This document shows positions 1 through 64,000 of a DNA stretch of 64,000 nucleotides, piece after piece. The DNA lies in the NCBI GenBank assembly GCA_958009085.1, contig OY253674.1, forward strand, positions 1 to 64,000, read 5' to 3'. The notes beneath the pieces were generated by a model. It saw only the letters and a list, made by a program, of their open reading frames with translations. It did not search any database and had not been told where the DNA came from. Positions within the stretch are counted from its first letter, which is position 1. The number at the start of each line of letters is the position of its first letter. The DNA comes from Protoeuglena noctilucae (lineage: Eukaryota). The translations under genes were made by a program, and so were the position numbers.

Positions 1-235
1 CTAACCCTAACCCTACCCTAACCCTAACCCTAACCCTAACCCTAACCCTAACCCTAACCCTAACCCTAACCCTAACCCTAACCCTAACCCTAACCCTAAC
101 CCTAACCCTAACCCTAACCCTAACCCTAACCCTAACCCTAACCCTACCCTAACCCTAACCCTAACCCTAACCCTAAAACCTAACCTAACCCTAACCCTAA
201 CCCTAACCCAAAAAACTAACCCTACCTAACCCTAA
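1..235. repeat. Telomere, (CCCTAA)n = TTAGGG-type, degenerating proximally
   Basis: Tandem CCCTAA from base 1. Variant units (CCCTA, CCTAA, CCCTAAAA, CCCAAAAAA) accumulate at ~170-235, as expected at the inner telomere edge. Confidence 0.98.
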
Positions 236-453
236 ACGCGGTTGCGCATGGCGGGAGTGGCGTTGGCGTTGGCGCGCGGCCGCCCCTCTTTTCGGAAATG
301 CCAGGGTGGAGATGATGTCGAGCATGGTCAGGGGCTCGTGGCTGCCAAACCCTCCCTCCCGAGTCTGACTTCCAAGTTTTCAGGTATAGATACGCTTTCC
401 GACTGCTAAATGTAGCAGCGACCCCACAGGGGGAGGTCGCGGGTTCAATCCGC

Positions 454-526
454 GCCGCTGTAGCATAATGGCTATTGCGTTCGCTTCGTAAGCGAAAGGT
501 TGGAGGTTCAACCCCTCCCAGCGGCA
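454..526 (+). tRNA. tRNA-Thr(CGT)
   Basis: Acceptor GCCGCTG/CAGCGGC plus discriminator A; anticodon arm TTCGC-TTCGTAA-GCGAA; T arm GGAGG-TTCAACC-CCTCC; followed by TTTT at 532-535. Confidence 0.93.
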
Positions 527-614
527 CTGCGTTTTGCCGCTCCCAGCACCCCCTTTGCCGAGATACGGAGCAGAGCGAAATATATATTGCGTAGTCCATC
601 ACTATCGAAACAGC

Positions 615-686
615 ATCGTTGTGGCGCAGCGGAAGCGTGTGGGGCTCATAACCCCAAGGTCCTAGGTTCGAATCCTAGCAACGATA
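615..686 (+). tRNA. tRNA-Met(CAT), initiator-like
   Basis: Acceptor ATCGTTG/CAACGAT with A1:U72; D region GGCGCAGCGGAAGCG typical of eukaryotic iMet; anticodon arm TGGGG-CTCATAA-CCCCA with consecutive G:C pairs; TATATAT ~30 nt upstream; TTTT downstream. Confidence 0.92.
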
Positions 687-747
687 GCATTTTGCCCGCG
701 AGGGTCTATGTCGGCAAAACGACTCCCCCGGTGTACGGGGGTGCTAT

Positions 748-828
748 CGACAGAGGTGGGATTCGAACCCACGCGTCTTACGACATCCGCTTAGCAGGCG
801 AACCCCATAGCCACTAGGGGACTCTGTC
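748..828 (-). tRNA. tRNA-Ser(GCT)
   Basis: Reverse complement folds as acceptor GACAGAG/CTCTGTC plus discriminator G, anticodon arm TTCGC-CTGCTAA-GCGGA, long variable arm, T arm GTGGG-TTCGAAT-CCCAC. Confidence 0.93.
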
Positions 829-1269
829 TTAGGCGACCCGAGGGCAGGGTTGCCGTAGATGTACGTAAAATCATTGTAAGGGATGCCCCCATAGCGACCA
901 CCAAAACGGGCGCCCTGGCAGCGCCGCGCAGCTCCCTCCATCGTCGCCGTCATCGAGGCGGATTTTCCGGGCCGGCGGCAACGATGGAAACCCCGGGGTG
1001 TCAGCTGCCCCGGGGGACGGCACTTCTGCCGCAAGGCGTGGCTCTGAGAGTCATAGCACCCCTTGACTGTTGAATCGCTCATCATCATCGGCCGGCGGCC
1101 CCTCAGTGTTCACGAAGGGTGTGCGCACCCTCGTGCCGCGGTTGACCCACGCTCTAACCCTGCCGGTGTCAGACGTGTTCGGGCTGAACCATTACGCCTT
1201 AAGTCTTGTGGGGGGGGGGGGGGCGGCGGCCCCCTGGAACAGAACCCAGGCGCGGGCGGCCGTGGCGAC

Positions 1270-4200
1270 CCGCTGGGTTGACGAAAGAAAATGACGATGC
1301 AAACGAACGAATCAGAATCAAAGCGAACAAAGCGAACAAAGCCATATACCTAGAGAACCAGCGCCCTCCCGGCCGTCGTCCGGCTCGTCCGGGCGACCGA
1401 TTCGGCGCGCTCTTCCCTCTGCATTCTTAACCGCAGACCGACGCGCACGCGGACACCAGAGCCCGGAGCAAGCTCGCCCAGCACACGACGGACTCGCCCC
1501 CCGCCCCGACGCCACAAGCCCCCCGGAGCCTCGCCCGAGCACACGAGCGGCCTCTTTGTGCCCTCGATTGAGTATTGCCGCTCCGCGCCGCGCTCCCGCG
1601 CCCCCAGCGGGCGCACCCCGGCCCCTTCCTGACCGTTGTTAGCGCACCACGTCGCCCGGGCTGCGCGTTGTGACGCTCAACGTCCGCGGCCTGGGCGACG
1701 GAACCTCCTCCAAGACTCACTTGATCCGCAGGTCCCTGGCCCGCAAGCGGGCGGACATCGCCGTCCTCACGGAGGTTCAGGGCCGCGACGCTGCCAAGCT
1801 TTCCGACGCCTTCTCGTCCTACAAGAGCTTCTGGAACCTCGGCGCCCACGCGGGCGTGGGTCTCCTCTTCCTCAAGAACGGCTCTGCGGCGAATCCCGTC
1901 GCCGTGCCGCCCAGGGAGCCCACCGCCCACGATGACCAGCTGGCCGCCTTGTCTGGCCGCGCTCTGCGCGCCAATTTCGCTTGGAATGGCCTGCCGCTGA
2001 GCCTGATCGGTGTATATGCTCCTGCTTCTGCCTCTGTCGGCGACACGCAGCGCTTCGCGGCGGGGATCCGCCGCTTCCTCCTCCCTGCCAAGCTCGGTGC
2101 CCGCCAACTCCTCCTCGCAGGCGATTTCAACACGACGACGGGCCTGCCGGACGAGCGCCTGTCCAAGAGCTACAAGAAGGACCTCCAGCGCCACGAGGCG
2201 TGGGTCCACCACGTCCTCGGCCCCGCGGGCCTCGAGGACGTCCACCTCAAGATCTTCCCGGCCAGGCCGGCCGCCTTCACCTGGTTTGGTCCCCCCGTGG
2301 CTGGCTCTGTTGCTGCTGCGCGCATTGACCGTGTGCATGCCAGCGCGCCCCTGCTCGCCAAGACGCACCCCGTGGTGTGCCACGTGGCATCCGGGGTCCC
2401 CCGCCTCGACCACCTGGCTGTGGTCCTCACCCTCACGGCGGGGGACCCTGAGCGCGCCCGATCGCGGCGCCGGCCGTACCCTGTGGCTCAAGCGCGCCCT
2501 GCCTTCCCGCTCACCGCGGCTGATGGCTCCCCTTCTGCCCCCGTGGTCACGCTGCGAGCCACTGCCGCGTCCCTCCGCCCCCTCTTCATGCGAGACCCCA
2601 TCCACGCTGGGCGCACCCTGGCCGCTAAAACCCGCTCCCTCTCCGCCGCCCACCGCAGGGAAGAGAACCGTGCTGTCGCTGAGGCCCAGGAAGCCATGAA
2701 GACGGCGCAGGCGCGCCTGGATGCGAGCCCCACGGGCAGCAACGCCGACGCGGTGGTCCAGGCCTCCGCTGTCCTGGCTGCTGCCCACGCCTCCCGGTTG
2801 CAGGCGGAACAGCTGCAGCAGCGCCACGCGGCTCGCCTGGAGGGGGAGCGCCCCAGCCGCATGATGACGGAGCGCATATCGGGCCCCCGAAAGCCCGCCG
2901 AATCCATCGTGGTGCTCCGTTCCCCGCAGGGCAAGACGCTCCGAGGTCGCGAGGCCAAGGAGTTCATGCGGACGCAGTGGGCCGGCCTCTACAAGGCCGT
3001 GCCCCGCGACCCTGCATTGGTGGCAAAGTTCCTTTCTGAGTCGCAGGGTGCCCCCGCCCAGCTCCCTGCCTCAGTCATCACCGCGCTCACGGCCCCTGTC
3101 CTGCCCGCAGAGGCCCGTGAGGCGATTATGGGCCTCCCGGCCCACAGCGTAGGCGGGCTTGATGGTGTCCCCCCCTCGCTCCTGCGTGCAGTCGCGGATG
3201 AGGCGGCGCTTGTCGTGGCTGATGTTGCCAACCGTCTTCTCGAGGGCCACCCTGTTCCCGCTGGGTTCTCGGACGCAGCCATCCGGCTGCTGCATAAGGG
3301 GGGGTCCAGAGCTGACTGGACCAACTACCGACCCATCGCCCTCCTCACCTCCCTCCGCAGGGCGGTGGCCAAGGTCTTTGGCAATCGCCTCCTCCGCAAG
3401 GAGGGGGACGATGCCAGCGTCATGGAGCGCCTGGTCCACGGGGACCAGGCGGCCTCCGTCCCGGGCCGCGATATCATTGCTAATATCGCCACGCTGCAGC
3501 TCCTTGACGAGACCCTGACCCTCGAGAACCGTCCCGCCCACGCAGTGTTCCTCGACATCAAGAAGGCCTTCGATTCATTGGACCATGAGTACCTCCAAGC
3601 CGTCCTCACCCATGCGGGCCTGCCCGCCCCCTTCGTGGGGGCGGCGATGGCCCTCCAGGTGGAGTCGAAGGCTGTACTTGCCTTCGAGAGCGGCTGCTCC
3701 CGGCCCTTTTCTATAGAGCGTGGGGTGAAACAAGGATGCCCCTTAAGTCCCCTCCTGTTCGTCGTTGCCATAGAGCCGCTGGCTTGTCGCCTTCGGTCCC
3801 TCGCCGCATCCGAGCCGCGGGCGCTCGGTGTTTCTCTTCCCCCGGGGTCGTTCGGCAGCCTTCCCCCGCAGGATCTGGCATCGCGCTTCTTCGCGGATGA
3901 CGCAGCTGCCCTGACCGCAGACCTGCCCGCAGCATGGGAAGCGCTGTCGGCGACCCTGGAGGACTTTGCCGCGGCCTCTGGCCTCGAGGTCAATGCAGCC
4001 AAGACGGCAGTCTACCGGCTTGGCAGGGGCGATCACGCCTCATTGGAGGCAGCAGCGGTGGCACGGGGCTGCCGCTGGTCCATGCCCACGGGGTTGGGCG
4101 TGGGCGTGCGTTACCTGGGTGCCCACACCCGCGATGCCCTGCACCAGGCCTGGACACGCACGCAGGGCGTGATGATCCAGCGCGGCACCGCCATCGCAGG

Positions 4201-7123
4201 GTTGCATCTGTCCATCCAGGGGAGGGCGGGGGCGGCCAGTGCCTATGTGGCAAGCACGGCGAGTTATCTACTCGAGACGTCCCCCGCCCCCGCCTCTATG
4301 GACCAAGAGGCGGAGAAGCTTGTCAACACCCTGGTGCAGGGCAACCGCGCGGCTGGCTCCCTGTGGCGTCGCACGGCTGACTGCATGGTCTTTGGCCCGC
4401 GCGCTGAGGGTGGGCTGGGGGCGACCCGGCCCACCGTGCATGTCCCAGCGCGCCGCATGCGCACTTTGGCAAAGATTCTCACGGGCGCGCCGGGCTTTGG
4501 CCCGGCTCGCCACGTGCTGGACCGGGCCTTGACGGTCCTGGGCGGCCCTGGCGTGGTATGGCTTGCCCGGGACTCCAGGTTGCCCAGCTCTGCGGGTGCT
4601 GCCTTGGCTGCTCGCGTCCCTGGTCCCTCCTACCTTGGGGCGCTTTTGGCGGCCCCTGCCGCGCTCGGCTCCCTTGTGGCCCTCCCCCCGGCTCGCTCCC
4701 CTGTCCCTGAGCCCCAGCCTGCTGCCCAGTTGCCTTCCCTGGAGATCCCATTCTCCCCCCTTACCGACGCAGGCTCCTCGGACTTGCTGGTCGACGCTGC
4801 CACTGGGCTGCCTCTCGCTGATGGCTCGTTCCCGCCGCAGGCTCGGAAGATGGCCAAGGTTCGCCTGGGGTGTGTGGGTCACCTCCTTCGTGTGCGAGCC
4901 GCGGCCGCAGGGCTCAAGATGGCCTGGGACTCCCCGGGAGCCGTGGCCTCGGAGGTGCTGGAGGCGTCGTGGTGCGGGCGGCTGTGGGGCACGCGCTGGG
5001 AGCGGCTGCTGCACCTTCGCTTGGGCGACACGACGTCGGCCAAGGACCCCGTCAAAAGGGTAATAATCCAGGTTTGCAAGGCGCTTGAGGGGCTGGGCGT
5101 TGTGGGCGCGCCTGTGCCTCCCCGTGCCAATGCCAGCCGTGTGGTGCTTGAGGGCGTGGCTGAGCAGCTCGTGGGTATCCTGGTTGCGTGGGACCCTTGG
5201 CAGGGCCTGGTTCTGTCCCCTGCGGCCTGCGGCTCCCTCCCTGCTCACCTCCGCTCCCTTGCCGCAGGCCAGGTCCCCTCCCCCGCAGACCTGGCGAGGG
5301 CGGAGCACACACTGGCGGCTTACTGCGCGCAGCAGGACTCTCAACTCCTCCCCCGTCCTTCCCGCCCCCAGGCTGCGCCGGTCGCTGTGCACTCCGCCCC
5401 CCGCCTGGCCCCCGAGCCCGCGTGGTGGGCGGAGCTCAACCTGCCCCGTGTCACCCCCTCCACGCAGTGGGCCCTCGAGCCTCATCGGCGCCCCCACGAA
5501 GTGCCCGTCCCCCTTCCGCTCCAGCAGTACACGGTTCGACATGCGGTGGGGGCGGCCTTCGACCGGGCCTCCATCACCTCGCGGCTTGCCCGCAAGGTGG
5601 AACAGTGGTCCCGGGCCGGGGCGCTCGGGGAGGCCCAGGACGGGCCAGACGGGGTCACGGCGGCGGGCATGCATGCCGCTCTCAAGACCATCAACGCTCT
5701 CCCCCTGTCTCCGCAGATGCACGAGGCGCTGTGGCTGACGCTGGCCGACGCGCGTGCGACCGCATCGCACTGCTACTGGCTCGACCTCACCACGTGCCCC
5801 CTCCTCCGCAGGGATGGCGAGCAGTGCTCCCACGACGACACGGTCGCCCACGCCTTCTGGGCCTGTGACAGGGCCCAGGAGGTGTGGGAGACGGTCAAGG
5901 CGGCCGCGCGGGCCCCGGCCCTCTCGGCGCGGGCGGTGTTCCACCTGGCCCCCCCTCCCTCCAGCCGTTTCACGCAGTACTCGTGGGCGGTCACCGTGGG
6001 CGCGGCTTTCAAGCTCATCTGGAGGCGCCGCCAAGAGCTCCGGGAGAACTGGCGCTCCCCGTCGACGCCCGCAGGCCTCTATGCCCAGCTTGGCGCCATC
6101 GTGGCAGCCGAGGTCCAAGACACTCTGGCTGTCACTGGGGCAGGGCGCCTTGCTGCTCTGCTGGGGAAGCGGGGCGACAGGCTCGTCCTCGCCCACGCCA
6201 ATGGCCGCAGGTTCTCGTGGCGCGGCTTCCCGGCTGCCGAGTGAGCGGCCGGGAAGGTCCGCATTGCAGGTCCGCGTGGGAGGGCGTCCCAGGGGCAGTG
6301 CCAGCAGCTGCAGGTAAGACCCAGGTGAGGCCGCAACAGGTGGGGGCTCGCCAGCGTATTCCATGGCGCCATATGCATGCTTTGCTCTGTCCTGGCGCAG
6401 CTGTACACCTTCTGCTGGCGGGGGACGTGCTAGGCTGCCACGGCAAGGTGCGCCCCACCGGGTCTGCTAGATGGCACTCCTGTGATGGTGTGGGTAGCCT
6501 GCTCGCGCGTGCGCGGGACGTGGTGAGTCTGCACATGTTCTTTCGGTGCTTCTTGGACGTGCAGGAGTTCAAGGTCGCCGGTCCTCCAGGGCCCAAAGTC
6601 CGGGTTCGCTCTCTAGGGACAGTGGTTATTGCCCGTCGGTGCTCGTTCCGGGGTGCCCGCAAGGAAACCTCGGGCGGGCGCCAGCGGGCGGGAGCCTAGC
6701 AGAGTCGGGAGCAGTAGCCGAGGGTTTCACGTCATGTTCGGAGTGTTGCAAAGGCTGCGGCGTCCCCCTCGTGGGACAGAACGGGGGACCCAGGTCCCCG
6801 AGATCCGGTCCCCCCAGTCCCTTGGGCGCGCCACTCCCCTAGCACACGCGTTCAGGTGGCCTGATGACGCTTCCGCCCCCGGGCCGCTTTGCAAAGCTCC
6901 CTCGCACTCTCCGAGTGTGGATCCCTAGGGGCCAGTGGGGGGGTTCGCCCCCCTGTGCCCGGCACCCGAGGCGGGAAATGACGAGCTCGAGATCGTGGTC
7001 CCTCACGGGTCACGGTTGGTGTCCAGAGAAGTGAGAGGCACCCGCGTCTGGCACCAGGTGCTGACGTGTCGAGCTCCGATCCCGCCGCGGGCTTTTTTTT
7101 CTTTTTTTTTTTTTTTTTTTTTT
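1270..7123 (+). mobile_element. Non-LTR retrotransposon (L1/Tx1-like), apparently full length
   Basis: Intact APE-RT-zinc-finger ORF, bounded by the direct repeat GCCGTGGCGAC (1259-1269 and 7124-7134) and ending in a T tract (7093-7123). Boundaries are inferred from the candidate TSD. Confidence 0.8.
1670..6244 (+). CDS. LINE ORF2-type polyprotein: AP endonuclease, reverse transcriptase, C-terminal Cys/His finger
   Basis: APE motifs TLNVRGL, LTE, GVYAP, LAGDFN, RIDR, DH; RT motifs NYRPIALL, FLDIKKAFDSL, GVKQGCPLSP, FADD, GLEVN, RYLG; C-terminal C..C..H..C (CPLL...CSHDDTVAHAFWAC). 1524 codons without a stop. Confidence 0.96.
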   Translation: MTLNVRGLGDGTSSKTHLIRRSLARKRADIAVLTEVQGRDAAKLSDAFSSYKSFWNLGAHAGVGLLFLKNGSAANPVAVPPREPTAHDDQLAALSGRALRANFAWNGLPLSLIGVYAPASASVGDTQRFAAGIRRFLLPAKLGARQLLLAGDFNTTTGLPDERLSKSYKKDLQRHEAWVHHVLGPAGLEDVHLKIFPARPAAFTWFGPPVAGSVAAARIDRVHASAPLLAKTHPVVCHVASGVPRLDHLAVVLTLTAGDPERARSRRRPYPVAQARPAFPLTAADGSPSAPVVTLRATAASLRPLFMRDPIHAGRTLAAKTRSLSAAHRREENRAVAEAQEAMKTAQARLDASPTGSNADAVVQASAVLAAAHASRLQAEQLQQRHAARLEGERPSRMMTERISGPRKPAESIVVLRSPQGKTLRGREAKEFMRTQWAGLYKAVPRDPALVAKFLSESQGAPAQLPASVITALTAPVLPAEAREAIMGLPAHSVGGLDGVPPSLLRAVADEAALVVADVANRLLEGHPVPAGFSDAAIRLLHKGGSRADWTNYRPIALLTSLRRAVAKVFGNRLLRKEGDDASVMERLVHGDQAASVPGRDIIANIATLQLLDETLTLENRPAHAVFLDIKKAFDSLDHEYLQAVLTHAGLPAPFVGAAMALQVESKAVLAFESGCSRPFSIERGVKQGCPLSPLLFVVAIEPLACRLRSLAASEPRALGVSLPPGSFGSLPPQDLASRFFADDAAALTADLPAAWEALSATLEDFAAASGLEVNAAKTAVYRLGRGDHASLEAAAVARGCRWSMPTGLGVGVRYLGAHTRDALHQAWTRTQGVMIQRGTAIAGLHLSIQGRAGAASAYVASTASYLLETSPAPASMDQEAEKLVNTLVQGNRAAGSLWRRTADCMVFGPRAEGGLGATRPTVHVPARRMRTLAKILTGAPGFGPARHVLDRALTVLGGPGVVWLARDSRLPSSAGAALAARVPGPSYLGALLAAPAALGSLVALPPARSPVPEPQPAAQLPSLEIPFSPLTDAGSSDLLVDAATGLPLADGSFPPQARKMAKVRLGCVGHLLRVRAAAAGLKMAWDSPGAVASEVLEASWCGRLWGTRWERLLHLRLGDTTSAKDPVKRVIIQVCKALEGLGVVGAPVPPRANASRVVLEGVAEQLVGILVAWDPWQGLVLSPAACGSLPAHLRSLAAGQVPSPADLARAEHTLAAYCAQQDSQLLPRPSRPQAAPVAVHSAPRLAPEPAWWAELNLPRVTPSTQWALEPHRRPHEVPVPLPLQQYTVRHAVGAAFDRASITSRLARKVEQWSRAGALGEAQDGPDGVTAAGMHAALKTINALPLSPQMHEALWLTLADARATASHCYWLDLTTCPLLRRDGEQCSHDDTVAHAFWACDRAQEVWETVKAAARAPALSARAVFHLAPPPSSRFTQYSWAVTVGAAFKLIWRRRQELRENWRSPSTPAGLYAQLGAIVAAEVQDTLAVTGAGRLAALLGKRGDRLVLAHANGRRFSWRGFPAAE

Positions 7124-7134
7124 GCCGTGGCGAC

Positions 7135-7540
7135 ACGGGCCTCCCAGCCAACCACCCTCCCCTCGCGCAACTCCTCACCGTGGTGGACGGCCGAAGTTGC
7201 CGGTGGCCCAGGCTACTGGGCTGCCCCCACCTGACAGCTCTTTCCCCCCGCAAATTCGCAAGATGTCCAAGGTCCATTTGGGGTGCGTGGGTCGCCTCCT
7301 TCGCGAGCGGGCCGCATCCGCAGGGCTCTGGATTGCGTGGGACCCCCCACGAGCCGTAGCCTCGGAGGTGCTGGCGGCCTCCTGGGGCGCGCAGCCGTGG
7401 GGGACCCGTCGGCAGTGCTTCTGCACGTCCGTTTGAGAGACATCACGACTGTCAATGACCCCGCCGAAATGGTCACGATCCAGGTTTGCAAATCCCTGCA
7501 GGGGCTCGGCGGCCACGGCCGCCCTGCCTTGCACTGGTAA
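7135..7540 (+). pseudogene. Decayed fragment of a related LINE ORF2
   Basis: Translates VAQATGLPPPDSSFPPQIRKMSKVHLGCVGRLLRERAASAGLWIAWDPPRAVASEVL, versus VDAATGLPLADGSFPPQARKMAKVRLGCVGHLLRVRAAAAGLKMAWDSPGAVASEVL at ~4790-4960 in the intact ORF. Frameshifted and stopped. Confidence 0.88.
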
Positions 7541-9110
7541 GGACGGTGGTCGTCGCTCGGCGGCCTTCTGTCTTATCTGGCGGCGCAGGCAGCAGCTTTG
7601 CGAGAACTGACTGGCGCACCCCTTCGACGCCAAACGCGAGGTCACCAGGACACGGTGGCCGTCACTGGACTGGGGCGTCTCAATGACCCCTTGCACCCTG
7701 TCTCAGCTGCGCCTGTCACTCGTCTGCGGGGGACGTGACAAGCCGCCACGGCAACGTGCGCCCCGCCGGCTCTGCCGGACGGCAGTCCTACACCTGCCAG
7801 AGCGTTGGCCCCTCGGGTGCGCCGCTCCCCACCGCCCGCATCCTGGGTCATGCACTCTGCTTCGTTGCGCTTCAACACTTGCACTCGTGGATCGTGAAAC
7901 CCTCTCAGGGCCTAGCGAAGAGACTCGCGCTGACCCTATGCCCGGCTCCTCTAGGCAAAACGATGAGCCTGGGTCTGCGTCGGTGCCCTCCGGAGGTGCA
8001 GGTGGTGCCACATCTGCGCCCGACACCAGGGGTGTCAGACATGCTCGGGCGCTGATCCCCGCCTCAAGTCTTGCTTTGCTGCTCCTCTCCCCCTTGCCAG
8101 CCTCCCAGCCTCTCGCTTGCTCGCACCCTACGACGCACGGCCCCACAGGTGTCCGTCCCCCATGCACCGAGAGCACATGGCCAGGCCACTCCCTCGGCAG
8201 ACGGGGCAGAGAGCCCGCGTTTCGACGACCCTGCGACGGCGGGCACCGTTGAGGTGGCAAAACCTACGGCCCTCGTGAGTGTGACCCCCCTCGCGCTGCA
8301 CCCACCTCTCCACAGATGGGAGCCAGACGAGGAGACCCTCCCCGCGGCAGGCCTCGCAGCTGGCGTGCCTCTTCCCCGCACACGCGGAGCACGCCACCCC
8401 GACCCGCCTCTTGTACGCCCGGACGCCCAGCCTGCGTGGGAGCTCCAGGCATGGGTATGCTGACATGCGAGGGCAGCCATCCCGGCACGGACGAACCCGC
8501 TGCCCACCTCACTTGACCCCGGCGAGGAAGACGGTGGAGCCCAGCACCGCCGTGCCGCCAAACACGACCACCGCGCGCACCAAGGCACCCGACCTGTGCA
8601 GCAGCGGGGTCGCTCTCCCTGCAGCCGAGGAGGAGACAGGTGTCGGGGAGGAGACGACTGCGCGCACGCGCAAGGGCCAGCGCCATGCCTTCCGCCGGGC
8701 ACCTGCTGAGGGCTGCGCTGGACCCCCGCGCATTGCTGCGCACAGCACGCCCCCCGTGGGCCCCCCCTAAACTCCCCGCGGTCCTCTAGCTACCCTTGGG
8801 ATCCGTCAGGCGTCGCCCATCGCTCGCCTCCGAGAGCACAGGCGCGAGGAGGGCCGGGCTGCGAGGGCGCACTGGTGCTGGAGTCACCGCTGGTGGGGAG
8901 GGAGGCTGGGGCAGAGACAGCCGGGTCCTCTGAAAGCTCCCGTCACCCACGCGGCCTCTGGCAGCGACACTGCGGCGCTACCTCGCCAATGAAGCGCCAG
9001 CCCGACCTGCATGAAACGCTTGTGCTCTTGGTGCCCCCCCGGGCGAGCAGATCCCGCTGAAGTCTGTCGTTCCGAGGAAGGAGGCCCCTGCTGGATTGCC
9101 GGTCGACGCC

Positions 9111-11642
9111 ATGCTGGCTGTCCGGGCGTCCTGCGCGCCGGCCCTCGGCTCGAACACGAAGGGGTCCCCGGTGGTCGCGCTGCCGATCGCATCAAGGACG
9201 TCGCGCGTCGGTGAGCCTCGGGAGGCGCCCTGGGCGGGTCCCGCGCCCGCATCGGGGAACGGATAGTCCCCGCTGCCAGCCTCCTCGTCGAGGGGTGCCT
9301 GGGCGATCCGACTAGACCAATAATTTTTTGGTGCGCGCTCACTGCCATCTCGCGCGCCGTGAGCCGCGGCCCCGGACCACGCGGGGCGAGGACGCTGGAA
9401 AACTAGCTGCTCGCGCTCCCACCGCAGCTGGAGCCGCTTTCCGAGGCGCCTCCGCGCTCGCACAGGCTAGAAATGCCGCTCCGAGGGCCTATATGAGGGA
9501 TCTGCGGGCCAGGGCCTCCAAGGTTGGGCGGGACAGGGACCGCTCTCGACGCGCGCGCCATCGCAGCGGCCAGCCGGCGTCCCGCGGCCGGCGCGGCCCC
9601 CTCATTGCCATGTACTTGAGCGGTGCGCTTGCGTGTCTCCCTGCAGAACGGCCAATACGACTACGACGTCCTGATCATCGGGTGCGGCGTGGGCGGTCAC
9701 GGAGCGGCCCTGCATGCCGTGGACTGCGGGCTCAAGGTGGCCATCTGCGAGGGCCACGACATCGGGGGCACGTGCGTGAACCGTGGGTGCGTCCCCTCCA
9801 AGGTGACGGCCACGCACAGGCTTGCGCGGGAGGAGGGTCTGCTCTCTCGGCCCCATCTCTCCCGCTTCCCAAGGCTCCACACCCATCGGTCGCGCACCCT
9901 CGCAGGCGCTCCTAGCGGCGTCCGGCAAGGTGCGGGAGTTCCGCGAGGAGCAGCACCTGAAGCAGCTCGGGATCCACCTCAACGGCGCCCGGGTCGACTA
10001 TGACCGGCAGACGATCGCCAACCACGCCAAGGTGGGGCCACGCCACCGCGCCGCCTGCAGCCTCCCGCTCTCCCAGACGCTTCTTCTGACGCCATTTGCT
10101 GCCTCCACCCGCAGAACCTGGCCAACACCATCCAGGGCAACCTGCAGCGGTCGCTGGAGGCGCTGGGGGTGGAGATCCTGCGGGGCAACGCCAAGCTCGT
10201 GGGGCCCAACACGGTGTCGTACGGTCTGCCCGGCCGCGTGGACGTGGGTGGCACCGTCACGGCCAAGGACATCATCATTGCCACGGGGTCCGTGCCCTTC
10301 GTGCCGCCCGGCATCCCCATTGACGGCAAGACGGTCTTCACCAGCGACCACGCCCTGAAGCTGGAGTGGGTCCCCGACTGGTGCGTGGCGTGGGTGTGCC
10401 CGGCTGCTGCCGCTCCGCCTGCCCCCGCACGCAGCGACCTGAGCCACGCATCACCGGCCCCACCCCTCCCCCGTCCCCAGGGTGGCCATCATCGGCTCCG
10501 GGTACATCGGCCTCGAGTTCGCGGACGTCTACACGGCGCTGGGGTCCGAGGTGACCTTCATCGAGGCCATGGACCGCATCATGCCCGGGTTCGACCGGGA
10601 GGTGGCGAGGCTGGCCGAGCGCGTGCTCATCACGCCCCGCAAGATCGACTACCGCACGGGCGTGCTGGCCACCAAGGTCGTGCCGGGCGTCCCCGGGGTT
10701 AAGCCCGTCGAGGTTCACCTCACGGACTTTAAGACCAAGGTGAGGGACCGCGATGGGGCGGGCGGGAAGCAGAGTGACCAGCAACCAGCCGAGGGCGGGG
10801 TTCGGGGCGCGCCGCGCTCAAGTGCCTCGCGCGCTTGCCTCGCCGCAGGAGGTGGTGGACGTGATGGAGGTGGACGCGGTGATGGTGGCCACGGGGCGCG
10901 CCCCGTACACCCAGGGTCTGAACCTCAAGGCGGTGAACGCAGAGACGGACAGGCGCGGGTTCGTGCCCGTGAACGACCTCATGCAGGTGACGCTGTGGCT
11001 GGGGGCGGTGGGGGAGGGAGACCACGGCTGCTGGGGTGCACGGCTGTGTAACGCACGGCCCCATTCGTGTGACGTCCCCAGGTGCTGGACAAGAGCGGGA
11101 ACCCCGTGGAGGGTCTCTGGTGCATCGGCGACGCGAACGGGAAGCTGATGCTCGCGCACGCGGCGTCCGCCCAGGGCATCGCGGTGGTGGAGTGCCTGTC
11201 GGGCCGCCAGCGCAAGGTGAACCACAACGCGATCCCCGCGGCGTGCTTCACGCACCCGGAGGTGAGCTTCGTGGGCCTGACGGAGGAGCAGGCGACGGAG
11301 CGCGCCAAGGCGGAGGGCTTCGAGGTGGGGGTGTCCAAGACGTCGTACAAGGCCAACTCCAAGGCGCTGGCGGAGCTGGAGCCGGACGGCATGGCCAAGC
11401 TCATCTACCGCAAGGACACGGGGGAGATCCTGGGGTGCTGGATCTTCGGCATCCACTCCTCGGACATGGTGCACGAGATCAGCGCGGCCATCAACATGGG
11501 CCAGACGGTCGAGGACATCAAGTTCAACGTCCACGCGCACCCGACGCTGGCCGAGGTGCTGGAGGAGATCATCCGGCACGCCAAGGTCGAGAGGAAGGGG
11601 GGGGCGCGCGCGCAGGCCAAGGAGGTGGCCGCCGCCAAGTGA
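9111..11642 (+). CDS. LPD: Plastid dihydrolipoamide dehydrogenase (E3), spliced
   Basis: Transit-peptide-like exon 1 ([12 protein letters not shown]..., 9111-9210); [15 protein letters not shown] motif; redox [24 protein letters not shown] motif; C-terminal [12 protein letters not shown] introns. Confidence 0.93.
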
Positions 11643-12324
11643 GACGGGAAGCAGGGGCGGGGAGGGGGCTGGGGATGGAGGTGGTTGCTGCCACGAGTGA
11701 CGGGGCAGGGGCAGGGGGGTTTGCCCCAGGCGCAGCTGCGGCGACAAGCTCGCGGTAGGCCAGCAGCGCAGACGTTGTGTGTGAAAGCAGACCTGACGGT
11801 GCGCATGGTGCGTGCAGTTGGACCCGCTCCGTTTCATGCCGCACGCGGCATGCGACAACGCCCAGGGCGTCTATCTTGCACAAACGCCTAGGCCATCCAT
11901 CTCACACACACGAAACCGTAATCCGCCTAACCCGCTGCGGCCAGCACCGTCAGCGGCACTGGCAGGAGCGCCCCTGAGGAGCGCCGCTGGGGCAGGTGCC
12001 TGGGGGACTCCCGAGGCAAGAGCCCAGCAGCCAGGGCACGCGACTAACGGGACCAAGAGCACGATACGCGACCGGGGCCCTTGCTGGGCCCTGGCCAGCC
12101 CCCCGCCGATCGGGGCCATCAGGCGAGGGGGCACGCACGTGAGGGGCCGCGACCGGCGCAGGCGGGGCAGGGGCGGCACCCGGAGACAGGGGACGCGCCA
12201 AGGGAGCGGGGGGACGGGCGGGGGTAGGCACAGAGGGCGGGGCAGGGGCAGGAGTGCCGGCGAGGGGCGGGGCAGTGCGCGGCTGGCACACCCGCTCGAC
12301 CGGCACGTGCGTGTCCCTTGCGCT

Positions 12325-14567
12325 TCACATGAAGTCGTCGTCCGTGTCCCAGGCGACGTCCTCCTTCTCCTCGTCTTCCTGGAAATCGTCGAAGTCGTCC
12401 GCGTGGTCCGCCTCCAGCTGCGCCATGTCCACGGGGTAGCGCAGGATGCCCCCGATGCCGCCAAAGCCGCGGCAGAACTGGGAGCCGTTCTCGGACTTGT
12501 TGGTGACGAACTCGAGGGCGCAACCGAACTTTTTGTAGTCGTTCGCCAGCCACTCGATCAAAGGGACCTGGTCCTGCGGGGCACAGGGAGCGTATGGGGG
12601 CGGTGGGGCGGTGGAGGCGGGCAACACAGCAGTGGGGCAGTGGAGTGGGTCAACGCAGCAGTGAGGCAGTGGGATTGTGGAACGAGGCAGCGGGGAACGC
12701 AGCAGCGGGGCAGCGGTGCGATGGAAGTGACCGCGTCGCCCCATGCCACTCACGATGACCTCCAACTCGGTGTTGTCTGCTTTGTTGACGAAGTGGCTCG
12801 AGTCCTTGGCCTGCTCCTCCGTCAAGTGCTTGACGTGCACCTCCCCCTGGGCAGCAACAGGAGAGGGACTGGGTCAGAGCAAGCAATACATGCTCCCATT
12901 ATCCCACACGCCCCCCGCTCCTCGCCTGCGCGTCCCGCAGCGTGAACCTGACGACGGGCAGCTCCTCCCACACGATGAGCGTCTCCACGGCGCCCATCTC
13001 CAGCACGCTGAGCGTGTCCTTGACCCCGAACACGAACTTGCCGTTGTCGACGGAGATCTGCTCGAAGAAGGCGTTGATGAGCTTGCGCTCCTGCACGAAC
13101 TTGACGTTCGCCAGCGTCTCCGAGGCCAGCTCCACTGCCTGGTTGAAACCGTTGTCGCCCCCATAGCTGACGTCCACGATGGCCACCACCGCGTCCTTCA
13201 GCCGCTGGTCGAACATGTCCGACTGCGCCAGGTCGTTCTTGAACTCGGCCGACCCCGCCAGCACCAGGCCCGCCACGTTGGGGCGGTCGTTGGTGATGAA
13301 GTTCTGCACCGCCAGCTCCGCCACCTTGCGGACGTAGTTGTGGCGCTTCTCAAGACGCATGCGCGCGAAACGCAGCGCCGACTGCCCGCCGCGCCCGTGC
13401 TTCTTGGGAAGGTCCACCGTGATGCGCTGCAGCACCTCCTTCGTGTTCCCCTGCACCACCCCGAACAGCGACCCCATGCCGTCCATCACCACGAACCCGT
13501 ACCGCTGGTCGCTCTGCAGCAGCCCCTGCAGCGCCTCCGTGTGGAACTTGTTGTCGCACAGGTACAGCGACGTGTTGATGGGCTTGAAGGGCTCGAAGTC
13601 CACGTTCAGCCGCTTCTCCTTCCCGTCCTCCGTCACCACCGTGCCCGTGTACACCACCAGGCCATTGTCCGGACAACGCGTGTACAGCTTCAGACGCTGG
13701 GGACGAGGAAAGGGAGGGGGACGGCGTCGCCGGAGCCCCGGGCTCTCCACAGCGCACAGGGGAGGGAAGCGCCAGTGCTCCAAACATCGCCCCCTGCTCT
13801 GCCGCGCCTCACCTGTTGTGCGCTGGTGATGGCCGCCAGCACCGACTGCCGATTCACGCGCGACTTGATGTTCGACGCCGTCCCGTACTCGAGCTGGAGC
13901 ATCTGGTTGGTCTTGGCAATGTCCGACTTTGGTGGAAGGATGAGGCTGATCATGGAGGTCCCGTTGCCGCGGGCGTTCTCCAGCGACTTAATCAGCTGCG
14001 GACGCGTGACAGGGCGAGGGAGGCATGTCAGCGGCGGTGCGGGGTGCGGCCCACGCGTGCCCCACGCGGCAGCCGCCCCGCCTCGCGCGCGCTGCCGCCG
14101 GCCATCGCTGACACCGGTCAACCAGGGAGCACGACGAGGGAAGGAAGGGCACGCCCATGCCCATGGGCGGCCGAAAACGGCGAGCCCGGGAATCCCCGTC
14201 ACGGCGCCCGCTGCATCGTGCCCCAGTCTCGCCCGGGTAGCGGACCCGAGGAAACGCGCCACAGGCCAGACCAGCGCCCGACTAGACGCTGGTAAACGAT
14301 CATGGTGTGGCTGTTCTCCCCTGAAACGCCCAGTACTCGGACGGGGCGCAGTGGCTGGCGAAAAGCGAGCGCCGCGTCCCGGCGCAGGGGCGCACGGTAG
14401 CTGATATTTGCATTTTGTGCTCTGAGCTGCGTTGAAACGTCGCTGGGGACGCGTCCACGATCCGCACCGAAACCGTTTGGGCTCCGGGCCGCCTGGCAAG
14501 CGCCACCGCCAATGCTCACCCGCTTGATCTTGAAGATTTCGACCTGCTGGTCGCCCTCCTCTCCCAT
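12325..14567 (-). CDS. ERF1: Eukaryotic peptide chain release factor subunit 1, spliced
   Basis: [40 protein letters not shown] (GGQ), [11 protein letters not shown]. Confidence 0.97.
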
Positions 14568-15151
14568 AGCGGTGAGGGCCGGGGAGGCGGGCCCGACAGG
14601 GCAGAGACTGCGCGGCTCGCTGCGTATGCGAACTGTGCGTGAGGGAAAAGGCTGCTCAATGTGTGTGCGAGGTGTCCAGACCTGCGCCTGAGAGAGGCTT
14701 TTCAGTGCAGCCGGGCCGGGTTTTGCCCCCTTCAGGTTCCCGCGTCAGCGATTCGGCGGGACGTTGCGGCCGCGGCCCGAGCCATCCGTGCCATGCTGTG
14801 GTCGTCCCCTTGTCTACTTCCATGGCTTTCGGGGAGCCCGCATACGCACAGGGGCACGGACACAGGATGCGAGACATGCGTGAGGTGGGTCTAATGCACC
14901 CCGAGGCCCGCTTCTGCCGGACGCCTCGCGGCCTCCTCGGGCTTCGTTGCCGAAATACTAGCGCGCAGGGTCCGCGCAGGGCCATGCTTGCGATCCGCGC
15001 GGGCGTGACATTTTTTGAAGCGGGGCGCTGTCCGGCTCCCACTCGACCTCCCGCCTCTGTTGCGGTCGCAGCATCGTCCGCAACGAGCTTGAGTGTCTGA
15101 CGGCTTCCTCTGCATCCCTCGCCGAGGCTGGCCGGCGGTTGGCGAGGGGCG

Positions 15152-18100
15152 ATGGTGGGCGCGGCGCCCACGGTGGTGGCCGTCCGAAGCGCGGAGGACT
15201 TCCAGGCGCTGAAGGAATGCCAGGACGCGTCGATCGATTTGCGGCTGTCGGACTATGCCGGGGACGGGGATGAGCTGGCCGCGCAGGCGAGGCATCGCGA
15301 CGCCGTGGCATGCGGGCCCTCCTCCCGCCCGCGACGTGGCACGTTCGGCGTTCCCGGCGTCTCCTCGGGCCCCATAAATTTAGGCATTTGCGACGGAGGT
15401 TTTCTGCTGCCCCCGCAGGTGCGCGAGGGGCTCTCGGGCAAGGCCGGGCTGCGGGCGCTGGTGGTGCGGCCCCCCGCGGACCTCTGGCCCGCGCTGGAGC
15501 CTGTGCTGGCCGAGGCTCTCGTTTCTCTGCAGCTCACGCGATTCGCGCTGCTGCCGGAGCGCGCCGTCCGCGTCCCGGACGCCTCGGGGGAGCTGTTTGC
15601 ATGCCTGCCGCGGCTGGCGGGGTCCCTTGCAGACCTGGAGCTGCACCTGCGCCCGGCGGAGGGGTCCGACCACGACTACGCGTGGTTGGCGTCGCTGACG
15701 CAGCTGGAGCGCCTGGTCCTGGCGCCGGGGCAGCGGGGGCAGTGGGACTACCCGGAGCTGGCGACCCCAGGGCTGGCGGCGGCGCTGGGGGCCCTGCCGC
15801 GGCTGCAGCGAGTGACGCTGTCGTGCTTCTGCCTGCCCGAGGGGTCAGGGGTCGAGGCGGGCGGGGACGCCCCGGACCCAGCGGCGGCGCTGCGGTCGCT
15901 GGCGGGGCTGCCGTCGCTGCGTCGCGTGGAGCTGCGCCTGGGGGTGCTGCGGGGCCAGGTGGACGCGCTCGCGAATCCCGGGGAGCAGGAGGCCGCGGGG
16001 GACGCGGGGGGCCCCCTGGGGGTGCGTCTGCGGGGCGTGGCGGAGGCCGTGGCGGGTGCGGGGCTGGAGGACCTCCGGGTGACGGTGGAGCTGCCATCCA
16101 CGACGCCCTGGGTGGGTGAGGAGGAGGGGGAGGGGGGGGAGGGGAAGGGGGTGGCAGCGGAGGAGGAGGACGGGGGAGCGGGGTGGGGCGAGGGGGAGGG
16201 GGGAGGGGAAGGGGAGGGGGCGGAGGAGGGGTGGGGCGAGGGGGCAGAGGGGGACGGTGAGGGAGAGGGGGAAGAGGGGGAGGGCCAAGAAGGAGAGGAG
16301 GGGGACGGAATGGAAGCGGAAGGAGAGGGAGAGGGGGAAGGGGAGGGTGAGGGGGAGGAGGAGGGCATGGAGATGGGCGCAGAGGAGGGCGAGGGTGCGG
16401 GTGAGGGCGACGTCGAGGAGGCGGTTGCGGGAGAGGAGGGCGAGCAGGTGGAGGGGGTGGCTGCCAATGGCCGCGTGGACCAGCGGCTGGTGCTGACGCT
16501 GGCCGACCAGGGCCTGGCCGAGGCGGGGGTGGCGGAGCTGCGGGAGGAGGGGGCGGTGGCGGCGGTGGACGCAGCCGGCCCCGGGTCCCTGCGGGAGTTC
16601 CTGGACTCGCTGCCGGGCCTGCGCGACTGGCGCGTGTCGGTGGTGGACTGGGGCCGGCGGCAGGCGCTGGTGCGCGCGCGCCGCGGTCGTGAGACGGAGG
16701 CGTACGACGAGGCCGAGGCGTCGGGGCTCGAGGACTGGGACGAGGACTTGATGGAGGAGGACGCGGACGTGGGGATGCCATACGCCGTCACGGAAGAGGG
16801 CGAGGTGGGAGAGCGCAAGAGACACGCACTCGCATTCGCAGGGTCACGCCCTGCCACACCCTCTTGTCACGCTGGGCTCTACTGCCACACCTGCCCCACT
16901 CCCCGCTCTCCCGCAGAAGCGCCCCCTGTCCGGCGCCGTGGCGCTGCTCTCCACCCCGACCGGCTTTGAGCGCCTGGGCGTGGCGGTGCTCTACCAGCGC
17001 GTGCAGGCGGCCTTCCAGGACCAGGACGTCTCCGCGTTCCCCAAGATGGCGTGGGTGGCGCGGTCGCTGCTCCTGGAGGACATCCGGTTCCGCGGGGCCA
17101 CGGGGGACTTTGCGGGGATCAAAGCCGAGGTGGAGGCGTGCCCCATGGAGCGGGTGCTGGTGCGCGCGATCGACGACGACGTCTACGGGGACGCGTCCAA
17201 CGTGGAGATCGCCCTCAGCGAGGAGGTGGCGGCCGCGTGGGAGGCGGTCGAGGCCGAGCGCGACCGGCGCAGGCGCAGGGACGCCCTGCTGGCCACGCTG
17301 CCGGCGAGGGGGGCGCGGGGGCCGTCGCAGAAGCGGAAGCGGAGGAAGCGGAAGAACCGGGCAGACTGGTGAGAGACGGGGATGGGGGGATGGGAGGGGC
17401 GATGAGGATGGGTATCGGTTCAACTGTCGAAGATCCCTGCTGACTCGGGATGGGAGCAGGGGTGTGTGTCGGTTCGACTGTCGTAGATCCCTGCTGACTC
17501 GGGATGGGAGCAGGGGTGTGTGTCGGTTCGACTGTCGGAGATCCCTGCTGACTCGGGACGGGGCGAGGGTGGATGGCCGTGCGACGACCACAGATCCCTG
17601 CCGTGACCGCTGCCCGTGGTGGTGTGACTGCAGGCTCAAGGAGCGGACGGGTCCGTACGAGCCGCGGCCGTGGGAGAGCGCGGGGTCGGAGGCGGCGCTG
17701 GCTGCCATGGCGGTGGTGGAGACGCGGGAGCGACTGTCGCTGCGGGCGGAGAAGCCGCGGAGGCTCTTCGGGAGGCCGCTGGAGCTGGGGTGAGTGAGAG
17801 TCATGCGAGATGCGGTGCAGGGTCAGTCGGCTGGCTGGAGCTGGGTGGGTGTGATTTTCTGCGAGGTGGTGTTTCTGCGTCAGTCGGGCCACACGCGTGA
17901 CTGCCTGGTCTCGCTTGGGCAGGCTGACCGATCGCGACCCATCATGCCCCATCGTGACCCATCGCGTGTGTCCCTCTGCCCCCCAGGTCCAAGGACGCCC
18001 AGGAGCTGTGGAACTCGTCCCACATGGGCATCCCCCACTTCCGCGACGACAACTACAGCCTCGTCAGGCGCGAGATGGACGTGGGCGTTCAGGCGGTGCC

Positions 18101-20750
18101 CACCACCGCCACGGCCGCCACCCAGGCGACGGGTGCGTGGGCGTCACGAAGGGGTTGTAAAAGAAAGGGACGCTGTATTGGGGCACTCTTACTCTGAGTT
18201 AACTGCAACCCTGTCATCTCCCCTGTGTTGTCGTTTGCAGGTGCCCGCCAGCGCCCCGCGGCCGTGCAGTACGCCCCCCTTTCCATGGAGGCGGGCACGC
18301 AGGCGGAGGTGATGGCGTCAGAAGAGCTGGCGGACTTCCTTGGGCGGGCGGGGCCACTGGCGGAGGAGGTGCTGCAGATGAACGAGGCGAGGGGCGGGGG
18401 GGAAGGGGGGCTGATGCGCGCGATGTTGCATGGGTGCGGTGGGCGCATGGCTGACCCGTCTCTCCCACTGCTCTGCGTCTTCCAGGTCTTGGACATTTTC
18501 GAGGACGAGCTGGCGTCTCTCGCCAACGACGCCGTGGTGGGCAGCAAGGCCCTGGGCAAGGCGTCCGGTTCGCAGCAGAGCCACGAGGACCGCACCTTCA
18601 ACGCCAACCGGTACACGTCCGGCAAGGTCATCTCGTGCCTGCAGTGGCACCCGGTCAAGAAGGGCATCGTGGCCGTGGCGTGCGTCAGGCCAGACGCATT
18701 CGAGCAGAGAGTGCAGGTGAGGGGTCGCATGGACACGCCTGGTCGGGGGTTGGCGTGGCACTCGCGTGTCGCCACCCCGTGTCACCTCGCCACACCCGCT
18801 GTCACCCCGCCCTTGCCACCCCACGTCGTCACCCCTCTTCGCCACCACTCTTCTTCACACCGTCACCCCACATGCTCCCCCTCCCCACAGACGGCCGGCA
18901 CCCCCGACACGCACCACGTGCTGCTGTGGTCCCTGCGCGACACCATGGGCAACCCGGAGCTGGTGCTGGAGGCCCCCTCCGAGATCGTGTCCTTCGCCTT
19001 CAACCCCGCCAACCCCGATTTGGTGGCCGGCGGGTGCTACAACGGGCAGGTGGTGCTGTGGGACATCTCAGCCCACAGCGCGGCGCTGGACGGGCGGCGG
19101 CGGGCGCAGGGGCCGGGGGAGGCTCGTGAGGAGACGCCACACGTGCCGCACGTGCTGATATCGGAGGTGGAGGCGTCGCACTCCAAGTGCGTGACGGACG
19201 TGCAGTGGCTGCCGGGCGTGGAGGTGGCGCGGAGGGGCGAGGTGGCGGGGCTGGGGGAGGGGGGGGCGCCGGGGCGCGACTGCTTCGTGCTGGCGTCCAC
19301 GGCGCTCGACGGGAACATCGTGTTCTGGGACACGAGGCCGGAGAAGTACCAGGCGAGGCGATGGATAGGAGGGGGGGTGTGTGGGGGGTGCACATGCAAT
19401 GACTGTGCATGTGGGGAGAGGACCCGGAGAGGGCCAACGCCGACGTCTTTTGCACAAAGCCACTTGCATCGCACCCCATCGCATTCCATCATGACATGAC
19501 CCCCCAACACCCCCCCCTCTCCCCAGGCGCGCATCCGCCCCGGCCGCGAGAAGGAGGTGATCGACCCCCGCATGTCGTGGCTGCCGATGCACTCGGTGAA
19601 GCTGATGAACGAGACGGGCGGCGACGTGGGGTGCACCGTGCTGTGCTTCAAGCCCCACCAGGTCACCTCGGACTTCTTCGCCGGCTCCCTCTCCGGCCTC
19701 CTGCTGCACGCCTCCTTCACGGTCCCCCCCGACTCGGGGCTCAACCCGGAGCTGGTCAAGGCGTACATCCAGGCGCACTGCGCGGCCGTGACCACCGTGC
19801 AGCAGTCGCCCTTCTTCCCCGACCTGCGCCTGTCGGTCGGGGACTGGTCGTTCGCGGTGTGGAAGGAGGGGGTGGCGGAGCCCATCTTCCAGAGCCCCAT
19901 GAAGGGCGCGCGGCTGAGCACGGGGAAGCAGGAGGACATGGTGCGGCTGGTCTGCGGGTGCTGGTCCCCCACGCGCCCCGCCGTCATCTTCATCGGCCGC
20001 GAGGACGGCCACTTGGACGTGTGGGACCTGCTGGACCGGTCCCACGAACCCAGCGAGACGAGGGAGATCATCGTGCCGCGCTCCCTCACATGCCTGGGAT
20101 TCCACCCCAGCATCACCTCCGCCCGGTCGGGGGGGGCGCTGGCCACGCTGCTGGCGATCGGCGACTCGGAGGGCACGCTGCACCTCCACAACCTCCGGCC
20201 CAACCTCGTGCGGTGGGGGAACCAGGCGAGTGGTGGTTAGTTAGTTTGGGGTAGCTGATAGGAACCGGCAATGTCCAGGAGGAGTGTTGATACGGATCCC
20301 AGCCAGCAGTGGCTAGATGGGGTGGGGGCGGCAGTGCGTTGCACTATAGTATGACGTCCACCCGTGCGCCGGCATCAGCTGTGGTGCAAGCAAGTGCCTG
20401 ACTTGCTTGTGTTCTCATCGTCTCCGCAGAAGGAGGGCAAGGAGAAGGAGGCGATGGAGGCCTTCTGGGGCCGCGAGGAGGCGCGCATTGCGTACGTGCA
20501 GCGGCACCGCGCGGCCGCCAAGGGTGTGGCCGAGGGGCGTGGCGGGGAGGGGGACGAGGGCGACGGGGATGCCGACGCGGAGGGGGCGCGGGAGGAGCGG
20601 GAGCGCGAGAGGGCGGGCCGCCACGGGGGCGCTGTGGATGAGACCGTGGGCGCGGATCTCTACGACGACAAGGCGCAGCACCGGTACGCGGAGCTGGTGG
20701 AGCGGTACATGGGGCTGTGCGGGCTCAAGCCCAAGGGGGCCGACGACTGA
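15152..20750 (+). CDS. Inner-arm dynein I1 intermediate chain IC140/WDR63 (DNAI3)-like, with long LRR-like and acidic N-terminal extension
   Basis: WDR63-like segments ([43 protein letters not shown]) and WD40 repeats ([63 protein letters not shown]). Exons join in frame. Attachment of the 15152-16805 part is less certain. Confidence 0.82.
17415..17561. repeat. Intronic 54-bp tandem repeat, ~2.7 copies
   Basis: Unit TCGGTTCGACTGTCGTAGATCCCTGCTGACTCGGGATGGGAGCAGGGGTGTGTG, with internal inverted repeat CCCTGCT/AGCAGGG. Confidence 0.9.
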
Positions 20751-20965
20751 CGAGAGGGCTAAGGCTAGGGTCACTGGCGCACTGCCGCAGGCAGCTGCTT
20801 TGCAAGTTGCTGGGATTGAACCGACGCATCGCGCGGCAGAGCACCTATATCTGTGGCAAAGTCACTGGATGGTCCGGGCAGAGAGAAAGACTGAAACTGA
20901 AACTAGAGTATCTACCGATCCATGATCGAGGGTGCGAGTTGGGCCAGGGTCGCACTGAGTGTGGG

Positions 20966-22822
20966 TCAGCGCCCGCGCCCCTGCCGCCGCCCGGATGGGA
21001 CCGACTCCACGCGCGAGCTGACGGGGAGGGCGTGGCTCTGGGAGGGGCCCTTGGCCGGCCGCGCGGGGCCCTCGGAGCGAGCCGCGCCGCTTGGGCGCCT
21101 GCGACGGGGGGTGACGGGGCCGGGAGAAGGCGCCCCCTGCGACTGGGATGCGCCGCTCCTGCCCCGGCTGCGGCCCCCACGCGCATCCTCCTCCTCATCT
21201 TCATCGTCACCGTCCTGCTCCTCGGCCCTGGGAAGCGTTGAAGCAAGAGGAGGTTCGCAGCTGAGTGCAGGTGTCGGCAACATGACACATGCCGCATCCC
21301 CACTGCCTCACCGCAGCCACGAGTACAAATGGAGGGTGAGCTCGTCGACGGTGATGACCCCGGTGCGTCGGTCGTCCAGTTCTTTGAATCGTGTCTCGAA
21401 GACCTTCACCAGGGGCGTGCGCCTCACGCCTGCACTTGACCGTGCTGCCTTGCTCGACGCCCACGCGCCCTGCTTGGCCAGGCCATCGGGGCTCAGGCCG
21501 TGCGCTGAACGCTCACTCTGCAAGCGAGACCAGCCGGCGTGGTCATGTGCATCCTGGGCCATAGGCATGGGGGCGTCACGCAGGCAGGCACCACTTGCGT
21601 CCCGGCTCCACCCCTCACCGTGCTGGGCAGGGACAGGTGTGGCATGCGGAAGCTGCCAGACAGGGATTCGCGGCCGGTGCCCCCCAGTCCCCCTCCCCCC
21701 GAGGCACTCGTGCGCCTGGCGTCAGTCCCCCCCGCCAGTGACACGGTGCTGGCGCGTGCCTCTCTGTCCAGCGCATGCTCCATGGAGCCGCGGCGGGGGG
21801 GGGCGCGCGAGGGCACCTCCCGCAGCGCATGGAAGAGCTCCTTCTGCGATGGGGGAGTCAGAGAGCACACGACAGGGACGTGGTTGACAACACCATTTCC
21901 TCAGCACCAAGACATAGGGACCGCGCGGGGTGACACCGCGGCACCACCAGGTGACCCATACGCCCCATATGTCAGTGACAACACTTCGCTGCCCTCTCTC
22001 TCTGTTCTCTCGCCTTGGTGATGTAACCCCTTGCGAAGAAGTCGAAGAAGTGGAACGCCTCGACCGCAAAGGCCAGCGCCGTGTGCAGGCGTGGGCCGGG
22101 GATGCAGGCCGAGGGGGGGCCCACGTCGCGGGGGCTGCCACCCCCCGCCGCCCTGTCCGCCTCCTCTTCCAAATACATCTCCACGCACAGCAGCACCAGC
22201 GTCGCCAGGTCCACCTGCGAGTCCCCCGCCAGCCCCGCCGCATCGCACGCCCCAACCATGGCGTCATTGCGTGCGCCCCACTCGATCAGGTCGCTGTAGA
22301 CCAGCGCCTGCGGGCAGAGAGGGACTCGGAATGCGACACGCGCTCATCGCTCGCGGGGCGATGGTTGTGGCCGGCTGCAGTGCTGCGCGCCGCACCGAGA
22401 GGGTCGCCGTGCCGGACGGCCCCTTGGCCGAGTCGAACAGCGCCTCCAGGTCCTGGATGCCCTGCACCAGTCGCTTGTGGCCCCGTAGCAGGATTTGGTT
22501 GAGGGACTTGAGGGAGAGGTCGCGGCGCGCGTTGCGGGCCTGCGTGCCCAGGGGAGGGGATGCCGGTGGCGGAGGGACGCGCCCGTCTGGCGAGTCCTCG
22601 CCCTACGTTATCCTTTCGCGCGGCCTGCGGTGCTCGCTGCCCGCAGGCCCGCGCTGGAGAGCGGTACAACCAACTCGACGCGACGCATGGGGGGATGCAA
22701 GGGCGGCTTCACACGCACACGTGCGGCGTGGCATCCTTCCTTGCCTTCAGCAGCTCAATCACACGGGCATGAATCGGCGAACGCAGCCGTTCGTCGACGG
22801 TCCTGCTGCAGCAGCCGCCCAT
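20966..22822 (-). CDS. N-acylated EF-hand protein, plant CML21/22-like
   Basis: Starts MGGCCS (myristoylation/palmitoylation-like); degenerate EF-hands (AFHFFDFFARGYITK, RFKELDDRRTGVITVDEL..HLYSWL); acidic tail. Confidence 0.65.
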
Positions 22823-23465
22823 GTCCCCGCAGCACCCTGGCCCCGGGCCCGGGGCCCAGCCAAGCCCGTTGACCAGCCGTGCCGGACCCGAATAGGCCTC
22901 TCTCTGATCGAATTCTTGGGTCACTGGATGAGCTAGGGGTAATTCGCACTGCTGATGCTCTGCCTCGCCAACCAAGCAGTGCCCGCGATTTACTTCTGAA
23001 AAATACGCATCGTTGGATTGGAGCGCAGTAAATTTCTGATCGGCGCTCGGCAGGTTCGACCGGTCTGACAGGCTGACGTCCGCGGAAATTCGAATCCTCT
23101 TGCAGGCGCGCCGCTCGTGTTCGCACGTCGGTTTTTTTTATTGCCAATTTGCACTTTGAGAGGGTCGCACTTTGCACGGGCCCGCGGGGCGTGGCCCTCG
23201 CCGGTACGACTGCCCTGCCTCGCCCTCGCTCCGCTTGCAAGCGCACTGGAACGCGAGATCTATCAACAATTTTGCATGGGCTTTTTGTGTTCGCGGCTTT
23301 GGTCACCTTCCCGCGGCGTCTCCTCTTTCCGTTGTTGACGGCCGTCCTGCTTGGTGTGTGGGCCGACAGAGAGGGCACCGTGACGCTGTAGGAATTCTAG
23401 TGATCTCAACTCTGGGCAGGGGTCCTCGGCGGGCTTGAGAGGGCCCCTGGTCCGCCAGGACCGCG

Positions 23466-25702
23466 ATGCCGCTGCCATGGGCTGATGCGGACACCCGGCC
23501 GCGCCGGCGAAGCCCGACGGCCAGCTCTCGGGCAAAGAAGAAGTCGCATTCTATACCGAGGACGCCCTTCTGCCTCGAAGGCGAAGGTGAGCGGCAAGCG
23601 GCGTTCAAACGCGTGCGACTCGCACGACCAGCCGTGACATCCCATCGCCGGCCGAGGTTCCTGGCGCTCCGCCGCTGCCGCCATCATCTCATGTTTCGCC
23701 GTTCTTGCGCCCGCAGCCTCGTTCATCGACGCCGCTGTGACCCCGTCGCTGGATTCCCTGCCGCACGCACTTAACGAAGGCTTCCGGGATGACTTGGCCC
23801 AGCAGCTGGCAGGCATGGCGGTGGACACGCCCCCGACAGCCCTGGTGCTGGGGGCGCCGGCCCCGTCCGCGTCGCCCGAAGCCACGCCGAGGTATGGCAT
23901 GGCATGGCCTTCGCCTGCCACCCCCGGCCTCTCCATTGCAGCCCACGTCATGAACACTCGCGGCCCTCGCAGCCTCCGCCCGCGTCCCTCGCCTGCCGAA
24001 TTCAGCTTCGCAGCCACGCCGCCCCCGAGGGGCAGCCGGGAGCACCGCAGGCGCCCCAGCAGCCCCGGCCTGCCCCCATGCCCCCGGAGTCCCTCCCCTG
24101 ACCGACTGCTGCCCACCCCGTGCGACGCGAGGTGACGCCCAGCCCTCGCGAGGCTGCGATGCACCCCCCGCGGCGCCTCGCCCGTCGTGAGCCCCCCACC
24201 ACCCCGCATGCCCCCACCGCAGCCCGAGGCGCCGCCCCCCCGGGAGCGTCATACGCCACCGCACGGCCCCGGTGTCCTTCTCGGACCTCTGGGAGGCGTC
24301 CGTCGCCGCCCCCGCGTCCCGCACCCTCGCCGTCCCCGCCCTGGCCCCCGCCGCGTCCTGGGACGGCGCAGCGGACGCCGGGGCCTCGTGGGGCGCGGCG
24401 CCAGCGTGGCCGTGGGCCGCCGCGGCTGCCCCCGCCCCCGCCCCCCGCGCGCCCGTCGGGTCCCTGGGGTCTCTCCCCTCGCATCCCCTCTCGTCCCTTG
24501 GCCTGCCCCCCTCGCGCGACCGCTCCCGCCCCGACAGCCGCCGTAGCAGCCTGGCATCCAAGCGGCGCTTCGAGGCCTCTTTCGGCATGATGCTCGACGG
24601 AGACGACGGACCGAGGAAGCTCTCCCGATCCCCCTCGGTCAAGGCGAGGAAGGCAGAGTCGCAGACAGGGTGGCTGCGTGACAGGCGCACCATCTTGCTG
24701 GCGAGGCCGCCCTCGGACACCGGGCACCCCCCGGCGCTGTCTCCGCAGGGCCAGGGCATGCGGTCGTCCGACGACGCCTCCCTGGGGGGCCTGGGCGCGT
24801 GGGCGGACGCTCTGGGCGCGGCCCTGAACTCCCGCGCTGTGCCGTGCAGCGCGGCGGGGAACCACGAGGGGGCGTCGGGGGTCGCGGGTGTGTTGGTGTG
24901 GCGGTCGTGGTCAGCGGGGGTGACAGCGGGGGAGGGGGAGGTGGCGAGGGGGGCAAGCGGGGTGAGTGCATGGTGATGGGTGAGGTGACGAGGTGCGCGT
25001 GCTGAGAAGCGGTGGCCGCTTTGTGAGTGCAGGGCACGGAAGGGGCGCGCCCCTGGGCCTGGCCGCGTGGCTGGAGCACGACGTGCGTGGAGGGGGGCGG
25101 CACAAGCCGTGCCCCGAGCACGGCATGGGCGGGGGACCAGGGGGACGGGGACGCGTCGGATGCGGACGGGTTCGCTCTGCGCAGCCGCGTGCACGAGGTA
25201 AGCTGAGCGCGGACTGCTACTGCTGTTCAGTAGATGGGGAGCACATGCCCGCGTGTGCGCTCGCATCCACGCCAGTGTGCCCGGTCCCTCCCTGTAGGTG
25301 GCCGACAGCCCCCGCCAGTGTCGCCGCGCGTGGGGCGACGCCTCGGATGCCTCCGCGTCCTCGGACGCCGAGGCGGACCTGTCCCGCTTCAACCGTCGCA
25401 TCCGCCGCGCGGCCCAGAGCGTGGACGTGGAGGGGGTGCTGGGGGTGTGGCGGGAGATGCGGGACTGCCAGGTGTCGCCGTCGCTCCTGTCCGTCAACAC
25501 GCTCCTCCGCTGCTGCTGCTGCGCGGCCGTGACGGGCGGCCTGCCCTCCACCACCGCCAGCCAGGCCGTGGCCATGGCGCTCGACGCGTTTGGGAGGGGG
25601 CGGCTGCAGCCGGACGCGGTGACGGAGCACTGTTTGGAGGAGCTGCAGAGGCACGCCAGGGCGAGGGCGGGGGGGGGGAGCATGTGGGACGCCAGGCGAT
25701 GA
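23466..25702 (+). CDS. Hypothetical Ser/Pro-rich protein with C-terminal PPR-like motif
   Basis: Spliced GC3-rich exons. Last exon FNRRIRRAAQSVDVEGVLGVWREMRDCQVSPSLLSVNTLLRCC resembles a PPR repeat. Confidence 0.5.
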
Positions 25703-25900
25703 GACGCGGGGGGTGGGGAGGGGCGGCGGTCGTGTTGATGAGGCTGTGTAGCTGTGGCTATCGCTTGAACGGCCGCGGAGGGCATAAGTGTCGAATTGCT
25801 TAATCTAAGGCAGTCACTTGCAAGCTAGACGACGGCTAGACGCTTAGAAAATGTGTGGTAAAGAGCACGTGCACTCTCTGCCAAATCAGTAACTACGTTC

Positions 25901-27757
25901 TCACTCCCCCCATCCGCTGGCCCCGCTGCCGTCGGCGTCCCCCGCCCCCCACCCCGCGCGGGGCCATGCGGGGGCGGGGAAGGCCGGGCGTGGCTCCTCG
26001 GTGTCCCAGGCGCCCATCGCCTCGCCCATCCCCAGCACCGCCATCAACACCGCCTCCCTGGGGGCGCACGACGCCCCCCGCTGCGCCAGGACGGCTGGCC
26101 GCGCGCGGCGGGGTCCCTGGGCATCGAGGGCAGCGTTGGCGCCGCGGATGGCCACGTGGAGCATGCCGCTGGGGCCGTGGCGATACACTGGGGGGCGAGG
26201 GTGGGGTGGGGTGGGCGGACATCATGGTGGATAAATGGTGGATTAACACAGGGGTGTCACTGGCAGGGCTGGGACATCTGCATGGCTGATGCATGGCTGG
26301 GGTGTCGATGGCTGTCACGATATCGCAGCCACTTACCAGAGCACGTCTCCTCGTCTCTCTCCACTCTCAGCTCCCCCCTCAGCACTGCGTCGTCACGCCT
26401 CCCCTTATCACCCAGCAGACTCACGCCCACGCCACTGTCGCTCACCGCCCTCTCCCTCTCCCTCTCCCTATCTCTGTCCCCACCCCTCTCCCTCTCCCTA
26501 TCCTTCTCCCCACCCCTCTCGTCACCCCGCCCCTTCTCCCCTCTGCCGCTCCTTGGCTCGTGCCCCTCCATTGCCCGCACTGCCCCAGGCGACAGCGGTG
26601 GTGGGGAGGGCGTGCGAGCCGAGGCGCGGGAGGGGGCCCTGGGGGACCCGGGACTGGCCCCGGCAGCGAAGGGGTAGCCGGGAGCAACGGAGGCATACGC
26701 CTTGAGGGAGGGGCGTGGGCGTGGGGGAGGGAGGGGGTGGGGCGAGGCGGGGGGCGGGAGGGGGGTGGCGGGCGCAGAGGGGGCGCGGGCATCGGTGCGG
26801 CGGTCGGGCCACGGCGGGGGACCTCGCTTCCCCATCACAGCGTCCCCCGTAGATGCCACGCCCCGGGTGGCTGCATCAACGTCCCCGCCTGGCATCCTGG
26901 GCCTGGGAATAAGGCGAGGGTGCGAGCGCAGCGGTCGGGCAACATATCCAACAGAACAAGCAGAGCAGTTGTGGTAGGTATAGAATTGAACAAAGACATT
27001 CCGAATGTGTCAAATGACATGCGACTTGTGCACGCGAGTGGCCTCTCACCTCACAGCCCTGGCGCCCCCACTGTCCCGCCCCCCCACCGCCGCCCCTGGG
27101 CCTTTGCCATGCCCCTCCTCTTCACTCCTACCCACTGCCTCCTCTCCCTCTCCCCTCCGCAGACTCTGCGACAAGCAGCATAGCAACTGTCACGAGGTAG
27201 CATGGCAGGCAGGGCTGCTAACAGTCTCTACTTACACCCACACCCATATGAAGCGTGGGTCATTGCCAAGAATCTCTACTCAGATTTATATTCAAGTGTC
27301 CCCTCACCTGCAGTGGCTGCGGGTCTCTCCCGGCGCCTCCCCCCTCCCTCGGCCACGGCTCACGCAGCCGCGCCAGCACCGCACTCTCCCCCGCGTGCCC
27401 CAGCCTGGAGCCCATCTTGCCGGGTCCATCGGTGTGAGAGCGCGCGATCGCGCGGCCGGACAGCGGGTGTGGCGGGTGCTGGTGGTGGTGGTGGTGGTGG
27501 TGGTGGTGGTGGGTGGCGTGGTCGCGCGTCGCTCCCCCAGGCGCAGTCCCCAGCGCCCGGGTGCCGGGCGGCGGAACAACATCGGCCATAATAGAGCGCC
27601 AGAACCCGGGAATGCCGACGCGGTCCGCCGCGCCCGTTGCCTCGGATGCAGCGCGCGCCAGGGATGGCCGGGAGACGGGGGCGGGGGCGGGGGCGGGGGA
27701 CATGCGGGGGACGGCGGATGCGCGGGGGGCGGGGCCAGCGGATGCGCCTGAAGACAT
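25901..27757 (-). CDS. Hypothetical low-complexity protein with poly-His
   Basis: Exon-like GC-rich blocks separated by GT-AG introns; a (CAC)n tract at ~27481-27511 encodes His10. No recognisable domain. Confidence 0.4.
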
Positions 27758-28529
27758 GCGAGGTCTGCGGGGACACGAGAAGCGAGACGGCTTTGATTTT
27801 TGAGTGATGTAGGGCGCGCATAGGTGGCACGGGACCGACGTTGCTGCGGGGACAGCCAGGCACTCACCGACGCTGCGCTGCGGCATCGACGGCCACCACT
27901 CGATCATCAATCACCGTGACTCCCTGCTGTGGCACCTGGGCCGCCCTGCGCAGCGGGGTGACGCATCGCATTGCGTCACATCGCATCCCTGCCAGGCGCC
28001 ACGCGCGTCATCTTTCAAAGGCAGTCAGGTGCGATGCACGATGCGGAGCTTTGGAATAAGAGGACACGCACACGCGCCGCAGCGCCGGAGCTCGGCGCTG
28101 TCGAGAGGCCATCGAGAGCGCGCATTCGGCAAAATGACCCCCATCCACCGCACCCGAGAGGACTTGCGCGAGGTGCGCCGGACCCAAACCGCAGTCCTTC
28201 TAACATCAAATCCATATCATGCCCATTCCGGCTCATCGTGGCCCGCTTGGGCCGGGGCCAGAGCTACAGCCTAAAAGCCCATGTTATATGCGACCATTTG
28301 AATGCATTGATGCGTCTTCCTGATGAGATGGACAACGAAGGTGGACTGGGCTTCGCGGGCGCAAAAGGGCGCTCATCTTGCGGCATGGCCTGACACGCAC
28401 ATCCTGCAGCTCGTTTCACGCTCAAATGCGAGGCCCAGAAATCCCAGCAAGCACAAATAACGTATATCAGACTTACCCGCGCGTCCTCGTGCACGTCTAG
28501 CCGCGCATCGCTGCGTGGGATAGCGTGCA

Positions 28530-30679
28530 ATGCCGCCAGGAGCGGCCGCGGCCCGGCGCCGGTTGCTTTTGACGTTCGGATCGGGTCCTCATGGCTGTCT
28601 TGGCCTCGGGTCCCTGTCCACGGCCCTCGCGCCCACGGTAGTCGCCGGTCCCCTGGCGGGCGTGGACGTGGTGCAAGTGTCGTGTGGTGGGGCACACACA
28701 GCATTGGTGGACGGGGAGGGATATGCGTGGACATTCGGCCTCGACGATCGGGGGCAGCTGGGCCGCGGCGGCGACCCCCGCTTGCCTGGGGAGGTGCTGC
28801 TGCCGGAGCCGGTCGTGGCGGTGGCGGCGGGGGGGAGGCGTACGGTGTTTGTCGGGAGGTCGGGTCGAGTGTGGGAGGCGGGGGATGCGGGGCCGCAGGG
28901 AGATGGGATACTGGGGATGCGCAGGAGGGAAGCAGGTGGGAGAGGGGTTGCCAGTGGGTGCGAGGGGGGTAGCGGTGTTGTGATTGCGGGCACTTGTGCT
29001 GGTAATATTAGCTGCGTGGCTGAGTGTGACTGTGGCAACTGTGACTTGTGTCCATCGCAGGTCCCCGCCTTGTGCCTGGGCTGCCGGATGGGGACGCGGT
29101 GGTGGGGGTGGCGTGCGGGGAGTGGCACGCGCTGGCATGCACGGCGGCGGGGCGCGTGCTGGCGTGGGGGGTGGGGCCGTATGGGCAGTTGGGCGGGGGC
29201 AGGCACAACAGGTCGTGGGTGCGGGCGGCGCTGCTGGGATCTGCCAGGGGAGTGCAGGTGAGGAGCGGGGGTGGGTGCGTGTTCGATAAGGAGGGGTGTG
29301 CGAGGATGGCATGGGCGAAGGGCATGCGTGTGCTTGCATCGTTGCCTGCCTGCGTTTCTGTGCTATGCTGAGTTGGCATTCTTATCCATGCAGGAGGCGC
29401 GTGGGAGCTTGGAGGGTCGCGTCGTGAGGGGGGTGGCGTGTGGGGCACACACGTCAGGGGCCATTGATGAGGGGGGGAGAGTGCACCTGTGGGTGAGTGA
29501 GGGTGTGCATCATGTGGGTGGATGTGGATGTGTGTGCGGTGCGCGTGCGCGTGCGTGTGTGCATGTGTGCGGAAGCGGGAATGGGCGAGGGAGGGTGAAA
29601 AACCCATACATGACCTCGACACACCCCATCACTGCATTCGACCCATCCACACCCATACCCATATCCCACCATCCACCCATGCAGGGCCTGGGCACGCATG
29701 GGCAGCTGGCACCCGCACAGAGTGGTGACCACGCCCCCCCCGCCAGCCCCGACAGCGCATGGCAGCCCATCGCGGCATCGATGCCCGCGGTCACTGCTTT
29801 GGCTCTCGGGACCTTTCATGGACTGGCTGCCACGATGGGGGGCGGGGCGGTGGCGTGGGGGACCGACCAGGGGGGGTGCCTGGGGTGAGGGTAGGGTAGG
29901 GGCACAGAGTGATGCTGTTGTGCTATGACGTGGGGGGTGGCCTCGGGTGAGGGAGGGGCATGGAGGGTTGCTCGCTGCCACTGCGGTCAACTAACCATCC
30001 CCGCAGCCACTGCCACTGCACCCTACCAGCCACACCCACTGCTATCTACGATCCGTTCCCCCATCCCCGTACCCACCGCTATGTACTGACTAATCCCAAC
30101 AGCGACTGCCTCCTCCCCCCCCCCCCACAGCCTGGACTCATCGGGCATGCACCTGCACCCCTCCCCCCTCCCCGCCCTGCATGCACGCGCGTTGCGAGGG
30201 GTGGCGGCTGGCATGAGCCACAGTGCGGCCGTGACTGCCATGGGGGAGGTGTATGCGTGGGGGGACGCGGGTCATCTCTCGTCGTTTGCCGATGAGGGGC
30301 GGGCGGGGGGAAGGCTGGGGCTGCCGGGGAGGGGGGGAAGGCGAGTGAGGTTGGGGTGGGGGAGAGTAGTGGTGTGTAGTGCAGGCGAGTGGGTGGGTAG
30401 GAAAGAGGGAGTAGTGGTGTGTAGTGCAGGAGAGTGAGTGGCTGCCATTTCGCACTAAGCATGCAATGGGCGTGGAATGCATTGCATCGCATCGCATTGC
30501 GACACTGCCGCTCCGCACAGCCCCGCATCTGACGTCTCTCAGCTCATCGCTTTCCCCCCTGCTCCAGGTCCATTCCCACGGTTGTCCCTGGGCTTGGGAG
30601 GGGTGCGGCGTGGGAGGCGGTGTCGGTGTCGTGCGGGGCAGCACACACAGCGGTGATTGCAGTGGGAGAGGGGGCGTGA
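28530..30679 (+). CDS. RCC1-repeat (UVR8/HERC-like beta-propeller) protein
   Basis: Repeats VSCGGAHTALV..G.AWTFG..RGQLG, VACGEWHALA..GRVLAWG..YGQLG, VACGAHTSGA, LALGTFHGLA, VAAGMSHSAAV, VSCGAAHTAV across 6 exons. Confidence 0.9.
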
Positions 30680-31019
30680 GGGGGAGGGGGAAGTGGGGGA
30701 GGTGCTGTTACTGTGTTTGAAAAGAGACGATGGGGAGTGTGAGAAGGCAGCACGTGCTGCTTTGCATGAGGATTCAGTGGCTGTGGGCGTGCATGCTGCG
30801 GCATGGGAAGAGCGGTGCTTGTGCGACCCCTCTCCTGCAGCCGTCGCTTGCTGGTGCTGTTCTAGCGCTAACTTTTAAACGTCCTCTACGCCATGTCAAA
30901 TTCAAATCCGGACAACGAAACGGGCAACGCCAGGCCGGCCCGTCTTACAGGCGCATGCACAAGTCACATACGCAGGTCCAGTCCCTGTGATGCGCACACC
31001 CACAGCAGCCCTGTCGCGT

Positions 31020-34000
31020 TCAAGGCAGGTCCAGCCCGTGCGACGCGACCATCCACAGCACCCCTAGCGCCACTTGTGCCGGCCAGGTGCCTGCCATGGC
31101 GCGGCTGGGGCGGCCGTCCCTGCGTAGTGGCATGGGCCGCATGCACAGGGTGAAGAGGGCGAGGATGAGCAGGGAGCGGAGGGGGGTGCCCTCGCGCGTG
31201 GGGGGAATGCGCAGGGCGTGCATGGCGAAGGCCTGGGCGGGAGGGGGAGGGGGGGGGGTGTGGGGGTGTTGTGAGGTGAGGTGAGGGGTGTGGTGCGGTG
31301 AGGTGCGGGTTGCAGTGACGGTAGCAGTTGAGTAAGGTGAGGGGTGCGGTGCGGAATGGTTTGCAGTGAGGGTTGCGTGAGAGTGCCAATGCCAGGCAGC
31401 CACCCCGCATGACAGTACTAGCATGCGCCATCGCCACGCCATCCTCATCGCCCTTTCTTAGTAACTAGTAACTCGCCTTCACGTCCCCCAGCCTGGCCAT
31501 GAGCTCCCCCCCGCTGAGCAGCGTGAGCCCCCCCGTGAGCCCCAGCACAGCGCGCGGCACCCCTCGCCAGGCGCGGCGAGGATGGCCGGGGCAGGTGGCG
31601 TGCATGGAGAGGGCGCCGGCATGGGCGAGCAGCACTGGGATGGGGGGGAGAGAGCGATGGCGGTAAGTGCTAAGTAGCAGTGACGGGACATTAACATTGA
31701 CGTGGTTAAGCGATGGTGGTAACTGCAAGTGACTTCCATGCGAGCGCACACCATGCGTGGCAGTGCCGTGCCCTCACTGCAGCTGCGCGTGGCGGTGGAG
31801 AGTGCTGCGACGGCCATCCACAGCCTCGCCCCGTCTGCTGCCATGGCCACGCCGCCCGCGTTGACCATCGACAGAGAACACAGGCCTGGGGGGTGGGGGG
31901 GAAGGATGGCATGGGGAAACAGTCATGAGACGCATAAGCTCACGAGTATCACATACGATCTCATAGTACTAAGCACACTTGTTGCAAGACACACAACAAC
32001 CAAGCGCGTCATGCGACACCACAAGCACGCTTGCCATAAGTCACAACAACCGAGCCCGTCATGATATGCATGCGCACGCAGATGCGACATGCAGTACAAG
32101 CGGCATGGCCAGCATGTACGCCACACTGCCACACACACTGCCACACCCATAACCCATAGCCCTCCACTGCGTGTGTCTCTCTCCGTCTGTATGCATCCCT
32201 CACCGATGGTCCCAGCCGCGAAGAGTGCCCACGCTGTGCCGGGCAGCAGTGGGTGCATGAGGGCGGCGTGGATGGCGGAGAAGACGCGGTCCTCAATGCC
32301 AGGCTGGGGGTGGGGAGATGGGAGTGGGTATAGTGAGAGAGCAGTGGGGGTGGAAAGGAGAGGAAATTGATGTTGCGTGGGGTGGGGTGAGGGGATGTGA
32401 CAGCGCAAAGGAGTAAATGCAAATGCATGGGGAAAAGACAATTCCTTTCCATCTCTCCCCGTCCACAGCTGCACCTCACCTCCCCTACTCTCACAACACC
32501 ACCACCCCCACCGCTGCCCCCCTCCTTCCCCCCCTCGCCCCTCTCCCCCTCTGCACTCTCTTCCCTCTCCCTCTCCCTCTCCCTATCCACCTCCATGTCC
32601 GCATTGCTCTGCAAGAACATGACGATGCAGATATGTCATTGCATGGTGACCAAGGGTACAGTATATACACACACTGTCACACATACGCACCGCCCCACAA
32701 AACACACCCACACCCACACATGCACCCACACCCCCCCCTCACCCTCTCCAGCGTCCCCCTGAGCCAGAATGCCCCCAGTCCCACCAGCGTGAGCGTCCAG
32801 CACCAGTGGAGCGCCATGGGTCGCAGGGGCGACTGCTGCACGTATGATAGCCAGGCAATGAGGCCATCGGCCACGCTGGGGATGGGAGGGGGGTGGGGTG
32901 GGAGATGGGGTAGGAGATGTGGTGAATGGGGGAGTGCAAATAGGGATGAGTGAGCGATCCCCACATGCATTGCCATACAATGCCCAGCGCATCGCATCGC
33001 CCCTCACGCGTTCTGCATCCTGACGAGCACCGCCAGCAGCTCCCCCAATAGATCGTTGGCGATGGCCCCCGGCAGCAGCTCCAGGACATCCCTAGGGGAC
33101 GCCTCGAGCAGGCGGAGCTCGTCGCGGCGCACCAGGGCGTCACCCTGAGGGGGCATGGAGTGAGAGTGGATGAGTAAAACTGGACTAGTGAGAGTGAATG
33201 AGTGAGAATGGATGACAGCATTGGGTGGGAAATGCGGGGTGGGTGCATGTGGCAGTAAAGTAAGACGGGGAGAGAGGCACATGTTGTCCCACTCTCGTGT
33301 CGTCGCCCCTCGCCTTGTCGCTGGCCACGAGCCTGAGCATGTTGAGGGTGAATGTCTTGGCGACGGTGAGGCTGAGGCCGGTGAGGGCGTCGTAGGCCAG
33401 GGCTGCGAGGCACACGGCCGCGGCGTGCAGGGAGAGCAACGCCGTGGGGACCTGGGGGGTGTTGCAGAGAAGTCCGCGTTGCTTGTATTCTTATGTGTGG
33501 GGATGGGCAGCGTAAAGTTGTGAGTTGCTCATATGTGTGGCAATGTGCAGCGAGTCGGCATGTCGTGATGGCAGAGACGAGAGGTGAGGTCATGTGCCAA
33601 ACTGCCCAGCATCACGTGTCCCGTGCCTTGGGACGCACTCTCACCATGATTAGGGAGAGCAGGCGGGTGATGCCGGCACGGCGGAGGAGGCGGGGATACC
33701 TGCGGGAGTGTTTGGGATGGGTGGAAGTGAACGGACACGATTGCATGGAAAGGAGCAGAGCAGGTGCATGGCAAGCGTGGCGTGCGTGTGATCAGTGCCC
33801 GTGCGTCTGCTCACCGGGGCATGCGTGCCAGGCGTGTCGGAGACTGAGGGCGAAGAGGGAAGGCATCCATGGATCCATCGCGGGAGCCCAGAGGGCCCGG
33901 CGACATCGAGCGGACCTGCAAAGAAGAGTGGGGCACAATGTGAGCGCGAGCGGGTCATCGGAAGGGGCCGGGAAACAGCGTCGCAGATGCAAGATGTCGA

Positions 34001-34298
34001 TAAGAGACATCGCAAATGCCGGACGGGGTCGCCGACTGGCAAAGCGACTCGCCTGGCCCGGGGGCAGCGGGGGCGGCTCGCTGTTCTCCTCCCCCGGTCC
34101 CGTGGCCACCATCACGCCCAGAGAGGGGCTTTTCCCCGGCCTTCTCTCCCATAACGTTTCCACGCGCGTCCGTGCCGGCGGTAAGGGAGTCCACGCGACG
34201 CGCGGGGCACGGCTCGACAGGGGGCGCGGAAGACCCCTCCCGCTGCATCCCGCGGGGACGGAGCGACCCGCAGCCAAGGCGAGCGTATCCATAGACAT
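31020..34298 (-). CDS. Hypothetical multi-pass membrane protein, possible organellar transit peptide
   Basis: About 8 short hydrophobic exons bounded by GT/AG between low-complexity introns; Arg/Ser/Pro-rich N-terminus. No family recognised. Confidence 0.45.
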
Positions 34299-34607
34299 TC
34301 GAACGAAGACGGGAGCAAGTGCAGGCGGCCAATGGCCAGTCAAAACGCGCGTGCAACGAGGTTGACGCGAGCAATCATTCCTTTTGAGCGAAAGACGGTT
34401 GTCATTGCATCGCCGCAAGGCGCTGGAATAACACGAGTTGAGTGGACGAAGCCGGACGTGCACGCTTAACCTCAAGCTCGCTCTTATCGTGTCAGAGAGG
34501 GCGCCGGAAATTCAACAGCTCGACTCAGCCGCAGCGAGGCACCTAGTATGACATCCACAGCTGCATCCCCATACGCATGCCGCGAACCCCGCCAGCGACC
34601 CTCGCCC

Positions 34608-35747
34608 TCAGCGCCTAGGGCTGCGCGACCGGCGCCACCGCTCCTCCCCGCCCCGCTCGTGCCGCCCGTCATCCCGGCCATCCCTGCCGCGCCTCTCCTG
34701 CTCCCGCCACCCGCGCGAGGGCGACTGGCCGCGCCCCTCCCCCCCCCCGCCCCCGCTCACCCCCCTCGCCCCGATGCCCATGCCCGTACCTCCCCTCCTC
34801 ATCCCGGCCCTCGCGGTCCCGGCGGGGCTCTGCAAAGAGGGACCACTCTTCATCTCAGCATCTCCGATTACAGCCACCTCACGCATCTGCAGCTCTCCCT
34901 CTCCCTCCCCGCCCCTAACCTCGGCTCCCACCCCCCGCCCCCCGCTCCCGCCCCTCCTCCCGCTCCCCTCCCCGCCGCTCCTCCCTGCCCCGCGGCGAAT
35001 CGCCGCCGGACGACGTCGCATCGGAGCTGGCCGAGGAGGCGTCGCTAGAGGAAGACGTGGAGGTGGTGGTGGAGGTGGTGCTAGATGAGGTGGTGCTCGA
35101 GGTGTCGTCGCTGGAGCTGCTGGAGGTCGTGTCCGACGAGGAGGATGAAAGAGATGCAGTCGGCTGTCGCTTCGGGGCTTCAGGCTCCGGCTTCTTGGGC
35201 GGAAGGCGGTCCAGCCACGAGCGACGCTCCGCGCGGTCCTCCTCGAGCAAATCGCCCTCGCCCAGGAGGGGGCCGGCGGCGCGCTGCGGACGCAATAGAA
35301 AGCGAATGTTACAACAAGGTACGCCCGGCAAGGCGCGCGGGCGGCGGGCGGGAGGGGGCACGCGTACCCGGCGAGCGCGGCGTGCGCTGCTCTCCCCGGA
35401 GAGGAAGGTCCTCGGATTCTTGCATTCGTACGACCAATGACCCTGAAAGAAGCGGCGGAGGAGATAAGACGCGGTATCGAAGCCCAAAAGAACGCAGAAA
35501 GGGATGGGAACCGCTGCGCATTGAAAGACGCTGCCCTCAGCCGGCAGGAAGCGAGAACGGCGCTGGCCCGGCGTAGCGACCGCTTACATATCGTAATACG
35601 CTCGATCCGCGCGCTGAACCGCACCTTCTGCAAGCACTTTTGGCACACAGCCGCGGCCGACCTCTCCACGACTACTTTGGCCGGCTGCTTGCCGGAACTG
35701 CTCCGGTTGGCCTGGTGAGCGCCCGATCCCACGAGATTGAGCGTCAT
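34608..35747 (-). CDS. ZCCHC10/SREK1IP1-like zinc-knuckle protein with Ser-rich and RS/RD-rich tail
   Basis: Spliced CQKCLQK|GHWSYECKN (CX2CX4HX4C); poly-Ser/Thr tract; ends ...RRSRSPRR. The 3' exon structure is tentative. Confidence 0.75.
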   Translation of the reverse strand: MTLNLVGSGAHQANRSSSGKQPAKVVVERSAAAVCQKCLQKVRFSARIERITICKRSLRRASAVLASCRLRAASFNAQRFPSLSAFFWASIPRLISSAASFRVIGRTNARIRGPSSPGRAAHAALAGYACPLPPAARAPCRAYLVVTFAFYCVRSAPPAPSWARAICSRRTARSVARGWTAFRPRSRSLKPRSDSRLHLFHPPRRTRPPAAPATTPRAPPHLAPPPPPPPRLPLATPPRPAPMRRRPAAIRRGAGRSGGEGSGRRGGSGGRGVGAEVRGGEGEGELQMREVAVIGDAEMKSGPSLQSPAGTARAGMRRGGTGMGIGARGVSGGGGGEGRGQSPSRGWREQERRGRDGRDDGRHERGGEERWRRSRSPRR

Positions 35748-35976
35748 GGTGCCGAGGAGACGGTCAGGAGCAGCGCTGCTGGCTTGCAGTGGTACACGGG
35801 GCGCACCACGGCGTCAACGCAGCGTGGCAGCTCCAACCACGCAAGCAACAACGCAAGCAACACTGGATGATCGTCGCAGCAAGTAGGCATCGCCCTGACG
35901 ACGGGGATCGTTCAACAGCTTGGTGACTGAGCCGTTTACTGACTCGGTTCGGACACGCAAGTGTGCATGTTTGGTT

Positions 35977-37227
35977 TTAATTCCCCAGCCGCAGTCCCAG
36001 TGGCACATCGATCGACTCATCCGACGACTCCCCGCCTCCCACGCACCCTTGCCCCCCCGGCAGCTCCCCCAACACACGCCGCGGCCCACCCCGCGCGTCC
36101 CGGGGCTTGCACGCCTCCACTCCCGGCAACGCCTGCACGTGCGCCCCGCCCACAGCCCTCAGCGCCGCCTCGCGCGGGGGCGATCCGCCCGGCCCCGCTC
36201 CCCCCAGCGCCGCCAGCAGGGGCTCCTGCGAGCTCAGCCCCTCCCCCACTGCATGACTCTCTCGGGCAGCACTACCGCTGCCGGCGCCGCCCACTCTGCC
36301 GCTTCCGTGCGCGGGGGGCGAGTGCCCCAGCTGGTCGGCGAGCGTGCCGCCGTACCGGGCACGACGCCGCAGCGCAAGCGCCCTGAATGCGAGAGAGCAT
36401 AACCACGGGTGATGACCCATGCGTGTGAGTGCGGAGGGCTCGTGCTTGGCAGCGAGCCCTGTGCGCGAGACAGCTAGCCGCGCTCGCCTTTCCGCGGCCG
36501 CCTGCCGGATGCGCGGTGCCCCCACCCACCCCGCCGCGCCCCTCTTGGCGGGGATCGCCACTCGCCCCGCCTCAACCCCCGCTGCCGACTGCCTCGCCTC
36601 GGCATGGCCTGAGCCGCGTGCGACATCCAATGCAACAGTTAGTGGTGCAGGGACTGCCCCGGGCGCATCGGGGGCGCTGACGGGGCCCGGGAGGGTCGGC
36701 ACAGGTCGCAGCGCGGGCGGTGCTGCTGGGGCAACGGCCTCTCCGGACCCGGCTGCCCTCTTCGCGGCCTGGGGGATGGGCGGCAGCGGCGCGCCCTCCA
36801 GCAGCGCGCGCGTGGTGGGGTTATTGCGGGCCATCAGCAGCACCTCCGCGGGCGTGACGCGGCTACGGCCGGCGTGCCTGCGTGAGGGGAGGCACGAGGT
36901 GGTCCACAGGCATGGAGGCATAGCGCGGAGTCCCGCTGCGTGCGGCGTGAAGTAGTCGATGAAATGCTGGCAGCGCAAGGCTCACCGCGCGAAGTGCCAC
37001 AGCTCCCTGCTGATGTGGACGGCGAAGTTGGCAGCGACGTCCTGCACCGCGTGCGCGGCGCTTTGGTCGAGGCCGAGGCGGCTCTCTTCGCACGCTTTCT
37101 GCGCCATGAACGTGGCTTGAGCCCGGATGCGGTCCTGCAGCTGCGCCGCTGCGCTCGCCACCTCCTCGGGCGCAGCGCACAGGTCCCCCAGCGCGAAGCC
37201 AGCCGGCCAAACGATGCCCGGGCTCAT
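35977..37227 (-). CDS. CENP-S/MHF1-like histone-fold protein with C-terminal extension
   Basis: ELWHFAR|HAGRSRVTPAEVLLMARNN matches the CENP-S pattern DL..FA.HA.R..I...DV.L.AR. The 3' end is uncertain. Confidence 0.75.
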
Positions 37228-37681
37228 GGCCGCAGCTTCTTGATGTAAAACGATGAGGTAGCAAGCCAAGAATGACGCGCGCGCCTCGGGGAAATTTAAA
37301 AATTCATGCGAGTTTCACAAAGTCGGCTTGAAAACACGGTAAACCTGGCCGCAAACCGAGCGGGTTGCAGGGCTTGCAGTTTGACGCACAGCGGCATTGT
37401 GGTAGCCAGCGGGTGGAGCTGGCCGTTTCGTGCGGCCTGCGACACGTGTTTCTGCGTCAGATAGCTCGTTGCGTGAGACACCCGAAATGTGCGCTCTTGA
37501 ACGCACCAGAGTCATACGAGGGATGACACGCGCTGTTCCCACCTGCGATGTGATGAATATGTGTGTCGCATTTCCAGCAAAACGTGCTGCACCCTCTGCG
37601 CAGCGCCGTGAACATGTGCGCCGCTGACCCTACTCTTTGTCATCCGTCCTTGTCCCAGCGCTTGCCACGCTAGCTCCAGGG

Positions 37682-40600
37682 ATGGACCACCCCGCCAGCA
37701 CGAGCCCTGCGGGTGAGCGCGCACGGTGTGCGGGGCGCTGGGAGCGTCTCGGCAGGGCTTGACGACGCGCGCCGAGACAGTCCTGCTTTTTTCATCGGCT
37801 CGTCGATGTGTGGGGTCGCGAGGCTCGGTCTGCGCACGCCGCTGCCCTGGGCATGTTGCGTGCCCATGTTCGCCCGCGCCGCGCGCTGATGGCATCGTTG
37901 ATGGGCTCTTTCGTTTGCAACATGCTCGTTTCCCCCCATTCGCAGCTTCGCGCCCCGTGGCGTCTCTGGAGGTCGTCCCTGAGCATGCGGAGCCGCAGTT
38001 CTCGGCCACGTGGGTCGACAACCCGGGCGCCCTGGCAACGGGGAGATCGGAGCAGGTGCGGGGCGCGCTCCGACGATTCACTACCTTTCGTCGCAAGCGT
38101 TGCGCCACCCGGCGGCTCCCGAGAGGCCTCCGCGTCGCGCTCCCTGCCTGCAGTTCCCTCACCCGCCTCCCTTCGCGGGCCTCCGCGCTCAGTTCGACCC
38201 CGCAACGTATGACTCGGAGCCCGACCTGCATTCGTCGCGCGGCGTGGGCCGCGGGGCGTCCGGGCGGGCCAGGCGGCGCGGCTCCCAGTCCCCGCAGTCG
38301 GACAAGGGTGCCCCGGCCTCCAGGCGAGCGCGGAGCAGCGCGCGCGGCACGGTTGCGATGCGACACGCGCTTGGCGGTATGCCAATCTCCGTTGCTTTGC
38401 TTCTTCTTGCCTTCACAGGCGCAGCATGGACCCCGTTACGCGCCCGCTGACGTCGTCTGCAGTCGAGTCCTCCGCCACCACACCGCCCCCGGAGGGGAGG
38501 CGCAGGCGGAGCACGTGAGATGCACGCTGACGAGTCTCTCTTGGTTGTCTCTCACTCATGCAGCGTCTTGTGTCCATGTGGCACGTAGTGCACCGTAACC
38601 ACGTCCCGTCTGCATGAGCGTGCCACATTGCAGGCACACCACTTCCCACGCCATCCACCCTCCCCCCCCCCCACCATCACTCCCAATGCCACCCCCCCCC
38701 CCTTGCAGTGACCAGCCCCTCCGCATCTCCCAGGGCGAGCACTCGGGCCTCTTCGCCCGCGCGGGCCCCTCCCTGCAGTCCCTGCGACCCCAGCTGCCAT
38801 CCAACACCGATGCGATGGACGACCTGCCGCCCTCCGCATCCGCCGCCGCCTCGCGGGGGGCGTCGGCCAAGAGGGTGAGTGATGTGCATGCATGGGGGGT
38901 GACTGTGACTGTGTCGAGCAAGTAAGCTGGACGCATGGATGTGGGGGGCGTCGGCCAAGATGGTGAGGGACAGAAGCATGCATGTGAAGTGACTGGGACT
39001 GTGGGTGTGCTGAGCAAGTGAGCCATGCGCATGCATGTGGGTTGCCCTGTGTCACTGCCCCATACTCCTCTACTCACCACTTGACACAGCGCACTACCGC
39101 AAAGCATTGTGACGCATAGCACTCACGTAGACCTCTCCCTCTCCCCCCCAGGAGCGCCGCCCCCGCGCGTCTCTGCAGCTGGGCCCCGTATTCGGATCCT
39201 CCGCCCCCCGCCCCGGCCAGTCACGCGCGGTGGTGATGCAAACGCAGAAGGGACCACGCACCACGTCGCGACAGGCGCCCTCCCTCACCTCCACCGCGCC
39301 GGGACTCTCCACCGCCACCAGCAGCGAGTGAGAGACGACGAGTGGGGTGTTATAATATGGGTCGTCTTTTTTGCTGTGGGTATCTGCGATTCACATGCGC
39401 ACCCGCTGTTGTGCAGCAAGCCACAGCCACCCCCTCACGCCTCTCGTTGTCGCCACCCCCTCGCCCCGCCCACTGTCATCCAGCACCCCATGTCACCTCC
39501 TCTCACCCCCTCCCACCCCCTCTTCCCTCCATCCACCCCCCACCCCCACCCTGCCCCCCAGGGCCGCGGCCGACGGCGAGCGCGCGTCCCCCCACCTCTC
39601 GGTGCTGGACCGCTACATGCATCAGCTGCAGATGCGGCAGCCCGTCAAGTGCCGGCTGCTCACCCCCAGCCCCCTCGTGGCCGTCGTGGGCATGCCCATG
39701 GAGCTGCACGTGAGGGTGGTGAACCCCGATCTTGACTTTCTGGTCAGGCCGCCTGAGGTGGACGACTTCGCGCTGTATGTCAGGTCGGGACCCGCCAAGA
39801 GCAAGGACTACCGACTGGTCGTGGAGCAGATCAGCGACAGGGACTTCCGGTGAGGCTGAGGGGGAGATGGGTGGTAGCAGGATCGGTGGGGCTGATGGTG
39901 ACATGACATCGACATCAGCATTGACAAGCATACCCTTTCTCTACTGTTCTCCATCGATGCCTGTCGATTTCAATGAATGCGCAGCGACTGTTTCATTACT
40001 CACTCCCGCCACACACGCACACACACACAACGCAGCCACACACCCATGCTACCCCACCATCACCCCTCCCAACCCACTTCCCCCCCCATCCCGCAGCCTT
40101 GTCTGGGGCACGTCCGTTTCTGGCAAGTACTCGCTGGCCATCACGTGCCAGCACCTGGGGGTGCAGGGCTCCCCCATCGAGGTCGACTGCCAGTACCCGG
40201 TCACCGTGGCGCGTCACTCGTGGATCGCATCCTTTAAAGATCTGAGGGCGGGGGTGGCGTCGTCGTTTCGGGTGGTCGCGTGCGACCAGGCGGGGAACCG
40301 GCGCACGAGGGGGGGGGAGGACTTCGAAGTGCGCGTCAGGTGAGATGGGGGGGGGGGTGAGAAGTTGGGTGTGTTTGGTTGGTTGCGCAGTTGTCAGACT
40401 GTCTTTTAGGTAATAAGAGAGAACCAGTTGCCGATTGTGCATGCCGCACTGTACCCGATCAAGACATACCCCACACCCCAAACACCCCAACCGCCCCACA
40501 CCATGCAACACCACATTACCCCCCAGTCCCCCCCCACATACACCACCCCACACCCCCCACACCCCCGCAAACTCCCCCCAGGGGCCCTGCCGCGTTAGAG

Positions 40601-43600
40601 CGTTGCATATTGGAGGACCTGGAGGACGGCCGCTACAGCAACTTCATGGTGGGGTGCGTGGCGGGATCGTATGAAGTGCACGTCACATTCGAAAATCAGC
40701 CATTGCGCAACAGCCCCGTGCCGTTCCGCATCATGCCCGCCGCTGCGTCCGCGGATCACTCGGCGGTGGCGTGCACGCGGTTCTTCACGCCCAAGCAACT
40801 GGCGGTGCTGGACCAGTGAGTGGGGAAGTGGGTGTGGGGGGAATGTGTGTGTAGTGTTAAGCATGCATGCATGTGTGCATGGGGGTGCTGGACCAGTGAG
40901 TGGGTGGATGGGGGGGGAGGGGGGTGGGGGGATGGGTGTGTGTGTGGGTGGTGGTGTGAATGGAGCAGTGGGGAGGTGGGAGGGGTGCGGGAACGTATGC
41001 ATGTCGTGCAATCACTCCGTGCACTTCTTACTGTTACTGTTTCACTACCTTGACGCGCACATTCACTCACTCGCTCCATTCTCATATCTCTTCCCAATGC
41101 AGGTTCTACACCACTACCTTTGACGTGGACATCTATTCATCGGAGGACGACGACTGCCGCGTGCTGCCCTCCGCCTTCAAGACCAACTTCGTGGACCGGG
41201 GGAGGGCGCTGGTGGGGGACGACGTGCACGTGGTGAGTGATGGGGTGCTGTGTGATGTGCATGCATGGGGTAATTGAGTGAGAGAGTGGGATGGGGTGAG
41301 GAAAGTGTTGCGGTGTGGCAGTGGCAGCGCTGTCGTTCTGTCGTGTCGCATTGCACCCTACCCCACCTCCCCTCACCCACCCTTCACCCCACCCTTCACC
41401 CCTCACCTCCACCCCACCCCCACCCCCCCAAACCCAGGTCCCGGCAAAGCAGAACCGCTCCCACACCAAGAAACTCGCCAAAGTAGCCCCAGTGCATGCG
41501 GAGGGCAGCCAGTGGCCGCGACGGGAGCTGCGACTGAGCGCATTGCTGCGCCCACGCAGCCACCAGCGCATCAGGGAGGGCAGCTTGATCGCAGCCGCGA
41601 GGACTGTGCTGGAGGAGGAGGGGGGGGTGGAGCAGCTGTCTGCGTGGGGCAGGTTGAGGCGACTGCGTGCGTTGGCGGCTGAGGGGGCGGCGGAGGGGAA
41701 AAGGCGAAAGGAAGAGAGGAAAAGGAAAAAAGAGGAGGGGGAGGGGGGGAAAGAGAAAGGGGGAGAGGGGGAGGGAGAGGGGGAGGGGGAGGGGGATGTG
41801 GGGGGTGGGGCGGTGGGGGGGAGGAGGGGGAGGGGGGAGCCGGGGGCGGTGAGGGGGGATGGGGTGGGGTGCATGGGGGTAGTGCGAGTAGTAGCAGCGG
41901 CAGTTTAAGTTGCGAGTGGCGAGTGATAGAGTAGCACCAATGGCAGTGGTGCGGGTTGCCGGCACACGCCTGGCCTTTGCATAGCATGCACGCCACACTC
42001 TCGCCTCTCCCTTCCCATGCTAGCATCACACTCACTTCCTCTCCCACCTCACACTCTCCCCATCCCACGCTACCATCGCCCTTGCCCCCCCCATACCAAC
42101 ACCCCGTCTCACTCTCACCTCACCCTCACCCCCCAACCCCAACCCCCCCCAGGCCCGCCGCCGCCGCCACGAGCAGCTGCGCCGTCAGCGCGAAGAGGAG
42201 GCGCGCAAATTCAGCAAGACAGTGCAGCTGACAGACGCACCCCCCGCGGCCATGGACCCGTGTGAAGTGTGGGGGCAGTGCGGGCGACCATTGACGTGGC
42301 GCGTGACGGGCAGGGACCGGTTTGGCAATGCGCTTGTGCACGGGGGGGACGCGGTGGGGGGGGAGGCGGTGTCGATGGAACGGCTGAGGGGGCTGCATGT
42401 GAGGGAGGCGCTGCATGTGCAGGTGAGAGATGAGAGAGTGGGGTGGTGTCGGTTGATTGTGCGTCTCCGTTGCCGCGCTCTCCACAGCACAGCGCTGTAC
42501 CCGCATGTTACATCACGACCTGTCATCCGCACATCGCTGCTCGCCACGCGCACGTCACTCCCCCCTCCACAGCACAACCACGACGGCACCTGGGACGTCT
42601 CGCTGCCCTGTCACCCCCACAACCACTACACAATCTTGTTATCAATCTTATCAACGACACTTACACATTTCCATCTCTAATAACCACCCCAGGACAACCA
42701 CGACGGCACCTGGGACGTCTCACTCCTCCCCCGCCGCGCCGCCACCTACGACCTCTCCCTGACCATCAACGGCCGCCCCGTGCCCCACCTCGCGTTCAAA
42801 GCACGAGTGGTCGCCGGCCACTCCGATCCCGCCGCCAGCTTCGTGGTGGGGAGGAACACGGTCCCCAGCACGTTCCCGGCCGGATCGCGCATCACGCTGA
42901 TGGTGATAGCAAGGGACAAGTTTCGAAACCCGCGGGAGAGGGGGGGCGAGGACTTTAACGTGAAAGTGGCTTTGATTGGAGAGGATGAGGACCGGAAGCA
43001 GCTGGATAAGCCGATCGATGGTTTTGAGAACGTGACGCGTGCGTTGGCCACGAGGCTCACGGCCGCCACCTTCCAGCACATTCAGGACGCGGCGGCGAGG
43101 CATGGGGGGGGGGAGGAAGGTGAGTGTATTAAGGGGGGGGGGTTGTGGCGGGTGGGGAGTGATGTGGTGGGTGGAAGGAAGGTGAGTGAGGGTGGAGGGG
43201 GATGGGGATCGATGGATGGGTGGGAGTGATGGGTGCGGGAGGGGATGTAGGGGTAATAGATGGGCGCAAATATAGATATACTAAGCACCTATGACAGTGC
43301 TGGCATAGATGCGAGCATAGAAGCGCCACACAGGGTCATGCCTCTCGCCTGCCCGTCAGCCTCACTTACACCCACACCAACCCACTCCCACACCCACCCC
43401 CGCACCCACACTCCCCTCTACCTCCCCAGCCCCCCCCCGCCCCCTCCCGCTCCCGCGTGAGCCTGGTGAAGGGCACAGACGCGACACGATCCCGCGCCAG
43501 TCTCGGCATGCCGGCCACGCGCCCCCTCACGCCCGACTCGGAGCCATCGGGCATGAGTGGGGGGAAGAGCCAGGTGAGTGTGGGTGTGCGAGGGAGATCG

Positions 43601-46600
43601 GTGGGGCGAATGAGCTTGGCAGTGTGCTCCCTCTCTATCACTTCTCACCCTCACTGCCACCCTCACTGCTATCCCCACTGCTACCCCCCCCCCTCACCCG
43701 CGCCCCCCACTCACCCCCCACACCCTCACCCTCATCCCCACCCCACATCTCCCTCCCAGACCTCCCAGCCCCCCCGCCGCCTTCCCAAGCTCCCCGCTGC
43801 TATCGATCAGCGATCCGACTGGTCAAGGCGCATGTTCGGCCGCGACGTCGCTCCCGGTTATGAGCAGTGCGTGGGGTGCGAGATCGAAGTGCCTGAGGGC
43901 AGCAAGGAGGGGGGGGGGGGACGGAGGAGGGGCTGGAGCACCTCAAGGCACAGAAGTTCCAGGTGAGAGAGATGGGGAAGTAATTGTGTTATTATATTCA
44001 TACTATTAAAAAAAAATACCATAGAGATGAGATAATTGCATATGACCATCTGCATGGGAGCACCCCACCCTTACTCTCATCCACATATCCCCATTCTTAT
44101 TTATTCTCATCAATTCTTATGTATCCCCAGGACGCCTTCACGAAAGGCCAGAACCTCCCCGGCGTGTCCACTCTCGTCACTGACCTGGGCAATGGTCTCT
44201 ACCAGGTCATCTTGCGCATCGTGAGGGCGGGGAGCTACGAGGCGAGGGTGTGCCTGGGGGACGCGCTGGTCAAGAACGGGGTGGTGAAATTCGAGGTGAG
44301 GGGAGTGGAGATGGAAGAGATGTGAGATTGACTATAGAGATGACACGGAGGAGACGAGATGGAGCTGATGTGGGGAGCGTGACTGGCTGATAAGGCCATC
44401 ACCACCGCCCACCCACCGCACCACTGCCACCCCTCTCCCCTCTCACACCCCAGCAAGTGCACAGATCATCAACACCACCATACGCTTCCCTCTCCCCTCT
44501 CTCCCAGGTCGTCCCGGGAGAGTGCGAGCCCAGCAAGTGCCATTCATGTAACACCCCCCTCTCTTATTGCTATCTCAGGTCGTCCCCGGCGAATGCGAGC
44601 CCAGCAAGTGCAAGAGCAGCGGGGTGGGCATCCGCCGGGCCGAGGCGGGCTTCAGTTCCGCCTTCTGGGTGTCCGTCCATGACAAGTTCGGCAACCAGCT
44701 GCCGCACAGCGCGCCGGAGGTCAAATGCACGCTGGAGGGGCCCGAGAAGATCGAGGCGGTGGTGATTCCGCATCAAGCGGGGCTCTATCGCGTGTCGTAT
44801 TGGGCGCGGCAGCCGGGGGACTACATGCTGAGAGTGACGTGCAATGGGGTGCTGGTGCTGGGCACTCCGAAGCTGCTGCTGGTGTCTCCCCAGCGCAAGC
44901 GCGTGGCGGCGACGATGGGGGAGGGGTTCCGCACCGCCACGTGCGGGCACCTGGCGACCTTCCGCATGGCGGCGCTGGATGTCACGGGTGAGGTATAACA
45001 AATGGGAGATGTGGATTCAGATGTTGGATGGGATGGTGATATTGGATAAGATGGCAGGTGATTGGAGGTGAGGGGTGGTCACCTGGCGACCTTCCGGATG
45101 GCAGCCTTGGATGTGACGGGTGAGTTAGATGGGGTATGGATTGATATGGATTTGGATATTGGATGTGATGGTGGGTGAGTTGAGGTGAGTGAGGGTCAGT
45201 CAGGGGAACGGCAGCAGCACTCGCTCTCACATTAAAGGACCATGCTTGCTCCCACCCCTCTCCACCATCCATCCATTCCACCCCTTTCACTCAACCCTCT
45301 CACCCCCCCAGGCGCCCGCAAGCAGGTGGGCGGCGACGTCTTCCGCGTGACGCTTCACATGGTGCCGGGCACGAGCGCATCCCTGCGACCGCTGCTGCAC
45401 CGATTGCGCAAATCGAGGCAGGCGGATCACCAAGCCAGGCAGCGATTGGGGGGTGGGGGTGGGAGGGGGGAGGAGGGGGGCAGGGAGGGGGAGGGGGAGG
45501 GGGCGAGGGGGGGGGTGACGGAGAGGGAGGGGATTGCGGGGGTGGTGGATGAGATGAGGGCGAGGAGGGTGAGTGGGGGATGGGGAGTGAGTGAGTGATA
45601 ATGAGTGATAATGAGTGACTGATGATGATGGATGGAGCCGGCATTGCTGCATGCGTGCTTGTGTCTGTCTGCATCAGCCCCGGTCGCCGCCCACTGCCAC
45701 CCACTCTCCGCATCTGCCTGCATGTCACCCTATCCATGATAGTTAAAGTACATCCAATTCATATCACCTCACAATTCCCTCTTGCTATCTCTCTCCCCTC
45801 AGGTCGTGGACGCCTTTCTCATGGCCAAGCAGGAGAGCGACAGCCGGAAGGAGGTGGGGCTCACGGCCTCGGAGAAGGAGCTGACAAAGCAAAAGGAGGA
45901 CTCCAAGGATTCGATCGGAGACCTGCCGGGGGACGGGGACGGGGACGGCGCGGTGCGCGAGAGCGCGGAGGAGGCGCGGCTGAGGGAGGAAGTAGAGGCG
46001 ATGGCGGGGATTGAGGCGGCGGTTTGCGACAACAATGACGGCACCTACACCGTCAGCTACGTGCCTGCCGTGGCCGGGCAGTACCGGGTCAGGGTGGAGG
46101 TGAGGGGGGTAGGGGGGGGTTGATGAGAGTGGCAGCGGGGGTGGAGGTGGATGATGTGGGGTGGGCTCAACACTCGTGCTTTCTCTCACATTCTCATATG
46201 CTGTTGGTGTTGATGCTGTCGATGTCAACTTGCAACACTCTCGTGCCCTCTCTCACATACAACAACACCCCCGCAGATGCTGTTGGTGTTGATGCTGTTG
46301 TTATTGATGGGTGTAACACTCGCACTCTCTCTCACACACACTCTCAGATGCTGCTGGGCCCCGATGCGTTGTTAGATCGCGAGAGAGAGGAGCAGGCGCG
46401 GAGAGTGCGGTGTCTGGAAGAGGGAGCGGCGTCGGTAATGGAGAGCCGGGGGGAGGAGGGGGGGCTGTCGTCACACTCATCGGGGAGCGTGGTGAGGGGG
46501 GGATGGGTGTGGGAGTGTGTGTGTGTGTGCGAGTGGTGATGGGGTGGGCGGAATGCGCTGCATGCTGTCGTGTGCAATCCACATGCACACTCCATGTGTT

Positions 46601-49600
46601 CTTATATGTATACTATGTAATAGTTTACACATATAGTCATATAGTCATCCACATCACCCCTGCCATCCCGCCCTCTCCCATCCCCAGAGCAAGGCGGGCG
46701 CCGGTCTCACCCACAGCCCCTCCGCATTGGGCGGCCAGTTCATCGACGTGACCCCTCTGTATATAAACACGGTCAACGCCCCGGTAGTGAGCTGCACGCA
46801 CGCCGAGCCCCACGGGGCTGCTTGCGTGGTGCTGGGCAACAATGCGCTGTCACGCGAGCTGGACCAGCTCATGCCGGACCCGGAGGCCACGGGGCTGGAG
46901 GTGAGTTGTGTGGGGGTATTTGAATCACATGGGGATGCTTGTATTGTCGTTTGCAGGAAGGGTTATGGAAAGAGATGCTGTGCTGTGCTGTGCTGTGCTG
47001 TGGTTTCCCACCCATGCAACCATCGCCCCTCTCCTCTCTTTCTCTCATTCATACACCCCCCCTCTCCTCTCTCTCTCTCACATCCAACCACCCCCCCTCT
47101 CCCATCTCTTTCACAGTACGAGGAAATCGTCAAGGGCCGCCTGCCCGACTGGGAGACGCTGATGGAAGAATGCGGGTTTGTAGAAGAAAGAGATGCAAAT
47201 GAGGAGAGGGGGAGGGCGGGGCAGGCGGCGAGAAGGGGGCCGCCGGTGCGGAGGAGGGGAAAGGTGAGGGGGGTTTGAATCTGTGAGGGATTTGAATGCT
47301 AGAGAGGGGGGAAGTGAGGGGGATTTGAGTGCTAAAGAGGTGGGGTGGTGGTGGCGGCGGTGGTTGCGACGGTGGTAGTGGTGGTGTGTGCAGAGTCAGA
47401 GCCTGCCGTAAGCGTGCATGCTATCTATCCCCAATCCTTCCATTACTCGCAGTCCCAGAGTTTGGAAGAGGAGGTGCTTTTGGAGGTGGAGGCGGGTGCG
47501 CAGGGCACGCTCACGCTCTTCGTGTGTGATCGGTATTTGAACATGGCGACAACTGGATCCGGGGAGCTGGTGTGCGACACGGCGTTGGTAAAAGATGCGA
47601 ATGGGGAGGCGGGTGTGGTGATGCGTCCCGAGGGGGCCCGGACGCTCGAGGGGCTGCAGGCGGTCATACGGCACAGCCCGCAGGTGAGAAGATAATGATA
47701 GTGGATGGGGTGAGAGTGAATGAGAGATGGGAAAGGGCAAGTCAACCACGGGCCTGGCAGCCATGCTCACAGCATCCCTCACAATCATTCACCCTCACCC
47801 ACCCTTACCCTCATCCATCCTCATTCCCCTCCCATTCAGTGCGACGGCACCTTCACCGTCAAGCTCAATTCAATGCATCCCTCACTCATTCACCCTCACC
47901 CCCTCCCTCTCACCCCTTCACAGGGCGACGGCACCTTCACCGTGAAACTGAAAGCCCACCAGGCGGGCCTCTACCGCCTCCGCACCCGCGTGGCCGGCAG
48001 CTTGTGGCGCAACCTGTCCTGCCGCGTGCGCGTGACGCCCGGTCCCATCGCGCCGTCCATGTGCGCCGTGTACGGGCCGGGGCTCAGGCACGCCTACGCG
48101 GGGGAGTTCGCCAAGTTCACCATCGAGGCCAGGTGAGGGTTTGGTCACAAATTGGAATGGCGGTGCGTGTGGCGATCCTTGTTGCTGACCTATTACATGG
48201 TCGCTTCTATCAGTGTGCTTGTATCCAACACAGCCAGTCGCACTCTATGATGTCTCACCCAATGCCTCCCATCACCTCCTCACCCCCCCCTCCCTTTCCC
48301 CCTTCCAAGGGACACCTACGGCAACCGTCTCTTGAAAGGGGGCGAGTCCTTCAGCGTGACTCTTACCCCCGACATGGACAAGGCAGCCACCAGGGCAGCG
48401 AGGGCGGGGGGTGCGGGATTTGAATAACGGGCTGTATGAGGCCACGTTTCAGTGCACGCGCACGGGGCCTTATGCGATTGCGGTCAGCTACGTGGGGGGG
48501 ACGGCGGGGAAGCCCAGGCTGCAGAGCATCGCGGCGGCGCAGGTGAGGGGGGTGGGGGGGTGGGTGTGGGTGGGATGAGAGGGAGGTGATGGTGGATGGG
48601 TGTGTTGCGACGGTCGCGACTGTCGGCACGCAATGGGCTTATATGCACACCATCCATCACCCACTCATTCCCACTCATTCGCTCCCATTTCTCCATCTTT
48701 CTCAGATCACCGTGGATGCCGGCCGCGCGTCCGGCGCCAGCTGCGTGGCCCGCGGCCCCGGCCTCCTCCGGGCCGGCAGCGGCGTGCCAGCGATCGTGGC
48801 CGTGCTCATTCAGGACGACCTGGGCAATCCCAAGAGCGTGGACGACCCGCACAGGGCCGCCAGCACCGTGCACGGGAGGGGGCTGCACGCCAAGATCGAG
48901 AGGTGGGGGTGGGGGTGGGGGGGATGCGTGTGTGGGGGTGGGATAAGATGGGTAGGGGTGGGATGGGATGCGTGGGGTTGGGGGATGTGGACACTATGTG
49001 GCACTCTGACACTGCTGTATCTCTCTTCGCCCATCCTGTTTCTCCATCCCTCTCACATACACCCACCCTGTCACCCTCCCTGCACCCACCCACTCTGGTC
49101 ACCCATCCACTCTCTCTCACACACACCCTCTCTCTCACTCACACAGTTGCGACGACGACCCCCCCTGCCAGGGCATGTGCACCGTCACCCAGGCGTCATT
49201 GCGCAAGGAGCTGCCCAGCGGGGATGTCCTGGAGAAGTACCTGCCGGGGCTGTACTACGTCATATACAGGCGAGAGTTGATTGTAATTATAATTGTAGTA
49301 ATAGTAACACTAGTGGTCTAGTGGTATATGCGATGTCCTGGAGAAGTACCTGCCGGGGCTGTCATATACAGGCGAGGGATGGGGTGGTGGATATTGAGTA
49401 ACAGTAGTAGTAATGGCAATGGAGTATGCGAGGCCGCAGCTGTCAATCAATAGCAAAGACTGAGCTGCACAAGCACCCAATCACTCACTCACTCCCTCCC
49501 TCACCCCCTCCCTCACTCACGCACTTACCCCCACGCACCCTCAACCCCACACCCCCCTTCCCCATCCCCCCAGGGCCCCCCGCCCCGGCACCTTCTCTCT

Positions 49601-52600
49601 GAGCATCCAATTAGACGAGGAGCACATCAGCGGCAGCCCCTTTCAAACCCCCGTGGCTCGATTAGACGTCGACCAATCGCACGGCGACCTATCGGCGCAA
49701 TTGGGCTTCTCGTCAGAACTGGTGTTTGCGTGGGGGAGGGACACGAGCGGCGCGGTGCTGCGTGATCCGAGAGAAGACCAGGACATATACGGCTTCAGCT
49801 CTCTGATGGCAATGATGGATAGGGAAGCGGTCAAGGCGCAGGTGAGGGGGGGGTGCATGGGTTGGTGATATCAGCATGTGTTAGTATGTGAATTGATGTG
49901 TTGGTATGTGATATTGATCATCCAGCTCTCTCATGGCATTGATGGACAGGGAAGGGGTCAAGGCGCAGGTGAGGGGGGAATGGGATGCGGGATGGGACGC
50001 AATGGCTTGTTAAAACACCGCGGATGCGAGGGAGGCAGTTGATACCCATCCCAATCGTCTTAATTCCTGTCAATCAACCAATCCATCCCGGTATCCCTTA
50101 TGACTGCCATCCGCAGAGGGCCGCAGATGCGAGGGAGGCAGTTGATACCCATCCAACTAATGTCAATCAATGCAAATAGTCAATTATCTATATCTCCCAT
50201 CCTCGTCTCTCTCCGCAGAGGGCCGCGGATGCCAGGGAGGCAGCACGGGCGTCGATGGGGGCCAAGGGGGCAGGGGCATCCAAGGTGCTGATGCTGGGGA
50301 ACTTCCAAATCAAACTGGCAGAGATGGGGAAGGAGGGTGGCGGCGGAGGTGGCAGTGGGGGTGGCAGTGGGGGTGCGGATGCGGGTGCGGGTGCGGGTGT
50401 GGGTGGCAATGCGGGTGGTGGCAGCACAGGTGGCAAGGGTGCAACAGTGGGAAAGCATTTGCAGGCATTGGGCGCCGCGAAGCTGAGCCGGTGGCAGCGC
50501 GCGGGAGAACGTGCTTTGGAGCGCGAGCGTGAGGTGACGCAGGTGCAGATCACGCAAGAGGTGTCGCGCGTGATGCTCAAGCCACGCATGCTGACGAAAC
50601 AAGAGAAGTCGAAACGACTGGATAAGGATCTGGATTACCAGGCGCGGCGTCACGTGGCGGTGGTGGCGATGCACGCGAGCAGAGCGGCGGAGGCGATGGG
50701 GGCGGGGGCGGGGGCGGTGGCGGGGCTGGTGGGGGACAGGGCGAAATACGAGGCGCTGGAGGTGAGGGGGTGTGGGGGTTATATGTGACAGTGATCGTGA
50801 TAACTATATGTGATGGATAGCATTGGTAGTGTTGGTGGGCGACAGGGCGAAATACGAGGCGTTGAAGGTGAGGGGACATGTGAATATGTTTGCGTGGCTG
50901 TGTGGCGACCGCTGGCTCTGCATCAACAGCGCACCGCTGTGCCTGAGCTCAGCAACAGGGCGTCGTGGGCCGTCACAGGCGCACACATGGGTACCTGTCT
51001 TCTCTTTGACCCTCCTTTTCCAAACCAACACAACGGACTGACATCTCACCAAACCATCTTATCAATCCCCATTCCCCCATCCCCCCCGGTCCGCGTTGTC
51101 ACCCTACATTGACTCCTCATCTCAATCCCCCTTATCACCCGCAGTCCGCGTTGTCGTCCCGCCCCGAGCCCCGCGTGGTTCGCGAGGACCCCACCACTGC
51201 GGAATTGCTGCCGTGGAGCGACGCCACGCTGACATTCAAATCCCAAACACAGGGGGTGGGGGTGGGGGCGGCGATGGGGTACACGCGGGCCGCGGGGCTG
51301 CAAGTGCTGGCGGAGGAGAGGACCAGGTGAGGGGTGGGGTGGTGATCAATGTGATTGATGTGATTGGGTGAATGGGTGATATTGTAGATGGTGGTCAGGT
51401 GTTGGTGGAGGGGAGGACCAGGTGAGGGGGGTGGGGTGGTGGTGATCGATTGCAGTGGGGGGTAGATGCTATGGTCAGGTGCTGCTCTCACCCTCACCCT
51501 CACCCCCACTCTCACTCCCACTCTCACCACCACCACCCCTATCACTCTTACTATCACCCCCCCCCCCCCCCCCCCCCCCCCCATCACAACCCCAGGCGCC
51601 ACCTTCGCGAGGAGATGCGTCGCGCGGCGGACCCCACGGCCGCGTCATCTGACGTTTCGGAATCCGAGGGGGCGGAGGCAGAGGCGTCTCTGCTGCCACC
51701 CGCGCTGCGCCACATGTACCGACTAAAGCTGCGGGCGGGGAGGGGGGGCGTGGCGGGGAGGGAGGCGGAGGTGGGGGAAGAGGAGGTGAGGGGGGGGGGG
51801 GGGGGGGGTGGGGGTCTGGTTTGATAACTGTGGCAATTGACGACCTGAGACAACTGCCACAGCTAGCAGCTGTTAATGGCTGTGTGCACATGCTGTGGCA
51901 TGGCGTGTCTGTCATCATGTAGATGTAATCAGAGTGCATTGCATTGTTTCCCATCGCTCTTCGCAAACCGTACGTGCTCGCAGGGCAGCTCTGGCGGGAG
52001 TGGCGAGGGCGCCGCGTTGTTGACGGACAGCGAGGGGAGCCGGGCATCGGATCGTTCATCGCAATCGGAGGCGGGGCAGGGGGGCGCGGGGTCGGATGGG
52101 TCGTCGGGGGATGGGAGCGAGGGGAGCGGGGACGAGGGGGATCCCGACGCCAACCTGCTGCACGGGTGAGTGTTACATGAGTGTTATGTAAGTGTTATAC
52201 GAGTGGGGACAGCTGGGATGGCAGGTTGGTAGGATAGATGCTCACATTCTGCACGGGTGAGGGTGGGAGTGGGTGTACAGGGATGGCGTGATGGCACCCC
52301 CCATGGCTGTGTTGTTGTGATCTTCTTACATACCCCTCAGTCACTAACACCCCGCTGCCCACCCTTCCCCCCCCAGCCTTGGCATCACACACACGTCCCG
52401 CATCGTGCTGGGGAGCGAGGTGGCGCAGAAGCTGATGGGCCGGCTGGGGATGGAGGTGCCGCGATATTATGCAAGGACGCATGCGCCGAGGAGGGTGGGG
52501 GCGGAGGGGGAGCCTCCGAAGAGGACGGGGGGGTGCGACAAGCCGTGGGAAGAGGAGGAGAGGGTGAGGGTATGGAGAGGGGGTGTGGTGAAGAGGGGGT

Positions 52601-53355
52601 GTGAAGTGGGGGGAGGGGTGGTGATGGCATGTCATGGGAAGAGGAGGGGAGGGGAAGGTATGGAGAGGATGGTGGAGTGGAGGGTGTAGAGAGACGAGGC
52701 ATCGCGAAGAGCACGTCATATCTCATCGCTGCGTCATCTCTAGTCTTTCTCTCTCCCCGCAGCCCCTGACGCGCCGCGAGGAGCGGCTGCGGGTGCAGGA
52801 CGCGCTGTGGCGTGGACTGGGGGAGGGGCCGCCCGTCGAGGACGCGGTGCGGCAGGGGTCGACGTTCCTCAAGGTGTGAAACGCGATCACTGGCACGTGA
52901 CTGGAGTGGCCCGAACAGAGTGGTGGGGACAGGCACGTAACACACGATCATGCACATTCTGATTGCAGTGTGACGTGCTCTATCACTCCATCTCTTCCAC
53001 GCGTCTCTTTTCACATATGTCTATCTCCCTTTTCCTATATCCGCAGCAATTGGAGGACCAGATGTCGCAGGAGATATCGCTCGTGCCGCACGCGGGGCGC
53101 GAGGCGGCCAAGGGGGCAGGGCGCTACAGCAGGCCCAGCCGGCCCGGCCACCTGTCCTCCGCGGAGGGTGGCTTCGCGGGAGGGGGTGCCGGGGCGGGGC
53201 CGCGGGGGCCGCAGAGCCCGGGGAGGGGCCCAGCAAGGCTCAACACGCTGAGGCCCAGAGGGGCGGGGGCGGTCGCTGCAGGGCCTCCCTCGCCGGGGAG
53301 GGCCGCGGGGACCGCACCGTGGGGATCCGCGCCCGTGCCGCAGCCGCAGCGGTAG
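37682..53355 (+). CDS. Large filamin/ABP280-repeat protein (>25 exons)
   Basis: Repeated filamin Ig motifs: FRVVACDQAGNRRTRGGEDFEV, DLEDGRY..GSYEVHV..NSP, DNHDGTWDV, ARDKFRN..GGEDFNV, DLGNGLYQV, HDKFGN, DNNDGTYTVSYVP, DTYGNRLLKGGESF, EHISGSPF. Low-complexity termini; start and end exons tentative. Confidence 0.82.
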
Positions 53356-53543
53356 TTGTTGCGTCAGATAAGCGTGCTTGTTTGTGTGTTCTTATACCCC
53401 GCTTGTGTCAATCCGTCTTTGTTCGCCCGCGGCCGTGTCTTCTGGCCGTGTCTTAGCTCTATGTATTAGATACTCGTGAATGAAAGCACTGAGAAGAGAA
53501 CGCGAGCGCACAGTCGCGGAGTAGAGCGAACTAGCACCTCGAC

Positions 53544-54617
53544 ATGGCCAGGGCCCGTCCTTGCGCGTGCTCTCTGCCTCCGAGATCGCGGACCCTGCTT
53601 CGCGCGCATCTCTCGCAGACCGTGTTCGGACCGGCGCCGAGTTGCTGCCCTGCCGCGTCGCACGTCCGCTTTGCCAAGCAACGTGTACGCGCCCAGCGTT
53701 CCGACGATGCCCGCGCGGTCCCGATGCCGGAGGGAAAGGAGGGGGTGGAGTACAAGGACTCCTTGACGGATATCGCCTTCATCGCGCTGTGCAGGTGGCT
53801 GCGCGAAGGGCTGGATGTTGGCCCACGTGAGCCAAGCACTGGCGAGGATGTTACTTAGCGCTCCCGGCTCGCAGGGTCGCGTACGGGAACATTGCTGGCT
53901 TCCAGAGCAAGCAGAGCTGGGTCGACGGCCCTTCCACGTTCCGCGGGATGGTGGAAGTGTCTGCTGCGGTCATGCGGGGGCGGTCAGGGGGCGAGGTGGC
54001 CGAGCGAGTCATCTCTGGGTGCGTCACGTTTGGCATCCACGCCATGTGACACTCTCCCATCCCATCCTAACTCCACTGACTCGCCACTCTTACTGCACGT
54101 GTCATCTCTGGGTGAGACATGTTGTGGCATCATCGCCATGTGACACGCGCCCGCAAGACCACCGACTCGCCACTCTTGCTGCAGGTTCCCCCAGGTGCCG
54201 CCGTGGTTCCGCAAAGTCTTCCCCTACTCCAAGTGGGGCGCGGAGCTCAACGCGCGCATCACGCCCGCGTTCTTCCAGTGGCTCGTGGGCCCTTGCGAGC
54301 CGGTGGACATCGAGGTCCCAGGGGCGGGCACCCAGCGCAGCGGCGTCAAGATCCAACGATGCCGGTACCTTGCCGAGAGCGGGTGCAAGGCCATGTGCGT
54401 CAACCTGTGCAAGCAGCCCACGCAGACCTTCTTCACCGAGCAGCTCGGCATGCCGCTGACCATGGAGCCCGACTTTGAGACATTGGAGTGCACGATGAAG
54501 TTTGGCGTGCACCCCAGCCCAATAGCTGATGACCCCGTCATGCAGCAGCCATGCTGGTCGACGTGCGCGGTCGTCGGCGCGCCCGCCGGGCCGTGCCCGT
54601 CCATCGCGGATCATTAG
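53544..54617 (+). CDS. Beta-carotene isomerase D27-like protein
   Basis: Transit-like N-terminus; YKDSLTD; FFQWLVGPCE; VKIQRCRYLAESGCKAMCVNLCKQPTQTFF..LGMPLTMEPDFETLECTMKFG. Confidence 0.92.
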
Positions 54618-54984
54618 GGGTTGCAAGGGCTGTAGGGGCTGTGGTAGCTGATAGGGGCTGCAGGGGCTCTGGTGGGGCCTGTCGGCGCAACGCCAGTCAG
54701 ATCTTCACCCTAGCATGGCTTCCACGCTTGCCCGCTCGCCCGCTCGCACCACAAAATCCTCAAGTGAAGAACAAAGACGTCGCTAAGTCAAGATGATCGG
54801 CAGGATGTCGCTTGCGCGGGTGAGAGGGCTTCTTAGGGTGCTGGTGCCATCGAGGGGCACGCCTGGGCCTTATCCGCGCATCTCGACGCACCGTAATCGT
54901 CTATCGTGCAATGATGTATGATTTAATGGCCATCGATGCCGCTCTCGTGCTCTCCAAGGCCACGTTTGAGCAGATCATGGCGGC

Positions 54985-55561
54985 ATGGAGCCCGTCCCTG
55001 ACCCTGAGGTCCGATCCCGCCATCCACAGGCCGCTGTCGTCCCAGGGACGATGCGTGTCGCGCGCGCCCAGGTCGTGCGCATGTCCGGCGCCAAGCCCCC
55101 CTCCGGGTGTGATGCCGATGCGACGCCATCGCGTGCTCGCTGGCCGCCCCTCGGACGTATCGGGCGCCTCGCATTAACGCTGAGATGGCGCTTGGGCCAC
55201 TGAGACGCGACGCTGCCTCGCATCGCGCCCGGCTCGCAGGTCGGAGGGTGGCAAGTCGGAGGGCAAGCCACTTGGGGAGAAGATGAGCGAGACGGTGCAG
55301 AGCGCGAAGGACAAGACCAGCGAGGCCGCGAGCCAGGCGAAGGAGAAGCTGCAGGAGAAGACCAGCGAGGCGGCCAACAAGGCGTCCTCCACCGTCGGCA
55401 GCGCGAGGGACGCCGCGGCCGAGACGGCGGAGAAGGTCCGCGAGGCGACCGGCGAGGCGGGAACGAGCGAGGGTACTTCGGAGGGCACATCGGAGGGCAC
55501 CAGCGAGGGTACCAGCGAGGGTACCAGCGAGGGCACGAGCGAGGAGGAGGCGAAGCAGTGA
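54985..55561 (+). CDS. LEA (group 3)-like hydrophilic protein
   Basis: AKDKTSEAASQAKEKLQEKTSEAA-type repeats followed by about 7 TSEG repeats; one intron. Start codon uncertain. Confidence 0.6.
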
Positions 55562-56069
55562 AGTTAACAATCACGCGAGGCGGGCGCTGCGCTTGGTTGT
55601 CGAGGACGGGTTCAGAGATTGAACGCGTGCTCTTCTGACGCAGATCTCCTGGCACAAAGATGATTGCGTAGCTCGCTGCCAGCCTGCGGCACGGGGAGGG
55701 CAATGTCGGCCAGCTGCAGGTCGTGATGTCATGCACTCGCGCACCCACTTACCGCAAAATGACCTCATTTGGAACATCGTCGAGATGGACTCGCCCTACG
55801 AGCTTGAGGATGTGGACGCCGCCGATGCAGAAGCGGACATCGCAGGGACAGGTAACGCGCGTTCGACCGCGCGGCCGCTCGCGGGCCTGCATATCTGCGC
55901 ACGTAATCGAGCTCTGCAGTGTCTGCGGCGCACTGTTGAACCGCTAGGCGGCGGGGAGACGCGCACCGTCTGCTGCTGCGACGGGATTCATGACAAAGTT
56001 GACCCGACGTCACGTTGGCGCCCAGGGCCCCAAGCGGGAGGCCCACGCTCGAGCGGAGGACGAGGGGTC

Positions 56070-59000
56070 ATGACGGAGGGCCTGCGCCGGCTGGGCGACG
56101 CCGTGCGGTCCCGCGCGCCGCTCGGCAAGGTGCGAGCTGCGCGCTCCCACTCTGCTCTGCCTCGAGCGTTTGACGATAAGCGATGCTACGAGCAAGCTTA
56201 AAACGCTCACCGAGCGCTCGTTCCTCCCGCGCAGGTCCTGCCTTCGCGCCCGGGCGACCTGCGCGACCCCTTGAAGGCGATCGGAATGCTCTTAGCCGTG
56301 CGCGTTGCGGGGGCGCTCTTCGGCATGGCTCAGCGGCTCGTAATGCGCGATGACGATTCCGGCGCCGAGAGCGAGACGAGCGAGGTCACGGAGGCGTCCG
56401 AGGAGGCGGCGCAGGCGTTGGACGCTTCAGAAGAGGTCGACCTGGACGAGCTCGAGTCTTACGGCGACGACAACAGGCGCGTAGCGATCGATATAGATGC
56501 TAGTTGCGAGCAGGCGCGCGTGTGCGGCTGTACAGCCGCGCTCACCGGGCGATTGCGACGTGCGCAGTGCCCCGGCGTCGCGGCGTTCGGCGGATTGGGA
56601 AGCGGACGCGGCTGCGTCTCCGGGAGTACTTCACGCGTTTCAGGGAAGCCAAATCATCACGTACATCGGTGAGAGTCCGCGCCAGGAGTGCCTCGCTGTG
56701 ATGCAGATGTTCGCGTGAGTCGGCATGCACACCAATGCACCAGCCAGTGTTTCACCGATTGACCAAGCGACGCTCCTCGACGCAGAGACGGCACACGCGG
56801 ACTCTGCGCGCGCGGCGCTTAGTCGTGGCGTGGATGCCGATGCGGGCGTGTACAACACGGTGATGCCCGTCGAGGCGGGGGGCAAACGCCTGGGGGAGCG
56901 GCAGTGGGCGGCATCAGAGGAGGCGGGGACGGCGGATGCGGGGGAGGGGCGGGGACGCGTCCACACGCCACACAAAGGAGAGGTGTGTGTTGGACGCATG
57001 GTGGCACCGTGCTTGCATGAGTGGGCTAGCTCGGTCAAGTGGGTACCGATATGTCATGCATACTAATGACTCTCCTTTGCCCTCAGAGGCGCGTTCTCGT
57101 CCTCATCTACGCCCCCCGGGACCACGGGGGCTTCAAACAACAGCCGCTGGCCGTGCTGGGGGGCGCCACGCTGCTGCGGCACACGGCCGGCAACGCGATG
57201 GGGTGCACGGCGGCGGCGGCGGTGGCGGTGGCGACAGACGACCCCGAATGCGCGGCGGAGGCGGCGGCGGCGGGGGTGGCGCACGTGGTGACGATGCCCA
57301 AAGAGACGGAGCAGGTGAGGGAACCGGTGGGGAGGGAAGGGAATGGTTGAGGTCTTACCTGCGCAGCAACCCTCGTCAGTCCCGATGATGGGCGCACTGA
57401 GTAACTGTCCGCTTTCTGTCTCACATCACATTTCCCTACCCTTGCCATCGTCATTCACTCCACTCTTCCTCTCTCCATCGCAGTCCTTCATGGCCAAACT
57501 CGACACGGCCGCGTACGTCACGGCGGAGCTTAAGCAACTGCACAACCTGGCATTCCAAGCGGTGGTGGTCATACCCACCACGTGCCCCCTCTTCACGCAC
57601 GAGTGAGGGGGCATGCAGCGCTGGCTGCGTGGTTGCTGTTCGGCACAGCAACTTGTGCTTGGATGTGCGCTGTTGCGCTCATAGAAATCCCCATGTTGCC
57701 CTCCCTATGCACTCCCATGCCATGCCCCATCCATATCAACCATTTACTTACATCAACCATCTTACCGTATCCCATCGATATTCACATGCGCCCCTCTCGT
57801 GCTTTCTCACCCCAGGCACCTGTCAGCCGCGGTGCACCTCTCGCGTCGGTGTGCCGCGGGCGTCCTGGCCCTGCGTCGCCGCGTGGGGGACATCCCGGAC
57901 CTGCACCGTGCCCTGCGAGTGACGATGGACGGGGGCGGGCAGGCCACGCACCTGGTGCGCATGACGGGGCACAGCATGCGAGACGACGACCTAGTCCTGT
58001 TACTGACGGGTATCACGGTCTATGGATCCGAGGTGCTGTCGCTCGCGGGGGTGATCCACGGCACCTACACCGCTAAGCGCATCGGCATTGAGGAGATCAC
58101 TGTGATGGAGTCGGGGTACAGGCTGGGGGTGGAGGAAGTGGGCATGTGGGGGGACATGGGCGTGTGCGAGACGGAGGGGGAGCTGCGGGAGATGCAGGTG
58201 AGGGAGGGGAGAGGAGGGGTGGGGTGGGGGCGTGAGTGGGAGGTGTGATGAGAGTGGTTGGGTTGTTGCATGAGGTGCTGCGGTGTTGCACGTGCACATA
58301 TGTGGCTGTTCGTGTACCCAGCGACACCGTGGACCCAACCCATGCTTGTCTTCCCTCCCTTACCACCTGCATGCTCAGTCACCCCTCGGCCAGCCAGCCA
58401 TTCATCGTCCTGCACGTGGCCCCCATTCGCAGGCTTCCCTCCCTTCCCTCGCTGCATCCTTCCCCAGCACTGTCGGCATGGGCAAGGGGGCGAGCGCTGT
58501 GTCACAGCAGAAGAGGGCCCCGTCGCATGCCGTGAGCCTGGAGAGCGCCAGCAGCGAGGCGGGACGCGAGGGGGAGGGGCGGGCCAAGAGAGGCGAGGGC
58601 GGGGGGGAGAGGGGGGCTGCGACGAAGCAAGAGGGGGCGAGGGGTGGGGAAGAGGCGGGTGCGGTGGGGGCGAAACCACAGGGGAAGGCAGGGGCGGGGC
58701 TGGCGGGTGCGGGTGATGATCAGAAGGGAGGGGCTGGGTCACGGAAGGATGGAGAAATGAGAACGGGGGAGGCGAAGGGTGCGGGAGGGCACGAGGGTTC
58801 ACGCAAGGGCGAGAGGGAGGGTGAGAGGGAGGGTAGGCAGGGTGCCAAGGTGGTCGACTCATCGGCTATAAGCGGGGATGGAGATGGTCGCCGGGTCGAG
58901 TCGGGTGGTGGCAAGCAGGGCTCGGGTGCGCAAGGCCGGCAGGGTGAGGCGGTGGCGGAGAGCGACGGTGCGGGGAGCGCAGGGGACCAACCGGGGCGGG

Positions 59001-60581
59001 AGGCGGCTCATGCGGGACAGAATGGCGTGGCTGCAAAAGGCGCAAGGACAGCAGAAGGCGCCTGTGAGCCCTGGGGCAAAGGGCGCTGGGGAGCCATCAG
59101 CACCGACGGCAAATGGAGGGCCGGCCAAGGGTACTGCAGCTGCGAGTGCCAGCCACGCAGCTGGGTACGCAACTGCACCGGCTCAAGACTCTGGGTCTGC
59201 ACGGGCACAGGCGTCCGCGCACCCGCCATCGCCCACGGTTGCGGCTACAGCTGCGGCTGCAGCTGCGGCTGCGGCTGCGGCTGCAACCATGGCTGCGGCT
59301 GCGGCTGGGCCCGTCCCGGCGCATACTTCCAAAGCCGATGCATCCGCCGCGACCCCCGGGAGTGCTCGGCAAGAGCGGCCTGCGCTGGCCGGCGCGACAG
59401 CCATTGCGGCACTGCCCGGCAAGGGCGGAGGGGCGTTTGGGTCTGGCAGCACACCCGGGGCGGCGGGGGAGGCAAACGGGGTCGCCTTGTCTAATGGAGG
59501 AGTTGCGGCCCAGGGTAAACCCGGCGAGGTCATTGCGATCAGCATGGACGCACGAGGGGCACCGACATTGCTCTCGACAACAGCAACAGCCGCAGCCGCA
59601 GCCCCCGCCGCTCCCCCCGCGTCCATCCCGCGTCTGGCGGCGAGCGAGATCCAGCCGGTCGCCGGAGTCAACAACGCTGCCGCTCTCCCCCCCGTCGCCG
59701 CCCCCATGTCTGCTCCGGTGTCCGCGAGCGGTGGGTGGAGCGCCGCGAGGGCGGCGGTCGCACAGGGCAATTGGAGGCTGGCGTCGTCGGCTGTCAAGGC
59801 AGCCGCGCAGTGGAAGTCGGGGGCGTGGAAGGGCGGTGCAGCAACGGCAGCGGCACCCGCCGTCGCCTCCGCCGCTCCCACGCTGCTGGAGGGGGCAGTC
59901 CCGGGTCCCAACAACACGCTTTCTACCGGCTTCCCGCCGGGATCGAAGGCGGCTGTTCCGGCGCTGGAGGCGGCGGTCCCGGGCTCCAACTTCGCCTCGC
60001 CCACCGCTTCACCCCCGGGGTCCAAGCCTGGGAGTCCCCCTGGCGCGCAGACCTCGGGGAGCGGGAAGGACGCCTCTCCGGAGCAGGCGTCGCCCGTCGC
60101 GTCGTCGATCGCCGAGAAACTGCTGCAGTGGAAGAACAGCGCACTGCGCAAGACGGCGGGCACGGGCAAGGCGGACGCCGAGGCGCCAGGCGGGGCGCGC
60201 ACGAGCGTGGCTTCTTTGGCGAGTAAGCTCATGTCATGGTCGTCGAACGCCAAGGACGGGCAGGGGCAGGTGAGATGCTCGCGGTGGCGGGGGCAGGTGC
60301 ATGTGCCGGCTGCCTGGCCGTCAGCGTCCCCTTCCGCCGCACTTCCGCAGGCCGGGTCTAGCGTGTCGTCGCAGGCCAGCTCGCCAGGCGCCTCGGCGTG
60401 GAAAGACGTCGCTGCGAGCCCCGCTGCGAGCCAGGCCAGCTCCGAAGTCTCGACGGGAACGTGGACCCCGTCAGGCGCGGCGTGGCAGGCCGTGCCGCCT
60501 CCGGCCATACCTGTCGGGAAGCTCGCCTCACAGATCACGCTCAACCGGAGGAGCCGGCTCGTCCAGGGCTCCACGGGATGA
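56070..60581 (+). CDS. Protein with CMP-Neu5Ac/CMP-Kdo synthetase-like (cytidylyltransferase) domain, N-terminal hydrophobic segment and long Gly/Ala/Ser-rich tail
   Basis: VLVLIYAPRDHGGFKQQPLAVLGGATLLRHT..A..., VAVATDDPECAAEA, VVVIPTTCPLF follow the NeuA/KdsB pattern. Exon chain read by eye. Confidence 0.6.
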
Positions 60582-60774
60582 GGATTGTGTCTGGCAGCGC
60601 TGACAACGCGAGTTTTGCGCAAGCAAAGCCCTCCGATTTTGGTGTACTTTCCTCTTTTTCATAGTTGTGCCACGCAGCGTCCTCGGCCGTCCCGGTTGAT
60701 CGATCGCGTGTTCGCGCGGGCGCCAGCACCGTCCCTGCTCCCGTTTGCGCTCGCTCGCCCTGTTCTCTTAAGCC

Positions 60775-61403
60775 ATGCTTGCTTGGAAGGGCGGCAAGAG
60801 AAAGGGAGCGCAGGAGCGGGCGGGCGTGAACAAGCATCCCTTGCGGTGAGCTGTTGGCACTGCACGTGCGTGCCTCTTTTGAAGCGACCGCTTGAAGTAA
60901 TGGTGACTGCAAGGCTGCATCGGGCAGCGTGGCCAGGCGTGCGACGCGAGCAGTGGCACGGGCTTCACCGCTGGCCAACCTGCCACCGCCCGATGCCAGG
61001 CTCGATGAGTACCGTTTCGTGCGTGAGGAGGCCCCGAAAGGGAGCAAAGACGGCGACAAGCCGGGAGGAGCAGGCGCGGGCGGCCAGGGCAACGACATGT
61101 ACCAGGAGCTGATCGACCTCGCTCGCAGGTGAGGGGCAGCTGGGGGCATTAGGGCCCTTCTGGCCATTCCCAGTCCTGGCAACACACCTCAATCGTTCGC
61201 TTTGCAGGAAGAAGGAGAAGAATGCGGCCAAGCCACGGAAGCCCAAAGCCGACGCGGGGAAGGCCAAGCCGAAGCCGCTGCCGCCGTGGGGCCTGCAGGC
61301 CCGGGGCCTGAAGCTCCCCCACGGTTCGCTAGACCTGGCCGCGATCGACATCGAGTCGCGGGAGCACGAGGCGCCCGAGAGCAGCGACGACCCTGCGCCG
61401 TAG
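60775..61403 (+). CDS. Small hypothetical basic protein
   Basis: Three exons join in frame (MLAWKGGKRK..., ...MYQELIDLARR|KKEKNAAK...); GC3-rich codons. Confidence 0.5.
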
Positions 61404-61529
61404 CGCTTCAATGGTGGCCGCCTCTTGGGGGCTCTAATGCATGGCTTTGTGTAAGCACCTATCCTCGTCAATGATCATCTCACTCTGAACGACGTACGTA
61501 TTACAGAAGATCCAAGGACGGTAGCAAGT

Positions 61530-63566
61530 CTACCCACCAGGTATCAGGTCCGCGGAAATCCCCCGTCGCACTGCCTGGCGTGCCACTTCCCCATCCTTCA
61601 GCTTGTTCGGCTTGCTGACGCGGCCAGACTTGGTCACAAGGGCGAATCGCTGCATGCTTGCGTCGGCCGCCGCCGTCCGTGGCCTGCGCGGGGGCAGCGA
61701 TGAGTCCAAGTGTGGGAGGGGGCTTGGGCACGTGCAGCGTGCAGCAGGGTGTTGCGCGGTGCGGGCGCCACACACCTGGCTTGGCTGCCCTTGGCGGGCG
61801 TGCTCTGGGGCGTCGGGTCGTCCCCAGCGTCGTTCATCTCCGTCTCCTGCGTCCCTGTCTCCTCCTTCATGGGAACCAACACCGACGATAGCGCTGCTGG
61901 CAAGGGGCCTTCCACGCGCGCCAGCAGCTCGCAGGGCGCGGAGGAGATGCCGCTGAGGCGGAGGCTCGTGCGGCGCCTCCTCCTTTGGAAAAGGTACGCA
62001 CGGAAGGTCTGACCCGAGCCGGCCATCTTGACGGGGGTGTCTGACAGGAGCTCGATGTCTTCAAAGCCCGATGACTTCATGTGCGCAAGGATGTCGTGGA
62101 CTCTCCTGCGACGCGGGGCAGGGTGGGAACATGAACACAGTTCGGAGGGTGGAAAAGCAACGCAACACCCTCGTTGGCGCCCCCCCAGCTCCCCCATGTC
62201 CGCGCCCCCGCACCTCTGCACCACCGCCACCGACTGCAGCGTACTGCTGCTGGTGAATAGCCTCCCAAACGCTTCCTTGGCCGATGGGGGCATGCCCTCC
62301 CAAAAGGCGTAGGCGTGGGTGGCAGGGTCCAAGGTCGCCACCTTCTCAATGGGCGTGCACATGATGTGAGGCGGCGGGGTTAACTTGCTCGGAAGCATGC
62401 CCCTGCGCGCGTGGGAGGGAGACGGTCGCATGGCTGCCTGCCGTCGACAGCGACGGGCGCATGGGGCGTGCTCAGCCCAACGGACACCCACCTCTCGCCC
62501 AGCTTTTCCAACATCACAGAGACCATGTGCTCCCCCTTCATGCACTTCACGTTGTCCACCTCGTAACCCACGGTCTTGCAGCCGCGCGCTACCCAGGCGT
62601 GCAGGAGGGGGCGCCCAACGCCCGCACCCACGTCCACCACCATGCTGTCAGCTCCCAGACCGCAGTGCGAGGTCCAGTCATCCAGCACCTGTTGAAAACC
62701 AGCCTGCGGGAGTGGGCGGAGGCCACCGTCAGGCTTGGCGCGTGCGTGAAGGTGCTGGGGCCGGGAGGCGCGGCTGTCCTGCGCCTTGGGCCCGGTCACG
62801 GGACGAGGAGTGCAAGATGATAGCGATAGCAAGCGGAAAACGCAGCATGGGCACCCAACACCGCGCGAACCGGCGCGGGCGCGGACTCGCGCCAAAAAAC
62901 ATAGCGCAGTACGGGAAACGCTGCGCCGTCGCGACTGGGGTCCGGGGTGCCTCGCTCTTGAGGCAAGCACAAGCTATGCAACACGAAGATGGCAATGGTA
63001 TGGATGAATCGGGAAAACGTGGCCAGGGCAGGCGGTCGAGGGTGCGGCAGGCGGCAAGGCAAGTGAGCGCTGGGGCGAGCCCCGCGTCGCACAAAGAGAT
63101 CTCTGCGGCCCGCCGCTTGGCGGAGAAGATCAGCAAGCTGCAATGCATGCATCAGCGCCGCGAGACTCGCCATGGTGATGGTCCCGTAGAGGCCGTCCAC
63201 GCCCTCGCCGCCCCCAATCTTGCTCTCGAGCGATTGCATCAGCGATTGGAGGGTGCGCAGCTGCAGGGCCTTCTTCTCCGCCACGTCCGCCCCTTCATCT
63301 GCCCCCACACACATCTCGGCGACCGGCGCAGTTCCCCTGCCACCAAGGGGGCTCCCCGAGCCCCTCCACCACCCCAAGAATCCCAGAATCGACGACGTGG
63401 TCCAAACGTTATGCAATAGAGAAGTGCGCCGGGAGCGCCGCACGCGCCGTGGTGTCGCTATCGCGCGCGCCGGGGCCCAGCTCACAACGAGATGGCGGGA
63501 ACGGGAAACGCTGGGGAGAGTGCGCGTCGATGCCTGCTCAGCTACTGCCAAACGCTTTTGGCTCAT
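61530..63566 (-). CDS. DOT1-like class I SAM-dependent methyltransferase
   Basis: GGGEGVDGLYGTIT (cf. DOT1 YGE), motif I VVDVGAGVGRPLLHA, VGYEVD. Spliced; start uncertain. Confidence 0.7.
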
Positions 63567-63814
63567 ATATACGCTGGGGGGCTGCGCGGCGTCGACAAGA
63601 GGGCTGTGTTTGCCGCGTCAGGAAACGGTCACACTGGCAGCGCGAAACGGACGCCATGAGAGCGGCCCAGCACGCTAGGACCCATCCAGGGCGGTGACGT
63701 CGAGTCAAGGACGCGGCTGGGAGGGCAGTGGCGGTGGGGACACGCCTGCGCTGATGGCATGACACGGCCGCTCCCCAACTGCGCGCCCCCGGCGGACGCG
63801 ACGGCCTGCTAGCG

Positions 63815-63904
63815 ATGCCAGCTCTGTGTCTCTACATCTTCAACCGAGCGGGCACGTGCCTGCATTACAAGGAGTGGAACAGGCCGCGGGGACCGGTCGG
63901 GAAG
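63815..63904 (+). CDS. TRAPPC1: TRAPP complex subunit 1 (BET5/sybindin family), exon 1, continues beyond window
   Basis: MPALCLYIFNRAGTCLHYKEWNR matches the TRAPPC1 N-terminal pattern LY.F.R.G.CL.Y.EW.R; followed by donor AAG|GTACGC. Confidence 0.8.
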
Positions 63905-64000
63905 GTACGCCCCTCTTGTTCGCGCCCGCTGCTCGACGCCGCATCGACAGGGCAGGGCGTTGAGTAGTTACTGCCCTTCCTCACCGCGTCGTGCTGCGCA

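Follow-up and report, generated by a model that had tools for sequence, protein, structure and literature searches.

An L1-like LINE family with T or G tails, swappable 3' modules and insertion upstream of tRNA genes in the green alga Protoeuglena noctilucae

Organisation of the locus

The window (the whole stretch of 64,000 nucleotides that was analysed) is the left end of contig C7 (OY253674.1) of the Protoeuglena noctilucae assembly GCA_958009085.1, a genome of 26.3 Mb in 27 contigs; rbcL sits on contig C27, and its best solved matches (8q04, 9hvm, 2v69 and 1gk8) are mostly Rubisco of Chlorella and Chlamydomonas, on which basis the host is treated as a green alga. TTAGGG-type telomere repeats occupy positions 1-235, and an array of elements was found upstream of the 5' end of a tRNA-Ser(GCT) gene (position 828), oriented away from the gene and arranged, starting at tRNA-Ser, in the order family D, family B, family A and a family C remnant. 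The features are as follows:

454-527, plus strand: tRNA-Thr(CGT), called by ARAGORN, in a subtelomeric tRNA cluster
615-686, plus strand: tRNA-Met(CAT), called by ARAGORN, in the same subtelomeric cluster as tRNA-Thr(CGT)
748-828, minus strand: tRNA-Ser(GCT) gene, called by ARAGORN, 5' end at 828
970-1099, plus strand: 5'-truncated 3' end of family D with an (ATC)n tail, 98% to the ends of 9-kb family D copies
1093-1102, plus strand: left TSD of the family B insertion, CGGCGGCCCC
1103-1207, plus strand: family B terminal module, belonging to a sister-form copy that is truncated at its 5' end; 97% to other B ends
1208-1223, plus strand: poly(G) tail of this B copy, G-T-G14
1224-1233, plus strand: right TSD of the family B insertion
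1259-1269, plus strand: left TSD of the family A element, GCCGTGGCGAC
1270-1642, plus strand: family A 5' region, the longest A 5' end found
1643-6244, plus strand: family A ORF2, 1533 aa, uninterrupted, with APE endonuclease, reverse transcriptase and C-terminal CCHC motif
1670-2356, plus strand: APE-type endonuclease domain, PF03372 (Exo_endo_phos), aa 10-238
3317-4018, plus strand: reverse transcriptase (RT) domain (QG.PLS, FADD), PF00078 (RVT_1), aa 559-792
5795-5866, plus strand: CCHC zinc-knuckle-like motif in the ORF2 translation
6245-6984, plus strand: 3' UTR common to A and B, 88% identity
6985-7092, plus strand: A-type terminal module, approximately 60% identity to the B-type module, travelling with the T tail
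7093-7123, plus strand: T8-C-T22 tail, sense strand
7124-7134, plus strand: right TSD of the family A element
7135-8075, plus strand: family C remnant, an older degraded relative, 76% to ORF2 4799-5099

Positions 1270-7123 are an intact endonuclease-reverse transcriptase LINE, designated family A, in a green-algal genome. An earlier reading of the window (the original prediction) had reported an 11-bp repeat at 1259-1269 and 7124-7134 and a T8-C-T22 tract at 7093-7123 on the sense strand of the ORF, and both were confirmed: the repeat is exact (13 of 14 positions identical on extension), and the T run is sense-strand because ORF2 (1643-6244) lies on the plus strand. GCCGTGGCGAC has exact matches in the window at 1259 and 7124 only, and none on the minus strand. 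An 11-mer would match by chance with a probability of 1.4e-6 per position, or approximately 1.4e-4 over 100 positions, and a match of at least 11 nt in the left flank was obtained at 1 of 5000 random window positions. T8-C-T22 is the sole T or A run longer than 9 nt in the 64 kb.

The family D piece starts approximately 150 bp upstream of tRNA-Ser and is flanked by a 10-bp repeat (970-979 and 1090-1099, read by eye). The family C remnant, which has a B-like terminus without a clear tail, was probably an earlier occupant of the site; none of its copies shows an empty site. No empty-site allele of the window A locus was present among the listed contig joints of public runs, which cover 4 of 13 listed runs, all as contigs.

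Coding capacity and 3' end of family A

The first in-frame ATG of ORF2 is located downstream of the endonuclease. The second half of the CCHC motif aligns to residues 1133-1158 of human L1 ORF2p, below significance, and no zf-RVT match to ORF2 was returned from Pfam. An ATG-less open frame (1295-1639, 115 aa), which has no Pfam match, precedes ORF2, with a TAG in frame directly ahead of ORF2. Two other near-full-length A copies begin at 1321 and 1325, placing the three starts within 55 bp of each other, and the TAG and open frame are present in all three. No ORF1 was identified upstream of ORF2, and the A copies may all be 5'-truncated. The upstream frame is either a truncated ORF1, or part of a true 5' end at which translation would require a non-AUG start or read-through.

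A GC hairpin had been noted immediately ahead of the tail. The hairpin (CCCG-CCG-CGGG, 7081-7091) is present in one predicted fold; however, folding of the A 3' end was no better than that of shuffled sequences (z = -1.02 and +0.38) and the hairpin is missing from two T-tailed A copies. Nor was a terminal stem-loop found to be conserved among A, B and C ends (z from -1.1 to +0.4 compared to shuffles).

T tails in genomic copies of family A

A 3'-end DNA search of the genome gave 29 matches. When the A end motif was searched without requiring a tail, 14 matches were obtained (compared to a single match for the reversed control), of which 11 are T-tailed; the 3 tailless matches lie outside the 29. 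In total, 16 A-type ends were compared, divergent ones included, and all 16 carry a T tail, of 5-41 nt; 5 of the 16 were recognised partly through the T run, one of these 5 being a tail only, and the A copies on C8 and C19, with interrupted or truncated ends, were excluded. The ends have unlike flanks and copy-specific TSDs. TSDs of A and B copies are about 8-18 bp in length, and an exact flanking repeat of at least 10 bp was found for 7 of the 16 A ends, plus one more in a nested site (12 of 3000 in the null for this search). An exact TSD of at least 10 bp is missing in about half of the copies. One A copy has been divided by a large element, which leaves the two repeats of its 15-bp TSD at a distance of 26 kb; another, on C4, is inserted into a known family D end.

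These copies bear out the original prediction on the nature of the repeat and tract: the 11-mer is a TSD, and the family itself ends in the T tract. Poly(A) does not follow any of 35 A and B tails, no copy was found to end in poly(A) upstream of 7093, and no two of the 35 tails share a downstream flank.

A sister form with G tails and A/B mosaics

Many of the 3'-end matches track A as far as approximately position 6985 and then switch to another terminal module. This sister form, designated B, did not figure in the original prediction. The B motif, searched without requiring a tail, gave 18 matches, all with a G tail; overall, a G tail of 6-21 nt is present in 19 of 20 B ends, the single tailless end being cut off before the junction. 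The window holds one B end (1103-1223). An exact flanking repeat of at least 10 bp was found for 4 of the 20 B ends, plus one more in a nested site. No full-length B was found, the longest copy being 2.2 kb.

A and B are 97% identical over 4900-6244, where the B frame is open, while identity over the last ~110 nt is about 60%. Two mosaics were identified: on C16 an A body with a B end carries a G tail, and on C10 a B-like body with an A end carries a T tail, from which it follows that tail type tracks the terminal module and not the element body. We infer that one protein makes both T and G tails, judging by the 97% identity, which covers the 3' part of the element.

Insertion upstream of tRNA genes

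All fetched copies were mapped against strict ARAGORN calls (relaxed ARAGORN gave many false calls and was therefore dropped), leaving out a doubtful 95-nt tRNA call on C12. Of 33 young A/B stretches (at least 85% identity), 23 are found upstream of a tRNA gene, no more than 1 kb from it and oriented divergently (binomial P = 3e-40, a value that holds even with every one of the 452 first-look candidates counted as a tRNA gene). The 10 misses comprise 3 stretches in the distal portions of arrays into which a large element has inserted, 1 stretch facing a tRNA gene and 6 without a called tRNA within 1 kb. tRNA-like stretches were seen by eye upstream of the C10 and C18 copies; Rfam did not support them and they were counted as misses.

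Thirteen directly adjacent insertions, with values picked from the distance lists, are located 138-189 bp from the tRNA 5' end (median 158), and three further directly adjacent distances are 81, 203 and 345 bp. Where element-tRNA distances are longer, family D pieces intervene. Among the 24 nuclear tRNA matches listed, 9 have A or B within 1 kb upstream and 6 constitute a tRNA-Ser array without elements.

No sequence is common to the TSDs of A and B copies, indicating that targeting is positional. Anchoring to tRNA genes also explains the nested arrays: serial insertions were observed on C18 (where two A copies were inserted one after another at the 5' junction of a B copy), C5, C22 and in the window, and several tRNA-anchored arrays are present on C5, C10, C18, C19 and C20. 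A and B insertion is TRE5-like targeting.

Classification and relatives

The combination of APE endonuclease and RT in ORF2 (PF03372, PF00078), a C-terminal CCHC motif (5795-5866, with the weak alignment to human L1 ORF2p) and 5' truncation with TSDs of variable length are traits of the L1 group; the domains and the motif were found in A, and the truncation and TSDs in both A and B. A poly(A) or A-containing 3' repeat, which is typical of the group without strictly defining it, was not. Among solved structures human L1 ORF2p was the best match (74.8 bits compared to 45 for R2 proteins, the only two kinds matched). A sequence-specific target of the Tx1 type was not seen, as the TSDs are unlike each other. 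Among the matches of the sequence searches there was no named Tx1 sequence and no Zepp sequence.

Family D is a sister lineage of A, with 46% RT identity and an (ATC)n tail. In a quick tree of 87 RTs, built without reference rows for L1, Tx1, Zepp or TRE, A groups with D as its sister (SH-aLRT 100), and the node that carries the pair is not resolved. The closest non-self RTs are 24-41% identical, apart from one 46% match which is probably family D itself. Family E has a poly(A) end in 3 of the 4 loci shown and a tRNA gene near none of the 4. At 80 distant metagenome loci, neither a tRNA gene nor a clear T or G tail was found; the association of T or G tails with tRNA genes is described here for this organism.

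Origin of the tails

The best explanation of the data is that A and B form a young L1-like (APE-RT) LINE family with two interchangeable 3' terminal modules. Both insert by a TPRT-type process, as their 5' truncation and TSDs show. The tails themselves probably derive from a U or G run that is encoded in the DNA, with reverse transcription starting inside the run after minimal pairing and with slippage. The run would be encoded in the source copy and then transcribed, ORF2p would bind the terminal module (stringent recognition) and begin cDNA synthesis within the U or G run, and sequence downstream of the run would consequently not be copied. At the nicked DNA end, approximately a single base pair, Watson-Crick or wobble, would suffice, and tail length would be reset by slippage in the run with each insertion. 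In favour of an encoded run, on the strength of the genomic copies compared, are the most similar pair of long A ends, which differ at 1 of 430 nt, have an identical junction and both carry T18, and the 35 ends, at none of which downstream sequence was carried along. As the left TSD is preceded by at most one tail base in clear cases, extended pairing with the target is not needed. Of the 16 T tails 11 are followed by C, and of the 19 G tails 9 are followed by A (C versus A, Fisher P = 0.018, or 0.006 counting first runs), in a post hoc test of 35 ends which used the next base even without a confirmed TSD; this hints at G:U and T:G wobble of the primer with the tail.

It is also conceivable, if unlikely, that the tail is untemplated, with a host terminal nucleotidyltransferase adding U to A RNA or G to B RNA as decided by the module, or with ORF2p adding bases to the nicked DNA before copying. 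In two A copies the T tail begins 7 and 12 nt before the point at which A normally ends, A junctions vary (GGG, GGGC, GGGCC), and one A insertion consists of a tail only with a TSD of 14-16 bp; these observations speak against an encoded run, as tailing of ragged RNA ends would produce them too, and tail lengths reaching 41 nt are also compatible with untemplated addition. However, an activity would be required that adds poly(G) under the direction of a 110-nt RNA module, and we know of no poly(G)-adding activity for nuclear RNA. Near-identical copies have the same junction and tail. T tails are interrupted mostly by C (7 of 8 interruptions) and G tails by A (5 of 7), which is expected of templated miscopying or mutation. 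Furthermore, human L1 reporters with 7U or 26U ends are essentially immobile (PMC6191937). A transcript that ends exactly in the encoded run and is protected there, so that the non-poly(A) ends are true RNA 3' termini, is less probable again. Oligo(U) would be bound by La/Lsm-type proteins and oligo(G) would block exonucleases. 3' transduction and poly(A) are absent in the 35 ends, and the element contains no TGTAA or AATAAA signal; nevertheless, initiation of reverse transcription inside the run would explain the same DNA pattern.

The original prediction had suggested Pol III-type termination or uridylation of the RNA. Neither ordinary uridylation nor Pol III termination is supported as the main cause, since the sister form ends in poly(G) and the tail follows the last ~110 nt of the element. 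Pol III transcription terminating in the T run, perhaps with the polymerase recruited by the neighbouring tRNA gene, is very unlikely. The elements adjoin tRNA genes, and the 5.8-kb sense strand has no internal run of T5 or longer and only two of T4, but the absence of T5 is uninformative because chance alone would give 0.7 such runs. Neither an A box nor a B box was found in the element, the elements are oriented away from the tRNA genes, the G-tailed form is left unexplained, and tails of 13-41 nt are longer than the U ends of Pol III transcripts, which consist of a few U. It is scarcely credible that the T tract is foreign to the element, whether as a pre-existing pyrimidine target, an assembly artefact or the poly(A) tail of a separate minus-strand insertion, an origin in such an insertion having been named as an alternative by the original prediction itself. 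One A copy has T7 ahead of its left repeat; against this, no more than 0-1 T stands before the left TSD in the 8 cases that are clearest, the same junction recurs in copies with unrelated flanks with the TSD starting directly after the tract, a 20-nt A copy with T18 on C6 itself lies between TSDs, and a G tail with its flank was found again in contigs of two public runs.

Targeting would operate by tethering to the Pol III machinery, or to the first accessible DNA upstream of it, as for TRE5-A, and not by sequence recognition; insertions that came later at the same spot have built the nested arrays. A point against this is that no ORF1 was identified here, whereas TRE5-A targeting has been linked to ORF1p, which interacts with TFIIIB in TRE5. 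The most far-reaching form of this account, in which one enzyme uses two swappable 3' RNA modules on transcripts ending in oligo(U) or oligo(G), without poly(A), with single-wobble priming, and with ORF2p alone (no ORF1) reaching ~160 bp upstream of tRNA genes, can be offered only tentatively.

Comparison with known systems

Family A resembles human L1 ORF2p in domain order and human L1 in 5' truncation and variable TSDs; to our knowledge human L1 shows no tRNA targeting. The closest parallel in target choice is with TRE5-A of Dictyostelium and NLTR-B of Polysphondylium, which are inserted upstream of tRNA genes in opposite transcriptional orientation (main texts of PMC5911963 and PMC5006619, in which the word alga is absent) and, like A, have an APE-RT-zinc finger ORF2. 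They differ from A and B in distance (44-54 bp in those texts compared to 138-189 bp, approximately three times that of TRE5-A), in tail (oligo(A) compared to T or G) and in host, being found in amoebae, while A and B occur in a green alga and have no identified ORF1.

Zepp and ZeppL (L1-1_CR) are green-algal L1-like elements which share with A and B nested arrays of 5'-truncated copies, mostly 3' ends in the sections of PMC8226300 consulted. Zepp and L1-1_CR end in (A)n (Table 3 of PMC3747384) and Zepp/ZeppL form one cluster per chromosome, whereas A and B form several tRNA-anchored arrays per contig and have T or G tails. A parallel with Kibi and Koshi of the Tx1 clade had also been drawn. 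These are likewise APE-RT elements with a target preference and pyrimidine tracts on the 3' side, but passages of PMC4494074 and PMC3812793 describe insertion in teleost fish genomes, where (TC)n and (TTC)n microsatellites are the sites hit; in A the pyrimidine run is the element's own, the targets have no common sequence and targeting is positional, upstream of tRNA genes. The parallel does not hold.

Ends other than poly(A) are shared with UnaL2 (TGTAA), the I factor (TAA) and poly(T)-ended plant SINEs (p-SINE, Au), while A and B are autonomous LINEs with a repeat made up of one nucleotide, T or G. Slippage in 3' repeats has been described for UnaL2 (in part of PMC3747384), and section 4.1 of the same article (Ohshima) proposed unidentified poly(U)-recognising LINEs as partners of poly(T) SINEs; its Table 3, which covers 240 families from flowering plants and 29 from green algae, contains no LINE ending in (T)n or (G)n. 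Our literature search, with Repbase, most subscription papers and supplements outside its scope, turned up no description of an autonomous LINE with a T or G tail, nor of tRNA-targeted LINEs in algae.

Significance

The feature is real and unusual: in a green alga, an L1-like LINE bears tails of T or G, has 3' modules that can be swapped and targets the region upstream of tRNA genes. For L1-type retrotransposition, poly(A) is regarded as the usual end of the template, and the A/B pair carries T or G tails; being near-identical and accompanied by natural recombinants, it constitutes a ready swap system for the study of LINE tail origin and of priming without poly(A). It also provides a concrete example of the poly(U)-type LINE so far hypothesised for poly(T) SINEs (section of PMC3747384 cited above), with no link to a SINE implied. 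The strategy of using tRNA genes as safe sites, covered by reviews on yeasts and social amoebae, is extended to a compact green-algal genome. If the reading with two modules, no poly(A) and ORF2p only were true, A would represent the poly(U)-recognising type of LINE proposed for poly(T)-ended plant SINEs, and the pair would add a G-tailed LINE and an independent green-algal origin of tRNA-gene targeting. A reverse transcriptase that is independent of poly(A) and directs insertion to intergenic DNA beside tRNA genes would be of interest for algal transgene insertion. A and B sequence, with genomic flanks and possibly as DNA, was also detected in contigs of three marine metatranscriptome samples from one study.

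Families D and E and the tRNA genes

The association with tRNA genes was also seen for family D, a 9-kb sister LINE of the T-tailed family A, which carries EN, RT and RVT_3 (RNase H-like) domains and ends in an (ATC)n tail. Copies of both this family and the separate family E were located as follows:

Window 970-1099 and fetched loci L129, L131-L133, L137 and L140: family D
Fetched loci L134, L135, L138 and L139: family E

Family D was often situated downstream of the tRNA gene (25-105 bp at contigs C6, C17 and C20), a position resembling that of TRE3. A shorter D-related element was observed to recur adjoining tRNA genes in the arrays of C5, C10, C13, C15, C18, C19, C20 and C22; it shares about 80% identity with D, matches the 5' and 3' parts of D, has the same (ATC)n tail and may be its non-autonomous partner. 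Family E is a more distant EN-RT LINE with poly(A) tails of the conventional kind (shown for three of the four loci), and no tRNA association was found at any of its four loci.

Arrangement of tRNA genes

Close convergent pairs, with the 3' ends facing, were common among the tRNA genes (window 454-828; L109, L110, L113-L116, L118 and L158), each gene of a pair having a separate upstream element array. Several tRNA genes were subtelomeric (C2, C7, C11, C17, C18, C20 and C21). The 15.9-kb contig C24 (L164, L165) bears six tRNA-Ser(GCT) genes in a tandem array at a spacing of about 2.3-3.1 kb, in which no A, B (G-tailed) or D insertions were present.

Interruptions of the arrays and the adjoining gene

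Three related elements of 19-28 kb were found to interrupt tRNA-anchored LINE arrays:

C6 about 46.1-70.1 kb: large element, ends in L158/L117
C19 about 118.2-146.4 kb: large element, ends in L109/L136
C8 about 151.7-170.9 kb: large element, ends in L110/L127

All three are bounded by terminal inverted repeats, with target site duplications of apparently 4 bp, and are candidate large DNA transposons or virus-like elements. Of the proteins that the C8 copy (GC about 48%) codes for, one is an rve integrase and another is helicase-like (AAA_30).

In one A copy, a 65-nt A-rich insertion (L117 about 3257-3322; C6:45.3 kb) breaks up the 3' UTR; it is accompanied by short local duplications and may be a tail-only insertion on the opposite strand.

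Within the window, the LINE array is followed by a gene read from translation:

About 9600-11650 (+): intron-containing gene, which, by a 10-residue motif, we take to encode a dihydrolipoamide dehydrogenase-like protein

Follow-up and report, generated by a model that had tools for sequence, protein, structure and literature searches.

Within the window, a 64,000-nt stretch of GC-rich DNA from the marine eukaryote Protoeuglena noctilucae, a filamin-repeat gene adjoins a TTAGGG telomere. We modelled this gene by splice-aware dynamic programming, with positions 49269 and 50761 set by hand. Exon 44579-44986 matched the Pfam Filamin domain PF00630 (E=4e-15; 56.9 bits against a cut-off of 26.9), and partial PF00630 matches were obtained on four more exons of the nine tested. 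The junction between exons 13 and 14 was read through by a related protein, P0003. The 31 introns are 43-383 nt long and of the GTGAG...CAG type, with one GC-AG intron. They are rich in repeats of period 6-36 and show a strong G/C skew that turns from +0.45 over their 5' half to -0.45 over their 3' half.

Copies of exon ends were sought systematically in these introns. Each query joined the terminal 60 nt of an exon (last or first) to 8 nt of intron, the best ungapped match (+1/-1.5) was taken from the adjoining intron, and the gene's 30 remaining introns provided the controls. Fifteen of the 62 junction sides beat all 30 controls, where chance would give about two. Each of these matches, hereafter called echoes, is a direct copy of an exon end with its splice site, lying 55-132 bp inside the intron (Table 1). 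Eleven scored 21.5-44 against a control maximum of 13; the other four (46192, 51083, 52249 and 52635) were shorter and weaker. Nine echoes lie on donor sides and six on acceptor sides. Reverse-complement matches (1/62 sides) and matches on the far side of the exon (1/30) stayed at chance level. The original prediction had listed echoes in at least 12 introns; all of them were present within a few bases of the positions given, and the objective scan placed echoes in 13 of the 31. Introns with an echo were longer on average than those without (282 vs 225 nt; one-sided Mann-Whitney P=0.003). Among the 36 roughly modelled introns of nine other gene models in the window, 2 of 72 sides gave a match, both scoring at most 12. 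The sequence evidence gives no explanation for this restriction to one gene in the window.

Table 1. Filamin-repeat gene and its intronic echoes. Differences are given relative to the exon (syn, synonymous; non, non-synonymous); the last column compares the intron parts of the duplicated units.
Feature	Position	Strand	Content	Spacing (nt)	Score vs control	Differences	Intron parts
Filamin-repeat gene	38709..52873 (approximate ends)	+	rough model, ~32 exons				
Echo	38943..38970	+	exon end 38855-38874, 5' splice site	88	23 vs 10.5		76% identical, z=11.6
Echo	40880..40903	+	exon end 40800-40815, 5' splice site	80	21.5 vs 9.5	1 non only	
Echo	42567..42604	+	3' splice site, exon start 42693-42724	120	30.5 vs 11	1 syn, 1 non	
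Echo	44502..44540	+	3' splice site, exon start 44579-44611	71	29 vs 9	3, all syn	
Echo	45077..45127	+	exon end 44945-44987, 5' splice site	132	33.5 vs 11		82% identical in aligned columns, many gaps, z=6.1
Echo pair	46192..46286	+	3' splice site, first 10 nt of exon 46348		11 vs 9.5 (weak)		76% identical, z=9.4
Echo	47837..47868	+	3' splice site, exon start 47924-47952	84	22 vs 11	3 syn, 1 non	84% identical, z=5.5
Echo	49332..49376	+	exon end 49223-49269, GC-type 5' splice site	109			
Echo	49923..49976	+	exon end 49796-49841, 5' splice site	127	44 vs 12.5	2 syn, 2 non	
Echo pair	50014..50141	+	3' splice site, exon start 50219-50243		27 vs 11	2 syn, 0 non (nearer copy, 50110-50141)	79% identical, z=6.3
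Echo	50824..50875	+	exon end 50718-50761, 5' splice site	106	35.5 vs 13	4 syn, 3 non (loose ends); 2 syn, 1 non (strict ends)	
Short echo	51083..51100	+	3' splice region, exon start 51145-51155	55	13 vs 10.5 (weak)	AG lost	
Echo	51396..51429	+	exon end 51301-51326, 5' splice site	95	24 vs 11	2 syn, 2 non	77% identical, z=9.1
Short echo	52249..52264	+	exon end 52158-52165, 5' splice site	91	13.5 vs 12 (weak)		
Short echo	52635..52653	+	exon end 52546-52563	89	16.5 vs 10.5	GT lost	

In 7 of 12 units, a piece of intron had been copied along with the exon end (z 5.5-11.6), indicating that the echoes are tandem duplications across splice junctions. They are direct and local, with a unit of about 55-132 bp, each straddling a junction. 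At 38943, for example, the entire 88-nt unit is duplicated (TRF period 88, 2.0 copies, 77% matches). In the other five units, the exon parts were well kept and the intron parts could not be aligned. Three junctions carry three-copy arrays: 44449/44508/44579, whose first member is a partial copy near 44449-44462; 46198/46277/46348, with two upstream copies at a unit of ~71-79 nt; and 50014/50117/50219, where the more distant upstream copy spans 50014-50038, the unit is 102-103 nt and the repeat was assigned to family D14. The echoes at 45077 (families D18 and D20), 50824 (D7) and 52635 (D5) also fell into repeat families. The exon reading frame runs on through the outer copy, which must therefore be the one spliced; of the 49796/49923 pair, for instance, 49796 marks the live exon end and 49923-49968 the echo. 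The inner copy is intronic and has no coding capacity.

We considered whether the echoes might be assembly artefacts or might be translated in alternative transcripts, a pair of explanations that proved very improbable. Merged haplotypes are a known source of such artefacts, but two independent marine metagenomes, whose short reads were assembled by another method, gave contigs that agreed with the echo sequences to the letter. Among the echo sides, 12 of 15 were bridged with no differences by the X5 contigs listed, and most of those by X6 contigs too. The 42567 echo was bridged in both, the 44502 echo by X5 contig 43909-45436 and X6 contig 43909-45405 (no differences in either), and the 49923 echo by X5 contig 49333-50384; across the 49332 echo the only contig was one of 138 nt, from run X3. 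The echoes are thus real DNA, and an artefact is ruled out. Translation would account for differences that are only silent, and coding use had been put forward in the original prediction. It is contradicted by a stop three codons into the intron past 44987, by echo lengths (43 and 46 nt) that are not divisible by three, and by a 7-nt deletion in the 49332 echo. No usable flanking splice sites were found, nor any able to swap an echo for its exon end.

The differences between echoes and exons were then classified. The pair singled out earlier as the best case, 44945-44987 against 45077-45119, differs at 6 of 43 nt, all six synonymous, as had been claimed. With alignment ends set by score, we counted 24 synonymous and 11 non-synonymous differences (13 segments, 114 codons); with stricter ends and three extra short echoes, the count was 22 to 10 (16 segments). 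The per-pair counts behind the earlier tally of 21 to 5 were reproduced for its seven long pairs, but its total did not hold on objective ends; it had left out short echoes with only non-synonymous differences (38873, 40803, 51311 and 51317). Its three non-synonymous differences within 3 nt of a junction were found again at 42693, 47924 and 50759. The yardstick used there, that a quarter to a third of random substitutions are synonymous, was the wrong null. A live exon is free to change only silently, so a dead neighbouring duplicate is expected to show ~38-49% synonymous differences. Against this null (0.38-0.49), the two counts gave P=0.0005-0.016. A forward simulation that included the detection step gave a mean synonymous fraction of 0.41 (P ~0.0013), and conditioning on substitution class gave 12.6 expected against 22 observed synonymous differences (P=0.0002). 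The predicted synonymous excess over neutral decay therefore persisted, at P ~0.0002-0.016 depending on mutation model and alignment ends, although this is a post hoc test, with 32-35 differences in total, on the data that suggested the hypothesis.

Plain neutral decay is a close rival, with a real chance of being the correct account. The tandem-duplication origin would be the same, but units identical at birth, through replication slippage or sister-chromatid exchange, would have decayed beside a constrained exon, and the synonymous surplus would be a small-sample, post hoc fluctuation. Several observations are in line with this. The best case is about as diverged as decay predicts, with 6/43 differences in the exon part beside an aligned intron part mismatched at ~18%. 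Where the exon has G/C and the echo A/T, 8 differences were synonymous and 4 non-synonymous, only mildly off expectation; the short echoes at 38873 and 40803 differ only non-synonymously; and in our reading the pseudo splice sites are intact roughly as often as decay allows. The five CTG>TTG changes exceeded the prediction of every model tried, which warns of small-number oddities in the data. On the other side, neutral decay was disfavoured under every mutation model tried. C<->G changes, which at third positions are far commoner than C<->G in intron parts, made up 12 of 32 differences in exon-derived parts against 7 of 97 in co-duplicated intron parts. Leu CTG codons were silently different in 7 of 11 cases outside the 49332 echo (7 of 14 overall), and in intron parts the C of a CTG context differed as T in 1 of 11. 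These figures give the differences a coding-type flavour, which favours the diverged-template reading discussed last. Nor would simple co-decay produce the 49332 unit, the youngest echo of the set, whose exon part is identical at 40/40 aligned bases beside intron parts only 67% identical.

The same unit, together with the five whose exon parts are well kept beside unalignable intron parts, would fit repeated overwriting of the echoes from the adjacent exon end by short gene-conversion or templated patches, which would leave the exon part young while the rest ages. On population-genetic grounds, however, conversion wipes silent and replacement differences equally and so would not raise the synonymous share. 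For selection to act by way of conversion back to the exon, the rate would have to be one that homogenised silent sites too, and fast change of the intron part near a live site could instead reflect remodelling into a polypyrimidine tract or slippage. We regard this explanation as improbable.

A role in splicing appears improbable as well. Echoes could be kept as decoy or auxiliary sites that recruit U1 or U2AF close to the true site, or that divert some of the transcripts to unproductive, stop-containing mRNAs. GTGAG or GCGAG was intact in 8 of 9 donor-side echoes and AG was kept in 5 of 6 nearest acceptor-side echoes (the distant copies at 46198 and 50014 had lost AG too), and the acceptor echoes of 42693 and 47924 depart from the real site precisely where the exon begins, at its first base. 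Pseudo 5' sites that are silent yet functional are documented in human F7 (PMC1557585), and an exon can be regulated by U1 bound downstream of a 5' splice site (PMC5933811). Against this, splicing signals are not expected to produce codon-periodic conservation, motifs this short could persist by chance given how far the echoes have diverged, and the echoes are confined to one gene.

By-products of intron gain, either target-site duplications of introners or tandem duplication of AGGT segments, are highly improbable. Intron positions in related proteins seem different, and the filamin introns are close in length to the 210-bp peak characteristic of Aureococcus anophagefferens introner elements, as given in the Pelagomonas genome paper (PMC9481584). 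However, the 31 introns showed no family likeness beyond seven short low-complexity matches. Introner target-site duplications are 3-9 bp in size and border similar elements of one family (PMC9860276), whereas the filamin echoes measure 12-55 bp and are placed 55-132 bp deep in mutually unrelated introns. Both are set in GC-rich marine protists whose introns measure close to 200 bp, and in both a short exon-sequence duplicate at an intron border can supply a splice site. The AGGT model (PMC3265369, PMC4974935) likewise involves a local tandem duplication that places two equivalent splice signals one after the other, with duplicated coding sequence left inside an intron. It creates a new intron from far-side exon sequence where none existed, whereas the echoes copy an existing junction and match the near-side exon. 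With far-side copies at chance and echo size and depth wrong, an origin in intron gain is largely refuted.

The original prediction knew of no described system of this kind, but the structure itself has a precedent in the 37-bp minisatellite of human F7 intron 7 (IVS7), the first unit of which spans the exon 7/intron 7 boundary and which contains silent pseudo 5' splice sites (PMC1557585). There too, direct tandem units start in the exon end, each carrying its own version of the 5' splice site, so that look-alikes of the authentic donor lie downstream of it in the intron. In F7 the most upstream site yields the mRNA; at the donors here, the upstream site would likewise be the one used. The filamin gene differs in having 13 affected introns instead of one, echoes at acceptors besides donors, mostly two copies with longer and much more diverged units, and differences biased to silent codon positions.

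We tentatively favour the view that recombination out of register left the echoes behind as inert scars, some of them derived from, or patched by, a homologous copy that had diverged; the interpretation originally proposed is, as a whole, partly supported. The short-period low-complexity tracts that fill the introns, G-rich in the 5' half and C-rich in the 3' half, would recombine or be repaired out of register and so generate echoes. A duplication wholly within an exon would be purged by selection, and one crossing a junction would be tolerated, since it leaves a complete exon end with its splice site in place. Much of the synonymous bias would arise because the live copy changes only silently.

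With less confidence, we suggest that the leftover excess (22 against ~13 expected) may come from a diverged homologous template for at least some units, either an allele, through unequal inter-allelic exchange, or a paralogue at another chromosome end. With such a template, the copies would already differ, mostly silently, when first placed side by side. Capture from a diverged allele or homeolog, as the original prediction had it, would fit the numbers. Human minisatellites owe their germ-line instability to inter-allelic, conversion-like transfer of repeat blocks, a process that would bring units from two alleles next to each other, as this reading needs. The allelic divergence required here is far higher than in humans: we estimate that silent divergence at birth would have to be large, ~0.05-0.3 per silent site. 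No second haplotype or allele was seen over 14.5 kb in three DNA runs at >=90% likeness, a threshold that a template of lower identity would have escaped, and only one variant, at 50771, was among those listed over that length; the sampled wild populations look near-clonal at the filamin locus. Divergence from the exon varies among echoes, which is at odds with one common source and date. The duplication process is ongoing, as one echo carries no substitutions (0 of 40) and others have diverged by up to ~14% (6 of 43).

We compared every exon end and exon start of the filamin-repeat gene with its own intron; the remaining 30 introns of the gene served as controls. At 15 of the 62 junction sides, in 13 of the 31 introns, the gene's own pairing outscored all controls, with about two such sides expected by chance; 11 of the 15 scored 21.5–44, against a control maximum of 13. 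Nine of these matches, here called echoes and named by their window coordinate, belong to donors and six to acceptors. All are direct copies placed in the adjacent intron, at a distance of 55–132 bp from the authentic junction. An annotation-free self-comparison recovered the echo pairs, and its pair list was likewise concentrated at 38.8–54.2 kb. Both approaches confirm the original prediction that this gene carries intronic copies of its own exon ends.

Reverse-complement echoes were found at chance level (1/62), leading us to reject snap-back templated insertion. Intron gain by tandem duplication of an AGGT-containing exon segment, which predicts that an intron contains copies of the exon from its opposite side, was also rejected, as such copies were again at chance level (1/30). 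The same scan applied to nine other gene models in the window (36 roughly modelled introns) gave matches at two of 72 sides, both weak. At the protein level, no older echoes were detected beyond the DNA-level set, except for two or three marginal low-complexity matches, and Rfam gave no match within the host gene.

A run search located the stretch in sequencing runs labelled with one organism; a different study's marine metagenomes also contained it, with 0.95 and 0.84 of the sampled words present. Over 38500–53000, short-read contigs from the two metagenome runs, X5 and X6, spanned 12 of the 15 echo-plus-exon pairs with no differences (for example, bridging contigs 43909–45436, 42143–43113, 47011–48548, 49333–50384 and 50369–51477). 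This excludes an assembly artefact, including the merging of haplotypes that had been named as a possible refutation in the original prediction. For echoes 38943, 40880 and 49332, the bridging DNA contig, among those listed, came only from the organism-labelled run X3, whose sample may be the source sample of the window. No second haplotype at ≥90% likeness was seen in any run over 38500–53000, and the sole variant listed was one base at 50771. No copy-number (VNTR) variation was found either, the arrangement being the same in X3, X5 and X6 wherever the listed contigs bridge, although this comparison is weak since the sampled populations appear near-clonal. Contig depth in X3 was very uneven (44 up to 41.7 kb, 13–22 over 41.9–51.5 kb and 133 from 51.8 kb), which may stem from bias in the library or, in that culture, from a difference in copy number close to the chromosome end; depths in the metagenome runs were flat (8–13 and 6–10).

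At the RNA level, a contig from the metatranscriptome run X9 spans 38831–39011, and X9 contigs of depth 3–8 were unspliced across several junctions and echoes, both here and at 42596–42755, 47813–48043 and 50822–51049. None of the 15 listed of the 81 splice joints in X9 fell in the host gene, and DNA carry-over is possible in this run. Judged by reading-frame continuity, the outer, authentic splice site is probably the one used in mRNA. A search for proteins of near-equal length returned the window's own product and two relatives with 68% and 75% identity, both as protein sequence only; a search among longer proteins found no relatives, and a scan of JGI metagenomes gave 302 pattern matches with no relative among them. 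The exon junction 44295/44579 is supported by a related protein from public data that is continuous across it. When the two relatives, P0002 and P0003 (from public metagenome or transcriptome data), were compared with 44131–44987, they seemed to run into intron-like sequence where the host gene is intronless, and one of them was without intron 44296–44578. Because of these differences, intron positions in this gene family may be changeable.

The G+C content of the window is 60–74%, and it contains ordinary eukaryotic genes with GT-AG introns, including those for eRF1 and a pyridine-nucleotide disulphide oxidoreductase. In the rough model of the host gene, introns are mostly 160–380 nt long, start with GTGAG and end with CAG. 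Two hand corrections were made to the model: a GC-type donor was placed after exon end 49269, and exon end 50761 was substituted for the one the model had chosen. The GC-AG pair (CAG|GCGAG) apparently used by the intron behind the first correction unites two filamin-repeat halves without additional residues, and the GC donor is copied in the echo. Pfam PF00630 matched exon 44579–44986 with 56.9 bits (gathering cut-off, 26.9; E = 4e-15) and gave partial matches to four further exons of nine tested, two at or above the cut-off and two below, so the predicted product is a Filamin/ABP280-repeat protein. In addition to the filamin matches, three exons gave weak, sub-cut-off matches to the N-terminal Ig-like domain of GEX2, a plant gamete-attachment protein (E 0.004–0.02), which offer a functional lead only. 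The purely intronic duplication just beyond the modelled gene end suggests that the duplication-prone zone, or the host gene itself, may extend to ~54.5 kb.

Features of the chromosome end and the host gene (positions in the window)
Feature	Position	Remark
Telomere repeats CCCTAA (TTAGGG-type)	1–235	window start
tRNA genes Thr-CGT, Met-CAT, Ser-GCT	454–828	≤830 bp from chromosome end
54-bp tandem repeat in an intron of another gene	17406–17601	~3.6 copies, 79–86% identical; exon not reached
Host gene, rough splice-aware model	38709–52873	+ strand, ~32 exons
Only junction-spanning array called by TRF itself	38855–39041	
Exons with weak GEX2 matches	40098–43070	three exons
Long low-complexity G-rich/poly-C tracts	41730–41870, 45448–45532, 51557–51582	in or adjoining predicted exons; short-read contigs of all runs end here
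Intron apparently using a GC-AG pair	49270–49573	
Tandem duplication, purely intronic	54005–54186	~93 bp, 75% identical; just 3' of modelled gene end

Regarding their structure, in seven of 12 units the intron piece adjoining the exon-derived part was also duplicated (67–84% identity with many gaps; z 5.5–11.6 against shuffles), and three junctions carry three serial copies. This makes the echoes tandem duplications, or very short minisatellite arrays, with a splice junction inside the unit. Pseudo splice sites (GT/GC or AG) were kept in eight of nine donor echoes and five of six nearest acceptor echoes, and the AG was lost in the far acceptor copies 46198 and 50014. Introns with an echo exceeded the gene's remaining introns by ~60 nt in length (mean 282 vs 225 nt, P = 0.003), and the median intron length of the host gene was 242 nt, compared with 132 nt in neighbouring genes. 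All-against-all blastn of the 31 introns yielded seven short low-complexity matches. The introns are thus mutually dissimilar and form no recent introner family, and introners or other transposon-made introns were rejected as their source. Nor do they resemble a similar-sequence family with target-site duplications of 3–9 bp, the size given for introners in PMC9860276.

The host-gene introns contain many short-period repeats and show a sharp skew, with a G/T-rich 5' half and a C-rich 3' half. Out-of-register pairing in such repeat-rich, skewed tracts may have produced the duplications, and those crossing a junction would be tolerated, as they leave one exon end and splice site intact. At 45184–45200, the second unit continues into a few bases resembling the unit start, the pattern expected from an exchange between short repeats.

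No protein reading of the echoes is possible. The reading frame meets a stop three codons past 44987, echo lengths are 43 or 46 nt, each echo has one splice site, and the youngest (49332) has a 7-nt deletion; no splice sites allowing an echo to replace the exon end were found. These features rule out the suggestion that echoes are coding in some transcripts, and tandem alternative or mutually exclusive exons were rejected on the same grounds.

We then re-evaluated the differences between echoes and exons, originally tallied as 21 synonymous to 5 non-synonymous. The per-pair counts were reproduced, but the total had omitted short echoes with replacement-only differences. Score-defined alignment ends gave 24 synonymous to 11 non-synonymous differences over 13 segments; tightening the ends and adding three short echoes gave 22 to 10 over 16 segments. 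The original null expectation, a synonymous share of a quarter to a third, was also wrong. Because the live exon contributes silent changes only, the expected share is 2f/(1+f), with f denoting the silent fraction of random changes, which gives 0.38–0.49 across mutation models. Against this corrected null the silent excess persisted in a binomial test (P = 0.0005–0.016), in a test conditional on base-change class (22 observed vs 12.6 expected, P = 0.0002) and in a forward simulation that included the detection step (mean silent share 0.41, P about 0.0013), although these tests involve only 32–35 differences and were run on the very data that had suggested the bias. The excess falls short of what was first claimed, yet it is not explained away. 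That plain decay and chance account for the differences is a tentative explanation, to which we give somewhat less than an even chance.

In character, too, the differences are coding-like: C<->G changes made up 12 of 32 in exon-derived parts but seven of 97 in co-duplicated intron parts. In-frame CTG codons were silently different in seven of 11 cases outside the young 49332 echo (7/14 overall), and the five CTG>TTG changes exceed the prediction of every model considered. Hypermutable CTG as the cause of these five changes is unsupported by the intron parts, where a C in CTG context differed as T in one of 11 cases; just one out-of-frame CTG was available to compare. Compositional pressure in the intron halves does not account for the codon pattern: donor-side echoes lost ~9–11 C and gained four, and acceptor-side echoes showed no net G loss (5 vs 5).

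Echo divergence was uneven, ranging from 0/40 at 49332, where the intron part is 67% identical, to 6/43 at 45077. Gene conversion from the exon could account for the exon-derived parts looking younger than the intron parts, but, by reasoning, it would not raise the silent share because it erases silent and replacement differences alike. Reasoning, not computation, also led us to reject the idea that selection acts on echoes by way of their conversion back into the exon. The co-duplicated intron parts proved unreliable as a neutral clock, being low-complexity, indel-rich and possibly remodelled beside the live site. A splicing role for the echoes is possible: most pseudo-sites have stayed intact, and in two acceptor echoes a difference falls exactly on the first exon base. 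However, such a role would not give a codon-periodic pattern.

All the numbers can be accommodated if a diverged homologous copy, allelic or paralogous, gave rise to some of the units or patched them; protein-level selection would then have acted on both copies while most of their divergence accumulated. We consider this possible, at a little under an even chance. It calls for high silent divergence, and the runs compared at ≥90% identity showed no such copy, although a copy less than 90% identical would escape that comparison. The host gene lies 39–53 kb from the telomere, and exchange between chromosome ends is common near telomeres. A more specific version, which we think unlikely, is that the echoes are scars of repeated imprecise break repair in fragile G-rich and C-rich introns, with a strongly diverged copy of the same gene as template. 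The template could have been a paralogue on a different chromosome end, a homeolog or an allele class of ancient origin. On this view the gene would conceal a mosaic, with every pseudo-junction preserving, as a fossil, the exon end of the other copy.

In structure, the echoes are of a known kind. Human F7 carries a 37-bp minisatellite whose first unit lies across the exon 7/intron 7 boundary and whose pseudo 5' splice sites are silent but functional, the upstream-most being chosen (PMC1557585). Like this IVS7 array, the host-gene echoes are direct and head-to-tail with the first copy containing the exon end and splice site, and the inner copies retain pseudo splice sites. What is unusual in the host gene is the very high density of duplications, the involvement of acceptors as well as donors, and the silent-biased divergence. 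In the text that literature searches covered, F7 was the sole structural case, with no description of silent-biased exon copies in introns.

Overall, this is a real, dense cluster of junction-spanning tandem duplications. If the silent excess is due to chance, the cluster is ordinary, though unusually dense. Even on this plain reading, it offers a natural experiment in splice-site choice, as about a dozen introns present two near-equal donors or acceptors 55–132 bp apart, and the echoes show one route of intron lengthening. If break repair from a diverged copy were the origin, homeologous template switching would have left a footprint of a kind so far undescribed, legible from a single genome as coding-type divergence within introns, here those of a subtelomeric gene that resembles GEX2 weakly and below threshold. 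Should the silent excess recur in other strains or throughout the genome, junction echoes would constitute a new kind of internal fossil, recording the homologous exon copy as it was at the recombination or repair event, and past exchange with diverged alleles or paralogues would be detectable from one assembly.
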